Shown here: one piece after another, positions 1 through 64,000 of the stretch
Position numbering within the stretch: the stretch's first letter is position 1
Layout of the letters: each line of letters begins with the position of its first letter
From: an uncultured Nitrososphaeraceae archaeon
Lineage (GTDB): Archaea > Thermoproteota > Nitrososphaeria > Nitrososphaerales > Nitrososphaeraceae
NCBI GenBank assembly: GCA_963825865.1
Contig: CAWGVG010000026.1
Coordinates: forward strand, 96,001 to 160,000
DNA length: 64,000 nt
Direction of reading: 5' to 3'
Notes under the pieces: generated by a model
What the model saw: the letters and a program-made list of their open reading frames with translations, nothing else
Databases searched by the model: none
Told to the model about the DNA's origin: nothing
Position numbers and translations under genes: made by a program

Positions 1-564
1 GCAAGTTAGAAAGATGACATATGATTTGATTAGTTCATTAGTTGGAGGAGATCATATAGCCACAAAGATGGCACGATACCAACCTTGGGAATTGTTTCCA
101 GAATTAAGCCTTTTTTCTAATAATAGCTTCGAAGGCAAATTTGAAATTATAAAGAATTTTGACAAGACAACTCAATCCTATATTGGATAAATCAAACCTA
201 TATTTACAAAGATAGATAGATATTTTGTATTGCCATAGAGAAAAATAAAATCCTGCAAGCATACGCTTGGGCTTCCGCGACACTAATGGAAAAAGCCTCC
301 GATCTTTTCGCATAGCCACAAGTTATCGAGAAGGTCGACGTCCTTGCGGCCAAGATTCCTCGGCAGATGTTTGGCGATGGAAAACGATCTGAGGTTTCCA
401 GTATGGAATATTCAAGGGAAATTTAAAAAAAAAGATCAAGGATCCAAAAAACTACAATTATCAAAGCAATAACAAAAGTCACAAAATCTAAGATCGGTAT
501 AACATTTGTTTCATTCATTATTCATAACAAATGTTAAAATCCAACATAGGAAGAAGAAAAAGAA

Positions 565-759
565 ATGAGCTATCAAACAACCGCGGTCTTTACTATCAAA
601 GACAATGCAACACAAGTCATAAAAAAATATAAATTTCGTGTAAGTGGTGATACGTTAAAAGAAATAGTTCAACGAACGCAAGCTTTGAAAGACGAGATCC
701 ACGTTATACTCTACGAAGGAAAATTAGTTAGTATTGATTATGAGTTAGGAGGAGAATAG
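565..759 (+). CDS. small hypothetical protein
   Basis: 64-aa ORF with ATG and plausible composition; no recognised motif. Confidence 0.4.
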   Translation: MSYQTTAVFTIKDNATQVIKKYKFRVSGDTLKEIVQRTQALKDEIHVILYEGKLVSIDYELGGE

Positions 760-986
760 GACAAAAGAAAGAAAAGAATAAGTCAAAGAAAGGATCAAAA
801 ATATTTTCAGTTATAAGGAGAAGGAAAAAGATCCAAATAACAGCTGATCTTAATCTATATATTCATTTAGAAATATTAAAGTTGAAAATTGATGAACGAA
901 AATAATCTTAAACTCCTTGCTTTTATTATTGGTAATTTTTAATAACATGGCATCCGATTATACACCTAGCCTTACAACTATAGAGG

Positions 987-1967
987 CTAGACATCAGACT
1001 TTATAGGCTCCTTAGACATATAGCTTTTCTTTATACTGTTAACTGTTAGATAGGATGAAACGAGCAATACAGCTATGCTTATTATAATAAATAATACTTG
1101 AAACGGTGCAAGCGCTGCTCCTGCTGCTGAAGGTGCTGCTACTGCTGCTGCAGCTAAACTACTAGGTGCACCAGCAGCACTTATTATTGTGCCGGCTATT
1201 GTAAAAAAAAATGTACCAGCGCATGTCGGGCATGCAGTAAAAAGACCCGTTGCGGCTCCAATTCCGCTAAAACAACATGAAGTATTTTTTGTATTTTTTT
1301 TAGATCTCTTGTTTTGAAATACATACAACGCAAGTGTCATGTTCACGCTAACCAGAGTAGACAGCACTACTGTAAGAATTAGGTTTATCGGAATTACAAA
1401 CACAATTAGATTATCGGATATGTAAGCAGTAAATGTTGGAACAAGGCCAGGTAGATTGCAGCACGGGGTAATTATCCAAGATGGAATGGTTACTTGATAT
1501 ATATGAGAAAATGATACGTATGGTCTGAAAATTATAATTTGAGAAATAAAAGCAAAAAGCAGCGCATATGCAATTAATACAGAAATGAAGACTAGCCGAT
1601 ACCTTTTTGCTTGTGAAATGATATCTACAACAATCGGTAATAACATTCCACTATTATATCCTTTTTTAACATCAATGGCTGATTGAACTTTCATTTTCTC
1701 GGCTAAACATATTCGATACACACTATATCCTATTACAACCAAGGATCCAACCAAAAATAAAAGGACTGCTAATCCAAGGGTGGACATCGACTGAACAGTC
1801 TTCGAAGAGATGATACCAATATGTAATGGAGATGTGATATAACCATAAAGCGCAAAAACCACTATAATCGCAAATGTAGCAAAAAATGAAATTCTGATAC
1901 CTCGATTTCTGATATCAACGTAATAGTCTTTCTGCTGCATATTTATAATCCATCTCTCTAAAACCAT
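987..1967 (-). CDS. multi-pass membrane protein with Cys motifs (PCC, CC..CPTC)
   Basis: 326-aa ORF, several hydrophobic helices, GLFTACPTCAG motif. Confidence 0.7.
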   Translation of the reverse strand: MVLERWIINMQQKDYYVDIRNRGIRISFFATFAIIVVFALYGYITSPLHIGIISSKTVQSMSTLGLAVLLFLVGSLVVIGYSVYRICLAEKMKVQSAIDVKKGYNSGMLLPIVVDIISQAKRYRLVFISVLIAYALLFAFISQIIIFRPYVSFSHIYQVTIPSWIITPCCNLPGLVPTFTAYISDNLIVFVIPINLILTVVLSTLVSVNMTLALYVFQNKRSKKNTKNTSCCFSGIGAATGLFTACPTCAGTFFFTIAGTIISAAGAPSSLAAAAVAAPSAAGAALAPFQVLFIIISIAVLLVSSYLTVNSIKKSYMSKEPIKSDV

Positions 1968-2311
1968 ACTCCAAATATATTGTTTCTATATATACCCTCT
2001 GCCATTTGATATTTTACATTGAATAATAAAGAATATGCTATACCAGAGGAGAAATTACAACCAAAAAAGAAGAGAATTATAAAAACGCTCATCTATAGGT
2101 TCAAAAATAGCGAAAATGACATCATCCTGCTTCTTACATAACTGCTACCTGTCCAGCAATGTATGTTGCTAATGCGGTTCATTCAGGTAATCGATAAATT
2201 TTCAAAGAATAGAAAAACAATAATAATAAAAATCAAATTGTGACATATAGTTCTAACCATTTAGCTGAATCTTGAATCTTTCAAAATTCCTTCTAGGACT
2301 GAAAAATAAGA

Positions 2312-2533
2312 CTATGTGTTACTATTATATAATTCATATATTGCGACATTTATTTTTTTAAGTAATTTCTTTTTCGCTTTGTTAGCTTTTTCATTAGTCC
2401 TATAATCCTTTACTTCTAACAAAGTTTGTAAGTGTTCTAACTCTGGTCTTGTCAAAACATTCAGGCCTTTTTTTGATGTAAGTTCGAGTAGCCTTCTTCT
2501 TTCTGTGTCATCATCATTCTTTGAATTTTGCAT
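2312..2533 (-). CDS. small hypothetical protein
   Basis: 73-aa ORF, charged helical composition. Confidence 0.55.
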   Translation of the reverse strand: MQNSKNDDDTERRRLLELTSKKGLNVLTRPELEHLQTLLEVKDYRTNEKANKAKKKLLKKINVAIYELYNSNT

Positions 2534-2602
2534 AGCTTAGACAATAGATCTATCTTGATAAAGTATTTGTAATAGTCTGTTCTCTTCTTCCACTTTCGAT
2601 AA

Positions 2603-2734
2603 TCATAACATGATCCATGATGCCATTTTGATATAACGACATGTCTTTAGTTTTCCGTGCTGTTCAATTTCAGTTTCCAATGAGTCGGTAATAGAAAAAC
2701 CACATTTGGAACACTCATGTAATAATTTGATCAT
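2603..2734 (-). CDS. putative zinc-finger micro-protein
   Basis: Manual translation MIKLLHECSKCGFSITDSLETEIEQHGKLKTC...; CxxC plus His; below ORF-track cut-off. Confidence 0.45.
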   Translation of the reverse strand: MIKLLHECSKCGFSITDSLETEIEQHGKLKTCRYIKMASWIML

Positions 2735-3455
2735 AACATGTTATTAGATGAAGTATAACTGTTCACTATTAATATACCCTTAATAGGATATTAATACCAG
2801 CATATACAATATCCAAAAATATGGATAACAAGAGGAAGAAAATGTTCGGATGATCTCCACTATATATGCTCCTCTCTGTAGCTTCTGCATAAATAAAAAC
2901 GGTATTGTAAGATATGGTGATGAAGACGCTAGATTATTTCTCAGTCAACTATATCCATATCGATGTTCAGTTACTTGGATTATGGTTTTAATAGAAGGAA
3001 AACGTATCTCTTCTTAAATATAAAACAATGAAGTCTAACTTCAAAGTATTAATCATTTGTGAAGTCTTGGTAGTGTTGCCTTCTCCTTTTTTGACTCTGA
3101 AAAGCAAGCTATTTCCATATAAACACAATAATATTGGAGCAAATATCACAAAAAATAACAATAATGTATCCCTATCTACTACGGCAGTAACATCCTCACT
3201 ATCATGAGTGTGATCAAACTTTATGGAAACATGTTTACCAGTCAAGTAGGTTACAGGTACTAATAGCTGCATAGCTGTTTCAGGTATAATGTAAAGTAAC
3301 AGAGCTGAAGCAGATGGGGATACCCGTTTGCGATTAAAACTAAATCCACAATTTACTAAGCTGATAAATTCGGCTAATATAAAAGATCAAAATGGTGACT
3401 TAGTTCCATGCACTAATTTATGATTAAAGTAGAGTATGCTTGAATAAAAAAAAGC

Positions 3456-3893
3456 TTAAATTTTGACTTTGTTATCCAAGGCTACATTTTCAGGAATAGG
3501 GGATGATACTATGCTATATGAATTCCCGTCTAGGTCTTTGAATTTAGACATTATGCCTCCCCATTCCTGCTTTTCAGGTTGACTGATATCAACTCCCTGA
3601 TTCTTAAGTTCTTTGTATGTTGATTGCATATCGTCTGAATAAAACCATATGCCCGTTTCTGTTCCAATACCCTTCTTGGCAGCTTCTACTATTCCTTCAT
3701 TTGACATCATCTGGACATTTGGCAGCATAAGGCTAATCGTTGATTGAGAGTCTTTTGGCGCTACTTCAATCCATCTTATGCCGACAAATGATATATCTGT
3801 TTTAATCTCAAATCCAAGTTTTTGACTATAAAATTCCACAGCTTTTTGTTGGTCTGAGACTATTACTACTATTCCACCCATCGTGCCAATCAT
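3456..3893 (-). CDS. VOC/glyoxalase-bleomycin resistance family protein
   Basis: VSDQQKAVEFYSQKLGF ... WGG...FKDLDGN motifs. Confidence 0.9.
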   Translation of the reverse strand: MIGTMGGIVVIVSDQQKAVEFYSQKLGFEIKTDISFVGIRWIEVAPKDSQSTISLMLPNVQMMSNEGIVEAAKKGIGTETGIWFYSDDMQSTYKELKNQGVDISQPEKQEWGGIMSKFKDLDGNSYSIVSSPIPENVALDNKVKI

Positions 3894-4391
3894 TTTCTAA
3901 CCATTCTTTTAATCAACCAGTAGATTATAAGAAGGAATGCTATAGACCTTCATGAAGAAAGTATCCTCTTCCTGGTCGCTGTGATACTATGAACAGTTAT
4001 TCTGGGCGGCAAAATTGAGTCAATTTGTATCAATTCCCTCCGAATCTTTCGCATTTTTTGGCAGTGCTGTGCTCTGTTATGTGCGCGGTGATTGCTTTAA
4101 ACAGCAGTTGTTCCTGTGCTATCACTCATATTACTGCTATAATGGGCTGGAATACTAAAAGGCAATCCAAGTATTTGGTTATTCACTGTAAGGACGTTAA
4201 TAAAACTATAGTTGTTATTATCATCAGTGGATGTAAAAAGATAGTTCGCATATTGGTGATGGTTGCCGTCTTCGAAACCTTAATCAAAACGGCGAGGATG
4301 GCAAAAATTTATGATTCTACTCCATATATATACATGTAGAACTACTCTATTTTTATAGAGTAAATTATTATCTAATGCTGGTATTTAGTAG

Positions 4392-5667
4392 ATGACCTTA
4401 CAACAGCTATTTACTCCCATGCAATTCTTTCAGGATGCTAATTCATTATCTTCACCTGCATTGTCCTCTGATTTCATAGTTCAAGACTTTGCAGTAATTA
4501 TGATAGTCGCCGCAATAATGCTAGTTATTACCTACAAGTTAAAACAGCCGATGGCGGTTGGTTATATTTTAGCAGGTATGATCATAGGTCCTCACACGCC
4601 ACCGTTTAGCTTGATACGGAATGTCAATACAGTAAATGTTTTTGCAGAATTAGGAATAATCATGCTTTTGTTTGTCATTGGCACTGAATTCCCTATCGCT
4701 AAACTTAAATCTGTAGGTAGAATTTCAGTTGTTGTTGCTTTAGCGGAAACAATTGGAACTTTATTATTTTCATTCTTTGTAGCACAAGCATTAGGATTTT
4801 CATCCTTTGATTCTATGTTTCTTGCATTAGCGATGTCTATTACAAGCACAGTAGTAACTATTAGAGTTTTAGAAGAACTTGGTATGATAAAGGATGAGTC
4901 TACCATTTTGCTCTTGGGTATCTCTGTTGTAGAAGATATTATAGCCATTACGACACTTGGCGTGTTTCAATCGATTGCTATTAATGGAAGTGGTGGAATA
5001 TCTATTTTACATATTTCTATTTCAATAGGTATAGTAGCGGCATTTATAGGTAGCATACTAATCCTTGGTTCTAGGTTTATTCCAAATATTATTGACAAAA
5101 TCAGCAAAACAAATGATTACGCAATACTTTTGATTGTTATTCTTGGACTAGCATTTGGTTTATCCTTTGCAGCTAAAGGCCTTGGTCTATCAGCTGCTAC
5201 TGGAGCATTCCTGGCTGGAGTATTAGTAGCAGAGTCAAAAAATGCAGCAACAGCCCGTGTAATCACTATCCCGCTCAGGGATATGTTTGTCTGCTCTGTT
5301 CTTTATATCGATAGGCGCATTGATGGAAGTATCTCTTATTCCTTTGTTTATCGTCCCTGCGTTGGTGCTTATTTTAAGCTCGTTTGCTTCAAAGTTCTTG
5401 ATAATAACCCTCATCGTGATCAGATCATCAAAATACAACAGCGTAACGGCGTTAAGAACAGGATTTGGAATGGCATCGGCCAGAGGAGAGCTATCCTTAA
5501 TTGTAGCTAAAGGAGGTCAGGACGTAGGTGCTATCTCATCAGCGGTCTTCCCAATAATAGGCGTAGTAACTATTGTAACAATTTTTATGACTCCTTATAT
5601 ACTCAAGTTTGGAAGGCAACTTACAACTTCATTATCATCATTTGCATCAGAAGAAGAAAAGGAATAA
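4392..5667 (+). CDS. cation:proton antiporter (CPA2/KefB-like), frameshift near 5290
   Basis: GYILAGMIIGP, FAELGIIMLLFVIG, GAFLAG, RGELSLIVA motifs across two ORFs. Confidence 0.88.
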
Positions 5668-6246
5668 AAGGACAATGAAAACCCACGACAACTATGGTTC
5701 TGTTTTAACGCTGACATAGGGATTACTATATCATGTCATCCCCAAACACCGTACATCTATATTTATATACACTGGAGGAATGAGTGTTTACATTTATGCA
5801 TTGATCAAACTCATGTAAAACACTAAATTTAAAGGAAATAAAGGATAGTATTTGATTTGCAAATTTTTTTGAAAGACAGATGACTGTAACTCATTTGGTA
5901 ATAATGTGTTGAATAGCAAAAATGACAAGGTGGAAGGTATTTAATGAAAATATCATTGGCATATCAAGCTTAACAAGTAATAACAACAACAATAATAATA
6001 ATATTATTAATTTCTCTTCCTTTTCCTAAACTACCATCTCCTCGTCAGTTAAGCCTTATCCAATAAGCCCTCTGTTTAAATGACTGAATCTCTTCTTGCT
6101 TTATATCAACAAAATTATCACGTTAATTGGAATGAAGTTAAGAGATTGAGCTCCAATGTGAGATGATTAAGTTCCTTTTACTAACAGCACATACATACAC
6201 TAAGTTGAAATACCTGTGAATATACAATGAAGACATCCGTAATAGA

Positions 6247-6720
6247 ATGCTTCCAAGTATAATATCAAAGGTAGCTTCTGTGAAAATCAGTCGAAAGGAA
6301 GGAACAGTCAGAACACCAGGTAATGATGATGGCGATGACAGCGACGGCAATCAGCCTAGCGACCATGACCGTAGCTATGATGATAACAATAAAGAAGGAA
6401 TTCACAACAAATGTGAGAGTTTAGATGAGGGAACATTTGCATTTATGCATTGGATGAGCTCAGCGGACAAGAAATCCTTAACTTCTGACAATCCCATAGT
6501 TTTAGTGAAGTTTGTCAATGACAAACATACAATACTATATGATACAGATATACAATCTGAAATATATATAGAGATAGACAATGGTGTTCCTTACTGTAAG
6601 CATTGCAAAGCAGACGATTGCTCTCATGTGGGCTTTGCTATATGCGTTGAGCAATTTTATGGGAACAGACGTGGAAGTGGAAGAGAAGAAACAGTAGAAG
6701 ATATCATACTTGACAATTAA
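6247..6720 (+). CDS. hypothetical protein with C-terminal CxxC-x4-CxH zinc-binding motif
   Basis: YCKHCKADDCSHVGFA. Confidence 0.6.
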   Translation: MLPSIISKVASVKISRKEGTVRTPGNDDGDDSDGNQPSDHDRSYDDNNKEGIHNKCESLDEGTFAFMHWMSSADKKSLTSDNPIVLVKFVNDKHTILYDTDIQSEIYIEIDNGVPYCKHCKADDCSHVGFAICVEQFYGNRRGSGREETVEDIILDN

Positions 6721-7181
6721 TATGCCACGATGTTTCTGATATTTAGAAACGCAGCCAACAAGATTTCAAGGAGGTTTGGTCCTTGCATATAGGGGGTTAG
6801 CTACCATCAATAATTCCAATTTTTATATTGTTATTGTGTCTTAGGAATGCAAATTACCTTGTCATTTTTGAATATGTGGTTATATCGTTACTGAATCTCC
6901 ATAGACAGACCTATCAATCTATATGTCACTATTCGAGATTCATAGAAATTATAATTAAATAACAAATACTTATTTTAAAATTGAACTTATACTTGCTAGT
7001 GTTTGTCTCAAGCCTTTAGAATAAGAGTATTCCACAGAAATGAGTATGAAAGAGTCAAAAAACTTATTTCAGATATCAGTATTAATGAATTTAAGTTTAC
7101 TCGAGATTGATGTTAATAAATGAGTAAGATAGTTTTTAGCGAGATTCCCAATTTCTAGGTACCTGGATAGATAACGCTGTT

Positions 7182-7575
7182 TTGGACGTTCTGTTGAGAG
7201 TGGGGTGTCACGAGCTCGCTCAATTTACTAAAACTAAATTTAAAAGAACTGACAACTGGATTTTTAGAACCGCTACACCTTTACCAGATTTACAAGTTGG
7301 CGGAGATGCATTACTCAAAGAATTGGCAGCATCATTAAAAAATGAATTGGAGGAAAACGGATGATCCTTTTATGTGGTATTCCTTCTGAGACCCCCCACT
7401 AGCAATGGTTGCCAGAGAACTTGACAAATTGAGTATACCACACATAGTATTTAACCAGCGCGAATTTGCCAATTCGAGAATAGGTTTCGAAATGTCAAAT
7501 GATCTTATAAAAGGCAAGCTCCAATTAAAAGAGAGCATATCGCCTTGAAGATATTCGAGGTGTCCATATTAGATT
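7182..7575 (+). pseudogene. remnant of two coupled genes; second is N-terminus of a RimK-like ATP-grasp protein
   Basis: ...PLPDLQVGGDALLKELAASL* overlaps (ATGA, 7361) MILLCGIPSETPLAMVARELDKLSIPHIVFNQREF (frameshift in C-run); truncated. Confidence 0.5.
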
Positions 7576-7885
7576 AATGTTGCTTACCAAAGAATACCTT
7601 AACATCTGGCCTATAAAGATAATAAATAATTATTGCATTTATGATAACAGGCAATATAGATACTACATTACCAGTTACAATTGAAGCAAGACCTAAAGCA
7701 ATTCCAATAAATGATAATACTAAAGTTATAGTCCAAGCCCATCCTTTTCCTTTCCATAAACCATACGCCATGACCAAAAATGCAATACCCAATGGTATGA
7801 GTATTATACTAACAAGAAATCCTATACCACTAATTATTGTGAGCAACGCTATTATAGTTACTCCTAAAGGTCTAGATTTTTGCAT
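7574..7885 (-). CDS. small membrane protein (RPLGVTIIA family)
   Basis: RPLGVTIIA...GLWKGKGWAW...YYLYRPDVKVFF. Confidence 0.8.
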   Translation of the reverse strand: MQKSRPLGVTIIALLTIISGIGFLVSIILIPLGIAFLVMAYGLWKGKGWAWTITLVLSFIGIALGLASIVTGNVVSILPVIINAIIIYYLYRPDVKVFFGKQH

Positions 7886-8223
7886 ACTGTTTTATTATCA
7901 ATGAACGATACTTATTAATTTTATAAAAAAAGAATCAGATATTTTGTTATATCTCATCTTTGTTCTTTCCCATCTCTTTCATAAACGACTTAATTGGTTC
8001 CCACAATCCCTTCTCCGCTGGATCAGGGTCATTATTACCATTTCGTTTTCACATATAGGAAAACAAAATATTTCTGTAGAGGAAAACTAATCACCTCATC
8101 CCTCCACGAATTTCTTTTGTATTTGTCCTAGCCATCTAATATCACCATCGTTTGATTGATTGCTTGTAATAAACCTCAAAATCTAAGCCTGCGATATACT
8201 GTGGGAACTACTTTTACTAAATA

Positions 8224-9281
8224 GACCTATTGCGTAATTACGAAAGAAAGAAAATCTCTTTATGATACTTAACTTTGGCTTGCTTGCTTTCTAAAGTAAC
8301 ATCATTCCATTGGTTCGCATTATCCTGAAATTTACTAGTCCTGAAACAATGTCAGAAGCATGATCATATCTTACAAGCTTATTTCTAAATTTAGTACCCA
8401 TTATTCCGAACTTTTTAATTCTGCTCACAGTATGCTCGACTATTACCCTTAGCTTGGAATGCTTTCTATTGTGTTTCTTTTCTTCATCTGAGAGTTCACT
8501 TTTCCTTTTCTTTCTAACTGGAAGCACAGACTTTACAGTGGGAAAGTCATTCTGAACTCCCATGTACCCAATCAAATACATTCTCAACTTGCGGTGGAGT
8601 TGTTGTAGGATGTTTATTTTTGAAAATCTCATAATCATGTATTCTTCCCCGATCATGACCTGTTTTGTGCAGTATGGTACCTCATTGTTTACCATATATT
8701 GTGTCTTTACAGTATGTTTCTTCTTTTTGCCAGAGTAATAGCTCTTTCTCCTTCTCTTGTTCTTTGGTCTTGGGATCTCTTGTTCGGAAGAGTCAATAAA
8801 TGCTTTGAAACCGGGAAAGTACTCTTCTACTTCATCTATAGTTCTAAGTCTTCTTGTACAGTTTATACAACTTCTTTGGCAATGGGATACACAGTTTGAC
8901 AAGTGGTTCAAGCATAGATATATCTCTGCAGATATTACTCTGGTCAAGATCGAACAGAAATCCTGAAAGTGTATACGTTATGTACAGCCTATAATACACT
9001 AAAAGTATCAAGAACCTTTCTTTAACTTTTAGTTTGAATGGTCTACCCGCACCTACTTTCCTTTCTCTTTTCCTATTGGAAAGACGCTTTCTTTCATGCT
9101 CATCATATTTTGATTCTATATCTTTGGCAATAACATCAAATTCTGATATTTCAAGTCCAGTAAATGATCTAAATAACAAAGACCTCTTAGATAGTCTAGC
9201 ATAAGACATCAAGACAGCATCACCGAATGAATGCTGTACAACGTAAAATATAGCTGTAAGCCTTCAATTACGCAACAGGTC
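8224..9281 (-). mobile_element. IS5-family (ISL2/IS702-like) insertion sequence
   Basis: TIRs GACCTATTGCGTAATT (8224-8239) / AATTACGCAACAGGTC (9266-9281), 1 mismatch, flanked by TA on both sides; encloses transposase. Confidence 0.9.
8291..9212 (-). CDS. IS5-family transposase (HTH + DDE), frameshifted
   Basis: FRSFTGL..., IDSSEQEIPRP, YSGKKKKHTVK, RVIVEHTVSRIKKF. Confidence 0.88.
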
Positions 9282-9472
9282 TAATGTAATTAAATATTCC
9301 ATTTCTATATGTCGACTTGCCTAATTCTCATACATAATGAAGAAAATGACCACAATGAATAAGACAGTTTCTTCATATGGCACCAAAGTGAGATGAGTCA
9401 TGATATCAATTCATTTATTTATTTGCTAACCTTCATAACAATGTATAAGACTATTTGATGATTTGTAGCATC

Positions 9473-10373
9473 ATGCAAAACAATAATAATCTGCAGGATA
9501 ATCGACTTGTGGAAAAATTTTGTGAACTATATTCAGCGTCAGAATCAAAAACACCATCATCCTCCAATCATCAAGGAAACAGAAAGATCACTTACTCATT
9601 TGTTACGCTGTTGCAGGATATCCAGATATCAAAACCACAAAAGAAATTATATCGACTATGATACAGGCAGGTGCTGACATTATTGAAATAGGAATTCCAT
9701 TTTCTGATCCCATTGCAGATGGTCCTATAATTCAAGAGACTTCTTTTATTTCCTTAACTAATGGAATAACACCGGACAAGAGTTTAGAAATTGCTAAAGA
9801 CATTAGAAAGGAATTTCCAAAAACCCCTATAGTTTTGATGACATATTCAAATATTCTCATTAAAGCAGGATTAAGTAAATTTATAAAAAATGCAAAACAA
9901 TGCGGAGTCGATGGTTTCATACTTCCTGATATGTCAATTGAAGAATCTGATAAATATGTTAAAGAAGCATCACAATTAAACCTTGCAACAATATTTCTAG
10001 TATCACCTAACACAAATGAAGAAAGATTGCGCTCTATTGCTTCTAAATCCAGTGGATTTCTTTATTTAATTTCAACATATGGAACAACAGGTATTCGTAA
10101 TTCATTTGAATCTCTCTTGTGCAGAGCTATATTAAAAACAGCAAGAGAGTTGTAGGTTCTTCACTTCCCATTGCAGTGGGATTTGGTATTAGTAAGCCAG
10201 AACATGCTAAATTCATGATTAAAGCTGGTGCAGATGCAATAATAGTGGCCAGTGCAATAATAAATATGATGAAGATTTATGCATCTGATAGAAAGAATGC
10301 AAAAAAGAAGAAAGAAATGCTCAAGGATATAAGCAATTTTGTATCAATCATGAAAAACGCGTGTAGAACATAA
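9473..10373 (+). CDS. trpA: tryptophan synthase alpha subunit (two frameshifts)
   Basis: GADIIEIGIPFSDPIADGPIIQ, GFLYLISTYGTTG, PIAVGFGISKPEH. Confidence 0.93.
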
Positions 10374-11021
10374 CCATATAAAACGTTTGAACATAAAACA
10401 TAACCTATAAACTCTTACTGTTCATGCAAAACAACAAAGGGATAACAAAGGGATAATACGAGCTGATAACGATTCTTTTTAAAGCCTATTTTTCTAAATT
10501 TACTTTAATGTTCAAAATATGTAAGGATATGTTAGAAGGATAAATGATAGCAGAGGGCCTTAAGAGGTATCACGAAGATGACTTGAAAAATTGCAATATC
10601 TTAGTTTGATATATTTATATCCATCTCAAGTAGGGGCTTGCTTTCATGATATAATCAACTGCCAATCCATCCTTTCTCGGGTCCTTGAAGACAGGTGAGC
10701 GCCAGGACTATAAAGAGTAAATACAGAAATACCAAAAGTCAAAAGTGTTTACTGATTGGGTATTCCTTATGGATTCAAAAGAGACTTACAGTTTATTAGT
10801 CCTCTGCTGCAATTCTTAATCGATAACTTTCATGATATTAACAAAGTCTAGATATCTATCACACTGTGTTAAGGCAAGTGGGTGGGCACTTCCTTCTTCA
10901 CTAAATTGCCTGGTTCACTACAGCCTATTCTCATTGTGTTAACATTTGTAATTGGTTTTGAATCATTTTTGAGTTTTTAGTATATTACTTTGACACCATC
11001 TGCTATGTTATTTTCAGCGGT

Positions 11022-11407
11022 GTGAGCCAGTGTGATGCCATGTATCAAGTCGATTACAGAGATACAGGACTTCCACTTGAAACAATTCGTTCGGTAAGTA
11101 AGGTTTCTGACGGCATAGAAGTTACTGTAAGCGTGTCAGCACCACAGACAATGAGATATGATGGTTTAAACCTTGCTGATATAAAAGACCCTGCAAATAA
11201 TAAGTCAGTCTTTCAAGCAAGATACCAAGTATGGTGGAAAGAGCCTACAAAGGGATTTGAATCCTTAGGCGGAGTATTGTGTCCTCGGGTACTGCTTCTT
11301 GTTTTCGGGGCTCTGGTCGTTTGGATGTTTTTGTTAAGGCTATAGCGGGTGACATTAATAGCAAGTGGTTCCAAAATGGGTGGTCAAACTGGCTGGCTGA
11401 CTCCTAA
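11022..11407 (+). pseudogene. fragment containing a PLL/fucose-lectin-type beta-propeller repeat
   Basis: With frameshift near 11280: FESLGGVL-SSGTASCFRGSGRLDVFVKAIAGDINSKWFQNGWSNW. Confidence 0.55.
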
Positions 11408-11645
11408 TTCCACAGAATCTGTTTTGATACTAATTTCGGTAAGTAAGCAAAAATAATAAGAGGAAACGGTATTCAAAGAGTTATTTTTTTGAATGCATCA
11501 CAAATTAGGTCGTATTTGTATATTTGTATGTGTTTTTTTATGATACATTCACCACAGTCTTTAACTTCTTGGTTATTACATTATTCAACAACCAGCTATC
11601 ATCTTTGTCTTTCCATCAAACCATTAACATATCCTGTTTCAAGCA

Positions 11646-11945
11646 TCAATAGCGCGTACAGAACATTTGCAATATGTGTCTGTACCTATTCAATCCCACT
11701 ACAGGGTCATTTTCTACATTTGTTTGAGAGGTGTATGTTATCACTGTAGTATTCTTCCCCAATATTTTCAATTTAAGAATCTCTTTGATTTGTATTTGTG
11801 AATCATAAGTTTTTGTTGTATATTCCAACTCATTATTTACTTTTTTAGTTGTTAGACTCCTTGTAATTCCAACAAAGAACTCAGGAAAAATTTGTTCTAA
11901 ACGTGTATCTTTAAGAGCACGATAAATGACATTCAGCTGGAACAC
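11646..11945 (-). CDS. hypothetical protein or fragment
   Basis: 99-aa ORF, no motif recognised. Confidence 0.3.
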   Translation of the reverse strand: MFQLNVIYRALKDTRLEQIFPEFFVGITRSLTTKKVNNELEYTTKTYDSQIQIKEILKLKILGKNTTVITYTSQTNVENDPVVGLNRYRHILQMFCTRY

Positions 11946-12239
11946 GTAACGAGAGAGATTTGCTAATTGACGACATATTACACTATTTCTAATGTATACT
12001 CAACTATCCAATCATTTTATAGGTTGTTTTAGATGGCATGCGCTAATCTAGATAATAATCCTTGCCCGATTATATGACATAGTCTATATCATACAAAATT
12101 TATTTTTTCCCTTCTAGACAATGTAATGAATTTCATGCTTAATAACTAACATCTCTGTTCTATTTCTGTTGCATGCAGATGACTTTCCATTCGCGACAGA
12201 AGTCTAAATTGTGATTGGTCAATCAATCATAGTTTATAT

Positions 12240-12611
12240 TTGTATTCATCACCGCTAATATTAACAATAATAATTATGATAATGGAAGCAAGGTGTGGTC
12301 ATGTAGAAGAAAAATTATATGCAGATGCACACCATGGGCTATGTAGAAAATGCCACTCCAATTTTGCATTTCTGTTAGAGTTAGAACAAAAGTTTGGTGA
12401 AGATGCATTAATAGAGTACTGGTATGCCAAAATACTCACTTATTCATCATCAGAAAGAAAAACAGAAGAACTAGACTGCTTTATAGATCATTTAATTGAG
12501 TTATATCAACAGAATTTAATCAAGTTTCCGTCAAAAGAGAAATATATCAGGAAAATGCTATATATGTTGCATTCACTTAAAAAACCATTTGATATAGAAA
12601 CATTAAGATGA
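12240..12611 (+). CDS. hypothetical protein with Cys/His motif
   Basis: ARCGH...HHGLCRKCH; 123 aa. Confidence 0.6.
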   Translation: MYSSPLILTIIIMIMEARCGHVEEKLYADAHHGLCRKCHSNFAFLLELEQKFGEDALIEYWYAKILTYSSSERKTEELDCFIDHLIELYQQNLIKFPSKEKYIRKMLYMLHSLKKPFDIETLR

Positions 12612-12729
12612 AGATTACATGACCATTTTTCTGCATATGATTAAGTCAACTGTCATAGTTAATGTCGTCATATCATCTTCCAAATCGTTTGTCCAAATAT
12701 TCTGATACTACAGCTTTCTGTTCTTCTAT

Positions 12730-13030
12730 ATGTTCATAGCCCTTCATCAAGCCACCCCTCCAGTTGTCGTACTTCCTCCACCTCCTCCTCCATCCCCTCA
12801 AATTCCGCCTACATGCCAACCAATTGTCGACAATATCAAACAGCTGAAGAGCGATTTGCAGGAAATGCAGAATGAACTTAATACGCCGCCATTTCCAACT
12901 GCTGGTCAAAGATTGTAAATAGTATAAAACGAATCAACAACCAGATCGCTGAGAAGCAAAAGGAACTTGACCTATGTGTCCAGCAGACGCTCTGGAAAAC
13001 CTTCTCCGAACTGAACGCTGATGCCAACTT
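12730..13030 (+). pseudogene. Pro-rich linker plus Cys-bounded coiled-coil fragment
   Basis: PPPPPPSPQIPPTCQPIVDNIKQLKSDLQEMQ..., continuing after a frameshift to INNQIAEKQKELDLC. Confidence 0.35.
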
Positions 13031-13092
13031 TTCTGCCTTGAACATACGGGCGAGCATTATTTCGTGCTAATTCATAATTTTATAATAATTTC

Positions 13093-13500
13093 TCATCTTT
13101 TTTCTGTAAATGGCATAACTTTATTTTCAATAACATCAATGACTTCAGATTTCAAATCAAATGAAAGCAAGAGATAGTAAAATTTGTTTTCTTCTTCTTC
13201 TCTTCCTTCTCCACCAAACCTCATTGGAACAGTTACACGAATAAGCCTTTCATACTTACCAATTGAATATTCTAGTCTACCTATTTTTGATTCAAAATCT
13301 TCCCGTGTAGCAGCACGAAGAACGGCCTGTATAGCATAATGTGAAGTCTCTTCCTTTGTCATTAAAGGCATTAGGTTTTGTCTATATTCTGTAGTAATTA
13401 TACTACCAAGGTTATTGACTATGGCTACAAACCTAATAGAACTATCTAACTGCAGTATTTTTTTGCAAAGAACAGTTAGATCCTCTTCAGTTAATGTCAT
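13093..13500 (-). CDS. thaumarchaeal roadblock-like protein
   Basis: LCKKILQLDSSIRFVAIVN..G...EYR pattern. Confidence 0.75.
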   Translation of the reverse strand: MTLTEEDLTVLCKKILQLDSSIRFVAIVNNLGSIITTEYRQNLMPLMTKEETSHYAIQAVLRAATREDFESKIGRLEYSIGKYERLIRVTVPMRFGGEGREEEENKFYYLLLSFDLKSEVIDVIENKVMPFTEKR

Positions 13501-13750
13501 AGCAATACTATAAGCGTTGTTTCTTATAACGTTAATATTTCTCCTTCAAACATATGATGGTGGTTTTATATGACCACATTATAATTTTAAGATACTAGTA
13601 AAATAAACTTTTTGCTATATCATATAGAACAGGAAAGATAATCTTTTGCATAAAAGATTGTATAAGCCCTTAAAATAATCCCTAGATATTAAAAATCATT
13701 GAGCACCAAACATTAATCTCAGAGGTCCGCAAAGTGACGTATGATAAAAA

Positions 13751-14896
13751 TTGTCTGGAACATATGAAGTATTAAACGGATATGCAACTGATAGTGGAAC
13801 GAAAAGATATATGGAATATGCAGTTCAAAGAGGAAAGCCTTCTATTCACTTTCGTCTTTTTGATGGACTATACTTATCAAGTATTGGCATGGGCACATAT
13901 CTGGGCGACCTCAGCACAGAAAATGATAAGGCTATGGAAAATGCAGTCTATGAGTCAATCAAATCTGGTGCTGTAAATGTCATAGATACAGCTATTAATT
14001 ATCGTGCTATGAAGTCAGAGAAAAGCATAGGTAGAGCATTGTTACGTTTGACAGAAGATGACATTATATCAAGAGACGAAGTTTTTATTTGTACGAAGAA
14101 TGGCTACATTACAAACGATGGCGACTATCCACGCATAGATGTAATGGAATACATGCAAAGAATGTTCATATCGACTGGGCTAATAAGGCCTGATGACATA
14201 AGCTCTGGCTATAATGTTCTCAGTCCTAACTATATTGAAAGATGTATGGACAAATCATTAACTAATATGCATCTGAATACTATAGACTTAGTATACATTC
14301 ACAATGCATTCGAAAGTTGGCATGAGGACATCAAGAGAGAGGAATTTATGCAAATGCTTAGCAGAGTCTTTGAAGTATATGAAAGATACAGGTCAAATAA
14401 CAAGATCCGCTATTATGGAATGGCAACATGGACCTGTTTTAGACTACCGCCAGATAATAAAGAATATCTATCTTTAGAAGAGGTTGTTGATCTAGCTGAA
14501 AAGGTGGGGGGCAAGCAACATGGATTTAGATTTATTCAACTCCCATATAACTTAGCTTATAGCGAAGCGTTATTACTCAAAGGTCAAAATGTAGGAACCG
14601 AAAAAAATTTGACAATACTGGAGGCTGCTGAGAGGTTAAAGATAAAATTGTTTACTAGCATTCCATTATTCCAGGGCAGATTGCTCAAAGCCCAAATTCC
14701 TGATTATATGGGCTTAACTGATCAGGTAGTGAAACTGATTCAGGTAATACGTTCTAGTCCTTCAGTTATCGCACCGCTTATAGGTTACAAGAAGCCACAA
14801 CATGTTGAACAAAACCTAAAGATTGCAAATATCCCGCCACTAAATGATGAAGAGTTTAAAGAAGTAATTCATTCCTTATTAAAAGGAAATTTATAG
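13751..14896 (+). CDS. aldo/keto reductase
   Basis: SSIGMGTYLG, NVIDTAINYR, IDLVYIHN, FIQLPYNL. Confidence 0.92.
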   Translation: MSGTYEVLNGYATDSGTKRYMEYAVQRGKPSIHFRLFDGLYLSSIGMGTYLGDLSTENDKAMENAVYESIKSGAVNVIDTAINYRAMKSEKSIGRALLRLTEDDIISRDEVFICTKNGYITNDGDYPRIDVMEYMQRMFISTGLIRPDDISSGYNVLSPNYIERCMDKSLTNMHLNTIDLVYIHNAFESWHEDIKREEFMQMLSRVFEVYERYRSNNKIRYYGMATWTCFRLPPDNKEYLSLEEVVDLAEKVGGKQHGFRFIQLPYNLAYSEALLLKGQNVGTEKNLTILEAAERLKIKLFTSIPLFQGRLLKAQIPDYMGLTDQVVKLIQVIRSSPSVIAPLIGYKKPQHVEQNLKIANIPPLNDEEFKEVIHSLLKGNL

Positions 14897-15306
14897 TCCA
14901 GTCTTGTCCCAATTGCCTTTTTATAGTATCCATCATTTTCTAGGCTCTCTTTCATAGCAGCTAAAGAATTTGAGAAACTGAGAAGTATGGACTTACTTTA
15001 GAAGTTTGGATCCGTTCCTTCTTGGAAGTTGGGAATTATCTTTATTGCTGCTGTAGATATACTTAATGGAGCTTGATATAGCAGGCAATATTATACTAAA
15101 ATAAAATCATTTAAATTTGTTAACGTGATTGTTTAGCTCCTTTAAGCAACCGAATTGTATAAGTCGATCTTGAGTTTAGACCTTGTTTTTCTGCATCTCT
15201 TCTTAGAGAAGATCTAATATGTCATTGAATTATAGGTTAAGTTGACATGCAAAACTACCGATAAAATGTATTATGTCCAAACGCTCCTGGAGAATATCTG
15301 TACTAA

Positions 15307-16194
15307 TTATTTTACATCTTCGTCTTCCTTTTTCTTAAATAAAAACCATTCCCTAAAATCATTGTAATCATCCTTTGCAAGACCGGCACCTAATCCAGAC
15401 AAAATGCCAGTAATGATCGGCTGTTTTTTGTACAAATTAGATAAACCAAGCAATGCACCGATTGCGCCATGATGCACCCTTCTATTAAATATGTATACTT
15501 TGGATGGATTTTCTTTTGAATTCCAAGAAGACGTTAAAATATCAGCAATTGAAGATCCTAATTGGAATGATTTGTTTTGTTGTCGATTTTGGTGGTTTTT
15601 CTTATTATTGTCTTCTATTTGATTGAGCATTTTGGATGCCGAATCTATTAATTTACTACATGTCAATACCTTTTCTTGCAAATTTTTCTTGAGTATGTTT
15701 ATTGCATCCTTTGCGTTCATTTTTTCAGCTATTTTTAATACCATTTTATATCCTAATATCTCTGCATTTTTTATCATCGCATCTTCTTTTGTTCTTAATA
15801 TCTCGCTCTCCATTACGGTAATAACATGATTGCTATTTTTATCATCATTATTATCACCTTGCAAACTTTGCAACGTAGATTTTATCTTCTTGTCATTTTC
15901 CGGGCTATTATCAGTTATATCGATTGTTTGACCAGTCGCTGAGTTTAATGAAAGTAGTTTTGCTTTTGAATCTGTTGGTTTTCCATCATATTCGGAAATT
16001 AGGTTTTTCAACTTACTTTGATGATTCTTTTCTTCCTGCAACTGCTGTTGTAATATATTCTTGGATTCAGGAAACTGAGTTTCTTGTATTCTTTTGCGTG
16101 ATCTTTCCACTATTGCATTTTCTGCTGATAGAATTTCATTTAAATATTCTATAAATTTATTTTTATCCGGTCCATCAGCCTTTGAGTTAGACAC
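15307..16194 (-). CDS. ferritin-like (DUF892-type) protein with extra C-terminal HHG segment
   Basis: YLNEILSAENA..., EEKNHQ, NAEILGYK; C-term RRVHHGAIGALLG...DDYNDFREW. Confidence 0.65.
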   Translation of the reverse strand: MSNSKADGPDKNKFIEYLNEILSAENAIVERSRKRIQETQFPESKNILQQQLQEEKNHQSKLKNLISEYDGKPTDSKAKLLSLNSATGQTIDITDNSPENDKKIKSTLQSLQGDNNDDKNSNHVITVMESEILRTKEDAMIKNAEILGYKMVLKIAEKMNAKDAINILKKNLQEKVLTCSKLIDSASKMLNQIEDNNKKNHQNRQQNKSFQLGSSIADILTSSWNSKENPSKVYIFNRRVHHGAIGALLGLSNLYKKQPIITGILSGLGAGLAKDDYNDFREWFLFKKKEDEDVK

Positions 16195-16533
16195 TGGTTT
16201 AGAATAGAAAATATTTTATTTAATGATTGTATTAGGCGGTTGGCTTGCAACTGGAGTTCAGCTCATATCAGCCATTTTGCTTGAGTCTGTGCTTTATCTA
16301 ATATGGATACATCAATACGTATTCTGACTTTATACTTGAATATTATTAATAGTGATGAGGCAGGTGTATCGCTACCTTTGTCAAAATCATTGACTTTATT
16401 TTTGTATTATGATATCAATCAAATATAGCACCACTCCTATAGCAACATTGTTCAGAAACATTCATTGATGATCGACAATTTTTAGAAGTGATCATTCATC
16501 CTTGACATTCAGCTGCTTCTTTCGCTACTCATT

Positions 16534-17115
16534 TTATGTTAGAATGATTTTGTTATTATGAAGATTGAGTAAATGTTGTCTTTGGTGTTCCCTAAGTCGT
16601 ACAAAATCAGTTTTATTATAGCCACATAGTACTTTCACTTTCATGTCATATATTGACGAGGATAGTTCTGTTTCATATTTGATTAAATCGTTTATTCTAT
16701 CTAGATCAAAGAACAAACCCATATCCGAAATTACAGTTACACCAGCCTTCCCTAGCTTGTTTGCACGCCGAAGTAACATTTTCGTCATAATCATTACTCC
16801 AACAAACTTATCTGTCAAACTATAGTATCCTTTTTTTGATTCTACAACTAGAATTGAGCCTTCTTTTTTGCATTTGTCTATATTAATACCGTTATTTGTT
16901 AAGTCGTTAAGAAGATCTGCTATTGAGTGGTAATGTGGTAAAATAAGAACTATTTCATCTAATGATTCTAATGAGCTTTTGCTATAATTTGAATAAATTT
17001 GTGCCAGAGTAGTAATATCTGAGTATAAAATTAAATTGTGAGATCCAAATTTACACTGCATAATCCTTTCCAATATATGACTTTTACCTACATTTTTGAG
17101 GCTATCATTTTCCAT
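16534..17115 (-). CDS. MEDS-domain sensory protein
   Basis: GSHNLILY..., VISDMGLFF, YETEL, VLCGYN. Confidence 0.75.
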   Translation of the reverse strand: MENDSLKNVGKSHILERIMQCKFGSHNLILYSDITTLAQIYSNYSKSSLESLDEIVLILPHYHSIADLLNDLTNNGINIDKCKKEGSILVVESKKGYYSLTDKFVGVMIMTKMLLRRANKLGKAGVTVISDMGLFFDLDRINDLIKYETELSSSIYDMKVKVLCGYNKTDFVRLREHQRQHLLNLHNNKIILT

Positions 17116-17432
17116 TTTTTTACTATTATATTGTTAATTGTCAGAACAATTTAAATTTCATTAAAATTGTTGCTACTTTTCTAAAGCCATTTTATTTATC
17201 TATCTCGAACATGAGCATTACTCCACCTTCCCACTAGATTCTATTTGGTAGATGGGTGAGTTATACTCCATAGTTCGATCACTCAATTTATCAAAAAGTC
17301 TAATCCAAATGTTTTTTGGCTTGAGGAGGATGTAACATTGCTGCCAGGGCTTTGTTCTTAAGCTTCTTTCTTTATTCCCATGACAAAAAAATCAAGCAGT
17401 CTACTGAGATCATTCAGAAATATCATAACATA

Positions 17433-17552
17433 TCATTTTTTATCATGTTCCAATTGATATTCCACTCCACATTGCTCTGAACAAAATTCATTGGAATTGC
17501 TATCATCGCCAATTTGGTCAGCACAGTTTTTACAAATCCCTTTTTTATTCAT
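17433..17552 (-). CDS. 39-aa zinc-finger micro-protein (CxxC...FCSxxC)
   Basis: Manual translation MNKKGICKNCADQIGDDSNSNEFCSEQCGVEYQLEHDKK*. Confidence 0.6.
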   Translation of the reverse strand: MNKKGICKNCADQIGDDSNSNEFCSEQCGVEYQLEHDKK

Positions 17553-17850
17553 ATAGTTAAGACACTAGATTTTATTATTACACCTTTCTGTTGTGACATA
17601 AAAGGCAACTATTGAAGTGTTAACTCGATGCTGACTCATTATATCTTCAGCCTTGAATCAAGTATACTGTATGTTTTAGATATATTTATCAATATTTTGT
17701 TGTATATGTAATAGTTTCTGGAATCCATAACCTTAAAAGCCAAGACCAACTAGTGTCATATCATCGCTGGACAAGACTTTAATCTTTATGTAATAAATAA
17801 TAACCAGCTTTAGTTTATAAATTATCAAAGCTAAAAGCCATTTAATCGTA

Positions 17851-18832
17851 TTGCTAATTCAACATAACATAACAAAGTCAATGGCCATAGGCTTTACAGT
17901 CGCAATCATAGCCGCTGCTCTTTTTGGTTCGGTGTCTACAATTGCTAAACCGGTATTAGCTACGGTAGATTCATTCTTACTTTCATCTTTAGTCTATCTA
18001 ATATCTGCAATGTTCTTCAGTGCAATAATAGTACTAACAAACAATACAGCATCAGCAGCAGCAGCATCATTGCAAAATTATGCCTCATTTTCTAAAAGAA
18101 GACACTACGTCTTGGTAGTAACAACTTCAATTATTGGTGGAGCGATAGCGCCAGCCATGTTCTTCTTTGGTCTCAGACAAACAACAGCATCAGATACTTC
18201 ACTTTTGGCAAATGGGGAAACTATTTTTTCTATCATAATGGCAATTCTATTTTTCAAAGAAAAGCTAAAGCCATTGGGGTATATGGCAGTACCTGATGGT
18301 CTTAGCAGGACTTGTCGTTGTCACAACAAACCTCCAAATCCATAGTTCATTATTTGGAATAAATTCTGGCAATATGCTTGTTCTTGGAGCTACCGCACTC
18401 TGGGGACTAGATAATAATATATGCAGATTTATCATTTATCGCATGGGCATTGCAAGACTTGTACAGGTAAAATCAGTTATTGGAGGTGGTACTCTCCTTA
18501 TTTTCTGGAGCATTTGTATTACACGTTCCATTAAACATTAGTGTAGCATCGATACCACAGATAGTTGTGCTTGGTGCTGTTGGCTTTGGTACGTCATTTA
18601 CTTTTTTCTAATTAGTATGAACAGAATAGGAATTGTCAGGTCGGTATTGGTATTATCATTATCTTCTGTCTTTGGGCTTGTTTTTGCGTCATCGTTGTTA
18701 GCTGAACTAATAAGTGTACACCAAATAATTGCTATTGTAGTTATGATAGCAGGAATATATTTGATTAACATAGAAAAAGGAAATGGCAAAACAAATAACA
18801 CTATTGCTTCTGTAGAAGAGAGAAATGATTAA
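17851..18832 (+). CDS. DMT/EamA family transporter (frameshifted)
   Basis: AAALFGSVSTIAK, GLRQTTASDTSLL, LWGLDNN over three ORFs. Confidence 0.85.
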
Positions 18833-19163
18833 TAAGAAAAAAAAGTTGCCAACAACAAGGCATTGGGCTTCGGCGGTGGTTTTATATTACTCAAATTAGA
18901 AAAAACAGGCAAAATATAGCGATTGGGGGTGTGGAGATATTGGACCATGTTATTCTGTGCATTCGAGCACCTCATGTAAGTTGTTTTGCTTATTTAGCCT
19001 TTCCCTCTTCTAATATTGAAGGTATCACATCTAAACCTTGATCTATTGCAACTATTCTATGGGACAGATTTGACCAGATTCGCAACCCATTTTTCAGGAA
19101 ACGTATAATCTTACATCAGGATGACACGGCTTAAGAGATACTATTGATAACATCTCTATAAGT

Positions 19164-19382
19164 ATGAGAAAGCCAATATTAGTTAGGATATTAACTGTTG
19201 TTGGATGTATGCTTATAATAGCAGGAATAGTATTTGTAGCACAAAGTAATTCGGTGGTAGGTCCACAATCTTCGTTTATGTACAGCAATCCTCAGTGGAC
19301 AGTAAACGGATTTGCGATTTCTATAATAGGATTAGTTGTCTTGAATTTTGGTGTACTAATTCGTTTTATCAAAAATATATAA
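19164..19382 (+). CDS. small membrane protein
   Basis: Two TM helices around GPQSSFMYSNPQW. Confidence 0.7.
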   Translation: MRKPILVRILTVVGCMLIIAGIVFVAQSNSVVGPQSSFMYSNPQWTVNGFAISIIGLVVLNFGVLIRFIKNI

Positions 19383-19579
19383 CATATCTATATTGTATCT
19401 GTATAGACTGTATCCAAGGCTTTTATATGCCTAAAATCCCTACATATAACTCAGAGGTTACAGACAGCTATAGCCATAGTATACCAATTCCGATCCTTGA
19501 GGTGAAATACAGAAGAAGTAGAGATTACAAAGAAAGGTCGGACCGGAATCAGTATATATGGGTTTCTTCTCGTTAATCT

Positions 19580-20089
19580 CTAAATCTCTCTCGGATAGAT
19601 ATGGACACACAAAATAATAAACTTTTCAGATGATAGTTTGTTTGCATCCTTCGAAAAGTCATTTCTAAATAATGTTGCATTCGAATCTCTTACTATTTCT
19701 ATAATTAAAATTATTATTACTATCAGATGTTCTTCCTCCGGCTCCATTGTTTGATTTGTCAGTATTATCAGATTCAAAATGTATTTGTAATGCTATTGGG
19801 TGGCCATTATCAGTTACTTGTATTGTTGTGTTTGCTGATTGTGAAGAGGTAATAGAAACATTCATTAAATACTAACACCTCGGTATAAAAATGAATTAGC
19901 AGAAGAATTAGCCCATGATGCAGAAACAACTATTCCTATAATCAATAAAACTGTTCCTACGATTAAAACGTTGTAACATAACCTAATGCTACCAGATAGG
20001 TGTTGTTGTTGTTGATTGATGATTGTAAATGCTGCCTCTATATTAAGGCCATTCCTTAACAGCCAGCCAGTAAATCGCTTTTTATGCAA
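19580..20089 (-). CDS. putative membrane-anchored protein (frameshifted)
   Basis: Consecutive minus-strand ORFs with TM segment. Confidence 0.35.
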
Positions 20090-20128
20090 TGTCCCGGCTG
20101 CTATCTTCCTCTTTCTAAATTACTATCG

Positions 20129-20572
20129 TCAACCGTCAATATGCGATAAGATTTTTGTCTGCATCTGAGACTTAGAAGTAGCTCCAACAAAGCCGTCCAC
20201 ATTATTGCCATTCTTGAAAATAGCTATGGTGGGTATGCTCCGTATTCCAAAAGTATTTGCAATTCTAGGATTTTCATCCACATTCACCTTTCCAAACACA
20301 ACCTTTCCGGAAAGTTCGCGTGCAAGTTGTTCTAATATCGGAGATACCATTCTGCAAGGACCACACCAAGGCGCCCAGAAATCAACTACCAATAGAGGAT
20401 ATTTATTTACAGATTCAGCAAAGTTAGCGTCTGTTACTATAATAGGAGTATCAATTACCACTACCTTAGCATTACTACTATTATTATTCCTAGCTAAATC
20501 GTTCATCTTTTTTGCCATAATATTACTTAGTTCATCATCCCAATTTTGCATGGTTTTGTTATCTCCGTACAA
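20129..20572 (-). CDS. trxA: thioredoxin
   Basis: VVDFWAPWCGPC, IRSIPT. Confidence 0.93.
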   Translation of the reverse strand: MYGDNKTMQNWDDELSNIMAKKMNDLARNNNSSNAKVVVIDTPIIVTDANFAESVNKYPLLVVDFWAPWCGPCRMVSPILEQLARELSGKVVFGKVNVDENPRIANTFGIRSIPTIAIFKNGNNVDGFVGATSKSQMQTKILSHIDG

Positions 20573-20601
20573 TACTATTTAGTTAGAAGGTTATAAACCT
20601 T

Positions 20602-21075
20602 ATGGCTTTGTCAAAGATGTACAAAACCTATTTAAGTTGCGTTAGATCTAACATATATGTAAAGAGTCGAAATAAAAAAATGTCACGGCCATCAAATTCG
20701 ATTAATATGCTGACGCAAATTGATTCTTCATGTGAAGATGTCTTTGCCTGTCTCTATAATCTATCAACATCTGAGATTAACTTACTGACTATTTTACTAA
20801 AATCTAAAGGGCCACTTACCTTAGAAGCTCTTTCAAATAAAAGTAGCAGAGACAAGGGTACCGTGTTTAGATCATTGCAAAAGCTGGTGAGCTTGGATCT
20901 TTGCACCAAAGAATCTAAAACACTGAAAGGCGGCGGATATTATCATCTTTATAACGCTGTTGACATTGATACAATTGAAAAAAATATTGAAAAGAGGATA
21001 AGAGAAATTCAAAGATCTCTAAATAGAATCATCAAAAGATTCAGAAATGATATTGAAAAAAAGATCGAAAATTGA
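20602..21075 (+). CDS. TrmB-like HTH transcriptional regulator
   Basis: CEDVFACLYNL, RDKGTVFRSLQKL, GGYYHLY. Confidence 0.85.
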   Translation: MALSKMYKTYLSCVRSNIYVKSRNKKMSRPSNSINMLTQIDSSCEDVFACLYNLSTSEINLLTILLKSKGPLTLEALSNKSSRDKGTVFRSLQKLVSLDLCTKESKTLKGGGYYHLYNAVDIDTIEKNIEKRIREIQRSLNRIIKRFRNDIEKKIEN

Positions 21076-21481
21076 TAACTTTGGACAATTATAAAGACTA
21101 TAATTTTTTAATAAATATCTAAAACTACAATTCAAATAACAACAATAACATAACAACGATAATCATTCCACCACACTATAAAACTTTTTTTGCTATGGTA
21201 GCCATCGTAAGCTAGATAAACAAGAATATTCTAAGCCTCATTATATCTGTTTATAACGTGGTGAATCCTTTTCAAATGAACAAATGATATCTTTTTAGAA
21301 TAATCAATAGCTCTTTGGCTGATACATTTGCATTACTATAACATTTAGCTTGTTGTAGCTACTATCTATTATATTATTATATTAATTTTCTAAATAGCAA
21401 TTGCTGTTGCTGCGAATGTTACTCCTACTACTAATGTTGATTTGATTTCGGATCACAATTTCATGATGTTGATCAGTGAAT

Positions 21482-21904
21482 TTACAGCAAGGTTGTAGAA
21501 TTTGTTTCAGACTTCAATTTATTATTATGTACTGAATTAACATACAAGAGTTGTGGATTTTCAATTATATCTTTTACAATATATCTATGGCAATTTTCAC
21601 CCTCTATTTCATAGCATAGTAACGTAATGACGAGAAATTCATTTTGTACATTTAAGTCCTCTATCCTTTCCAAACTATCTTTGTTATCTCTAATCTCTGA
21701 CATAAAGACAGTTTTAAATTCTTCCCAATTATACTTACCTTGCCGATAATTTTTAAGTAGATTACGACTTGGTGAGAGTTCCCTAATCCAACAATCAAAT
21801 TTGTCTTTCTTAACTCCCCTTGGATAATATCTTGTAACTAAAACTCTAATACCATCGTCATTCTCTTCAGCAGGTTCATATATTGACTTTGTTTTAATGA
21901 CCAA
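21482..21904 (-). CDS. DUF488 family protein
   Basis: DGIRVLVTRYYPRGVKK, ELSPSRNL, TLLCYE...CHR. Confidence 0.9.
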   Translation of the reverse strand: MVIKTKSIYEPAEENDDGIRVLVTRYYPRGVKKDKFDCWIRELSPSRNLLKNYRQGKYNWEEFKTVFMSEIRDNKDSLERIEDLNVQNEFLVITLLCYEIEGENCHRYIVKDIIENPQLLYVNSVHNNKLKSETNSTTLL

Positions 21905-21975
21905 ATTACTATTAATTGCTGGGATTCATTATCATTAAATGATAAATAAACTTATAATGTATACTTATTCATGTA

Positions 21976-22521
21976 TCACAAGTACTGGTTTTTTACATTA
22001 TCTATTATCTTCTTAGTTGTACTTCCTAGCAGTCTTCTTACTAATGAAGTTCTACTACCTGCCATTACTATCAAATCGACATTCATATCATCAGATAGCT
22101 TAACTATTTCATCAACTGGCTTACCTGTCTGTATTTTATAGGATACTTTGCTTTTTACTCCTGCTTCTTTACATAATTTCATTTTGTCTTCTATCATACT
22201 TTTTACCTCTCCTTCTACTGTAATTTCAAAGCCTTCTTTCCTTTCTTTCTCATTATCTTTACCTTCTTTTTTAGAAGTTGCCAAAAGTGCACTAGAATCC
22301 ACATTATCAATATGCTCAACTATATGTAGGATAACAATTTCAGCACCTGATATCTTTGATAAGTAGATAGCATGGTTCAAGGCTTTATCTGCCGTTTCCG
22401 AGCCATCATGCGGCACCAATATTGTGTTATATTGGGGATTAGTATCAGAAGAAGCCTGAGGAGGAGAAGGCATACTTGAAGTTGTTATTGGATGTTCTGA
22501 TTCTGTTTTTCCTATATGCAT
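21976..22521 (-). CDS. universal stress protein
   Basis: ILVPHDGS, GKPVDEI, DLIVMAG...LLGST. Confidence 0.92.
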   Translation of the reverse strand: MHIGKTESEHPITTSSMPSPPQASSDTNPQYNTILVPHDGSETADKALNHAIYLSKISGAEIVILHIVEHIDNVDSSALLATSKKEGKDNEKERKEGFEITVEGEVKSMIEDKMKLCKEAGVKSKVSYKIQTGKPVDEIVKLSDDMNVDLIVMAGSRTSLVRRLLGSTTKKIIDNVKNQYL

Positions 22522-22701
22522 GCATAAATTAATGAGAATCTAAGTATTAATAAACCATTAAACTATAATAATACCCCTTCTTTCACTTAACGTATAAAAA
22601 TATTCTATTTGTCAATATTCCGTAAGTAAGTAAGCCTTTTTTTATTCACTCATATGGGCCTTTCTATTTAACTATCTTTTCGAAAGCTTGTCTAAATTGT
22701 T

Positions 22702-22995
22702 CTAATTTTTCCTTTGAATATTTTTACAGTCGTCAGTGTCTTGTTTCAGAGGCATTTTATCCTGTTCTTGGTTATAATCTAAGTATTTTATATCTGGAAT
22801 GCCTTCTGACTCTATACCTACTTTTATCTCTGGATGATGTTGATTCATAAATTCAATGGCAAAATAAGCATTTTTTAGGAAATCCTTCATTGTAATTTCT
22901 TTATGTGGTGAGGCTGCACAAGAATCAGGTGAACCTATCCATGGTCCCGCTCCTGGAACCGCCTCCCTGTAACAGAATGAATCTATATTATTCAA
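22702..22995 (-). CDS. hypothetical protein
   Basis: 97-aa ORF. Confidence 0.4.
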   Translation of the reverse strand: MNNIDSFCYREAVPGAGPWIGSPDSCAASPHKEITMKDFLKNAYFAIEFMNQHHPEIKVGIESEGIPDIKYLDYNQEQDKMPLKQDTDDCKNIQRKN

Positions 22996-23319
22996 ATGAC
23001 TTTGATATTTAGTCTTTTAGAAATTGTCTAAGCTAATGATTATTATTTAGCATAAGCAAAATTACTATACTAGATTTTGATTCGGCCCTCGTAGTTCTGA
23101 CTTTAACTTTATACAGACATCAGTGGCCTGGGTGGCTATAGCATCTATTATTATTATCAAAATTCTCAATATAAAATCTAAAATCTAAATTACTGATATA
23201 CTCAATCTTTCAAACTGCTCTTAAAATGTAAAATGCCCCGTCCACCCCGCGAGAGCACTCATCCAGCAATTGCTATTATTATAATTGAAAAAACATTTGG
23301 ATTTCAGATCAAGTAATTA

Positions 23320-23436
23320 TCAGTCGATATCCTTCAGTTTAGAATCGCTTAAACCACATTCTTTGCATTTGTAAATTACTGTCTTTTCCAATTCTTTGTC
23401 TGGTAACATTTCTGATCCACAACAGGCACATTTCAT
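23320..23436 (-). CDS. 38-aa zinc-ribbon micro-protein
   Basis: Manual translation MKCACCGSEMLPDKELEKTVIYKCKECGLSDSKLKDID*. Confidence 0.65.
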   Translation of the reverse strand: MKCACCGSEMLPDKELEKTVIYKCKECGLSDSKLKDID

Positions 23437-23641
23437 TTTATACGCAAATGAATGTGGAGTTTTTAAACATAAAAACTGGATGATCATGCTCTGATATATG
23501 GTTTCTGCTACAGTATGGGCACAGTAAAATAACTCATTGAGCTCACAAGCTTAAGACCACTTGATAAGAATATATATAGACAATAAATGCGTGCCATTTG
23601 TTGAGGTTCGACTAAAATAAAACAAAAGGACCGTCGAAATC

Positions 23642-24216
23642 ATGCAAGCAAGGTCGTGAGAGAAAAGAAAATCAAAAGGCTTGTTGTAATTGGAGTCATA
23701 GGCAGCTATAGCTATAGGTATTGGTATAGTTGTAGCAACTTCAAAGGTACCATTACAAGCTAGTGCTGTACCAACAATAGATGGAATACAATGTAACCCG
23801 TCTGAAAAATTTGTTTTACATAATCATGTGCATATTGATACTTTTATCAACGGTCAACGTTATACTGTTCCATCGCAAATTGGCATTATACCTGAAAGAT
23901 GCATATATTGGCTACATACACATGACGATTCTGGAATTATACATATAGAGTCACCTGTAGTAAAGAATTACACACTGGACAGTTCTTTGATATATGGGAT
24001 AAGAAATTCAATAACTCACAAATATTTGATAATGTGGCTAATGGTAAAAATAATAATAACAATAATACGTTGAGTGTATATGTTAATGGCCAAAAAGTAA
24101 GCAACGGAGCAAATTATAGAGATATCAAGCTTAATGAACATGACCAAATTGCAATAGTTTATGGCAAGCCCCCAACTAGCATACCTACAAAATACGAATT
24201 CCCAAAGGGATTGTGA
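23642..24216 (+). CDS. membrane-anchored protein with HTHD..G.IHIE motif (frameshifted; start approximate)
   Basis: N-terminal TM, IDGIQC, HNHVHI, YWLHTHDDSGIIHIESP. Confidence 0.7.
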
Positions 24217-24315
24217 TGATGATAATAATAATCTAGTTGAATTATAGCACCTGTTTAATCAGCTGTGAATACTGTTTGAACGGGTTGTTCTGGTTGGAAT
24301 ACAGCTATCGTAAAG

Positions 24316-24728
24316 TCAGATGGGTACAGCACAATTAGGGTCTGTAGCCAAACAAACAACATTTTTTATTACTCTCAAGGTTGTTGTTGGTGTTGGCTGT
24401 GGTGTTGGTGTTTGTGGCGCTGCTGCCTTCCCTCTTGCTGTACAGGTTGCGTTTTCGCCTGGATGGGTGCATATCAGGTTTTCACATTCTTGGTTCACTG
24501 GATGTATCAAATCCACTTGCAGACCCTCTATTCTTACATTCCTCAATGGTAACCGTGTTGCCATTCTTACTATTTTCTTGTTGTTGTCCTCCTACTCCTT
24601 TCTTACTAACAGGCAGCAAATGCTAACTGCGTTGTTGCTGTTCTCGCTGCAAACGTTGCTCCTATTACTAACGTTGCAATCATAAAGATTGCGACTATTG
24701 CTGGAGTCGTTGTGTTGTTCTTATTCAT
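24316..24728 (-). pseudogene. truncated exported protein (signal peptide, Pro/Thr linker)
   Basis: MNKNNTTTPAIVAIFMIATLVIG..., PQTPTPQPTPTTTLRVIKNVVC. Confidence 0.45.
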
Positions 24729-24828
24729 TGTAAGCAATAACAATGTTATATATATTTGAAGTGAGTAAGTTAATGCTGGCTTATCTAAGATAATTATTGA
24801 CGATATGAAACAAGGTGATATTATACTA

Positions 24829-25695
24829 CTACAAAATTATAATAAATAAAAACGATAACATCAATCTCTCTATATATCTGCTGATAAAGCTAATTACACA
24901 ATATGATACTATAATAATTCTATACAATCTAATATCTCTCTGTTGAAAGAGAGATTTATCACGTATAATATAAGACTCTTGTGTTATTTTCTCATGCTGC
25001 CTTTTCCTGAACTCAAAATACTCGTTTAATGCGGCCATACACTCAGGTGTTAATAGAGCATTGTATCTAGAATTTTTAGACTGCGGATAGATACTTAAAA
25101 TACCAATGTTATTCTCTTGCAATTTCTTGAGATGCTTTATCTTTAATTCCTTGATAGCTCCTACTCTTATTCCGGTAGATGACATTAGTAAAATTAGACA
25201 GCGATCTCTGGGATCAGCTTCAGACAAGAGTTTTGCGATTTCATCTCTTGTATAAGCTCTCAAATTATTAGTAACTTGTTCAGGACAATATTTTACATCT
25301 TTTTCCAGTTTAGCATTGTTTCATTAAAGTCAAGGAAAGATTGTATGCCAGCCAAATAATTTTTAATGGAGTTTACAGATATTTCACCTCGTTTTGCTTT
25401 ACCGACCGATTGCTTAGCATTCTGTTTAAGGTGTATAATGTAGTTAAGAACCATATTCCTTATTTGTTCTGTTTTTAATTGAATTAAAGAATCAGGGTCA
25501 ATACTGTGATATTTGCAAAATAATGAAAGGTGAATCCTATATAGTTTCTTTGTAGCTTGGGAATTATATCCCTCTAGCCATATTTTGCAGGAGTTATAAC
25601 TTTCTAATTCTAGCTTGGCGAAACCACAGTTTGTCTTTGGGGCGGCGGCAATGGTAGTGGTGGTGGTAGAGGTAGTACCTCATAATAGCAGTCAT
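24829..25695 (-). pseudogene. tyrosine recombinase/integrase, C-terminally truncated
   Basis: SVNSIKNYLAGIQSFLDFN, RAYTRDEIAKLL, ILLMSSTGIRVGA; no HxxR or catalytic Tyr region follows. Confidence 0.8.
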
Positions 25696-25934
25696 CCTAT
25701 ATTTACAAGTCCCCAGCTATTAACCATACTAAAAGGTTTAGTTAATGTATTAAAACTTGAATTCAACAAATACAAATTACCTGTATCTATAAGAAGTAGG
25801 CTTCTATGCAGCAAGGCTTAACTGCGGTGTATATATATCAATAACAGAAATAACTACCGCATTTACAGATTACAGGTGGCATTCCAGTATAAAAGAAAGG
25901 AGACTGGAAAGAATCTTCTCTGCTTTATTATGGT

Positions 25935-27204
25935 TCAAGCTGAAGAAAGAACTATTCTATATATGGCTCCGCTATATGAAAGAACATACAGATATCCATC
26001 AGGTCCTACCTGTATATCCGTAATGCCACCAAATCCATTTCCAAAGGCGATTTCCTGCGGGTTAGTTGCAACTTTACCGACAAGTAATCCTGTTCTCTGC
26101 TCGTTGAGCTTAAAGTTATAAAGATTGCCATTGATTATATCTCCTACAAACATATCATTTTGATATTGTTGGCCTAACTTCTCAGAGTTGAGGAATTTGA
26201 GTGCAGTAGGGCCAACTGGCTGATTCCATACAAATTCAGGATCACGATATGTTCCTTTTCCATTTATATTTACCAAAACATTAGCTGGATTAAGTTGACG
26301 AGCCTGTGCTGACCCTTGAATCTTTGTCCATCCGCTATTGAACCCCGGTTCTACAAGGTTAATTTCATCACCAAAGGTCGGACCATTCTCTGTATCCCAT
26401 AGCTTTCCTGTAACAGGATCAAAATCAATTCCAAAACTGTTGCGTATTCCATAAGCATAGTATTTGTTTAAAGTAGGGTCTGTATCGTTACCCAGAGGGC
26501 TGTTTGGTATTACTGCATCACCATCCTGTGTAACTCTAAGTACACCACCTGTGCCATCAGGAAGTGGTCCGCCTATTGCGTTTTCACTTTGTGTCATATG
26601 ACCTCCTACGTCACCGATAATAAGATATACATTATTATCAGGACCAACCACAAGCTTCCCACCATTATGCTCGAAACGAACAGAGTTGGGATTGCTTGGG
26701 ATAGCAGGCAGATCTAAAAGAAGTTTGGGATTTATTAATTGATTATTTGCCAATTCGTACCTATATAAACGATTACCGATCGAGTTATCTACTCCACCAC
26801 CTGCTTCCGTATAATACAAGAATACATAGGTAGTGGGTCCATTCCTTGTTACGGCAATTCCTAGCATGCCTCTTTCAACTTGGGTAGCAACATTAGCATG
26901 TAGTAGTGGCTGTGGAAGCATTTGTCCATTCGTAATTCTATGTACAGTTACCAGTATTTTTCTCCAAAACCAAAATATCATTTGGACCTAAAAACGCCAT
27001 GCTCGTTGGGCGAACAAGGCCTGTAAATACTGTCTCTACCTTGAGAGCAGGATCATTAATTGTCGGTCCACTTGCTGATGGAGATGGTATGGTGTATGCA
27101 GCATAAGCAAAGTGTCCAGAAAGTGCTAAAAGTCCTGCCAGAAGAGCTAAGCTTGTAATAAGGACAGCTGATGAAAGTCCAACATTCTTCCTCATAATCA
27201 ACAA
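25935..27204 (-). CDS. PQQ-dependent glucose/sorbosone dehydrogenase family (frameshift)
   Basis: ERGMLGIA, HNGG, YAYGIRNSFGIDFDP, LWDTENG. Confidence 0.9.
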
Positions 27205-27446
27205 ACGTTGTCAATTCCAAACGTTTCTCTCTGGTATTTGAATGTAAGTAAACTATGTTAAATAACATTTATCACTAGCAGCCGCACCCAACCAGGGATC
27301 CTTATGATGGGTATATCATATTCAAGGGAGAAGGGACTGCGATGGAGTTAAATTAATTTTAATAAGCGCATAAAATTCTACAAAAGGTATAATACTATGT
27401 CAATCTTTAATAATAAAAATACAAGTCGTTCCTGTTTTTTGTCACT

Positions 27447-28631
27447 ATGATGTTACTAATCTTTATATCATCAAACATACATGATACATTGTATATGATA
27501 AATTATACGAAGAACAGAAGCCCAGATGAGATTATTTCATCCATTTTACAGGCTGCTTACGGAGGATCATCCAAGACAACAATTATGTATAAAGCGTTCA
27601 TAACCTATGACCAGTTGAACGAATTTCTATCGCTTCTAGTAGAAAAAGGGTTGATGGAGTATCGAGAAGGAGAGCGAAGTTTTAGAACTACAGATAAGGG
27701 AATAGGTTTCTTGCAGAACAACATAAAATCAACACAATTCAATAAAGTTCTGATAGTTGGGCTTGGTCAATTAGGGCTTCCTGTAGCTAAATATGTAAAG
27801 GAGAGAGGATTTGATGATGTCTATGGATACGATATAAGCCCTGAAGCGATGGATCGTGCAGAAAAAACAGCAGGAATAAAGAAAGCTAATGATTTTAGTG
27901 ATTTTGATGTTTATGTTTTATGCGTCTCTACTCACAAATCTGACGATATATTCTCGCCACAGGTAGAAGGTCTATTATCTATAGTAGAGAGAATTTCAAA
28001 GGAAGCAAAGAGAAATGGAGCACTTCTATCAATAGAAAGTACCATTCCAAAGGGAACATCAAAGAAAGTGTTTGAAATACTCAATCACAGACTGCATGTA
28101 GCTCATGCGCCCCATAGATGGTATTCTTTAGAAGAAAAAGAGCATGGTGTAAATCAGCTACGCATTGTTGGTGGAGTTTCTAATTGTTGTCTTGAAGCGG
28201 CCATGCAGTTCTATAATGGAAAAAGCTCTTTTGAAAATATTGATAATGATGAAAATGTCAACAACAACAACAATTCAATCGATTCTACTACTACTAATAC
28301 TAGTAGCATGCCATCAAAAACAAGAAAAAGCCTAGGGATTCCTATGCATCCAGTTTCAGAAATAGAAATGGCTGAATTAGCAAAGATTGTTGAAAATGCT
28401 CATAGATATTTGCAAATTGCATTCGCTGAAGATCTTTACCTATACTGCCAAGCAAATAACATAAACTTTCCGGAATTGCGAGATGCTCTGAATACTAAAT
28501 GGAATGTGCACATTTTAGAACCAAGAGAAGGGATTGGAGGACATTGTTTGCCAAAGGATACTAAAATGTTCTTGCAATCGTCTCAATCTATAAAAAGTAA
28601 AATATTGACAGCTCGCCGTAGAAGTAGATGA
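27447..28631 (+). CDS. winged-HTH fused to UDP-glucose/GDP-mannose dehydrogenase-family N-terminal and central domains
   Basis: RSPDEIISSILQAA..SKTTIMYKA wHTH, then GLGQLG, IESTIPKG, AKIVENAHR, GGHCLPKD. Confidence 0.8.
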   Translation: MMLLIFISSNIHDTLYMINYTKNRSPDEIISSILQAAYGGSSKTTIMYKAFITYDQLNEFLSLLVEKGLMEYREGERSFRTTDKGIGFLQNNIKSTQFNKVLIVGLGQLGLPVAKYVKERGFDDVYGYDISPEAMDRAEKTAGIKKANDFSDFDVYVLCVSTHKSDDIFSPQVEGLLSIVERISKEAKRNGALLSIESTIPKGTSKKVFEILNHRLHVAHAPHRWYSLEEKEHGVNQLRIVGGVSNCCLEAAMQFYNGKSSFENIDNDENVNNNNNSIDSTTTNTSSMPSKTRKSLGIPMHPVSEIEMAELAKIVENAHRYLQIAFAEDLYLYCQANNINFPELRDALNTKWNVHILEPREGIGGHCLPKDTKMFLQSSQSIKSKILTARRRSR

Positions 28632-29235
28632 GGAATATAGACAGTGAAGCTCTCGACAGGTAATAAAGTAGTGTCGACTCCTCTCAACGTAGTAAATGGT
28701 ACTGGATAGCATTCTTTACCATTTTCATTATTTTGGAATAAGGGTTAGATTTTAGCATTTCATCATTACAGATTTTAATACTCATTAAAACGTGAATGTT
28801 TTATTTATGGATCTCAGCGACTAAGCAATTATGAGTAATGAATACGATTTTATATATTGTATTTTGTGACTACTTATTTACCGATTATTCCATACACTGT
28901 ATTTAGTCATTACGATATGAAATATCTTAAAATGGATCAAGACGACAACAGGGTGTTTATTTGACAAGTGAATCTGATATTGAAAGGCTTGGAACTTTGA
29001 TTGCTATTCCAGCAAGGTTCTTCCCATTAAATCTTATATCAATCTATACCCTGATTGTCTCTAAATTGGTTTTCTTGATTTAAAACGAACCATCTCCACA
29101 GCATCGTCATACTAACCAGCAATTGAAACCAGAAAATATCTTCAGACGAATTATTTGAAATATGTGTGTAGTAATCACTAAGAGTACATATCTAAAATTT
29201 TATAAATGGACAGATTAAACATAGACGCAACTTAA

Positions 29236-30241
29236 ATGGATACAAATCGGGGAGTAGTATATCGATTTAGCGAATCTGAACTGGCCCTTGATCAATTTGC
29301 CGATGATGTAGAAAAAGGACTTGGCTCTCAAAGCAAGTATCTCAAACCAAAGTACTTCTATGATCAAATCGGTTCAAAAATATTTGAACAGATATGCATA
29401 CAACCAGAATATTATATAACACATATAGAATCTGATATACTAAGAAATAATTCTCCTAACATTGTCAGCATGTGCAACGGTGATATCAGTATAGTGGAGC
29501 TCGGAAGCGGCAGTTCCTCTAAGACTCGAATTCTCTTGGAGCATACGTTGGAAAAACAGACCTTTCTCTACTATTTTCCTATAGATGTCTCTCATAACAT
29601 ACTCCATCAGACGGTTCGAAATCTCTCTTCAGATTTTTCAAATCTTCGTACAGATAGGGATTTCTTCAGATTATGCTATTGGTATAGAAAAGGCTACGGA
29701 GTTAATTATTACTCAATCTCCTGTTACATCAAGAAAACTAATACTTTTTTTAGGATCGAGCATAGGAAATTTTGAACCGTTTGAAGCAAGGTCTTTCCTT
29801 CAGATGCTAAAAGACTTGATGAACAATAAGGATCTTCTGCTAGTAGGATTTGACCTGCAAAAAGAGCCAAAAATACTTGATGCTGCATATAATGACAGGG
29901 CTGAAATGACAGCTAAATTCAATCTTAATCTACTATCGCGAATTAACAGAGATCTAGGGGGAGAATTTGACATCAAAAAGTTTAATCATTATGCATTTTA
30001 TAATAAAAATAAGGAGAGAATAGAGATGCATTTGGTGTCAAAGGTCAATCAGAACGTGCACATCCAAATTATAGATGCAACATTTAGGTTTAAAGAAGGA
30101 GAATCAATCCATACAGAAAATTCATACAAGTATTCACTTGAACAGATACAACTTCTAGCTGAAGAGAGTGGCTTTGAACTAAAAACGAATTTCTTAAATC
30201 AAAGAAAATGGTTTGACTTAGCCCTCTTATCTCCATTATAA
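29236..30241 (+). CDS. egtD: L-histidine N-alpha-methyltransferase (frameshift)
   Basis: PKYFYD..GS.IFEQIC..PEYY, ELGSGSSSKT, FLGSSIGNF, AYND, IHTENSYKY. Confidence 0.93.
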
Positions 30242-30280
30242 CGAAATTAAATTGAATAGCATTGACACACACAATATCAA

Positions 30281-31628
30281 TTAAATGTCAATGGCACAGC
30301 GGAAGCCTGAGAAAAGTATTCTTTCCTGCGGCTTGAAATAATTTCGGTAGCTGTTCCTTATCTGATCGGTTGGGGTAGCAAAGCTTCCTCCTCGAAGTAT
30401 CTTTTGATTTATTGCCCATTTGTTTGTATATTCAGAAAACTTTGGCTTAAAGCCAGGATAGAGAACATATTCTGAAGATGTCCACTCCCATACATCACCT
30501 ATCATCTGATAGCAGCCATAATAGACTCTTACCATCTGGAAATGAACCTACCTTAGATGGGGCCCATAAGCAAGACTCAAGTAAATTACTTTGTTTTGGA
30601 GTAGGTTTTTCATCTCCCCATGGATATAAAGTCTTTTTTTGTAATTCTTCATTCCAACTTGCAGCTTTTTCCCATTCTGCTTCTGTAGGAAGTCTTTTTC
30701 CAGCCCAGTTAGCATAAGCATTGGCTTCATAGTAACTTACATTGGTTACAGGTTCATCAGGGTCAATTTCTCTCATACCTCGAAAGTCCTTTTTCATCCA
30801 TGCATCATCTTCTTCTTTCCGCTCCCAGTAAAGTGGAGCTTTCCATTTTTCCTCCTTTACAAGTTCCCAGCCATCGGCTAGCCAATAGTGGAAATCATCG
30901 TATCCATCATCCTCAATAAACTTCATAAATTCGCCATTAGTCACAGGTCCCACGTCTATTTTGAAAGTAGGAAGGTAAACCTTATGCTCCGGAAGTTCAT
31001 TATCATAGCAAAAACCCCCGCAGCTAAAACCTAATTCGTATATCCCACCAGGTATTTCAACCGTGCCGGTGGGCTTTTTTACTTGCTCAGAAGGTGGCGC
31101 TAATCTGCTTATAGGTTTATAATTATCGGCAGGATCTGGGAAGCGCTGGAAGTAATGCTGGAAGTCATAAATCATAAGTTCCTGATGCTGCATTTCATGC
31201 TGGTTGGATAGCTTAATATCATATTTTAGTTCTTCTGATAATTTGTTAGAAGATTCCGTCTTGTTCAAAAACGAAATGACCTTTTCTTCAATAAATGTTC
31301 TATACTTAAGAGTCTCATTTACAGTTGGTCTTGGAAATTTACCCCTCTCGGATTTAGGAAGTATCTTCCCAAACTTCTGGTAGTAAGAGTTAAGGTATTC
31401 CAAATTGACATTTTCGTTAGAATAAATCTCTTCTCCGTATTTTTCCAAAATCTTTTGGAAGAACCAAGTTACATGGGCAATATGCCAGTTTGCAGGACTT
31501 CCAAAAGTATTTGACTGCATAACTGCATCCTCAATTTTTAACGGTTTGAATAGGTTAGATGTATTTTTTCTAACCTTAATGAAGTCAGCAAGCAAATCAT
31601 TGATGCCTTCGCTGAGTATTTGAGTCAT
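30281..31628 (-). CDS. egtB: ergothioneine biosynthesis sulfoxide synthase (frameshift)
   Basis: [22 protein letters not shown] iron motif, [14 protein letters not shown]...LRGGS. Confidence 0.92.
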
Positions 31629-32043
31629 ATTATATCGAGATCTCTAAAACTTATTAATAGTTTCTTATTTCATGTAGTCAATCTTCAAAGAAGTAAAAAT
31701 GGAAAATAAATGAAAAAACCTGCAGACATAAGAAATAATTATTTTTTTAATTTTCTATGATAGAGCGTGGAGTAGTTTTACAATAATGATAACAGTATTG
31801 CTAGATTATGGTATTATATGTTAGTGACTATTTACCTACGGAAGTTGTGTTAGTTAAAAGATAGTCTCACACTTTGAGAGCATTTTGCATTGCACGGAGG
31901 AATTATTGTCATTATTGTTATTTTTTTATTATTATTGTGTTGTAAATATTTATCTTCTTAAAGTCAAGATGCAATATACTACTAACCTGTATAGCATAAT
32001 AAATTCAAGGTATAAACTTAAATCCTTGAGTAGACATTACTAT

Positions 32044-32285
32044 ATTGTCCGGCTAGCCGAAAGAGATGAAAATCCGTCATTCAGATCTGCATAGTAGGTA
32101 AAGGCCTGCTATGTTTAAAGAAATGATGTGTTGGCATCATATGAACTATAGGTATTCTGCTAGTCTGAGAGATTTAGCAAATAGTCCAATCGTGTGGTGT
32201 TAAGGGCAAACCACAAGGCTGCGTGGAACCTGTGGGCTCAGTCTTGAATGGAAAGCCACATGTCTTCGAGTCTTAGTCGGATAAT
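32044..32285 (+). ncRNA. candidate structured ncRNA, copy 1
   Basis: Terminal helix ATTGTCCGGCTAG/TTAGTCGGATAAT, internal hairpins, motifs shared with 53168-53402, TTAAAT ~25 nt upstream. Confidence 0.7.
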
Positions 32286-32364
32286 CTTAAATGTATTTTT
32301 TGAATCTCGATACAAGAGTCAATATAGATTAATTAACAATAAAAAATTGGGCATAAGGGGTAGC

Positions 32365-33493
32365 CTAAGGTATTGCTTCTATGCTTGGTTTTTCTCCTCC
32401 TATACTCCCTTCTATTATTGTTCCTAACCCTTTATCTTTGAGAACTTCATTCAGAATTGTTAAATCATATATTCCTGATAGATCAGGCCTCTCTTTTCCC
32501 TTTGCCAAAAAACCAAGGTTATATGCATCATTTGCTGATTTGAAAAGTGAGACTTTTAACGGATCGTACGTAAATTCTATTCTTGGCCAAGCTTGTTGCA
32601 ACTCATCTTCATTAATAGTGTGTCCAGTAAGTTTTTTGAGTTCAATATTGAATGCCTTTATCGCTTCTTCGCTATGACTATTTATCCATATGGTCTCGGT
32701 TATATGTGCTGCCAAGTATTTTCTTTATTACATCTGGATTTTGTTGCAAATAATCTGTTCTGGCAACTATATTTGTCGTTACAAACTTACCGCTTGGCCA
32801 TAAGTCTCTTTCATCTAGAAGTATTTTTCCATTGGCTTCTTTAACTAGTCTTGCAGCCCAAGGTTCCGGCACCCATGCACCGTCGATCTGTTTCTTTAAA
32901 AACAAAACCAGTATGTCTGCATTTTCTGCTGGAATAACTTCAACATTTCCTCCGTTCTCTTTTGTTTTATATCCATTATCCTGCAAATATTTCCGAAGAG
33001 CTACATCTTGTGTATTTCCAAGCTGCGGCGAGGCGAATTTTTTATTTGCAAAATCCTTGGCTGAGTTAATTCCTGAATCATTTCTGACCACAAAAACTGC
33101 CCCTCCACTAGATGCACCTGAAATAATTCTGAGATCTTTTCCTTCAGATACCACATAACCATTGATTGCAGGATTAGGACCAACGTATGCCACATCTATC
33201 CTTTTTGCAATCAAAGCTTCAATCGCTGTAGGACCCGCGTTAAAGGTGTAAGTATGGATTTGTATGTCATTTCCTAAGGCTTTTTGAAAATTATTGTTAC
33301 CTAAACCTATCACAGCTTGAGCGTGATTTATGTTGGGAAAATATCCTATATTCAAAACCTTTATTTTATTACCGCTACTTCCTGTACTATTGTTGTTTAT
33401 AGTCTGTGCAGTCCCTATAGATGGCATGTGAATAATGGCTGCAATCAGGATCATTGACACAAGAGTTATTGTCAACTTTATTTTTGTATCCAT
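32365..33493 (-). CDS. ABC transporter substrate-binding protein, SsuA/NitT/TauT family (frameshift)
   Basis: IGYFPNINHAQA, YVGPNPAINGY, PQLGNTQDVALR, AWVPEPW. Confidence 0.9.
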
Positions 33494-34423
33494 TGGTGTT
33501 AGTGAAAACGATATTCACTGAATATTATTGCTACCACATATGCAGTTTTTGAGTTTTATATGCAAACCTATGCCAGTTAACTGGAGATTATGCACGTTTC
33601 AACATATATTTCAATTTCAAATTCAAAAATATGAGATGGCTGCACTTCATGTTTTACACAAATCCCATAGCGCTTGTTAAAAAATCCATCAGTAATCAAT
33701 AAAGGCTTTTTCAGCAAACAATGCATCTATTCCTTTAATAGGATATGGAGAAGCAGTTGTATGGTTTATTTTTTCCTCGAGCGGTATCATTTATCACTAT
33801 AGAACCAAAAGAAAAAGTACCCGCAAGCCCATTGCTATCAAAACAGCGCCAATAGCATTGGAATTTTTGATTTCTTGCTATAATGCAAGAATGCAAGCAT
33901 AATACCAGCAAAAGGTCGTTTATCTTTTTCTTCCATGACATAATAGCGGTAAATATCCTAATTAACGGCAGTTACAATAGCTCCTTGCTCTTGATGTCTC
34001 ATCATATCTACTTTAAACTGTTTGATTATGTATAATTTCTGTAGATGCTTGGTAGAATAAGAATTAGAAGAGGCTTAAGAAGATCCTCTGTTCATTTAAT
34101 AACTGGAGCAGGATTCATAACACGATGGTTCATCGATGATGAAAGAAACATTGCACATTTTGACTGAAATGAGTGGATCAATTATAACAAGTGTTACTAA
34201 TGATTAGTAAAATTAATAAGCAAAACGCAGATGAAGGATCGCATAAGACCATAGAAGATTAAATTTATAGAATAGAGAATCAGTTTTCGAATAACTACCT
34301 ACGAAGCCTATATTCTGTAATCAGACTGTGAGACGTTCCATATGATGTATAGAGGTTCTCCAGAGATGATTCTCCAGTTAAATTATAACTATGATGGTTG
34401 ACGGATTGGCTAGCCTACATAGT

Positions 34424-35019
34424 CTAATGTGGAACCTCTCTTTGAATGTTCCATTTTTTTAATTTCTTGGAATAATTTGTAAAGATCATTTTGCAATACA
34501 GATCGTAAATTCCTATTATAAATTGCAAGCGGCAGGATGAATAGTTAGAAAGTATTTTTGACCATTTTTCTTTACAATTTTTCCTCGATTTGTAGTAATT
34601 GATTTTCCCCCAAGAATTGAGGAATATGCGGTAGCTCCCAAAATGCAAATGATTTCTGGTGCAATAAGAGAAATTTGTCTATCTAGATAAGGTCTGCATG
34701 CTATGCGTTCATCATCGTCAGGTACCCTGTTAGCAGGTGGTCGACATTTTACAACGTTAGTTATAAATATAAGAGATCTTTGTATTCCTGCTTTTTCTAA
34801 TGCTTCATTTAAAATCTGTCCTGCAGCCCCTACAAACGGCTTTCCCTCATCATCTTCATTTTTACCCGGTGCTTCTCCGATAAACATTAATTTTGCGGAC
34901 AGTTGTCCTTCTCCAGGTACCGCATTTTTTCTACTTCGTGAGAGTTTACAAAGTGGGCAGCCAATGACTTCTGTTGCAATTTTCTCTAACGAGTCGTTTG
35001 GAACATTACGAGTGGCCAT
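34424..35019 (-). CDS. udg: uracil-DNA glycosylase family 4
   Basis: CPLCKL, FIGEAPG, PFVGAAG, NVVKCRPP, HPAA. Confidence 0.92.
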
Positions 35020-35197
35020 TTACCTTGATATGTGTTACATTGCCTGTAAAGATTTTATCTAATATTACTAAGTATACGTCATAAAAATGTGGTATTGTAA
35101 TAAGTGGTCTTTTAGGGATAGTGATTCTTTGCATAATTTAAATCCATGCGATAGATAAACAATGCATTTAATATCATAAGATACAAAGAATGATTTC

Positions 35198-35671
35198 ATG
35201 ACAATCAAAGAACCTTTTAAAATGATTGTATATATTCAGGAATTTGACAAATACGACAGTAATGGTAATTTATTATGTAGAAATACCATGTGTCCCAACC
35301 ATCCCAAATCACCATATAGAAAATACTGCTCTAAGAAATGTAATAAAGATTTTCGACGCTGGTATTATCATAATTTTTATTGGGAGCGTATTAGATCAGA
35401 TATTTTCAAACGTGATAATTATACCTGTCAGATCTGCAAAAGAGCTTATCCTTATACATACAGAAGGAAATTTGCAAGATCTAAAAATTTAGAGTGTGAT
35501 CACATCATACCCCGATCACTATATCGACAATTAGGCTACAAATATGATACAATTGAAAACAAAGTTAGAGCGACATTAGACTTCTTCCATAATCATAAAA
35601 ACCTTAGAACCCTTTGCCATGATTGCCATAGACAAGTAACATCAAAATATCTTAGCGGTAAACTCAAGTAA
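35198..35671 (+). CDS. HNH endonuclease with N-terminal zinc motif
   Basis: RDNYTCQIC, ECDHIIP, NLRTLCHDCH. Confidence 0.88.
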   Translation: MTIKEPFKMIVYIQEFDKYDSNGNLLCRNTMCPNHPKSPYRKYCSKKCNKDFRRWYYHNFYWERIRSDIFKRDNYTCQICKRAYPYTYRRKFARSKNLECDHIIPRSLYRQLGYKYDTIENKVRATLDFFHNHKNLRTLCHDCHRQVTSKYLSGKLK

Positions 35672-36101
35672 TAACGAATACAAGTCAAATGTCAATTGAA
35701 TAGTAAATATCGGTAGTATCAAAAACATCAACAGCGAACAATGCAGCTGGTCACGGTCAAATTATAGTAAATCATGTAATCTGATAGGAATTCGGTTATC
35801 CATTTTTAGTTTAGAACAGTAATATAGAAAATAGCCTCTCCTTCTAAGCATACAAGGAAAAATATATTGAATGAAATTAGAAATGTTAGCAATCATTTCT
35901 ATTTAAAAAAGAGATGAAAGAATTATATATGCGCAGGTGCTCGAGATTTTTCCTGCCTATCTATCTATTCTAAAAAAACAGTTCAGAAGTAAATATGTAT
36001 GTATTATAATATACTGATTGACTATGTTGTGACAGAAAATATGTCACAAAATCGAAAAAAACATAGGTATAATTGGTTGTAAAAGTCAGTTATGACTATC
36101 T

Positions 36102-37883
36102 ATGGCTATATATGTCAAACCAAAAATTGGATCTTGGAACTTGAGTGACCTTATTAAAGATCCAGCAGGAAATGAATTTCAAGAATTTTTAGAATCTCTT
36201 GAAGAAGATGTAAGGCAACTTGAAAATAAGCGCAAAGACCTTCATGATAATCTTTCGCCAGTAGATTTTGAAAGTATACTCCACTCAATTGAGAAGATAT
36301 CAGAAAATGTCAATATAGCTGGAGGTTATGCTCATTTAAGATATTCAGCTGATACATCCTCCAATGAGGCGGCTGCCCTTGTAACAAAAATGGAAATTTT
36401 AGCATCAGATATAGCCAATAGGTTACTCTTCGTTGATTTATGGTTCAAAAAAGAAATAGATGAAATAAATGCACAACGTTTGATAGAGTCGGTACCTTCT
36501 GACTATAGAGAATATCTTAAACATAAGAGATTACTCGCAAACCACACTTTAACTGAGCCTGAAGAGAAGATCATCAGTACTCTAGAAGTTACTGGAACAA
36601 GTGCCCTTGTCAAGATCTATGATAGAATGACAAGCGGTTTTGAATATGTAGTGACTATTAAAAAAGGTAAGAGAGTAATCAAGAAAATATTTTCCAATAA
36701 AGAAAAGATGCTTTCGCTTATACGTAGCACAAAACCTGAGGAAAGAGAAGCTGCATACATGTCGCTTTTGGAGGTGTACAAAAAAAATAGCGGAGTATTG
36801 GGCGAAATATATCAGAACCTCGTAATTCAATGGCGAGATGAACAAATATCCATGCGTAGATTCAAATCGCCAATTTCTGTTCGAAATCTTTCCAATAACT
36901 TGGACGATGCAACAGTAGAAACACTGCTTTCTGTATGTAGAAGAAACGCGATAGTTTTCCAAGATTATTTTAAAGAAAAAGCAAAGATGCTTGATGTTAA
37001 AAAACTCCAGAGATATCATCTATATGCTCCTTTATCGTTAAAAACATCTGATCAAAAAAAATTTGCTTATACTAAAGCGGCGGATATTGTCCTCAAAACA
37101 TTTGATGATTTCGATCCATTATTCAGAGAATTTGCTGAACGAGTCTTTAATGAACAACATGTGGATTCTGAAATTAGAAATAATAAACAAGGGGGAGCTT
37201 TTTGTTCAACAATATCGCCTAAAAGAACTCCATATGTTTTATTAAATTTTGATGGTAAGTCTAGAGACGTCTCTACAATGGCGCATGAGTTTGGTCATGC
37301 TATACACAGTATGGCAGCTTCCGATAAACCGATAACTGTATTTCATGCCCATCTTCCATTAGCAGAGACTGCGTCAGTATTTGCAGAAATGCTTTTGCAT
37401 GACAAGTTGTCTAAAAGAATTACAAGAAAAGAGCGCAAGATACTACTGGCGGAACAAATAGACGATATGTATGCTACAATAATGCGACAGGCATACTTTA
37501 CTCTCTTTGAAATAAATGCACATCATGCAATTGCAGACCAGAATGCAACAATAGACAAAGTTTCTCAACTGTATCTAAATAATTTGAATGAGCAGTTTGG
37601 TAATTCAGTAATTATCTCTCCAAATTTTCAATGGGAATGGGTTTATATTCCACATTTTTACCATACCCCATTCTATTGCTATGCATATTCATTTGGAAAC
37701 TTGCTAGTATTGTCATTATACCAGCAGTTTAAGATGGAAGGAAAAAAATCTTTTATCTCAAAATATTTTAAAATACTCTCATCTGGAGGTTCACGAAAAC
37801 CTGAAGAGTTGCTTAAGGAAGCGGGAGTTGATATTTCAAAAGATGAATTCTGGCAACGAGGGTTTGAATTTAGTTGCAAATAA
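36102..37883 (+). CDS. pepF: oligoendopeptidase F (M3B)
   Basis: KQGGAFC, TMAHEFGHAIH, LAETASVFAE, HFYHTPFYCYAY. Confidence 0.93.
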   Translation: MAIYVKPKIGSWNLSDLIKDPAGNEFQEFLESLEEDVRQLENKRKDLHDNLSPVDFESILHSIEKISENVNIAGGYAHLRYSADTSSNEAAALVTKMEILASDIANRLLFVDLWFKKEIDEINAQRLIESVPSDYREYLKHKRLLANHTLTEPEEKIISTLEVTGTSALVKIYDRMTSGFEYVVTIKKGKRVIKKIFSNKEKMLSLIRSTKPEEREAAYMSLLEVYKKNSGVLGEIYQNLVIQWRDEQISMRRFKSPISVRNLSNNLDDATVETLLSVCRRNAIVFQDYFKEKAKMLDVKKLQRYHLYAPLSLKTSDQKKFAYTKAADIVLKTFDDFDPLFREFAERVFNEQHVDSEIRNNKQGGAFCSTISPKRTPYVLLNFDGKSRDVSTMAHEFGHAIHSMAASDKPITVFHAHLPLAETASVFAEMLLHDKLSKRITRKERKILLAEQIDDMYATIMRQAYFTLFEINAHHAIADQNATIDKVSQLYLNNLNEQFGNSVIISPNFQWEWVYIPHFYHTPFYCYAYSFGNLLVLSLYQQFKMEGKKSFISKYFKILSSGGSRKPEELLKEAGVDISKDEFWQRGFEFSCK

Positions 37884-38018
37884 AATACAAGAGTTAAAAG
37901 AGATGAATTAGCTATCTTGAAGTTGGGATAGAAAAGTCGAATGTATTTTATAAGCGAGCATTTAACAAAAATATTTTGCAGATATAAAACCCTTTTTAAT
38001 TAATATATTAACTCAAAT

Positions 38019-39369
38019 TCAAGAGGGAACTATTCTATATATGGTTCCACTATATGTAAGAACATATAGATATCCATCATCAGGCCCAACTTGTATATCT
38101 GTAATAACGCCAAATCCACTTCCAAATACATTATTATCTTGAAGTTCATCTGGGGTATTTGCAACCTTATCTGAAAGCAGGCCAGTAAGATCTAATCCTG
38201 TTCTCTCCTGGTCTAATTTAAAATTGAATAGATTGCCGGTGTTGACGTCTCCTACAAACATACTATTTTCATATTGTTTGCCCAATTTATCAGAATTAAG
38301 GAACTTGAGTGCGGTAGGGCCATCAGTTTGTAGCCATGTAAACTCTGGAGATTTGTATTTGGCTTTGTTTCCAAAGTCTACCAGGTTATCAGGAGATTGA
38401 AAAATAGGTCCAGGGGACCCTCCACGAGCTTGCCACAGGCCCTGCACCTGCTGCCACCCACTATTGAATCCCGGTTCTACAAGGTTAATTTCATCCCCAT
38501 AAGTTGCTCCATTTTCTGTATCCCACAGTTTACCAGTTGCAGGATCAAAGTCCATACCAAAACTGTTGCGTATTCCATAAGCATAGTATTTATTTAAAAT
38601 GGGGTCTTCATCATTACCCAGGGGGCTATTTGGTACTACTGCATCACCATCCTGTGTAACTCTAAGAATACCACTTGTACCATCAAGGGGGGTTCCATCT
38701 TTTACATTTTGGGCTTGACCTTTGTGACCTCCAACGTCGCCAATACCAACATACACGTTGCTATCCGGACCAATCACGACTTTGCCGCCAACGTGATTAT
38801 TTTCAGCAGGAGGAGATGGATCAGGTGAAGTCGCTGGAAGGATTAAAAGTAATTTCGGGTTGATAAGCTGGTTATCTACCAGTTCGTATCGGTAAAGATG
38901 GTTAACCATGGATTGTGTATTATTTTCTTCCGTTACTCCGCTACCTTCTCCACCATTATTACTCTCAGGCTCAGTATAATACAAGAATACATAGGTAACA
39001 GGACGTTCATGTGATTTTTCATTCTTCGCAACAGCAATTCCTAGCATACCCCATTCTACTTGCTCTCCAACATTCACATGAAGTAGAGGCTGAGGGAGCA
39101 TTTGTCCATTTACAATTCTCTGTACTGTACCAGAATCTTTCTGTAAAACCAGAATATCGTTAGTACCCTAAAAATGCCATGCTTGTAGCGAGTCGAAGTC
39201 CTGTAAAGACCACCTCTGCTTTTAGATTGGGATCATTGATAGTTGGGCCTTGAGCAGATGGGATAGCCTTGGTATAAGCAGCATAAGCAAAATAATTTCC
39301 AGCTTGTATAAAAGAAGTCATGACGAGTGTTGTAACAATTAGAATCAATGTAGAATGTAAGAACAGCAC
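38019..39369 (-). CDS. PQQ-dependent glucose/sorbosone dehydrogenase family, paralog 2 (frameshift)
   Basis: HVGGKV, YAYGIRNSFGMDFDP, LWDTENG. Confidence 0.9.
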
Positions 39370-39554
39370 GCATATTATCTTCGTAGCCTTACCTATTTAT
39401 AATATTCGCAACATTAGTATCTATAATGCTTACTAATTATAATCCTATTAATAAATTAGAATGTTATTATAGTAGCATACAAGAGTTTTTCTTCTCACAA
39501 TCAAGCATAGTTTCATTACATTTAACTGGTTATAATTTCCTAGCGTATTAGAGA

Positions 39555-40224
39555 TTACTGGCCTTTTTGGAATATTTTTACACATTGTGGAGGACATACA
39601 TTTTCACAGGCCATGCAGAATATACAATCTTTTTCTCTAATCATAAATGGTTTCTTTTCCGATGCTGGATGTCCCGGTGTATCTAACCACTCATATACAT
39701 TTACTGGACAGGCTTCAATGCATGCACCATCTGCTACACATATGTCAAAATCTACACATACTTCTGTACCCCATATACCTAACTGACCCGGTGGATTTAT
39801 TGGACCCCATACTTTTATGTCCTTAAAGGTGCCTGTTACCTGCCTCTTTGACTTGAAATTTTGATCAATAGGACCATCAACCTTTGAATAATCGGTACCA
39901 GTTCCAGTAAGAGAAATAGTTGTATTATCGCCACTACCGCTACTACCACTACTGGCACCTGCCGCAAGTGAGGGAGCAGCCGGTTGCGCTCGCAACAGCT
40001 GGAGGGGAAGGAGCTGTCGCAATTGATGTTGTGACGGATGGTTTTTGAACCGATGCCGCTTGTTTTGGTGTAGCCGGGACAGCCTGCGCAGCCATTGATT
40101 TCTGTCTTGTGACTATACATAATTGTTTATGAACATCCTTCATACTTTCGAGTGTATTTTGATTACTATGTAGCAGAAGACATCCACAATCTTGGCAAAC
40201 ATATTCATTTAAAGTTGAAGACAT
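39555..40224 (-). CDS. dicluster (7Fe-type) ferredoxin with N-terminal zinc-finger-like domain and Ala/Pro/Ser linker (frameshift)
   Basis: [12 protein letters not shown] and [12 protein letters not shown]; N-term CQDC...H...C. Confidence 0.88.
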
Positions 40225-40618
40225 AAGATATTATTAACATCCAGTTATTTATCAATTTTTTGTATAAAAAATGCTGTTTCGAGCAAGTATAAATGCCCTA
40301 ACATACAATGAGATTCTGTTTAGAGAAGAAATTATATGATATATTAATAATGTACACAAATTGACAAAATGCCGCTGATGATATCTATCATTGAAAAACA
40401 TTGCAATTCCTTATCTAGGAGAAAAGCTGACTCGAAAGAAAGAGTGGTTGAAATTATTAGAGGAAATCCTCTAAAAAATCAGCACTTAATATTTAGAATC
40501 AAGACACCAAGATTGTTTGTATTTATGGCTAATAATACTGATAATAAATTTAAAGACAATACAATTAACAAAAAGGTCCTCGTATAATAATCGACTCTTA
40601 CAACTTGGTGGTTAAAAC

Positions 40619-41320
40619 TTGTCAGGCCTGGGTCTGAGATACTGGTGGGAAGTAATAGAAGTGCTACGCCTCGTAATTCCAGTTTACGATAAAGTAAACA
40701 ATGCAATTTCTTTAGGTAAGGATTCCCAATTTCGTCTGCATGGCATTCAGGGCCGTATTTTTTCTGGTAACACGATACTAGATGCCGGTTCCGGTTATGG
40801 AAATATGTCTCGTGTTGCGCTGGGCGAAGCAAAAGGTGACGCGAAGATCATCATGTACGATCCAATACCAGAGATGCTTGCCAATATAAATAAACTTTTT
40901 GGGTCTAACGTACCAGGATATCTATCCTCCGGAGTTTTTGAATATATGCCATTTCAACAGAACACTTTCGACGTTGTAATGTGTGGTTATTCACTGCGTG
41001 ATGCAATTGAACTTAAGCAAGCAATTGCAGAAATGCATAGGGTGTTAAAACAAGGAGGAAGATTAATTATTGTTGATCTTGGCAAGCCAGATAACCTTGT
41101 TCTTAGAGCATTTGTTTCATTTTACTTAAGGTATATACTCGGAATAGTTGCTTTTATGGTGGCGGGAAAAGTAGGACTACAATTCAAAACACTTTACGGC
41201 ACTTACAGGAGATGGCCAAAAAACTCTGGTCTTTATACACTGCTCAATGAAAAATTTTCGAAGGTAGTATTTCACAAAATGATGATGGGTGGCGCCATTA
41301 TTGTTGTCGCATATAAATAG
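40619..41320 (+). CDS. UbiE/MenG-like SAM-dependent methyltransferase
   Basis: YDKVNNAISLG, LDAGSGYG, EMHRVLKQGG. Confidence 0.85.
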   Translation: MSGLGLRYWWEVIEVLRLVIPVYDKVNNAISLGKDSQFRLHGIQGRIFSGNTILDAGSGYGNMSRVALGEAKGDAKIIMYDPIPEMLANINKLFGSNVPGYLSSGVFEYMPFQQNTFDVVMCGYSLRDAIELKQAIAEMHRVLKQGGRLIIVDLGKPDNLVLRAFVSFYLRYILGIVAFMVAGKVGLQFKTLYGTYRRWPKNSGLYTLLNEKFSKVVFHKMMMGGAIIVVAYK

Positions 41321-41676
41321 CATTACAACTAAAAGAAATTGGCTAGTAGGGGCAGTTAGTTGGTATCGTCAAATCCTAAAGATAGGATATTTTCGATGTA
41401 CTTATAAAAAAAGGATGCTCCTTCGCGCCTGGCAGCTGACAAAAGAGATGCGGCTATATTTAGGAGCTAGAGAAATCAGTAATAAACCCATTTTGTATAT
41501 ATATCTATATATATTATATGTGGATAATTTAAAAATCGATAGGCTAAGAGAAAGCATCACTCCCCAACAAATCGCGCCTTACAATCTTGCACTTATTACA
41601 ATATTGACAAAAGATAATTCAATACTCAAAATATTTTGTCAGTCACAAACTTAAGGATTTTCCAAACAATCAAAGA

Positions 41677-41952
41677 ATGAATTGGTTCAAAGATAGTAAC
41701 GGACACATTTTAGAATCTAAAAACAGGATGCATAGGCTGTTGTATTGTCCACTATGTCAAAAACTAATATTCAAAGCAAACTGTCAAAAATTAAGGCAAG
41801 ACAAACGGGGAAATCTCTATAAAGTCAAACGTTATCATTATGATAAATTATCCAAGCTAGAACGTGCAGAAATTAAAGAACAAAGAGAAGGAAAAAGATT
41901 GCAGGAATTACCCAGTATTGAATTGAGCAAAATAATAAGGCATATTCTTTAA
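41677..41952 (+). CDS. hypothetical protein
   Basis: 91-aa ORF with YCPLC. Confidence 0.45.
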   Translation: MNWFKDSNGHILESKNRMHRLLYCPLCQKLIFKANCQKLRQDKRGNLYKVKRYHYDKLSKLERAEIKEQREGKRLQELPSIELSKIIRHIL

Positions 41953-42239
41953 AGCACATCTGTCTGTCTTTCTATCTATATCTATTTTCTTACACAATAA
42001 AGTATGAATGAAGTTTGCATGTATGATATCCTTTAAGCGATTACACTAATTAAAATAATATTTTATCTGTTTACCTAATAGAGAACAAAAAAATAGTAGA
42101 GAATAGTTTTAGCAAAGGACGCTATCTGATTCAAAATAAAGCAATGTTGGGTAAAAGAATGTGCTTTTTTTATGGACAAGCTATTTAGTATATATTTGGT
42201 TGATGTAATGACATTGACTAGGTAAAAGGATCACGACTG

Positions 42240-43159
42240 ATATTCTTAATGTTGAGCTACATTGTCATAATATTTTTTCTAATTATCGGAACGGATCATC
42301 CCGTATTCCATTTGACTGTGGTGTCAGTATAGAAGAGCAATTAGAGATGGCTTTGAAGAGAAAAATTGATGTGCTATTCGTCACCAATCATAATACTCTC
42401 GATGGTTACCGGCAGGTGCTTGACTATCAAAAGGACCATTACAAATTAAGGAACATCAAAATTTACCCGGCGGAAGAAATTACGATAGATAACCAAGGCC
42501 ATGTCCTTGCATATGGTATTACTGAACAAATAAAATCTGGAATGACGCTCGAAGAGACTTTGGATGAGATAAAATGTCAAAATGCTATTTCTTGTGCAGC
42601 TCACCCATTTGCAGTTACTAATGGCATACGCGAAATGGCATCAAAGTGTAATATGATAGAGTCATTTAACAGCAACAATGTCGATCTTTTTTCAAACGTT
42701 GTAGCAGAAATTTTTGCAAAATATAATAATATACCAACGGTTGCAGGTAGCGATTCCCATATTGTACCAACCATTGGTAGATGTATTAACACTATCGAGT
42801 CAGAATGTAGCCTCGATTCAATTTTGCAAAGTATGCGTCGTGGTAAAGTTAGGATTGCTAGCGCAAATTATGCCTCAAAAGATGAGCTTTATCAACATGC
42901 ACACTACATACTCTCTAATTCTAAAGATTTACTCCTTTGCTACGCTTTGGAGCATCACCCGCGAGCTTATTGGGCTCTAAAATGGGCTCTGAACTCTTAT
43001 TCAACAAATCCTTATAGAAGATTTTGGAAAGCCCTTGGAACATTCACACTATACCTGACAAAAAGAGCTTCTGAAAAGGTCAATGTCAAAGGCTACAATC
43101 CACATGTTTTTGAACAAAGATCTTGGCGGACATTAATTTCCATGAGCCTTGTTCCGTAG
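42240..43159 (+). CDS. PHP-domain metal-dependent phosphoesterase (start approximate)
   Basis: ELHCH upstream in frame, TNHN, AEEI, AAHP, GSDSH. Confidence 0.88.
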
Positions 43160-43310
43160 GTTTTCTACTTGTTTAATCCTATTCCTTCTATCATGGAAAA
43201 GCCATTTTGTCACTAAAATTATTCCAAAAATCGGAAAACTTGCTATAAATAAGTACGGAAAAATAGCAACGTATATCGAAGGATCAAATATGCTCACTAG
43301 TAATCAACAC

Positions 43311-43553
43311 CTAAACAATTTCTGCTGTAGCGAAAGTGCTTCCTATCTGTGTTATCTTGACCCTGACGCTCTGTCCTACTTGTCCATTCTTTACAAAGAC
43401 TACAAATCCTTGTATCCTTGCAATACCGTCTCCTTTTCTACTGATTTCTGTAATCTGTACCTCATATTCTTTCCCTGTTTCAACAGGTTTTGGATCGGAA
43501 TCTCTATTTAGACTACCAGTCCTTCTTTGTTCATAACTCATATATAAGTTCAA
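43311..43553 (-). CDS. TRAM-domain RNA-binding protein
   Basis: KPVETGKEYEVQITEISRKGDGIARIQGFVVFV. Confidence 0.9.
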   Translation of the reverse strand: MNLYMSYEQRRTGSLNRDSDPKPVETGKEYEVQITEISRKGDGIARIQGFVVFVKNGQVGQSVRVKITQIGSTFATAEIV

Positions 43554-43892
43554 AAATGTTGGCTGGTCATTCCCAATATAAACTCTGAATAATTTTGATT
43601 ATTATTATTATTAGTCGCTGCTTTATAAGTTATATATACATGCGCAAGTATATGATGATGATGGCGACTTATTTGACTCACTCTCTCTCTTAATGCTCAT
43701 TAATAAATGAATAGGAAAACAGGAAGTTCCAGTTATTGTTATAATATATGAGCTCTTTAAGATAAAAGCGACATTGTGTTGCTGTAGTAATTAAATGACT
43801 AATAAATACTTGTAAATAATTTAAACTAAAAAACTAAGAATAAAATTGAAATTTGAAGTACAGAAGCATTATAGACAAACATTATAGTCTAC

Positions 43893-44382
43893 AGGGGGGT
43901 GTTCGATGGCAACACCGAACGATCAAGAACGTCGCCTCGCACAAGCGCGACTGGTAGTAACCGTGGGGTTCTTGAGGAATCATTCAAAACTACAAAGGTT
44001 GTGATGGACAGACGAACGTTCGACGTTGGAGAGGGAGATAACCATCAATTTCACGTGTCATGTTTTTGTACTTTTCTCATGATGTTTGAGAAAAGGCGGC
44101 GGCCAAGGGAAAAACGACGTTTACCTTTGTCACCGACGGTATCGAAAGTGCCCTTAAACAAACAAAAGCAGCCGCAGGTGACAAAAATGTCATTATGATG
44201 GGCGGCGCGAATACCGCTCAGCAGTATATAAAGGCTAGACTTGAATACAGATTCACCTCGCGCCCGTATTACTCGATGGGGGCATCGGATTGTTAGAGCA
44301 TATAGGCAATGAGCACTTTGGACGGGAAAGAACTAGGGTGATAGAGTCCCCTGGTGTAACATATCTTAGATTCGCTTCGTAA
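43893..44382 (+). pseudogene. dihydrofolate reductase/RibD C-terminal family, degraded
   Basis: VVMDRRTFD, TFTFVTDGIESALKQ.KAAAGDKNV..MGGANTAQQY, HLAPVLL; stops, shifts, no N-terminus. Confidence 0.75.
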
Positions 44383-44562
44383 GTAAGATACATAAAAGGA
44401 AGTTGCCACCAAAGAAAAGATTGCAGACATACCATGACATGATTCGATCTGCCTCAAGGTTAACCAGAGCGTCCTCTAGGCTATTATCGTAGTGGTGGAT
44501 GTCACGCGAAAACTTGCATTATCTTAATGGACTAACAGGGGATGCAATCTATACCTATGGTA

Positions 44563-44709
44563 TGGTGCGGGAGGTGGGATTTGAACCCACGAATCCCTAA
44601 GGAACAGGGTTATAGGAGCCCTTTTTTATTTTCCTGACTCATTCTAAGCTTCGCACTCTATTTCTATAATCAGAGACCTGCGCCGTTGGCCAGGCTTGGC
44701 AACCCCCGC
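44563..44709 (-). tRNA. tRNA-Leu(UAG) with two introns, CCA encoded
   Basis: Acceptor GCGGGGG/CTCCCGC-ACCA, GGTTCAAATCC T-arm, long variable arm; introns 44650-44676 and ~44610-44641 with BHB-like folds. Confidence 0.88.
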
Positions 44710-45330
44710 AAGTTATCATTCTGCATAATCAATAGCCAAATTTATCTTTATAAACAAACAGTCAGGAAGCCTTCAATAACATACACAATAACATAGCTGA
44801 AAGATATACGAAAGTTTTTGTCGAGCTATTTCGAAATAGAAATGGGATAGCCGGGGTATACGAACGAAGTAGAAATAATAATAATAATAATGATGCAGTA
44901 GATTTATGACTTTTCAATATTCATGATTATGTATAGAGTTATCGAAATGGAATATAATAAATACTCATTACAATGTTCATTGTTTGACAAAATGCTATTC
45001 AAATCAGACACAGTAAGAGCGCACATTTTTCCATATTGTCATTATTATTCCGCAAAGATAAGAAAGTACAGAAGAATAGACGATGGCTATAGTGCCATCA
45101 CAATAATCGCCCATGAAAGTTTTAAAAGATCTGTTTATGTATTTACAATCTATCTTCGGAATATTGGGAAGTTAAGCCTATGAATATAATGAAAGTAAAA
45201 GTTACAAACTATATTCACAGCAGTAGTAGTAGTGGCAGAATGTTGTTGTTTTCACTTGCCAACATCCAACCTTGTCTGAGGGCATGTATTTCTGCTCTTC
45301 CTATTTTTCACTCAAGATAATGTAGATAAA

Positions 45331-46725
45331 ATGCAACAAAAAGATAAGCCACGCCTATTTGGAACTAATGGTGTTAGGGGAATATTTGGAGAGGAGATTA
45401 CAATTGATCTGCTTATCAATCTTTCATACTCACTTGCAACTTACTTTAACAAAGGACCAATTATCGTAGGATATGATGGAAGAAAGTCAAGTCCAATTAT
45501 ATCAAAATTGGTTCGTTCTGTAATAAACTCTGCAGGACTAGATGTGGGAAACGCAAGACTTATCCCTACTCCTTGCCTGCAATATGCAACAAAGTATCTT
45601 GGTTACAATGGCGGGATAATGATAACTGCATCACACAATCCTCATGACTACAATGGAATTAAGCCTATTGCTCCTGACGGAGTGGAAATTTCGAGAGAAG
45701 ACGAATTAAGAGTTGAAGGCATTTATTATGCAAATAAATTTCCCAAATTTGATGGCTTTGGTCAAGATCATGTCAATGAATTCATAATCGATTCTTATGG
45801 AGATGCAGTATTGGCTCTAGTAGATGTTGAAAAAATAAGAGCGAAAGAGTTCAAAGTCGTTATGGATACAGGAAATGGTGCTCAAGCGACTGTTGCTCCG
45901 TTCTTGGCACAAAAACTTGGATGTAAGGTTATTACAATAAATGGTAATGTCGATGGCAACTTCCCAGGCCGTGGACCAGAACCAAATACGCAGAACCTCC
46001 ACCTCCTTTCTAGTATGGTAAAGGATGCAAAGGCTGATTTTGGAGTAGCTTATGATGGTGATGGCGACCGTAGCATATTCTGCGATGAAAAGGGAACAGT
46101 CCATTGGGGCGATAAGACAGGAGCATTACTTGTCAGACATTTGCTAAAAACGAGGCATAAAGGTGCAGAAGTTATTTGTCCAATAAATACAACAATGGCA
46201 GTTTCATTAGTGGCACAAGATGAAGGTTCGAAAGTAATCTATACGAAAGTTGGAAGCGTTGAAGTATCGAGGGAGATGGTATGGCGTAAATCAATCATTG
46301 GGTTAGAAGAGAATGGTGGATTCATGTATGGAAAATTAAATAAAGTCAGAGATGGTGTAATGACGACAGCCCTTGTATTGGATATGCTGGCATCACCAAC
46401 AACAACAACAACAAATAAACAACCAACATTCTCAGAGATGATCTCTTCGTTAACGAAAATATTTCAATACAAAACAAAGTTTGAATGTCCTACAAAGCAA
46501 GTGGCCGACGATATAGTTAATGTGTGCTTGAACCATGGCAGTCCTCAGATGATTGAAACTTTAGATGGCGTCAAAATTTGGATAGATGACGAAACATGGA
46601 TAATGGTAAGACGCAGTGGAACTGAGCCCTTGGTCAGAATGTATGCAGAATCTACGGACAAATCTCTGTTGAATTCAAAGGTTGAAGAGTATAGCGCATT
46701 AATTAAAAGCAGACTAGCTAGATAA
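45331..46725 (+). CDS. glmM: phosphoglucosamine mutase / phosphohexomutase
   Basis: LFGTNGVRG, ITASHNP, DGDGDR, GLEENGG, RRSGTEP. Confidence 0.88.
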   Translation: MQQKDKPRLFGTNGVRGIFGEEITIDLLINLSYSLATYFNKGPIIVGYDGRKSSPIISKLVRSVINSAGLDVGNARLIPTPCLQYATKYLGYNGGIMITASHNPHDYNGIKPIAPDGVEISREDELRVEGIYYANKFPKFDGFGQDHVNEFIIDSYGDAVLALVDVEKIRAKEFKVVMDTGNGAQATVAPFLAQKLGCKVITINGNVDGNFPGRGPEPNTQNLHLLSSMVKDAKADFGVAYDGDGDRSIFCDEKGTVHWGDKTGALLVRHLLKTRHKGAEVICPINTTMAVSLVAQDEGSKVIYTKVGSVEVSREMVWRKSIIGLEENGGFMYGKLNKVRDGVMTTALVLDMLASPTTTTTNKQPTFSEMISSLTKIFQYKTKFECPTKQVADDIVNVCLNHGSPQMIETLDGVKIWIDDETWIMVRRSGTEPLVRMYAESTDKSLLNSKVEEYSALIKSRLAR

Positions 46726-46848
46726 TACATAGAGAAAAAAGAGAGAGAGAATATTCACACACAAATCTATAGACAACACTTTTAAAACGCCTGTTATTCT
46801 CTTACACAAGTATCAAGAAGATGATCCCAATGGGTGACAGGATAAACT

Positions 46849-47235
46849 ATGAGTAATAAACCATATTATGTGAAGTTTGAAACTCCTAAAGACCTTGTAA
46901 ATGCTGTTTATGAAGCCGTACGTTTAGCCAAGCAGAGTGGCAAAGTAAGGAAAGGTACTAACGAAACTACAAAAGCAATTGAGCGTGGTTCGAGTAGACT
47001 AGTTGTAATAGCTGAAGATGTAGAACCACCAGAGGTAGTAGCGCATTTGCCTATCCTTTGTGAAGAGAGAAATTCAGCATATGTGTTTGTGCCAAGCAAA
47101 CAACAGCTCGGAGTATCTCTTGGTATAGATGTAGGTTCTGCAGCTGCAACAATTCTGGATGCGGGCGAAGCTCAGCATATTGTTGATCAAGTAGTTGATT
47201 CAATTAAAAACATGAAAGGCAATAGTAAGGAGTAA
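46849..47235 (+). CDS. rpl7ae: 50S ribosomal protein L7Ae
   Basis: [27 protein letters not shown]. Confidence 0.97.
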
Positions 47236-47243
47236 CATTAGAG

Positions 47244-47462
47244 ATGAGTAAGGCATCTGCTGAAGAGAAGGTTATTCCTGCAGAGGTTATCCAGATTGTA
47301 GGTAGAACAGGAATAGCAGGAGAGGTTATTCAGGTTAGAGTTAAAGTCTTGGAAGGAAAAGACAAAGGTCGTATTTTAACTAGAAACGTCAAGGGTTCAA
47401 TTAGGTTGAATGATATATTGATGCTTAGAGAAACGGAACGCGAAGCTCGCAAGATAAAGTAA
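47244..47462 (+). CDS. rps28e: 30S ribosomal protein S28e
   Basis: [12 protein letters not shown]...RNVKG...ETEREAR. Confidence 0.97.
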
Positions 47463-47495
47463 TCCAACTATGAACAATGGAGATAATTGTAATAT

Positions 47496-47708
47496 ATGAG
47501 TAAAACAGCAACATCTCTACGTAACTGCTCGTTTTGCGGAAGGCATGTTGCCACAGGCCAAGGAATAATGCTTGTCAAAAATGATGGCTCGATTCAATGG
47601 ACTTGTTCTTCTAAATGCAAGAAGAATTTGCGCAAGTTGAAACGAGATCCAAGAAAATTAAAATGGACTAGTAAGTACGTAAAAGGCGGCATCAAGGTAA
47701 AGAAATAA
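47496..47708 (+). CDS. rpl24e: 50S ribosomal protein L24e
   Basis: CSFCG...CSSKC...PRKLKWT. Confidence 0.96.
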   Translation: MSKTATSLRNCSFCGRHVATGQGIMLVKNDGSIQWTCSSKCKKNLRKLKRDPRKLKWTSKYVKGGIKVKK

Positions 47709-47743
47709 CAAACAACAGGAACATATTATTATTATGATTATAA

Positions 47744-48148
47744 ATGGCTACTGAACAAACTCTTATTGTTATAAAGCCTGATGGCTTCAAACGTCAATTG
47801 ACTGGAAAAATACTGGATAGATTCGAGGAGAGAGGATTTCGAATTAAAGATTTAAAGTCATATAATTTTACGAAGGAAAAGGCTGAAGATTTCTATTCGG
47901 TACATAAAGAAAAAACATTTTTTAATGAATTGGTATCATTCATTTCATCTGGTACTGTAGTATTATGTATTCTTGAAGGTGAGAAAGCAATTAATACGGT
48001 ACGAATTATGATAGGGTCGACAAAGTCATTTGAAGCAGCACCAGGGACCATAAGAGGCGACTTTGGACTTGGGTTTACAGATAATATTATTCACGCCTCA
48101 GATTCATATGAAAGCTTCATAAAAGAGTCTCGAGTCATTTCTAGTTAG
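47744..48148 (+). CDS. ndk: nucleoside diphosphate kinase
   Basis: IKPDG, PGTIRGDFG, NIIHASD. Confidence 0.96.
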   Translation: MATEQTLIVIKPDGFKRQLTGKILDRFEERGFRIKDLKSYNFTKEKAEDFYSVHKEKTFFNELVSFISSGTVVLCILEGEKAINTVRIMIGSTKSFEAAPGTIRGDFGLGFTDNIIHASDSYESFIKESRVISS

Positions 48149-48154
48149 TTACAA

Positions 48155-49962
48155 GTGAAGCTCCGCCAACCAGTCGTAGTAGTTTTGGGTCATGTAGACT
48201 CTGGAAAAACTTCTTTATTGGATAGAATACGGGGCACTGCTGTCCAAGCACGTGAAGCTGGAGGAATCACACAACATATTGGAGCAAGCTTTTTTCCAAT
48301 TGAAACGATTAAGGACATTACCGGGACGCTTTATCAGAAACTTTCTAGATCTGAAACTCAAATACCTGGTTTGCTTGTTATTGATACTCCTGGTCATGAA
48401 GTCTTTGCCAATCTAAGAATACGAGGGGGCTCAGCAGCAGATATTGCAATTCTAGTTGTGGATGCAAATAAGGGGTTTGAGGCTCAGACAGTTGAAAGCA
48501 TAGAGATTCTAAGGAAAAGAAAGGTACCATTTGTTATTGCGCTAAACAAAGTAGACATGATTAGCGGCTGGCGAAAAAAAATCAATAACAACAATAACAA
48601 CATGCGTTTTATTAGTGCTCAACTTGCGACACAAGATATCAGTATCCAGGAAATACTGGACGAAAAAATCTACAATGTGGTGGGTTCTCTTTCAAGATCA
48701 GGTTATAATTCTGAAGCATATTGGCGCGTCAAAGATTTTACCAAAGAAGTAGCAATTGTGCCTGTGAGTGCTGCTACAGGAGTGGGAATTCCTGAATTGC
48801 TCGCGGTACTTGTTGGGCTGGCACAGCAATATTTGATAAAGAAATTAGAGACGGCATAATGGGTTTACAAGAGGAATTGTACTTGAAATCAACGAAGAAG
48901 TAGGTCTAGGGCCATCTGCCAACATTATACTTTTGGATGGAGTCTTAAAACACGGCGACAACATAGTAGTAGCAAAAAGAGACTCTGCCATTGTTACCAA
49001 AATTAAGGCATTGTTACTTCCAAAGCCCCTTGATGAGATGAGAGATCCAAGAGACAAATTCAAGCCAGTGAGTGAAGTAATAGCGAGCAGCAGGTCTAAA
49101 GATAACATCACCTGACTTGACTGGCGTTCTGGCAGGCAGCCCTTTATATGTGGTAGAAAATAAAGAAGATGAAGATAGGTTAAAACCACTAGTAGAGTCT
49201 GAAATTAAGAGTGCAATTATAAATAATACCGATTCAAATGGAGTTATTCTAAGGTGTGATACTATAGGCTCAATTGAAGCAATCATGGACCTTTTGAAAA
49301 AATCAAATATTCCAGTACAGAGTGCAGATATTGGGCAGATTACAAGGAGAGATGTAATAGCAGCTTCTGCAGTCAAGGAAAAGGACAGATATTTGGGAGT
49401 CATATTAGGTTTTAATGCAAAGGTTTTGGATGATGCACAGAAAGAATCACAAGAACGTGGAGTAATGATTTTCAATGAGCAAATAATTTATAATCTTGTC
49501 CGAACTTACACAGATTGGGTCACATATCAGAGGGAACATGAAGAATCAATTCTATTCAATGAAATACCTCCTGTCTGTAAATTTCAGTTTATGAAAGGGT
49601 TTATCTTCAGACGTAATGATCCTGCAGTATTTGGAGCAGAAATTCTAGTTGGAAAACTTCGACAAAAAGTTCTCGTTATGAACGAAGAGGGTAGAAAGAT
49701 TGGTGTTATACACCAAGTTCAGGAAAATGGTAAAGCAATACAAGAAGCCAGTAAAGGAATGCAAGTTGCAGTATCTATCAAAGAGCCCGTTGTCGGAAGA
49801 CAAATCAGCGAAGGGGATATTTTCTATACTGATGTGAACAGTAAACAGGCAAAAATGTTATTAGAAAGATTCAATCATCGGTTAAACGAAGAGGAAAAAG
49901 AAGTTTTCAACAAAATCCTTTTTCTGAAAAGAAAATCCGATTCCGCATACGGATATTTTTAA
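48155..49962 (+). CDS. infB: translation initiation factor aIF5B/IF-2 (two frameshifts)
   Basis: GHVDSGKT, GGITQHIGA, DTPGHE, NKVD, FRRNDPAVFG. Confidence 0.95.
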
Positions 49963-50037
49963 TATTAGCTATACTTCGATACATTATTTTTATTCTTAAA
50001 TAATAATAATCTACATTTGCAATGGTATTTATGTTTA

Positions 50038-50403
50038 TTATTGGTACTTTTGTACTAGTCCTTCTAGACCTTTCTCTCCAACTGCTCCGACAGCTCTATC
50101 AATAGCCTTGCCATTCATGAAGATAATAAAGGTCGGAATGGCATACACATCAAACCTCATTGCCACTCCTTGATTATCGTCCACATTGATTCTACCAAAT
50201 GTTATTTTATCACCGTATTTTTTGGCCAACTTATCAAAGATTGGGAGCATAAACTGACATGGCCCACACCATGTTGCCCAAAAGTCAACTAAAACAGGCC
50301 TGTTTCCGCCTACCGTTTCGTCGAAGTTTTTGTCAGAAAGCTCTATTAATGCTGAGTTGCTGCTACTGACATGTGTGCTAGAAGCTTTTATATCATCACT
50401 CAT
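50038..50403 (-). CDS. thioredoxin
   Basis: LVDFWATWCGPC. Confidence 0.92.
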   Translation of the reverse strand: MSDDIKASSTHVSSSNSALIELSDKNFDETVGGNRPVLVDFWATWCGPCQFMLPIFDKLAKKYGDKITFGRINVDDNQGVAMRFDVYAIPTFIIFMNGKAIDRAVGAVGEKGLEGLVQKYQ

Positions 50404-50571
50404 GTTTCCTAAGGGTTAAAGGATGGATTTGCTATTTAAGATTTTTTAATTTCTCTTTCTAAATGGTATAGTCATAGAAAATATGTGTATGCGGGAAGAC
50501 AGATCTGATTACTATAATGTATATAGATTATTTACTGCAATACGTGGTAAATTAATTATTAATTAATTGAT

Positions 50572-51036
50572 TTAAAGGTCTAACAAAAATCTAGTAATGA
50601 CTTTATTTCTTTCTTGTATGATTTCCATTTCGTGATAAGTTACTGCTTTAATCTCTACTTTGTAATGGTGTTTTTTGAGATTGAGATACTCTCCCTTAGC
50701 AATTCCTGAAAGAAAATAACTATTGTCGTTGTTATTATTATTCTGATATATTTTGACTTTGAAAACTGAAATTAGGATATTCTCAACCAAAAGCGTTAGC
50801 AGAACTTTCTCTAACCAATCGTAAAGTAGACTTTTAAGGTCGTATCCCTTTGCTTGTATATTGATTTCTTGATTAGGCGAAACTCGCTCTATGTCAAACA
50901 TTGTGTTAACAAGGCCACAAGCTGAATTTTCAAAAGCCTCATCTAATGTGCAACCATATGCCTCTATAACAGCATCTGTCAGATGATCAAGGTATCGGAA
51001 TCGTCGATGAACTGATGACATATTTGTATGATTCAA
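50572..51036 (-). CDS. archease
   Basis: YLDHLTD..IEAYG, IKAVTYH, LDL C-terminus. Confidence 0.93.
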   Translation of the reverse strand: MNHTNMSSVHRRFRYLDHLTDAVIEAYGCTLDEAFENSACGLVNTMFDIERVSPNQEINIQAKGYDLKSLLYDWLEKVLLTLLVENILISVFKVKIYQNNNNNDNSYFLSGIAKGEYLNLKKHHYKVEIKAVTYHEMEIIQERNKVITRFLLDL

Positions 51037-51108
51037 AACTAACTAATTCAGTTTATTATATAATTGATCGTAAAATCTAAATGTCAACATCTACTGATTT
51101 CAAATGAA

Positions 51109-52416
51109 ATGATGAAATTAGAACTTCCTCGTGGAATGAGAGACCTTGCACCAGAAGAGTTCTATAACATTAATTATATTGAAGAAAAATTCCTTGAAAC
51201 GACATCCTTGTTTAACTTCAAATTTATGGAGCCGTCACCACTTGAGACTGCTCTGCTACTCTGGAGACAAAGAGTGGTGCATCTATTTCAAATGAAATAT
51301 ATAGTTTTATCGATAGGGGCTCCAGGAGCGTTGCATTAAGATTTGATCTTACAATTGGTTTAACAAGATTTGTAGGCAGCAAGAAGGGATTTGAAGATGC
51401 CAGTCAAAGTTGGAGCGTTCGCTGGTGTTTGGAGATATGACGAACCGCAGGCTGGACGATATCGATATTTTCATCAATGGGACGTAGAAGTTTATGGTTC
51501 ATTTAGTCAAGAGTCTGATGCTGAGGTAATTGAATTTATTTCGGTATTTTTCAAAAAGCTTGGGCTAGATGTAATCATTGAAATAAACGACAGACAACTA
51601 ATGGAAGAATATGTAAGGAACAGACTTGGTGTTTCAGATGAGCAAATGATCCTAGAAATGTTCAGAGCGGTCGACAAGGTCCAAAAAAAAGGTGCAAAAG
51701 GAGTTTATGAGGAATATAAGGATAAAATTGGGTCTTCAAAGCTACAAGCTCTAATAGATATATCGATGGTTAAGGGGAATATCGATGAAGTATTTAATTC
51801 AAAAAGAGATCTAATAGAGCTTGCAAATTGGAGTAAACTTGCAGGATTAATGGATTCATTAAAATCAAGAGGAGTCTATAATGCTCGAGTTAACCTTGGC
51901 ATTGTACGTGGACTGGACTATTATTCTGGAGTCGTGTTTGAGGCATTTGATCCCTCTTTACTTGATTCAGGTGCTCTGGTAGGTGGTGGCAGATACGATA
52001 GGTTAACTGATGCTTTTGGAAGAAAAGATATTGGCGCAACAGGTGCTGCTGGAGGAGTTGAAAGGATAGTGGGAGCCTTGCAAACCCATGGAATTTTAAA
52101 ATCAACGCCAAAGCCTATAATTTACGTTGCATATACATCGACTAATGCAAGTAAGGAGGCTATAGTAATAGCCTCTAATTTACGCAAGAGCGGAGTTATT
52201 ACTGACTATGACCTTCAAGGTAGGTCACTGGGAAAGCAACTACAAGATGCAAGCACAAAGGGTGCGCTATTAACAGTGATAGTGGCACCAGATGAAATTA
52301 AAAACGGACAGGTAACGCTTCGGTCAATGAAGGATGGTATTGAAAGTAAACAGAATGTAGAGGATCTAGCACGAGATCTGAACAGGATGATACCACCGCT
52401 GCTGCGACGTGATTAG
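51109..52416 (+). CDS. hisS: histidine--tRNA ligase (frameshifts in 5' part)
   Basis: LPRGMRD, WRYDEPQAGRYRYFHQ, RGLDYYSG, GGGRYD. Confidence 0.95.
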
Positions 52417-53167
52417 ATAGAGAACCTGTTACCATAACACGAGCACTTTTCGTTTTTATAATCGCATTTCATCTTTTTTTATCATAAACATAAATTTCTA
52501 ATTACAACTTCTGGAGGGTGCGAAGCTCCCAAATCAACGATACTCATTTTTGCCTTCAATTTGAAACGGATTGCACTCCATAGATATGTTTGAGAGTGCG
52601 AACTGGCGCTCGATGAAGACCTGTTATATATATATCAAATCCACCTTTTGAACTAAAGAAGAAGAGTTGATTGAATTCATTTCTTTATTTTATCTAAATG
52701 CTGCATATAGTCATTATCAAAGGAAATCTTGTAGGTCATCTTACTCTATATTGAGATCATATTATTTCATTTATGAATCATGCATCATGGTTAAATCTCT
52801 ATAAATGATACAGTTTGAAACAATTTCTAAAAAAAAGAGCATTTTCTAACTCAAAAAGATATAAGGTTACATATATGATTTGTAAATATTATGAATTACT
52901 ATAAGTAAAAAATACAAAGAACAGATTGTGATAAATTCATTGCAGAAGATGGGGCTTCCTCAAATAGAGGAATTGAAGCATATTTTGTATTAGATGGAAG
53001 AAATGTGCGGTAGCGTTTTGTCAATATAATTAGAAGATGTTTATCACAAATTTGCTATGGGAGCTGCAATAACCTATTATTGCTTATGACGTCGTCAATT
53101 ATATTCAATCTTATTTATTAATTGGTTTGACAGAAAGACATAAACTCTGCAATGCATCTGTATTTAC

Positions 53168-53402
53168 TATCCGATTGGCCGAAAGAGAAGAACGATCCAC
53201 CAATTTGCGCAAGGCTGCAAGTTTAGGCTTGTAGTCTCTTCAGAAATGGTGTTTATCGTGATATGCCGTAGGTTAACTACAGCTTCACCTGTAGGGAGTA
53301 CATGCATATATAAAGCGATAAGGGAAAACCACATGGCTGCCTCGTAGCCTATTGAAGTAGCTGTGCAAGGGAAGCCACATGTCTTCGAGAGCTGGTCGGA
53401 TA
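53168..53402 (+). ncRNA. candidate structured ncRNA, copy 2
   Basis: Terminal helix TATCCGATTGGC/GCTGGTCGGATA, same helix order and motifs as 32044-32285, CATAAA ~25 nt upstream. Confidence 0.7.
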
Positions 53403-53601
53403 TTATGATTAATACTGTTCTTAAACTGAATAGGAAATAAAGGCTGACGATATATTCGAATTACTCCAGGAAAGAGACATTATCCAAAAAAAACCTTAAG
53501 TTATGTACGCATTTAATTACAAAAGTACCCGAAAATTGAGGTGCCCATTGCTATTGTAATTCACATAGACTATACGATTAATATTGCGATCTCGTGAAAA
53601 C

Positions 53602-53779
53602 ATGGGACATGGTATTGATGTGCTAGAAGTCGCGACTGGTCTCAAAGTCGCATTAATAAATAGTGGACTTACTATCGAATCCCATACTTAATTTTGGACC
53701 TGTAGAAATTGCCTCGATAGTTGGAATAGATGTCTATGTAGCAAAAATTATCTCTTATGTAAAGTTTAAATTGGCATAA
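53602..53779 (+). CDS. small helix-hairpin-helix-like protein (frameshift)
   Basis: MGHGIDVLEVATGLKVALINSGLTIES-ILNFGPVEIASIVGIDVYVAKII. Confidence 0.5.
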
Positions 53780-54018
53780 AAAATTCACGAGGCAGTACAT
53801 CATACCACCATTACACCAGAAATACAGATTAACTATTATCATGAAGAATGCAAATTAAATGCAAATCTGTCTTTTTGCAAATAAGACGACTTTACACTCA
53901 AGTTTTTTGTTGATAAACAAGGCTTTCTTTTGCTGTAAGCCTTTGAATGATACAATCTAACAGCAACCTTTTGGAGGTGTTATTTAGCTTACTTATACTT
54001 TTTCTCTTATTTTTCAGT

Positions 54019-54810
54019 TTAAATCTTCATCCTTACCATTGATCTTGTTGCAATTAAAAATACTGCGGCGGCAAGAAAACTTATAATAAGTACCTCAATA
54101 TTAGTAAATGCATTTATCTGTGAAAATATTCCAGCCCTGCTGATGTCCACTATATATGTCAATGGATTAATATAAAATGCAACATATAAGGGCCCTGGTA
54201 GTCCTTGTGCAGGATAAAAAGATGAGCTAACAAAAGCAAAAAATAGGAAAAGACCGTTACTAATAACATTGTACCCTTCACTACTTTTGATCTTCGTTGA
54301 TAAAATTATTGTAAAAGAACCAAAGAATATTGAGCCTACTACTAGTGCGTATACAGTGTAAGGTATGCTCCACAAGGTAATGTTCACATTTCCGAACATA
54401 GTTGGGAAACCAATTATAATAATGACTGCCGCGCTGGCCAATCCGATTAGGATGATTGTTATAAGATTGCCAATAATATACTGAACCTTACTAAATGGCA
54501 TAACAAGTAACTGTTGAAACATGCCATTTCTCTTGTCATTCCAAATAATACTACCAGCTACACTACTGCCATTCATCACATTAAACCCAATCATACCAGC
54601 AGTTAAAAATGAAGTATATGTAACGGATAAAGCACCCATCTTAATATCTTGGTTTCCCATCATTGCAGAATAAGCGTACCCGGCTACAAATATGTAAACG
54701 ACAGGAAAAGCTACCTGCCAAATCAAGAATACCCTGTCAATCGCAGCAACAATGTTTCTGTATACTAATAATAGTATACTGTCTATCAACTTTAGCCAAT
54801 CATTCACCAT
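54019..54810 (-). CDS. ABC-2 type transporter permease
   Basis: SSSFYP...YINPLTY; six TM helices. Confidence 0.9.
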   Translation of the reverse strand: MVNDWLKLIDSILLLVYRNIVAAIDRVFLIWQVAFPVVYIFVAGYAYSAMMGNQDIKMGALSVTYTSFLTAGMIGFNVMNGSSVAGSIIWNDKRNGMFQQLLVMPFSKVQYIIGNLITIILIGLASAAVIIIIGFPTMFGNVNITLWSIPYTVYALVVGSIFFGSFTIILSTKIKSSEGYNVISNGLFLFFAFVSSSFYPAQGLPGPLYVAFYINPLTYIVDISRAGIFSQINAFTNIEVLIISFLAAAVFLIATRSMVRMKI

Positions 54811-54819
54811 GTTTCTTGC

Positions 54820-55866
54820 TTAAATATTATTAACTATTGACAAGAAAACTTCTTCTAGTGATGGTGGATTGATAACAATACTTTCTATTTGTAGGCCATT
54901 TTTGTAAACAAGCTGTAATATATCGGAGATGATTTGCTCTGTTTTATTAACTGTAATCGTAACTGTATGGGTTCCATTAACATCAATATACGACTTACTA
55001 TTATTTTTATTATCCTCGACATTACCATCTCTTTTGCTGATTGTACTATTAAGCAGATCAATAATGGATTTATTTAGCATATCTTTGAAGGTAAGTTCAA
55101 TAGTCTTAGCTCGTCTTCCAAATTTCTGCTTTAGCCCTGCTGGCGTATCGAAGGCTATTATTTTCCCTTTGTCTATAATAGCAATTTCGTCACATAGATA
55201 TTCTGCCTCTTCCATAATATGTGTAGTAAAGAAAACTGTTAAGCCGGATTTAACATGGACTTTGATATAATCTAAAAGCAGTCGTCTAGCCGAAGGATCT
55301 AATCCAACCGTTGGTTCGTCAAGAAATAGAAGATCCATATCATGCATGAACTCCCGTGCAACTTGAACTCTTCTTCTTTGACCTATAGAGAGTTCATCAT
55401 TTTTGGCGTTTCTGATAGATCCTATCTCGAAGGTATCTAGGATTTCATTTACTTTTTCTTTTCTAATTTTCCTATCACGTAGTCCCCATAACCTGCCGTA
55501 TAGATCAAGTGCTCTTTCTACTGTCAAATTTGCTTCAAAACTAGGATTCTGAGATACGACTCCTATTCTTTTTTTAATGTCTGATTGATTTTTGACAAGA
55601 TCTTTCCCGAATACGTGTACACTTCCAGATGACAGATTAAGAAGGGTTGTAAGAATTTTTAGTGTTGTAGTCTTTCCAGCACCATTTGGGCCAAGAAATC
55701 CAAGGACTGTTCCATACCTAACATTAAACGTGATACTATTCACAGCATAAGCATTATTCTTGCCATATTGTTTTTTAAGATTAGAAACTGAAATGCAATA
55801 TTCATTTTCGTGAATGGACACTATATTTGACTTCCACATTATTTGTTGTCTTAAATTTGTTTCCAA
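54820..55866 (-). CDS. ABC transporter ATP-binding protein (DrrA-like)
   Basis: GPNGAGKTT, LSIGQRRR, LFLDEPT. Confidence 0.93.
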   Translation of the reverse strand: METNLRQQIMWKSNIVSIHENEYCISVSNLKKQYGKNNAYAVNSITFNVRYGTVLGFLGPNGAGKTTTLKILTTLLNLSSGSVHVFGKDLVKNQSDIKKRIGVVSQNPSFEANLTVERALDLYGRLWGLRDRKIRKEKVNEILDTFEIGSIRNAKNDELSIGQRRRVQVAREFMHDMDLLFLDEPTVGLDPSARRLLLDYIKVHVKSGLTVFFTTHIMEEAEYLCDEIAIIDKGKIIAFDTPAGLKQKFGRRAKTIELTFKDMLNKSIIDLLNSTISKRDGNVEDNKNNSKSYIDVNGTHTVTITVNKTEQIISDILQLVYKNGLQIESIVINPPSLEEVFLSIVNNI

Positions 55867-56628
55867 TCATGTAGCCTTCGCTAGGATTATAGTCCGACAC
55901 TGTTCATGCCATCTGCTCTACTTAATTCGTCTATACTATGGCTACTGTAGCTCCCTATTTAATATACTATTCGTAGTAAGGGTCAGGAGCGAGAGAAACT
56001 GTATTATTTTTAGTTGAATTAGTCATGGCTGGATATTTTCTATTTAGTTATAAGTGTGTAATACTATGATGCTTTTTTGTTTGAATCCCATTGTTATAGT
56101 GGTGGTCTTCTTTTGCTGCCAGCTTTTGAAAAGCTCTCCAGTTTTTGTATATCACATATTCTTTGTTGTCCAGAATATAATTTTCTGTATACTCTCCTAG
56201 TATAGCGAGTCTCTCTGGATTGTCATTAAGGAAAGAATTGAATCCTTTTATTTTTGTTCAGTTGGCTCATCATCTTTTGAAAGATATATTGGTATAATTC
56301 TTCTTTTTAAAAGCTGGATAATCTAGGTGACTTACTTAAAAGAGTAGCATTTCCTGAACTGAGAACTTTGGAAATGTGCCTGTAACATTAAAACATCAAT
56401 TACTATTTTGGTTAATTGTTGAATTGACGCATTTTGGGCGATGAAGGGAGAATCCCTAACTGATATTGTAAGCTTTGTTTTTTTCTATAATTATAATAAA
56501 AAATTGCATAAGCTAAAAAATATTGTCTTATTAGTTGTCAATAGTATTCGTTCTGAGTTGATGAGTTACATCCAGTGGTAATTATCATTTTTTATTAGCC
56601 ATAATTAGTATTTGCTATTAGTGCAATT

Positions 56629-58473
56629 ATGAAAAAGAACTCTGATATCTCAAAGACTCTAGGGCAAATCGCATTTCTATTGGAAATGGATTATGATAAT
56701 GATGCTGCTAACAGCAGACGGTCCTAGTAATAATAAAATCAAAAAACCTCAGCCCAGCCGTAGTGGCACGACTATTAATTTTAAGGCAAGATCATATAGA
56801 AAAGCATCCGATATCATAGCAAATTTATCTTCAAACATTGAAGAACTATACAGAAAAGAAGGTTTAGATGGATTATTACAGATACCAGCTGTTGGAAAGG
56901 CTATTGCGAGAAAAAATTGAGGAATATCTCAGGTACAGGAAAGATACAGTATTTTGAGGAATTAAAGTCTAAAACACCCATAAATTTAGATGAATTTTAC
57001 ACTTTGGAAGGAGTAGGTATAGGGGCCAAAACCGTTAAAGCTCTCTATGATAATCTGCGGATACACAATTTATCTGAGCTAGTAAGTGGCAGCGACAGAG
57101 GGAAGAATTCGAAAAGTTCCAGGTTTTTCACAAAAGAAAGAAGAAGTCATTTTGAGAAAAATTCAGTTCTTCAAAAAAGGGACAACTAGATTTCTTTTGG
57201 GTGAAATCTATCCTCTTGTAAAGCAAATAGAAGCTAATCTATCGAATTTCAAAGGAACAAAAAAAAGCTATAGTGCAGGCTCTTTTAGAAGAATGAAGGA
57301 AACTATAGGCGATATTGACTATTTGGTAATATCTGAAGCTCCTAGGAAGGTAATGGATTACTTTGTATCTATGCCAGAGGTAGCTGAGGTTATTGGCAAA
57401 GGACAAAGTAAAACGTTTGTAAGGCTAAACAATGGGATGGATGCAGATCTCTTGGTTGTACCCGAAGAGAGTTTTGGTTCGGCATTACAATATTTTACCG
57501 GTAGCAAAGAGCACGGAATCGCTATAAGAAAAGTAGCGCTCTCAAAAGATCTTCATCTTAGTGAGTGGGGTGTTTTTGATAAGAATCATAATAGAGTTGC
57601 AGGTTCGACAGAGGAAGAGATTTACAAAGTATTGGGTTTAGCTTGGATTCCCAGAAATGCGTGAAAATACAGGAGAAGTTGAACTAGCAAAAAAAGGAAG
57701 AAAAAAGCTCCCTGAACTCATAGGATACGACGATCTGAAAGGAGATTTGCAGGTTCATAGCAACAGCACAGATGGGACAATGTCAATAGAAGATATGGCT
57801 TTTGCAGCAAAAGAAAAGTTTGGATTAGAATACATTGCAATAACGGATCACACAAAAAGCTTGAAATTAACAAATGGGCTTGATGAAAAACAGCTGCCTA
57901 GACCAAGCACAAAGAATTGCAGAGATAAACGATAAAATGAAAAGACAACAACAAGAACGAGAACAATCTAATAACTTCCGGATTTTATCCGCTCCTGAAG
58001 TAAACATAATGAAGGATGGGTCACTTGACATACCAAATAATGTGCTAGATAAGCTCGATATAATAGGTGCAGCGATTCATTCAAATTTTGCACAACCAAT
58101 AGAACTGCAGACAGACAGATTGATAAAAGCAGCACAAAATCCTAGTGTTGATGTTATATTCCATCCTACAGGCAGACTAATAAATAAAAGAGAAGGATAT
58201 CAGGTTAACATGGAAAAATTAATCAATGCAGCAATGGATACAGGTACCATTCTAGAAATTGATGCACATTATAATCGACTCGATTTAAAAGATGATTATG
58301 CAAGAATGGCAGTACAAAAGGACGTCAAACTTGTAATTGATTCAGATGCTCATCATCCAATTCATTTCGAATTTTTAAGATTTGGTATAGCACAAGCCAG
58401 GCGTGGTTGGGCAACGCAATCAAATGTCCTCAATACGCTGCCGGTTTATGAGTTGCTAAGGAACCTCAAATAG
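56629..58473 (+). CDS. polX: DNA polymerase X with C-terminal PHP domain (multiple frameshifts)
   Basis: AGSFRRMKETIGDIDYL, LQYFTGSKEH, GDLQVHS, ITDHT, IDSDAHH. Confidence 0.92.
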
Positions 58474-58497
58474 CATAGCACTCAGCCTTACTTTATT

Positions 58498-58701
58498 TTA
58501 TAAATATAAAATAAGGTAAAACGAAGAGCTAATACCACCTGATACCAATATTATTATCCCTACTGTTACCAATGTATTTTTATTGACCTCCAAATAGAGG
58601 GTATTGCAACTTGATTTCAGACACGATATTTTTATTATACTTTTGTAGGTTCCGTTGTTGTTGTTGAAAAGTGATATTAATGATAATAATGCTGTATCCA
58701 C
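58498..58701 (-). CDS. small hypothetical membrane protein
   Basis: 67-aa ORF with C-terminal TM. Confidence 0.3.
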   Translation of the reverse strand: MDTALLSLISLFNNNNGTYKSIIKISCLKSSCNTLYLEVNKNTLVTVGIIILVSGGISSSFYLILYL

Positions 58702-59232
58702 TTAGTTCTTTAACAAAGATTATTATCATACAAAAACAAATGAATTAAATAATAATTTAGTGTCTAATTGTAATCTGTCACAATAAAATAAATTACTACC
58801 TAATAAAATGTCAAATCATTAATCTCATTATATATTGAGTTTTTAAAAACCATGCGTGAAACAGCTTTTGCCATATAGTCAAACAATAGGTGTGTTTAGT
58901 ATATCTCCTTTCAAAGCAAGCAACCAAGATTGTCTAAGTTTAGAGTCTCCGGTTTAATGGAATATCTTGTATAGGCTTCATAGCTAAGCATCATTATCCA
59001 ATCCCAACAGACCATTATTATATTTTTTATCATCAAATATCATTTCAACAACATGAGAATCTGCAGCTCATAACACGCTCCAAAATCATTCGTATCGCAT
59101 AGTACTGCAGTAACAAGGGAAGAATTAGTTGAAATTGATATCTATCGTTTTTTAATTATTCTTTATATAACTGATTTCGATTGTTGTACCAATTCATTTA
59201 AATCGGTACATATCCAATGATTTTTAGTAGAT

Positions 59233-59640
59233 ATGCAATCAAGTAGGGCTTCACTAAAAGATGTACTAGTCAGTAAGCCCAAATTGTTTGCTGTTGTATC
59301 ATTAATAGTAATATCTGTGTTGGCAGTCCCAGTTATTTTACCACACATTAAACATCCATCTATGATCTATCATATTCTGATGCATATTGTAAGTGTCATA
59401 ATAGCCGTTTTTCTTGGTGTAATATCATTTCTTGCATATAATAGAAATGGTGGCACAAGACTGATATTAATGACTGGCGGTTTCTCTTTGTTAGCCATTA
59501 TTGAGTTTCTATATCTTTTTCACGCAACTGCAAATATTCAAGATGTAATAATTCCAATAGTTGATGTAGAATTATCTCATATTATACTTTTAGTAATGTT
59601 AACCTTGTTTGGCATAGGAGTATTAAAAGTGAATAAATAA
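59233..59640 (+). CDS. 4-TM membrane protein with His residues
   Basis: 135-aa hydrophobic ORF, 2 nt upstream of wHTH gene. Confidence 0.75.
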   Translation: MQSSRASLKDVLVSKPKLFAVVSLIVISVLAVPVILPHIKHPSMIYHILMHIVSVIIAVFLGVISFLAYNRNGGTRLILMTGGFSLLAIIEFLYLFHATANIQDVIIPIVDVELSHIILLVMLTLFGIGVLKVNK

Positions 59641-59642
59641 AG

Positions 59643-60195
59643 ATGAAAATAGCAGCAACTGTAGCCTCAAATTATGAAGAATTGAATGATAACCAAAGCA
59701 AATTGGTGCAATATATAAATGAGAATCCTGGCATAAGATACAGAGAGTTATTAAGATTAACGTGCCTTGCTAACGGTGTTCTAACATATCATTTATCCGT
59801 ACTTGAGAAATCACATCAAATAAAAGTTGACAGAAGTAAGAACAGCAAAATTACGCGATATTATCCTATCAATGTTCCATCAGAAGAGTCAGAAATTTTG
59901 GGATATATTAGGGAAAATGTCGTAAGACAAATAATATTATTTATGCTTGAACATGATTTATGCACCTTTGGTGAAATTGTAGAACATACAAAGAAAGCAC
60001 CTTCCACTACATCTTGGTATCTCAAAAGACTTAAAGCTGGCAGCAATAATATCAGTTCATTATGGTCACGGTAAATATCAACAACTCTATAAATTGACAA
60101 ACAGAGATATAGTTGCAGAGATTCTATACAAATATAAGGAGAGCTTTGTAGATAAAGTGGTAAACAACTATACTGAAATGGTAGAAGAGCTTTAA
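59643..60195 (+). CDS. double winged-HTH transcriptional regulator (frameshift)
   Basis: YINENPGIRYRELLRLT.LANGVLTYHL; KKAPSTTSWYLKRL. Confidence 0.85.
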
Positions 60196-60355
60196 TCAAT
60201 CAATCAATAATTTGATGTAATTATGAATATTTTCTGGGTCTGATAATCTATAAATTTTGTATCTTTATTAGCAAGGGACACGAAATTCTTAGTCTCATTG
60301 AATTCCTTTAGCACTTACTCTGGATATTTTGGCTGTTCTTTAGTATTTGGATAAC

Positions 60356-60595
60356 CTATTGGGGCCGACCTTTAGGATTAATAACTGAAATAATATAACT
60401 TGCTTCCTTTGCGATACCTAGTTCCTTTTGGGCTTCCCCAGATTCTTTTGGCATTTCCAAAATATATGCTAATTCTGCATGATTTTGGTGTTTTACTATG
60501 GCATACTTGCCTTCACCGACTGGTCTAGCTGCTTCTGTGGGATTCTGTCCCCGCATGTATGGGGGTTCGGTTACTTCACATTCATTCCAGGACAA
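60356..60595 (-). pseudogene. fragment of conserved hypothetical protein
   Basis: ARPVGEGKYAIVKH..HAELAYILEMP...EASYIISVINP. Confidence 0.5.
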
Positions 60596-60669
60596 ATAAT
60601 ATTCAAATTCTCAAGTCATCTTCTTCTCATCATCTGGTCAGAATAGCGATAAAAATAGCCTTAGCGATC

Positions 60670-61673
60670 CTATTTATTTGTGCGCTGGCAAGTAGGACCC
60701 CAGAAAGTAACTCTTGCACTGGATTTATAATCTGTAGTTTCACATATCCCGCACGGCTGTACACCTCTTCTAAATACCCAATACCTATATTTCCATTTAA
60801 TATCTGTCTCGCATATGTCCTTATTCAATGGTCTTGTCCTTCCTGCATTCATATATCCAGTCTTTAGTACGGTTGGAATTTGTTGTAAGAGCGTCTTCTT
60901 TTCTTTTGGTATAAGATCTTTGGAAGTATCAAATGGATATAATTTAGGCAATATTTCTGATTTGTACTTATTACCAATTCCTGCCACAAAAGTTTGATCC
61001 AATAGTAAATCTGCCATCAATGGATCATTGCTTGCAAGCTTATGAGACTTGCTTGTAATTTGATTTAAACGTATGTGAACATTATTAATATCAAAATCAG
61101 ATCTTAGGATCTGGACCTAATCTTACAATAGGTTTAATGTATGCAGGGTTTCCAAAAGAAAATGTAATGATTGGACCATTAAATTGTACTGCTACTTTAT
61201 CTTTTGTAAAGAGGATGAGTCGTACTCTCGAATCATTATGTACGTCAGTAACATTATTATTATTATTATGACTATTATTTTTGTAGTGAATTTTTGTTAT
61301 ATTGATACTCTTACCCTTATTGTTAATAGTACGATTATGATTTAGATCAATACCATTTGCGCTACTACTACTGCTACTTCTTACTATCAATCTCTGTTTA
61401 CGTCGTGGAGGGGGTCTTGCCTTCCCTTCATCAAATTGTTGTCTACTATAGATTCCACATTAGCATAGCCAATATTCCGAAGATATATTCCATTTGAAAA
61501 TACAATAACGATATTTTTACCAAATGTTTCGATCTGTTTTACCTCAGATCCTATGACCTTTTTCCAAAATTCATTATTAATACTACTTATACAATAAACG
61601 TTATCAATTGTCTTTCTAAGAATAGCCTCAGAAATTTATCGGCAGTACGCTTTACTTCTGGGCCTTCAGACAT
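60670..61673 (-). CDS. Fpg/Nei-family DNA glycosylase/AP lyase (frameshifted)
   Basis: N-term MSEGPEV, FGKNI, RLGPD, LLLDQ..VAGIGNKYKSEIL (H2TH), zinc finger CGIC...R.TFWGPTCQ. Confidence 0.82.
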
Positions 61674-61679
61674 TAGCAG

Positions 61680-62619
61680 TCATATTCGCCTTGTTTTCCT
61701 CAGAAGTTCTAATGCTATTAATGCACTCTTCTCTTTATCTTTTATTTCCAGCATTAAATCAAAATCCAGGCCTGCTGTTTCATTCAGGAACCTATTAAAG
61801 AGAATTTGATCAATTGTTGTTGTATGTTTTCCTTTCTTTGTTTTCCTTTTCATACTATAGTAATCAATATCCATAACATTCTGGCTCGCTATAATCGACC
61901 ATAGGTATTCCATCTTTATCTTTTTTCCACGTTGACGTAGCCTTCTTAAGTGCAGAAAACAATGATTTTTCTCTCGGTTTGAGACATTCATGGTGAAAGC
62001 TATCAAAAAGAATTGGAATATCTGTTTTTTGATTAATATAAATGCAATCTGATAGATTATAAAGACGATCATCATTTTCTATGACAAGCCTTCTTTTTAT
62101 ATTATCGTCAAGCAACTCATTATTGTCATTATTATATATTTTTACAAATCTATCTACTGCATCAACTTTATTTCCATATACACCTCCTACATGAATCTGG
62201 ATTTTTGCTGTTTCAGCAAGATTCATGCAATCCAAAACTCTACAATTGTATTTCAATTCATTAATACTACTATGTACTATTTTTTCACTTGGAGAGTTGA
62301 TTACTACAAACTGATCTGGATGCATAGATATTCGTATGCTATGCTTTTTGATATAATCTCCTATTTCTTCAAATTCTGATTGAAAATGCCAGTGCCAGTT
62401 GAATTTACATATTGGATGAGATGCAAAAGGCACAAGGTCAGAGCTAATTCTAAAGAATAAAAGATCGTGATCTACATTATATTTTAAAACTTTAGCAAGA
62501 TGCTTTAGGTTATCCTCAACAGTTTGAATTAGTCTATTTTCTGAATAAAAGGCTAATCTAAATGTTGAAGGAGTATCACGTTCAATACTGGTATTAATGC
62601 AAGGGTATCCTATTTTCAT
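61680..62619 (-). CDS. uvsE: UV damage endonuclease UvsE (frameshift)
   Basis: IGYPCIN, FFRISSDLVPFASHP, SMHPDQFVVINSP, IHVGG, IENDD, FDSFHH, MLEIKDKE. Confidence 0.93.
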
Positions 62620-62676
62620 TGTAATGGGATTACTATCCTAACTCAGAGCTATGTGACATCTCTACACTACTTCCAT

Positions 62677-63373
62677 TTACCAAATCTCTTTTTTGAACCT
62701 TATTGTCCTTGTAGTTGCATACGACATAAAGTTGAGTGGTGTTAAAATTTCAGATACTATATTGTTATCATATACAAGGGCCGGCAAGCCATGTCCTCTG
62801 TTCTTTAGAGCAGCAATGTAATAGTCGATTATGAAATCCTCTGCATAGTCGCAGAGAAGTCCTGTTACTGGTATTCCACCAAGCAATCCAATACTTGTCC
62901 TGCCTAGTGAAAGTATCTGACCCAAACTAGAATAGTTTAGATCTTTCATTTGCTCTCCTTTAACTTTACGGATAATATTTTTTGCCACTAAACGCGCCTG
63001 TCTTACCGCAAATTGAGCAAGTTGGGGTGCTAGCAGTCCATGTGAAAGAGTAAAGGCAGAGATGTACCCTATTGCAAAAATATTTTCAAATCCTTTTATC
63101 CTACTATGATTATCTACAAAAATTCTTCCTGATTTAGTCTTTTCAATTTGCTGGGTGATTTTGATTTCAAGTCCTTTGATACCTGCAGTCCAGTTTATTG
63201 AAAAGATAATTTCCTCCGGCCTTTTTGTACCTGATGCCACAAAATGGATTTGTTGTAATAACTGATGATAAGGATTTTTATCTATGAGTAAAATTTCCAT
63301 ACCTACATGCTTGCATAGGTTGGCTGCTGCCGAATACTCCTGCATAGCCAGCGCCAAGAATTACTATTTTCAT
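62677..63373 (-). pseudogene. NDH-2-like FAD-dependent oxidoreductase with large internal deletion
   Basis: MKIVILGAGYAG start; jumps from IIFSI to WTAG; IFAIG, LAQFAVRQA. Confidence 0.75.
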
Positions 63374-63566
63374 ACCGAGTAAATAAATGTCGATTAGTAT
63401 TTAACAATAATGCCAACATTTAAAGATAGTGCCTAACCAATTTATACAATAGTTTGCTATCGTCATATATCATTACATTTATCACATTTTGGTTCTTCGA
63501 TGTTCTTGACATCATTGTATGAGAGTTAGCACTAAGTATATCAATTGTCACTAGTTTATATATTAA

Positions 63567-63785
63567 ATGAGCCTTTCTAATTCTATGAGTATAAAAAACA
63601 AAATAATCTGGTCATTGGTATTGGCAGCAGAAAGTGTGACTGCAACAGGTGCCATTAGTGGTTGGCCAATAATGGGAGTTGCCAGCGTTATACTTGGAGG
63701 AACAGCTATGACAATGGCGTTGCTAGTCAAACAAAAAGTGGAAAAAATGAAGTTAAGTCCAAAATTAGCCATGGAATTACGGTAG
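63567..63785 (+). CDS. small membrane protein
   Basis: 72-aa ORF with two hydrophobic segments. Confidence 0.5.
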   Translation: MSLSNSMSIKNKIIWSLVLAAESVTATGAISGWPIMGVASVILGGTAMTMALLVKQKVEKMKLSPKLAMELR

Positions 63786-64000
63786 CTTGACCTGATACCA
63801 AATATTTTATTTTTATTTTATTTGAGACAATAAGCGCACTTTTCTTATGATAGTAGCTTTCACGTATATGTATGATGTTTCCGCAAATGAAATATTAAGA
63901 GTTATAGTGCCTAATTAATATTACATAATGCTAACTCTTATAAACAATAATAGTCAAAATTTATTGAAATGTCACAAATCAAATATGATGTAGAAATCAA

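Follow-up and report, generated by a model that had tools for sequence, protein, structure and literature searches.

A covarying RNA gene family of the Nitrososphaeraceae with a probable circular product excised at a bulge-helix-bulge motif

Outside the RNA family described here, cutting at the bulge-helix-bulge (BHB) motif followed by ligation is known for introns, for rRNA precursors and for one permuted SRP RNA. The last of these, from Thermoproteus, is described as the product of a stand-alone ncRNA gene with a BHB at the transcript ends, the functional RNA being the ligated circle (PMC4731332). Accounts of archaeal tRNA and rRNA introns and of pre-16S/23S processing stems depict a helix-bulge-helix-bulge-helix with a 4-bp central helix and two 3-nt bulges, from which the excised piece becomes a circle (PMC7714728, PMC12918454, PMC3326292). 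Other small archaeal ncRNAs reported as circles are C/D box sRNAs and isoforms of omega-RNA (PMC3326292, PMC9014305, PMC12558985), known functional classes that are described as circularised end-to-end without a BHB, the C/D sRNAs by an Rnl-type ligase (PMC9014305); the main text of PMC12558985 makes no mention of Nitrososphaera, Nitrosopumilus or Thaumarchaeota. For a cultured model ammonia-oxidising strain, the ncRNAs named in PMC13475601 include SRP RNA and RNase P RNA.

In a 64,000-nt stretch of DNA from an uncultured Nitrososphaeraceae archaeon (the window), 32044-32285 (copy A) and 53166-53404 (copy B) carry paralogous copies of the same structured RNA gene on the + strand (Table 1); each is very probably a stand-alone structured ncRNA gene with a transcript that matures into a covalently closed circle of ~205 nt. 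The gene shares with that of Thermoproteus its stand-alone organisation, its BHB-bearing transcript ends and, presumably, a ligated circle as the functional RNA; there, however, the RNA is a permuted SRP RNA, whereas here a canonical SRP RNA lies elsewhere in the genome and no known family matches. With the introns and rRNA processing stems it has in common the BHB architecture and presumably the enzymes, but it lacks a host gene, and it is the excised piece, not the flanks, that is conserved and accumulates, with a large covarying fold. The C/D boxes, K-turn or transposon context that would link it to C/D sRNAs or omega-RNAs are absent. OLE, GOLLD, ROOL and raiA are large structured bacterial RNAs of unknown function that were found by comparative genomics. 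The present family resembles them in its complex covarying fold, wide conservation, high abundance and lack of a known function, and differs in being archaeal, ~205 nt long and, as we propose, an obligatory circle that the splicing machinery produces.

Table 1. Positions of the two RNA gene copies, their parts and the archease gene in the window
Feature	Position	Strand	Basis and remarks
Copy A precursor	32044-32285	+	covariance-model limits, 224 bits; fold z = -5.3
Copy A TATA-like box TTAAAT	32018-32025 (TTAAAT 32018-32023)	+	~26 nt before first precursor base; same distance in paralogs
Copy A BHB 5' half	32047-32064	+	outer helix strand 32047-32057, central helix CGAA 32058-32061, bulge AGA 32062-32064; columns 4-21 of 17-copy alignment; satisfies strict BHB rule
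Copy A mature circle (predicted), 207 nt	32064-32270	+	cut after 2nd base of each bulge; from the motif and an ortholog's 206-nt circle
Copy A BHB 3' half	32265-32282	+	central helix TTCG 32265-32268, bulge AGT 32269-32271, outer helix strand 32272-32282
Six-T run, possible archaeal terminator	32296-32301	+	11 nt beyond copy A precursor; sequence
Copy B precursor	53166-53404	+	covariance-model limits, 173 bits; fold z = -3.4
Copy B weaker TATA-like box CATAAAC	53139-53145	+	21-27 nt before precursor; by-eye reading
Copy B BHB	outer helix 53169-53179/53391-53401; central helix CGAA 53180-53183/TTCG 53384-53387; bulges AGA 53184-53186, AGA 53388-53390	+	sequence
Copy B mature circle (predicted), 204 nt	53186-53389	+	sequence, motif
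Archease gene	50572-51036	-	Pfam PF01951, E = 4.6e-39; putative processing role, not part of RNA gene

Fold and covariation of the two paralogs

The covariance model places both stretches where the initial annotation had drawn them by eye, and pairwise alignment recovers the motifs it had listed as common to the two, in identical order. Compensatory covariation in the RNA family is strong, in keeping with its earlier description as conserved in structure and diverged in sequence. In an alignment of 17 full copies from the organism's own family, 92.1% of cells pair on the proposed structure, compared with 31-42% when the partners are slid, and both partners change at 35 of 61 pairs, compared with 7-13 when slid; none of 500 shuffles reached the observed values. 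For 20 members from other families the figures are 92.8% of cells paired and double changes at 44 of 53 pairs, and they lean towards the structure because this alignment was fitted to the model. Folds as good as the native one arose in 0 of 200 shuffles for copy A and in 1 of 200 for copy B.

Across the 17 family members, compensatory changes are found in the closing helix, in the CGAA(A)GA/TCTTCG helix that extends it, in the helix formed by CGTCATT/AATGATG in one copy and CACCA/TGGTG in the other, and in the GCATAGTAGG hairpin and the long arm, all of them proposed earlier from the two copies. The "last helix" drawn as GGCT/AGCC is unsupported; the covarying pairing at this place joins the GGC of AAGGGC with the GCC of AAAGCC, to which CC/GG and the hairpin between are added. 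Reading AAUGAUGAG as a K-turn or C/D box was rejected, since what lies there is an ordinary helix that covaries (CACCA/UGGUG in copy B), and an H/ACA reading of a conserved ACA failed for want, by eye, of a pocket or K-turn.

The circle would fold into a four-way junction, its arms being the stem with the GNRA cap, one that ends in a conserved RAAG loop, one that is long and variable, and a GGC-AAA-CC/GG-AAA-GCC arm, and it is round this junction that the invariant bases gather. A loop-loop contact (pseudoknot) between the long arm and the last hairpin is probable and moderately supported: its 5 pairs show 91.8% pairing and 2 double changes, and when matched duplexes were compared with mismatched ones, 49 of 75 were better than the mismatched mean and 14 of 75 lay in the best tenth.

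No characterised family was matched. Rfam 15 at the gathering threshold returned 0 matches over the whole 64-kb window, and permissive Rfam scans (E up to 10) with four members from three lineages gave neither a recurring family nor a recurring partial local match, the chance matches being to ZFAT-AS1, PyrD leader, mir-684, Streptomyces-metK and c-di-GMP-I-UAU, none of them recurring; neither the RNase P RNA model nor the archaeal SRP RNA model matched the element at this permissive limit. Together with the RNase P RNA (RF00373, 169.5 bits) and SRP RNA (RF01857, 111.1 bits) that sit in canonical form elsewhere in the same genome, this bears out the initial view that the element is distinct from tRNA, rRNA and RNase P RNA. 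We found no description of the circular RNA family in the literature.

A known RNA could nevertheless have been missed by the models owing to circular permutation or extreme divergence, be it an SRP RNA as in Thermoproteus, an RNase P RNA or a riboswitch-like aptamer, and we counted for this explanation both GGAAAGCC, which we take to resemble RNase P CR-I, and GCCACAUG, presumably similar to a B12 box. The permuted SRP RNA gene of Thermoproteus, which is described as repaired by circularisation at a BHB motif (PMC4731332), also speaks for it. Against it stand the canonical, full-length RNase P and SRP RNAs and the permissive scans of four members without a recurring family, and we regard a permuted known RNA as very improbable. 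RNase P RNA was absent from the vicinity of the circular-RNA gene at 14 other-family loci. At one other-family locus an SRP RNA and a tRNA lie near that gene.

The bulge-helix-bulge ends and the probable circular product

We hold the circular-RNA-gene explanation, taken as a whole, with high confidence: the terminal helix would be the outer helix of a BHB motif and absent from the mature RNA, and the product would be a circle. Two 3-nt bulges lie on opposite strands with a 4-bp helix between them, CGAA being followed by AGA and UUCG by AGU in copy A, and each by AGA in copy B. The central helix covaries, with CGAA/UUCG in 30 members, CAAA/UUUG in 11, CAGG/CCUG in 5, CGGA/UCCG in 3 and CGGG/CCCG in 2. 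A strict BHB rule is satisfied by 42 of 55 own-family and 16 of 20 other-family matches; among the 13 and 4 that fail it, low-scoring or relaxed variants predominate. The outer helix is made of 11 pairs (88.8% paired, double changes in 7), and the inner helix is short, with only 2 pairs (G-C in 17 of 17 copies, A-U in 15 of 17). Bulge bases retained in the circle are conserved, the junction loop being GAGA or GAAA in 58 of 58, and those discarded are variable. Copy A has one C-C mismatch adjoining the 3' bulge and a U-U mismatch within the post-ligation stem; the computed circular fold of copy B has GAAGA/UCUUC closed with a GAGA loop spanning the junction. That the closing helix and CGAA/UUCG make up the canonical archaeal BHB splice motif was overlooked in the initial annotation.

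In the proposed pathway, transcription would start ~26 nt past the TATA-like box, right at the terminal helix, and the precursor ends would pair over 10-11 bp, forming with the 4-bp CGAA/UUCG helix and the two 3-nt bulges (A-N-A and A-R-N) a helix-bulge-helix-bulge-helix. The archaeal tRNA-splicing endonuclease would cut both bulges behind their second base and RtcB, helped by archease, would join the ends of the excised piece. Ligation would thereby give a GAAGA/UCUUC stem with the junction inside its cap, a G-A-R-A (GNRA) tetraloop; the short flanks would be discarded. Archease is an activator of the RNA ligase RtcB. The window's genome carries two tRNA_int_endo genes and an RtcB gene in addition to the archease gene of Table 1, and the presence of these genes suggests which enzymes act on the precursor.

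The circle was observed in raw RNA-seq reads for an ortholog (L103:5026-5266 in genome G094; 148 bits against the model). Three raw RNA runs contain a back-splice from 5249 to 5044, with 6,761, 5,885 and 11,139 first-mate-minus reads, and it appears in a contig from a fourth. Read depth is 4,700-14,500 over the RNA and at most 270 in its flanks, coverage of the RNA is tens to thousands of times that of neighbouring genes, and in two of the runs nothing else is covered within 1.7 kb. The junction is ambiguous by 4 nt; the canonical cut gives 5046-5251, or 206 nt, which equals the observed length, so that the circle of this one ortholog is as long as cuts behind the second bulge base would make it. 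The circle can be told from a tandem DNA repeat only because the complete reference is single-copy and depth falls to flank level at the junction sites. The very high level of transcription from the modelled strand and the promoter-like box upstream agree with the earlier proposal of an independently transcribed + strand RNA gene. By analogy, the window's own copies would likewise be expressed and circularised.

Since BHB excision normally removes introns or frees rRNA, and excised archaeal introns are reported to circularise (PMC3326292, PMC7714728), the circle might be a by-product, an intron-like spacer between flanks whose ligation gives the functional product, or the locus might be the remnant of a tRNA, rRNA or mRNA intron. 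Every invariant base, however, lies within the circle, and the flanks outside the helix are unrelated between copies. The apparent transcription start at the helix leaves a 5' "exon" of only ~20 nt, the depth in the ortholog is 0-46 outside the circle compared with thousands inside, and the whole 64-kb window has no tRNA gene. A by-product origin is thus extremely improbable.

Copies, distribution and the mobile-element alternative

Besides three good copies (266, 224 and 173 bits), one of them on another contig, the genome has decayed ones (60 and 36 bits) as well as a fragment at a contig end; the initial annotation's "twin" was right about paralogy and too low in number. The RNA family was detected in 64 of 151 genomes of the Nitrososphaeraceae, in at least seven further families of the order and in one genome each of a different order and a different class, and the fold and processing motif are kept across at least nine families of the class. 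Farther away, BHB-flanked RNA is found in three genomes from two distant families of the phylum. The family-specific BHB rule used gave 4 matches compared with 0.2 expected, one of which (L185) was dropped because it sits in a repeated coding domain; a generic BHB finder was useless, with 454 matches compared with 382 in shuffled sequence. For model R2, RNAalifold on a MAFFT alignment of the 3' domain yielded only 2 pairs, so that R2 is near to a sequence profile and its negatives in the class and phylum samples are weak evidence for absence.

The TTAAAT noted earlier upstream of copy A is confirmed, and a TATA-like box stands at a matching distance in the family: of the 74 members having enough upstream sequence, 59 carry it 20-45 nt upstream, with a peak at -26 to -24 (35 of 59). 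Archaeal promoter geometry suggests that it functions as a promoter. The box of copy B was missed by the TATA pattern of the 74-member survey and is therefore a by-eye reading. A run of at least four T within 30 nt downstream occurs in only 30 of 74 members, which makes the support for a terminator weak; a bacterial promoter and terminator scan is uninformative for an archaeon.

Several features of the copies would suit a non-autonomous mobile element of small size (MITE- or SINE-like), selfish DNA whose terminal inverted repeat would serve as a transposase site. An inverted repeat of 10-13 bp forms the ends, some genomes have 5-13 copies, many copies lie at contig ends as repeats do, the duplicated unit reaches only from about -70 to +260, and decayed copies exist. 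Yet both the internal helices and the inverted repeat itself evolve by compensatory substitution, orthologs are single-copy in most genomes with local synteny conserved among close relatives, the unit carries its promoter-like box within it, and the ortholog is a hugely abundant processed RNA. The phage, plasmid and viral-contig collections gave no matches. Beside the two window copies and 18 others there is no transposase or integrase and no tnpB or iscB, the neighbours being EgtB-like, NMT1, HisRS, ABC transporter, histidine kinase, PhoD and patatin genes. The initial annotation had named mobile-element homologs as a refuting outcome, which these observations do not bear out. A mobile element as the primary nature of the locus is largely refuted and, in our estimate, highly improbable, and among the functional options first offered (ribozyme, protein scaffold, RNA of a mobile system) the last is the weakest.

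A recurrent protein neighbour and possible functions

A protein with a putative PD-(D/E)xK fold is a recurrent neighbour of the circular-RNA gene and a candidate partner. In families f4, f6, f7, f9 and f10, 23 of 23 genomes where both were found have its gene no more than 800 nt from the RNA gene, and it lies 30-55 nt from the BHB-flanked RNA in the three genomes from two distant families of the phylum. Three large own-family genera without the RNA (0 of 21 each) are also without the protein (0 of 21 each). Against a link between the two, neighbouring genes go missing jointly and related genomes are not independent cases. The two genes are on separate contigs in f12 and in the window's own genome, no RNA was found within 2.5 kb of the protein gene in 12 genomes of families f13, f15 and f19, and in the phylum sample the protein is present in 59 of 151 genomes compared with 2 of 151 in which the models detected the RNA. 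The protein, 219 aa long, has no Pfam or NCBIfam match. Its AF2 model has a pLDDT of 92.5, and the best Foldseek matches are to the PD-(D/E)xK superfamily (CdiA-CT 4g6v, E = 5e-4; XisH, SfsA, NucS, Can2) with a TM of only 0.2-0.33; D80, E93 and E95 are invariant in 14 sequences.

With a putative nuclease-fold protein outside known families adjoining the RNA gene in many families, in three different arrangements, the RNA could be the guide or scaffold of an omega-RNA-like nuclease system that acts with this protein on nucleic-acid targets, and circular omega-RNA isoforms are among the archaeal RNAs reported in PMC12558985. We consider this unlikely: TnpB, IscB and transposase are absent nearby, no variable guide-like segment is seen at a fixed place in the RNA, the protein is widespread where the RNA is not detectable, and its fold matches are weak (TM ~0.3). 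As a tentative suggestion, the circular RNA may instead be a stable ribonucleoprotein core or a catalytic RNA with a housekeeping role, whose partner may be the putative PD-(D/E)xK-fold protein.

More speculatively still, ammonia-oxidising archaea and their relatives might possess an ancient ribonucleoprotein, in which an obligatorily circular RNA with a GNRA-capped four-way junction, made by the tRNA-splicing machinery, would be joined with the nuclease-like protein of putative PD-(D/E)xK fold. Such a particle, possibly with a catalytic or guide core, could be comparable in rank to RNase P or SRP, and the 5-13 diverged paralogs of some soil lineages could give variant particles.

Ammonia-oxidising archaea are among the most abundant microbes of soil and sea. 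In their transcriptomes, when depleted of rRNA, unannotated copies of the RNA will take up a large share of the reads, and the copies of its gene break assemblies of multi-copy genomes. Read as above, the RNA family would be a new substrate class for the splicing endonuclease, a natural, genetically encoded and highly stable circular RNA scaffold, and a concrete candidate for a new RNA-protein machine.

Fold and family identity of the RNA

The initial annotation held that two intergenic stretches on the forward strand, here copies A and B, share short motifs in the same order and belong to one structured RNA family. Pairwise alignment recovers the motifs in that order, and the finding is not only real but extends beyond what was proposed, the RNA also being processed at the archaeal splice motif called bulge-helix-bulge (BHB), and circular. 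The two copies have a G+C content of 43-46% in an AT-rich window of ~35%, and they fold with energies of -85.5 kcal/mol (copy A, z = -5.3) and -77.7 kcal/mol (copy B, z = -3.4) relative to dinucleotide shuffles. A structure of 61 pairs was tested on a 17-sequence MAFFT alignment, with partners slid by 1-3 columns and 500 column shuffles as controls. We found that 92.1% of cells are paired (31-42% with partners slid) and that 35 of the 61 pairs have changed on both sides (7-13 with partners slid), values reached by 0/500 shuffles. Among 20 members from other families, 92.8% of cells are paired and 44/53 pairs have changed on both sides, in an alignment that was fitted to the model and is thereby biased in favour of this structure.

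The mature fold predicted from these sequences is a four-way junction comprising a short junction stem (GAAGA/UCUUC), the arm P3-P4, capped by a conserved RAAG loop that forms part of GG(U/G)AAAG(G)CC, the long and variable arm P5, and the arm P6-P7 (GGC-AAA-CC/GG-AAA-GCC plus a hairpin). The invariant bases GAUYC, GAGGGCAAACC and GGAAAGCCACAU are found around the junction. AAUAGGU in the long arm can pair with ACCUAUU in the loop of the last hairpin; this loop-loop contact persists as AAGU/ACUU and ACAGGU/ACCUGU in other members, and receives only moderate support in the wider test. The GGCT/AGCC last helix of the initial annotation is unsupported.

The whole window gave no match to Rfam 15 at gathering thresholds and no tRNA with ARAGORN, and permissive Rfam scans of copies A and B and two distant orthologs returned no recurring family. 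Normal RNase P RNA (169.5 bits) and SRP RNA (111.1 bits) genes are each located on another contig of the same genome. We found no published account of this circular RNA in the literature searched.

The genes around both copies are ordinary chromosomal ones, encoding EgtD-like and EgtB-like enzymes (probably for ergothioneine synthesis), an NMT1-type binding protein, histidyl-tRNA synthetase, an ABC-2 transporter, archease and thioredoxin, with no transposase among them. Archease, the activator of the RNA ligase RtcB, is encoded 2.1 kb upstream of copy B, a closeness that may be chance. The ~1.6 kb around copy B lacks any ORF of at least 60 aa. The histidyl-tRNA synthetase ORF matches only positions 95-307 of the catalytic-domain profile, and Pfam gives no match for the 91-aa ORF immediately upstream; a misassigned start, a frameshift or splitting of the gene may be the reason.

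Circularization and the BHB motif

RNA-seq data, three runs of raw reads and one of contigs, were mapped to the ortholog from the complete genome G094. Read depth is 4,700-14,500 over L103:5041-5268 and at most 270 in the flanks, and in runs X21 and X23 the circular RNA is the only covered feature across 1.7 kb (L103:4300-6000; 4/30 bins). Not a single read of these two runs falls on the flanking genes, as if only very stable RNAs had survived in the samples. First mates map to the minus strand for 97% or more of the read pairs, which in usual stranded libraries indicates a plus-strand RNA, the modelled strand. A back-splice joint from 5249 to 5044, going back 206 nt, is present in 6,761, 5,885 and 11,139 reads of the three runs and in a 236-nt assembled contig (206 + 30 repeated). 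Depth and joint together indicate that the G094 RNA is, or is read as, a 206-nt circle without the terminal helix.

The terminal helix is a processing signal. In the G094 ortholog the outer helix GCCAACUGGC/GCCAGUUGGC leads on the 5' side into CGAA, an AAA bulge and G, in that order, and on the 3' side C precedes UUCG and an AAA bulge. With 4 bp between two opposite-strand bulges of 3 nt each, this is a canonical archaeal BHB motif. BHB motifs of tRNA introns are cut after the second base of each bulge. The same cut here gives 5046-5251, or 206 nt, which falls inside the 4 nt over which the junction in the reads is ambiguous, so that the BHB sequence explains the 206-nt joint.

Conservation across the family is highest in the BHB motif, and the strict rule holds in 42/55 own-family and 16/20 other-family members. 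Its central helix covaries, occurring as CGAA/UUCG (36), CAAA/UUUG (11), CAGG/CCUG (5), CGGA/UCCG (3) and CGGG/CCCG (2), with CGAG/CUCG as a further variant in G423, a genome from another class. Bulges follow the patterns A-N-A and A-R-N. The circle retains the final A of the 5' bulge and the A-R of the 3' bulge, and these bases are fixed; those that are cut away vary. Upon ligation, the retained bases and the G of the central helix would cap the GAAGA/UCUUC stem with a tetraloop, GAGA or GAAA, and such a junction tetraloop is predicted in 58/58 strict-rule members. Both alternative pairings of the UCUUYG strand accordingly covary: its partner is CGAA in the precursor (G-C in 9, A-U in 8) and GAAGA in the circle (G-C in 9, G-U in 8).

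Support for BHB biogenesis is good at the level of the family, and we infer it for the window's own copies. The GAGA loop across the junction closes the stem in the circular fold of copy B, and copy A has a U-U mismatch in its post-ligation stem. Two splicing-endonuclease subunits, RtcB and archease are encoded in the window's genome. Paralogs resemble one another only between positions -70 and +260 or so. In 59/74 members a TATA-like box is located 20-45 nt upstream, most often at -26 to -24, which places the start at the outer helix, and T-runs follow downstream in 30/74.

Distribution and a candidate protein partner

A covariance model trained on 17 full copies was used to search genomes; with few distant members in the models and strict filters, absences mean "not found" rather than "absent". 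In the window's own family the RNA is found in 64/151 genomes and 13/18 genera, ranging from one copy per genome in g15 (three complete genomes included) to 5-13 copies in 4/4 genomes of g18, and none in g2, g5 and g13 (0/21 each). In other families the RNA occurs as a single copy: f4 (7/9 genomes), f6 (2/2), f7 (2/13), f9 (2/3), f10 (11/24), f12 (4/10) and f18 (1/2). The RNA is also present in another order of the class (G284), in another class of the phylum (G423), and in three genomes of f44 and f57 from the phylum sample, beside a conserved protein gene. Contigs break inside or right at the RNA gene in many assemblies, which fits near-identical multiple copies that assemblers fail to separate.

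Coordinates of the RNA copies, neighbouring genes and related loci (window positions unless a genome, G, contig, C, or locus, L, is named; G000 is the window's genome)
Feature	Position	Strand	Remark
Copy A	32044-32285	+	
Copy B	53166-53404	+	
Predicted circle, copy A	32064-32270	+	207 nt
Predicted circle, copy B	53186-53389	+	204 nt
Third good copy	G000:C4:558-806		
Decayed copy	G000:C29:77235-77453		60 bits, BHB motif lost
Decayed/partial copy	G000:C41:1673-1933		36 bits
Contig-end fragment	G000:C17:1-47		32 bits
EgtD-like methyltransferase; EgtB-like FGE-sulfatase/DinB enzyme	29585-31628	+; -	adjoin copy A
Archease	50572-51036	-	
91-aa ORF	51064-51339	+	
Histidyl-tRNA synthetase ORF	51391-52416	+	
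Flanks of copy B	52417-53165; 53405-54018		750 and 610 nt, no Rfam or tRNA match
G094 ortholog	L103:5026-5266		148 bits
Contig-edge copies	G015:C276:1-240; G016:C76 and C113:1-238; G048:C295:1-210; G075:C562:1-214; G006:C185 end		
219-aa protein genes	G000:C25:2571-3212; L156:5325-5984; L054:4106-4771		first outside window
RNA gene cluster, one f6 genome	L154 (G029:C2) 4433-6418		circular-RNA, tRNA, 219-aa protein and SRP RNA genes

No protein neighbour is common to the multi-copy paralogs. Across families, the recurrent gene encodes a 219-aa protein without Pfam or NCBIfam match, whose structure model (pLDDT 92.5) has PD-(D/E)xK nucleases as its nearest solved folds, at low TM-scores. It lies less than 800 nt from the RNA gene in 23/23 genomes of f4, f6, f7, f9 and f10 in which both were found, with the RNA after the protein gene, convergent, or separated from it by one gene. 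The distance is at most 1.3 kb in 4/8 own-family genomes and 30-55 nt from the BHB-flanked RNA in f44 and f57, and within the own family the protein is missing from the same genera as the RNA. Several observations speak against strict dependence: the protein is found in 59/151 genomes of the phylum sample versus 2 with the RNA by model, no RNA was detected within 2.5 kb of its gene in 12 genomes of f13, f15 and f19, and the two genes lie apart in f12 and in the window's genome. In the latter and in G017, 660-820 nt separate the protein gene from that for RNase P RNA, the distance in the window's genome being 800 nt. We treat the link as a lead. The window's genome carries three good copies of a conserved gene for an abundant circular non-coding RNA made by BHB processing, alongside two decayed copies and a contig-end fragment.

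Follow-up and report, generated by a model that had tools for sequence, protein, structure and literature searches.

A multi-copy structured RNA gene of Nitrososphaeraceae archaea that probably yields a 204-nt circular RNA

Background

The accepted route to circular RNAs in archaea, as outlined in PMC12558985, is cleavage by the splicing endonuclease EndA followed by a ligase. The motif concerned, the bulge-helix-bulge, is defined in PMC6379350 as two 3-nt bulges with a 4-nt helix between them. In Thermoproteus tenax, the splicing endonuclease is described as making a functional circular SRP RNA (Plagens et al. 2015, PMC4731332). Circular C/D box sRNAs, circular RNase P RNA and unknown circular non-coding RNAs are reported from Sulfolobus and Pyrococcus (Danan et al. 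2012, PMC3326292), in an account that also discusses stabilization through circularization. Circular isoforms are likewise described for the omega RNAs of archaeal IS200/IS605 elements, in which the account in PMC12558985 reports finding no bulge-helix-bulge.

Bulge-helix-bulge circles have been described chiefly as by-products in the case of tRNA introns, as pre-rRNA intermediates, or from the repair of a scrambled gene (the Thermoproteus SRP RNA). Large structured RNAs of bacteria or phages, such as OLE, GOLLD, ROOL and raiA, are conserved, stand alone in the genome and were found by comparative analysis; to our knowledge, none of them is made by bulge-helix-bulge splicing.

Here we describe an RNA gene from an uncultured Nitrososphaeraceae archaeon for which the circle appears to be the purpose of the gene: the RNA is conserved, covarying, encoded in multiple copies and equipped with its own promoters. 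The mechanism of biogenesis is already known; the RNA family itself is in no Rfam family. The window referred to throughout is the whole 64,000-nt stretch of contig CAWGVG010000026.1 that was analyzed, and coordinates without a prefix are positions within it.

A structured RNA element with several paralogs

The element under study, called copy 2, is a structured RNA at 53169-53401 on the + strand, where the initial annotation had placed the second copy of such an element. The G+C content of the element is 44-49%, versus 35% for the window. In the predicted fold of copy 2 an 11-bp terminal helix (53169-53179 paired with 53391-53401) closes a multi-branched structure with an energy of -78.5 kcal/mol and a z score of -2.69. 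Its paralog in the window, copy 1 (32044-32288, + strand), matched the covariance model with 247.7 bits and has a fold z score of -5.56. Alignment of the two with blastn gave 74% identity across 84 nt (E 1.9e-8) and one additional 5' block.

The genome that contains the window (G000) is a 4.98-Mb assembly of 62 contigs, estimated to be 82% complete. A third full copy was found on another contig (G000:C4:558-809), and a divergent full-length copy was found on the - strand of a further one (G000:C41:1670-1933). The claim of a second copy was thus borne out, and the copies in this genome comprise three full copies, the divergent copy and a fragment. The fragment (G000:C29:77249-77409, also L013:1501-1661) has kept helices 3-4 but no outer helix, splice motif or 3' domain, and has probably decayed. 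A weak 19-nt match on contig C62 gave no covariance-model match even with filters off.

Covariation of the fold and the coding strand

Even among the three copies first aligned, 11 of the 66 base pairs showed compensatory changes. In a larger alignment of 33 sequences (A4), 59 of the 66 pairs had changed on both sides and 90.3% of the cells were paired; when the pairing partner was slid, this dropped to 31.6-37.1%, and none of 500 shuffles reached the observed value. Results were similar for the 63 distinct homologs in alignment A6, where 58 of the 66 pairs were compensatory and 89.9% of the cells were paired, versus 32.8-37.2% with the partner slid and again 0 of 500 shuffles reaching the observed value. 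In the outer helix (helix 1, 11-12 bp), all 12 of 12 pairs had changed on both sides among the 63 sequences.

Both alignments were fitted to the structure of the covariance model and are biased towards that structure. The covariation is considered robust despite this, given how far pairing falls in the slid controls and how many different pair types occur. One row (L028) in A4-A6 and one match in the covariance-model search of 61 related genomes come from a genome flagged as unpublished (G034), on which no claim rests. These data show that copy 2 is a genuine structured RNA.

The alignment also indicated the strand from which the RNA is made. G-U pairs were frequent at certain positions in A6: UG in 56 sequences at columns 62/69, GU in 51 at 268/311, and GU in 40 at 105/247. 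Since these near-constant G-U and U-G positions would read A-C on the opposite strand, the RNA was assigned to the + strand.

Circularly permuted contigs in metatranscriptomes

Of the words sampled from 601 nt surrounding copy 2, 27-34% were present in six RNA libraries. Four of these libraries were compared with the window: X15, from soil, X17 and X20, from freshwater sediment and perhaps from one sampling campaign, and X16. X15, X17 and X20 each yielded one 234-nt contig with zero mismatches to copy 2 that mapped to it as two pieces. The three contigs were each permuted at a different point, had a 30-nt terminal overlap and shared a common joint at which 53387 is followed by 53184, a step back of 204 nt. 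A length of 234 (204 + 30) is what is expected of a circle assembled with 31-letter words. The three permuted contigs show the pattern of a 204-nt molecule that is circular (or tandem), as seen in assembled RNA contigs rather than raw reads and for copy 2 only.

Four letters (AGAG) are common to both sides of the joint, and the cuts fall in the intervals 53183/84 to 53187/88 on the 5' side and 53387/88 to 53391/92 on the 3' side. The 204-nt circular RNA corresponds to 53184-53387 on the + strand, with a register that is ambiguous by +0 to +4; it would be 53186-53389 if both cuts follow the second base of a bulge.

The fourth library, X16, contained a linear 235-nt contig (53169-53403) with a depth of 4.1, which could be a precursor, DNA or a persisting linear form. 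It fits the predicted precursor, though ends cannot be defined from contigs. Depth figures for contigs (905, 52 and 214) are not readable as expression levels. The RNA contigs leave 52900-53168 and 53404-53447 uncovered, and such a gap in contig cover proves nothing. Downstream of it, a contig of X15 with a depth of 2.3 spans 53448-53683, the stretch that contains a small ORF; it differs from the window by 3 mismatches and 2 indels, and its source may be a related strain or DNA present in the library.

A bulge-helix-bulge motif at the joint

Copy 2 fits the bulge-helix-bulge definition. Immediately inside the 11-bp outer helix P1, whose 5' strand (53169-53179) and 3' strand (53391-53401, identified from the fold and covariation) would stay in the short 5' and 3' 'exons', is a 4-bp central helix formed by CGAA (53180-53183) and UUCG (53384-53387), the latter also placed by fold and covariation. 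This helix is flanked by two 3-nt bulges, both AGA, at 53184-53186 (the 5' cut site) and 53388-53390 (the 3' cut site, unpaired in the minimum-energy fold), and is followed by the inner helix. The joint intervals seen in the RNA coincide with both bulges in all three RNA runs, and every register within the AGAG ambiguity is symmetric between the bulges, as the splicing endonuclease requires. This enzyme is generally described as cutting after the second base of the bulge.

The motif was found in most homologs. A strict version was present in 37 of the 63 distinct homologs, and a relaxed version (4 bp between two 3-nt bulges, with 5 or more of the 7 outer pairs and the first inner pair) in 55 of the 57 that could be assessed after six truncated rows were dropped, though one of these 55 matches (predicted circle, 142 nt) appears spurious. 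The central helix covaries, occurring as CGAA/UUCG, CAAA/UUUG, CAGG/CCUG and CGGA/UCCG. In a distant family with copies of 62-67% G+C, the canonical motif was present in 8 of 9 sequences. Predicted circles among the homologs are 186-217 nt long. The inner helix is short, with 2 contiguous bp in 36 of the 55 sequences, which makes some members 'relaxed', and a mismatch adjoins a bulge in copy 1 and in several subfamilies. In copy 1 the central helix (32058-32061 paired with 32265-32268) and the bulges (32062-32064 and 32269-32271) predict a 207-nt circle, and the motif is relaxed through a C/C mismatch adjoining the 3' bulge.

The enzymes that would act on such a motif are encoded in the genome. 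Two genes of the EndA family (PF01974) scored above the cut-off, with 99.9 and 76.4 bits; the candidate alpha and beta subunits are at C27:133859 and C23:25016. RtcB was matched with 577.9 bits (E 1.8e-173). The presence of two EndA-family proteins suggests the two-subunit type of EndA, which is described in a review as tolerating relaxed motifs. A gene for archease, the RtcB ligase cofactor, is located 2.1 kb upstream of copy 2 (50572-51033, - strand; PF01951, E 4.5e-39). It is absent beside the other copies examined, and its proximity to copy 2 is probably coincidental.

Closing the circle may also create a helix across the joint. The circular fold of the 204 nt (-57.6 kcal/mol) retained the core helices and paired UCUUC with GAAGA across the joint, with a GAGA cap. 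Among the 55 motif-bearing sequences the four bases at the joint read GAGA 30 times and GAAA 16 times, and 35 sequences could form 4 or more contiguous pairs; eight more scored 0 only through an alternative register chosen by the script. Covariation did not distinguish this helix from a register slid by -1 (92.6% paired versus 93.3% when slid) and was too weak to count in its favor. The joint helix is therefore treated as a prediction of the folding model.

It is unlikely that copy 2 encodes an ordinary linear stand-alone small RNA, the circle being a minor by-product or an artifact of library preparation such as template switching at AGAG. The X16 contig does run linearly from helix to helix, and the microhomology at both cut sites could favor template switching. 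However, one joint closes the whole contig in three runs, at symmetric sites of a canonical motif, and that motif is kept across divergent families despite sequence change, which a mere closing helix would not need.

It also seems improbable that the circle is an intermediate of processing that is opened again at another site, with a permuted linear RNA as the working form. This is what the maturation of archaeal 16S and 23S rRNA would suggest, as it is described as passing via circles at the same motif (PMC12918454, PMC12558985), and a nick at one position is something contigs cannot reveal. However, the circular contigs are without loose ends and no second conserved processing motif was seen in the RNA; in addition, the Thermoproteus circle is itself described as the functional form (PMC4731332).

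Distribution among related archaea

The distribution of the RNA was surveyed with covariance model R1, built from the three copies first aligned, and with a sequence pattern. R1 matched 25 of 61 related genomes, counting the window's own, including 20 of 36 within its own family. A strict pattern searched against one genome per species, for 185,579 species, gave 44 loci, with titles naming Nitrososphaeraceae, Nitrososphaera, Ca. Nitrosopolaris, Nitrososphaerales, 'Thermoproteota archaeon' and, in one case, 'Nitrosopumilales'. Across 151 genomes of the order, R1 found matches in 24, again counting the window's own; because the model is narrow and the filters of this search were strict, misses in it are weak evidence. 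By family, the genomes with a match were 11 of 38 in the window's own family (f1), 9 of 33 in f10, 2 of 8 in f12, 1 of 1 in f18, 0 of 39 in f13 and 0 of 10 in f9. The RNA family spans the Nitrososphaeraceae and more distant Nitrososphaerales, and the splice motif is kept throughout.

Five genomes that are 98-99% complete had no R1 match at E ≤ 1: one from f9 and four that represent three genera within the window's own family. Their lack of a match at this threshold indicates that the RNA is not universally needed. Copy number ranged from 1, including in three complete genomes, to 10 in one genome (G017). Matches at contig ends in several assemblies were accounted for by near-identical paralogs within one genome.

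Promoter, tail and neighboring genes

Upstream of copy 2, a purine-rich BRE-like stretch and a TATA-like box occupy 53132-53144 (+ strand), with CATAAA at 53139-53144, 25 nt 5' of the helix, and the start of transcription is predicted near 53167-53169. In most of the 29 aligned rows that extend upstream, a TATA-like box precedes the helix by about 25-35 nt and a T-rich tract follows it. In copy 2 the A+T-rich tail (53402-53425, + strand), presumed to be an archaeal terminator region, is weak, and the similarity between paralogs stops here. A scan for bacterial-type signals found 2 promoter-like sites, versus 2.2 expected, and 0 terminators in the sequence scanned, and is uninformative for an archaeon.

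Alignment of 10 copies with 200-nt flanks showed that similarity begins 60-90 nt upstream, in the promoter region, and stops about 15-20 nt past P1, within the T-rich tract. The duplicated unit is the promoter, the RNA and the tail. No terminal repeats or target-site duplications were seen by eye at the borders of these 10 copies.

Two promoter types recur across genomes. Copy 2 has type B, marked by a conserved motif near -50 (53118-53131, + strand) that is a candidate regulator site and has like strings at the same distance in three other genomes (G017, G030 and G029); copies 1 and 3 have the other type. Type B copies (53118-53131 in the window, L014, L039, L016 and G017) share this motif about 50 nt upstream as well as similarity extending up to about 90 nt upstream, and type A copies have a different promoter block in common. 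The two types suggest that the paralogs are regulated differently. Since both are shared across genomes, the paralogs are older than those species.

Copy 2 lies between a HisRS gene on its upstream side (51391-52413, + strand) and an ABC-2 permease and ATPase on the other (54019-55863, - strand), which converge on the RNA gene. A small ORF downstream of copy 2 ends at 53691 and encodes 29 aa from an ATG at 53602 or 35 aa from a TTG at 53584. Between hisS and the RNA gene there is a G+C-richer patch (52500-52640; 0.39-0.41 versus 0.20-0.30 around it) that could represent a further small RNA or the remains of a gene.

Copy 1 is flanked by an EgtB-like gene (30495-31625, - strand) and a gene for an NMT1/SsuA-like binding protein (32678-33490, - strand). 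The EgtB-like gene is split (30281-31625, - strand) into overlapping ORFs of 376 aa, matching positions 3-163 of PF03781, and 83 aa, matching positions 176-254. An EgtD-like ORF (29236-30238, + strand) lacks profile positions 1-118 of PF10017, with an overlapping ORF upstream of it. These breaks suggest frameshifts, either from indel errors in the assembly or in pseudogenes; if they are assembly errors, other 'gene-poor' stretches of this genome may be affected too.

Among 133 ORFs within 3.3 kb of 22 loci, analyzed with Pfam, there was no recurring gene class, and functions and orientations were mixed. None of these 133 ORFs was a transposase, integrase, reverse transcriptase, TnpB, Cas protein or homing endonuclease. 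Nor was there a consistent same-strand downstream gene across the 22 loci, where many neighbors converge on or diverge from the RNA. A hunt for a partner gene by all-against-all comparison of 187 neighboring ORFs recovered local synteny only. One instance is the ABC-2 permease/ATPase pair of copy 2, which also adjoins the RNA in a genome of another family (L061, G047:C55). This points to the ABC-2 neighborhood as old synteny, and copy 2 may be the ancestral locus.

Other neighbors were noted at single loci or a few. A Clp1-like polynucleotide kinase gene, an RNA-splicing/repair gene, is located 1 kb from one copy in G030 (L053:3352-4479) and recurs at no other copy. Small proteins of 117-158 aa that look by eye like Roadblock/LC7 proteins are encoded within 3.5 kb of the RNA at 5 of the 22 loci (L051:8203-8553, L052:2571-2984, L053:4794-5267, L055:11212-11604 and L064:5080-5526). 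Three of these were scanned and matched no Pfam family at E ≤ 1e-5. For three of the five proteins, homologs in the window's genome are on contigs other than those of the RNA copies, and for this reason the proximity was taken as chance within a large paralogous family.

The same neighborhoods bear on whether the RNA is a selfish intron-like element, namely an intron of the bulge-helix-bulge type that has gained a promoter and propagates without serving the cell. The existence of up to 10 copies per genome (G017), some of them near-identical within genomes, and the patchy occurrence among genera would fit such an element. We nevertheless consider it very unlikely. No transposase, reverse transcriptase or homing endonuclease is encoded among the neighbors and the copy borders show no repeats or duplications. 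Furthermore, excision needs the splice motif alone, whereas compensatory changes preserve the entire 200-nt core across families, and the paralog types and the ABC-2 transporter neighborhood are conserved between families. That the RNA is a riboswitch or other cis-regulatory leader of the gene downstream, a reading favored by nothing beyond its intergenic position, can be dismissed, given the 22 loci without a consistent same-strand downstream gene, the RNA's own T-rich tail and its excision as a circle.

The initial annotation had reached much of this picture from the letters of the window. It had described the gene contexts of both copies as they were found here, had noted the small ORF at 53602, which it took for HhH-like, and had pointed to a TATA-like box about 25 nt 5' of the terminal helix and to the lack of a clear target-site duplication, both of which agree with the alignments of copies. 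It had argued against a riboswitch or leader and asked whether the element might be mobile DNA; neither explanation held up, and comparison of neighborhoods in relatives, as it had proposed, revealed differing contexts and no shared gene class. Its view of a stand-alone RNA gene, duplicated and retained, is upheld by the promoter and tail of the unit, the unrelated neighbors and the age of the paralogs. The bulge-helix-bulge in the terminal helix and the 204-nt circle had not been recognized in it.

Comparison with known RNA families

No match to Rfam 15, whose families include HgcC-type, C/D and H/ACA RNAs and self-cleaving ribozymes, was found in the whole window at gathering thresholds, and a search around both copies at E ≤ 10 returned two chance-level matches only (E 9.5 and 2.1). 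The query was unpermuted, but partial local matches to a known family would appear at E ≤ 10. No tRNAs were found in the window.

Several specific identities were considered and rejected. The RNA is not a variant of RNase P RNA or of SRP RNA, as a normal archaeal RNase P RNA (contig C25, 169.5 bits) and a normal SRP RNA (C27, 111.1 bits) are encoded elsewhere in the genome. It is not a C/D box sRNA: its single AUGAUG string forms the 3' strand of helix 3, in which 7 of 7 pairs covary, and there was no Rfam C/D match. A viroid-like or Obelisk replicon was rejected since chromosomal DNA encodes the RNA, together with a promoter, in the 68 aligned loci and in 24-25 genomes per search. Coding, including rolling-circle translation, was rejected since the predicted circles of 186-217 nt are not kept at multiples of 3 and the variation in the helices is compensatory. 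Mobile DNA or a transposon-borne guide RNA (MITE, omega RNA or bridge RNA) was rejected because 0 of 133 neighboring ORFs encode a transposase, TnpB, IscB or recombinase and no terminal repeats or duplications were visible in the flank alignment of 10 copies. No account of this RNA was found in the literature searched, with subscription journals and supplements outside its scope.

Proposed biogenesis and significance

Taken together, copy 2 is most probably a dedicated gene for a circular non-coding RNA that is produced by the splicing endonuclease and RtcB. The BRE/TATA promoter at 53132-53144 would drive synthesis of a precursor of about 235 nt. The precursor would fold into the multi-helix core that covariation shows, closed by the 11-bp outer helix, and a canonical bulge-helix-bulge can be read from the sequence just inside that helix (3' bulge AGA, CGAA/UUCG, 5' bulge AGA). 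The tRNA-splicing endonuclease, most likely the two-subunit EndA, would cut both bulges, and RtcB with archease would join the ends of the excised piece. The product would be the 204-nt covalently closed circle whose joint was observed in the RNA libraries, and the two leftover 'exons' of about 15 nt would probably be discarded. Base pairing of the freed UUC with GAA in GAAGA is predicted to form a 5-bp helix across the joint, capped by a GAGA/GAAA tetraloop.

As to function, the most likely though speculative reading is a stable, exonuclease-resistant RNA that acts in trans and binds protein, which may be a scaffold, a decoy or the core of an RNP. This is favored because all of the conservation is in the excised piece, the genomic contexts differ and there are two promoter types. 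The paralogs, with their two promoter types, would be active in different conditions. A further, tentative idea, which we think has some chance of being right though it is doubtful, is that these genes form an ancient 'circle-only' family in which circular topology is part of the fold through the GNRA-capped joint helix, the RNA acting as the core of an RNP or as a ribozyme.

The hosts are the main nitrifying (ammonia-oxidizing) archaea of soil, and the RNA was detected in metatranscriptomes of soil and of sediment. It represents a sizeable class of structured RNA that is missing from Rfam 15 and raises the testable question of which protein or process of ammonia oxidizers uses the circle. It may also serve as a natural model for the role of circular topology in RNA folding and stability, and as a compact natural scaffold for producing circular RNA via bulge-helix-bulge splicing. 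Surveys of metatranscriptomes for viroid-like circles should expect host-encoded circles.

Comparison with described circular and structured RNAs

Like OLE, GOLLD, ROOL and raiA, the RNA is conserved, has an intricate fold, stands alone and has no known function. Unlike them it is archaeal, and none of them was matched in the Rfam search. With the omega RNAs described from archaea (PMC12558985) it shares being a structured archaeal RNA of about 200 nt observed as a circle. However, omega RNAs are described as sitting at the ends of TnpB genes, whereas no TnpB or transposase was found here (0 of 133 ORFs) and the motif is canonical. The circles described from Sulfolobus and Pyrococcus (PMC3326292) are likewise archaeal non-coding RNAs in circular form, but as reported there most of them measure tens of nt, many are minor isoforms, and most have no defined bulge-helix-bulge, whereas the present RNA is about 200 nt long and multi-helical.

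The SRP RNA of Thermoproteus, as described in PMC4731332, is also a structured non-coding RNA from its own gene. It is a permuted member of a universal family, and circularization repairs the permutation. In contrast, the RNA described here is in no Rfam family, its gene is multi-copy, and a normal SRP RNA is also present in the genome. The excised tRNA introns and circular pre-16S and pre-23S rRNAs are similar in that they are described with the same motif (PMC6379350), the presumed EndA and RtcB (PMC12558985) and a circular excised product. Those circles arise from a host RNA, as its by-products or intermediates. The present gene has no host RNA: each of its 'exons' measures about 15 nt, and the part that is conserved and covaries is the excised piece.
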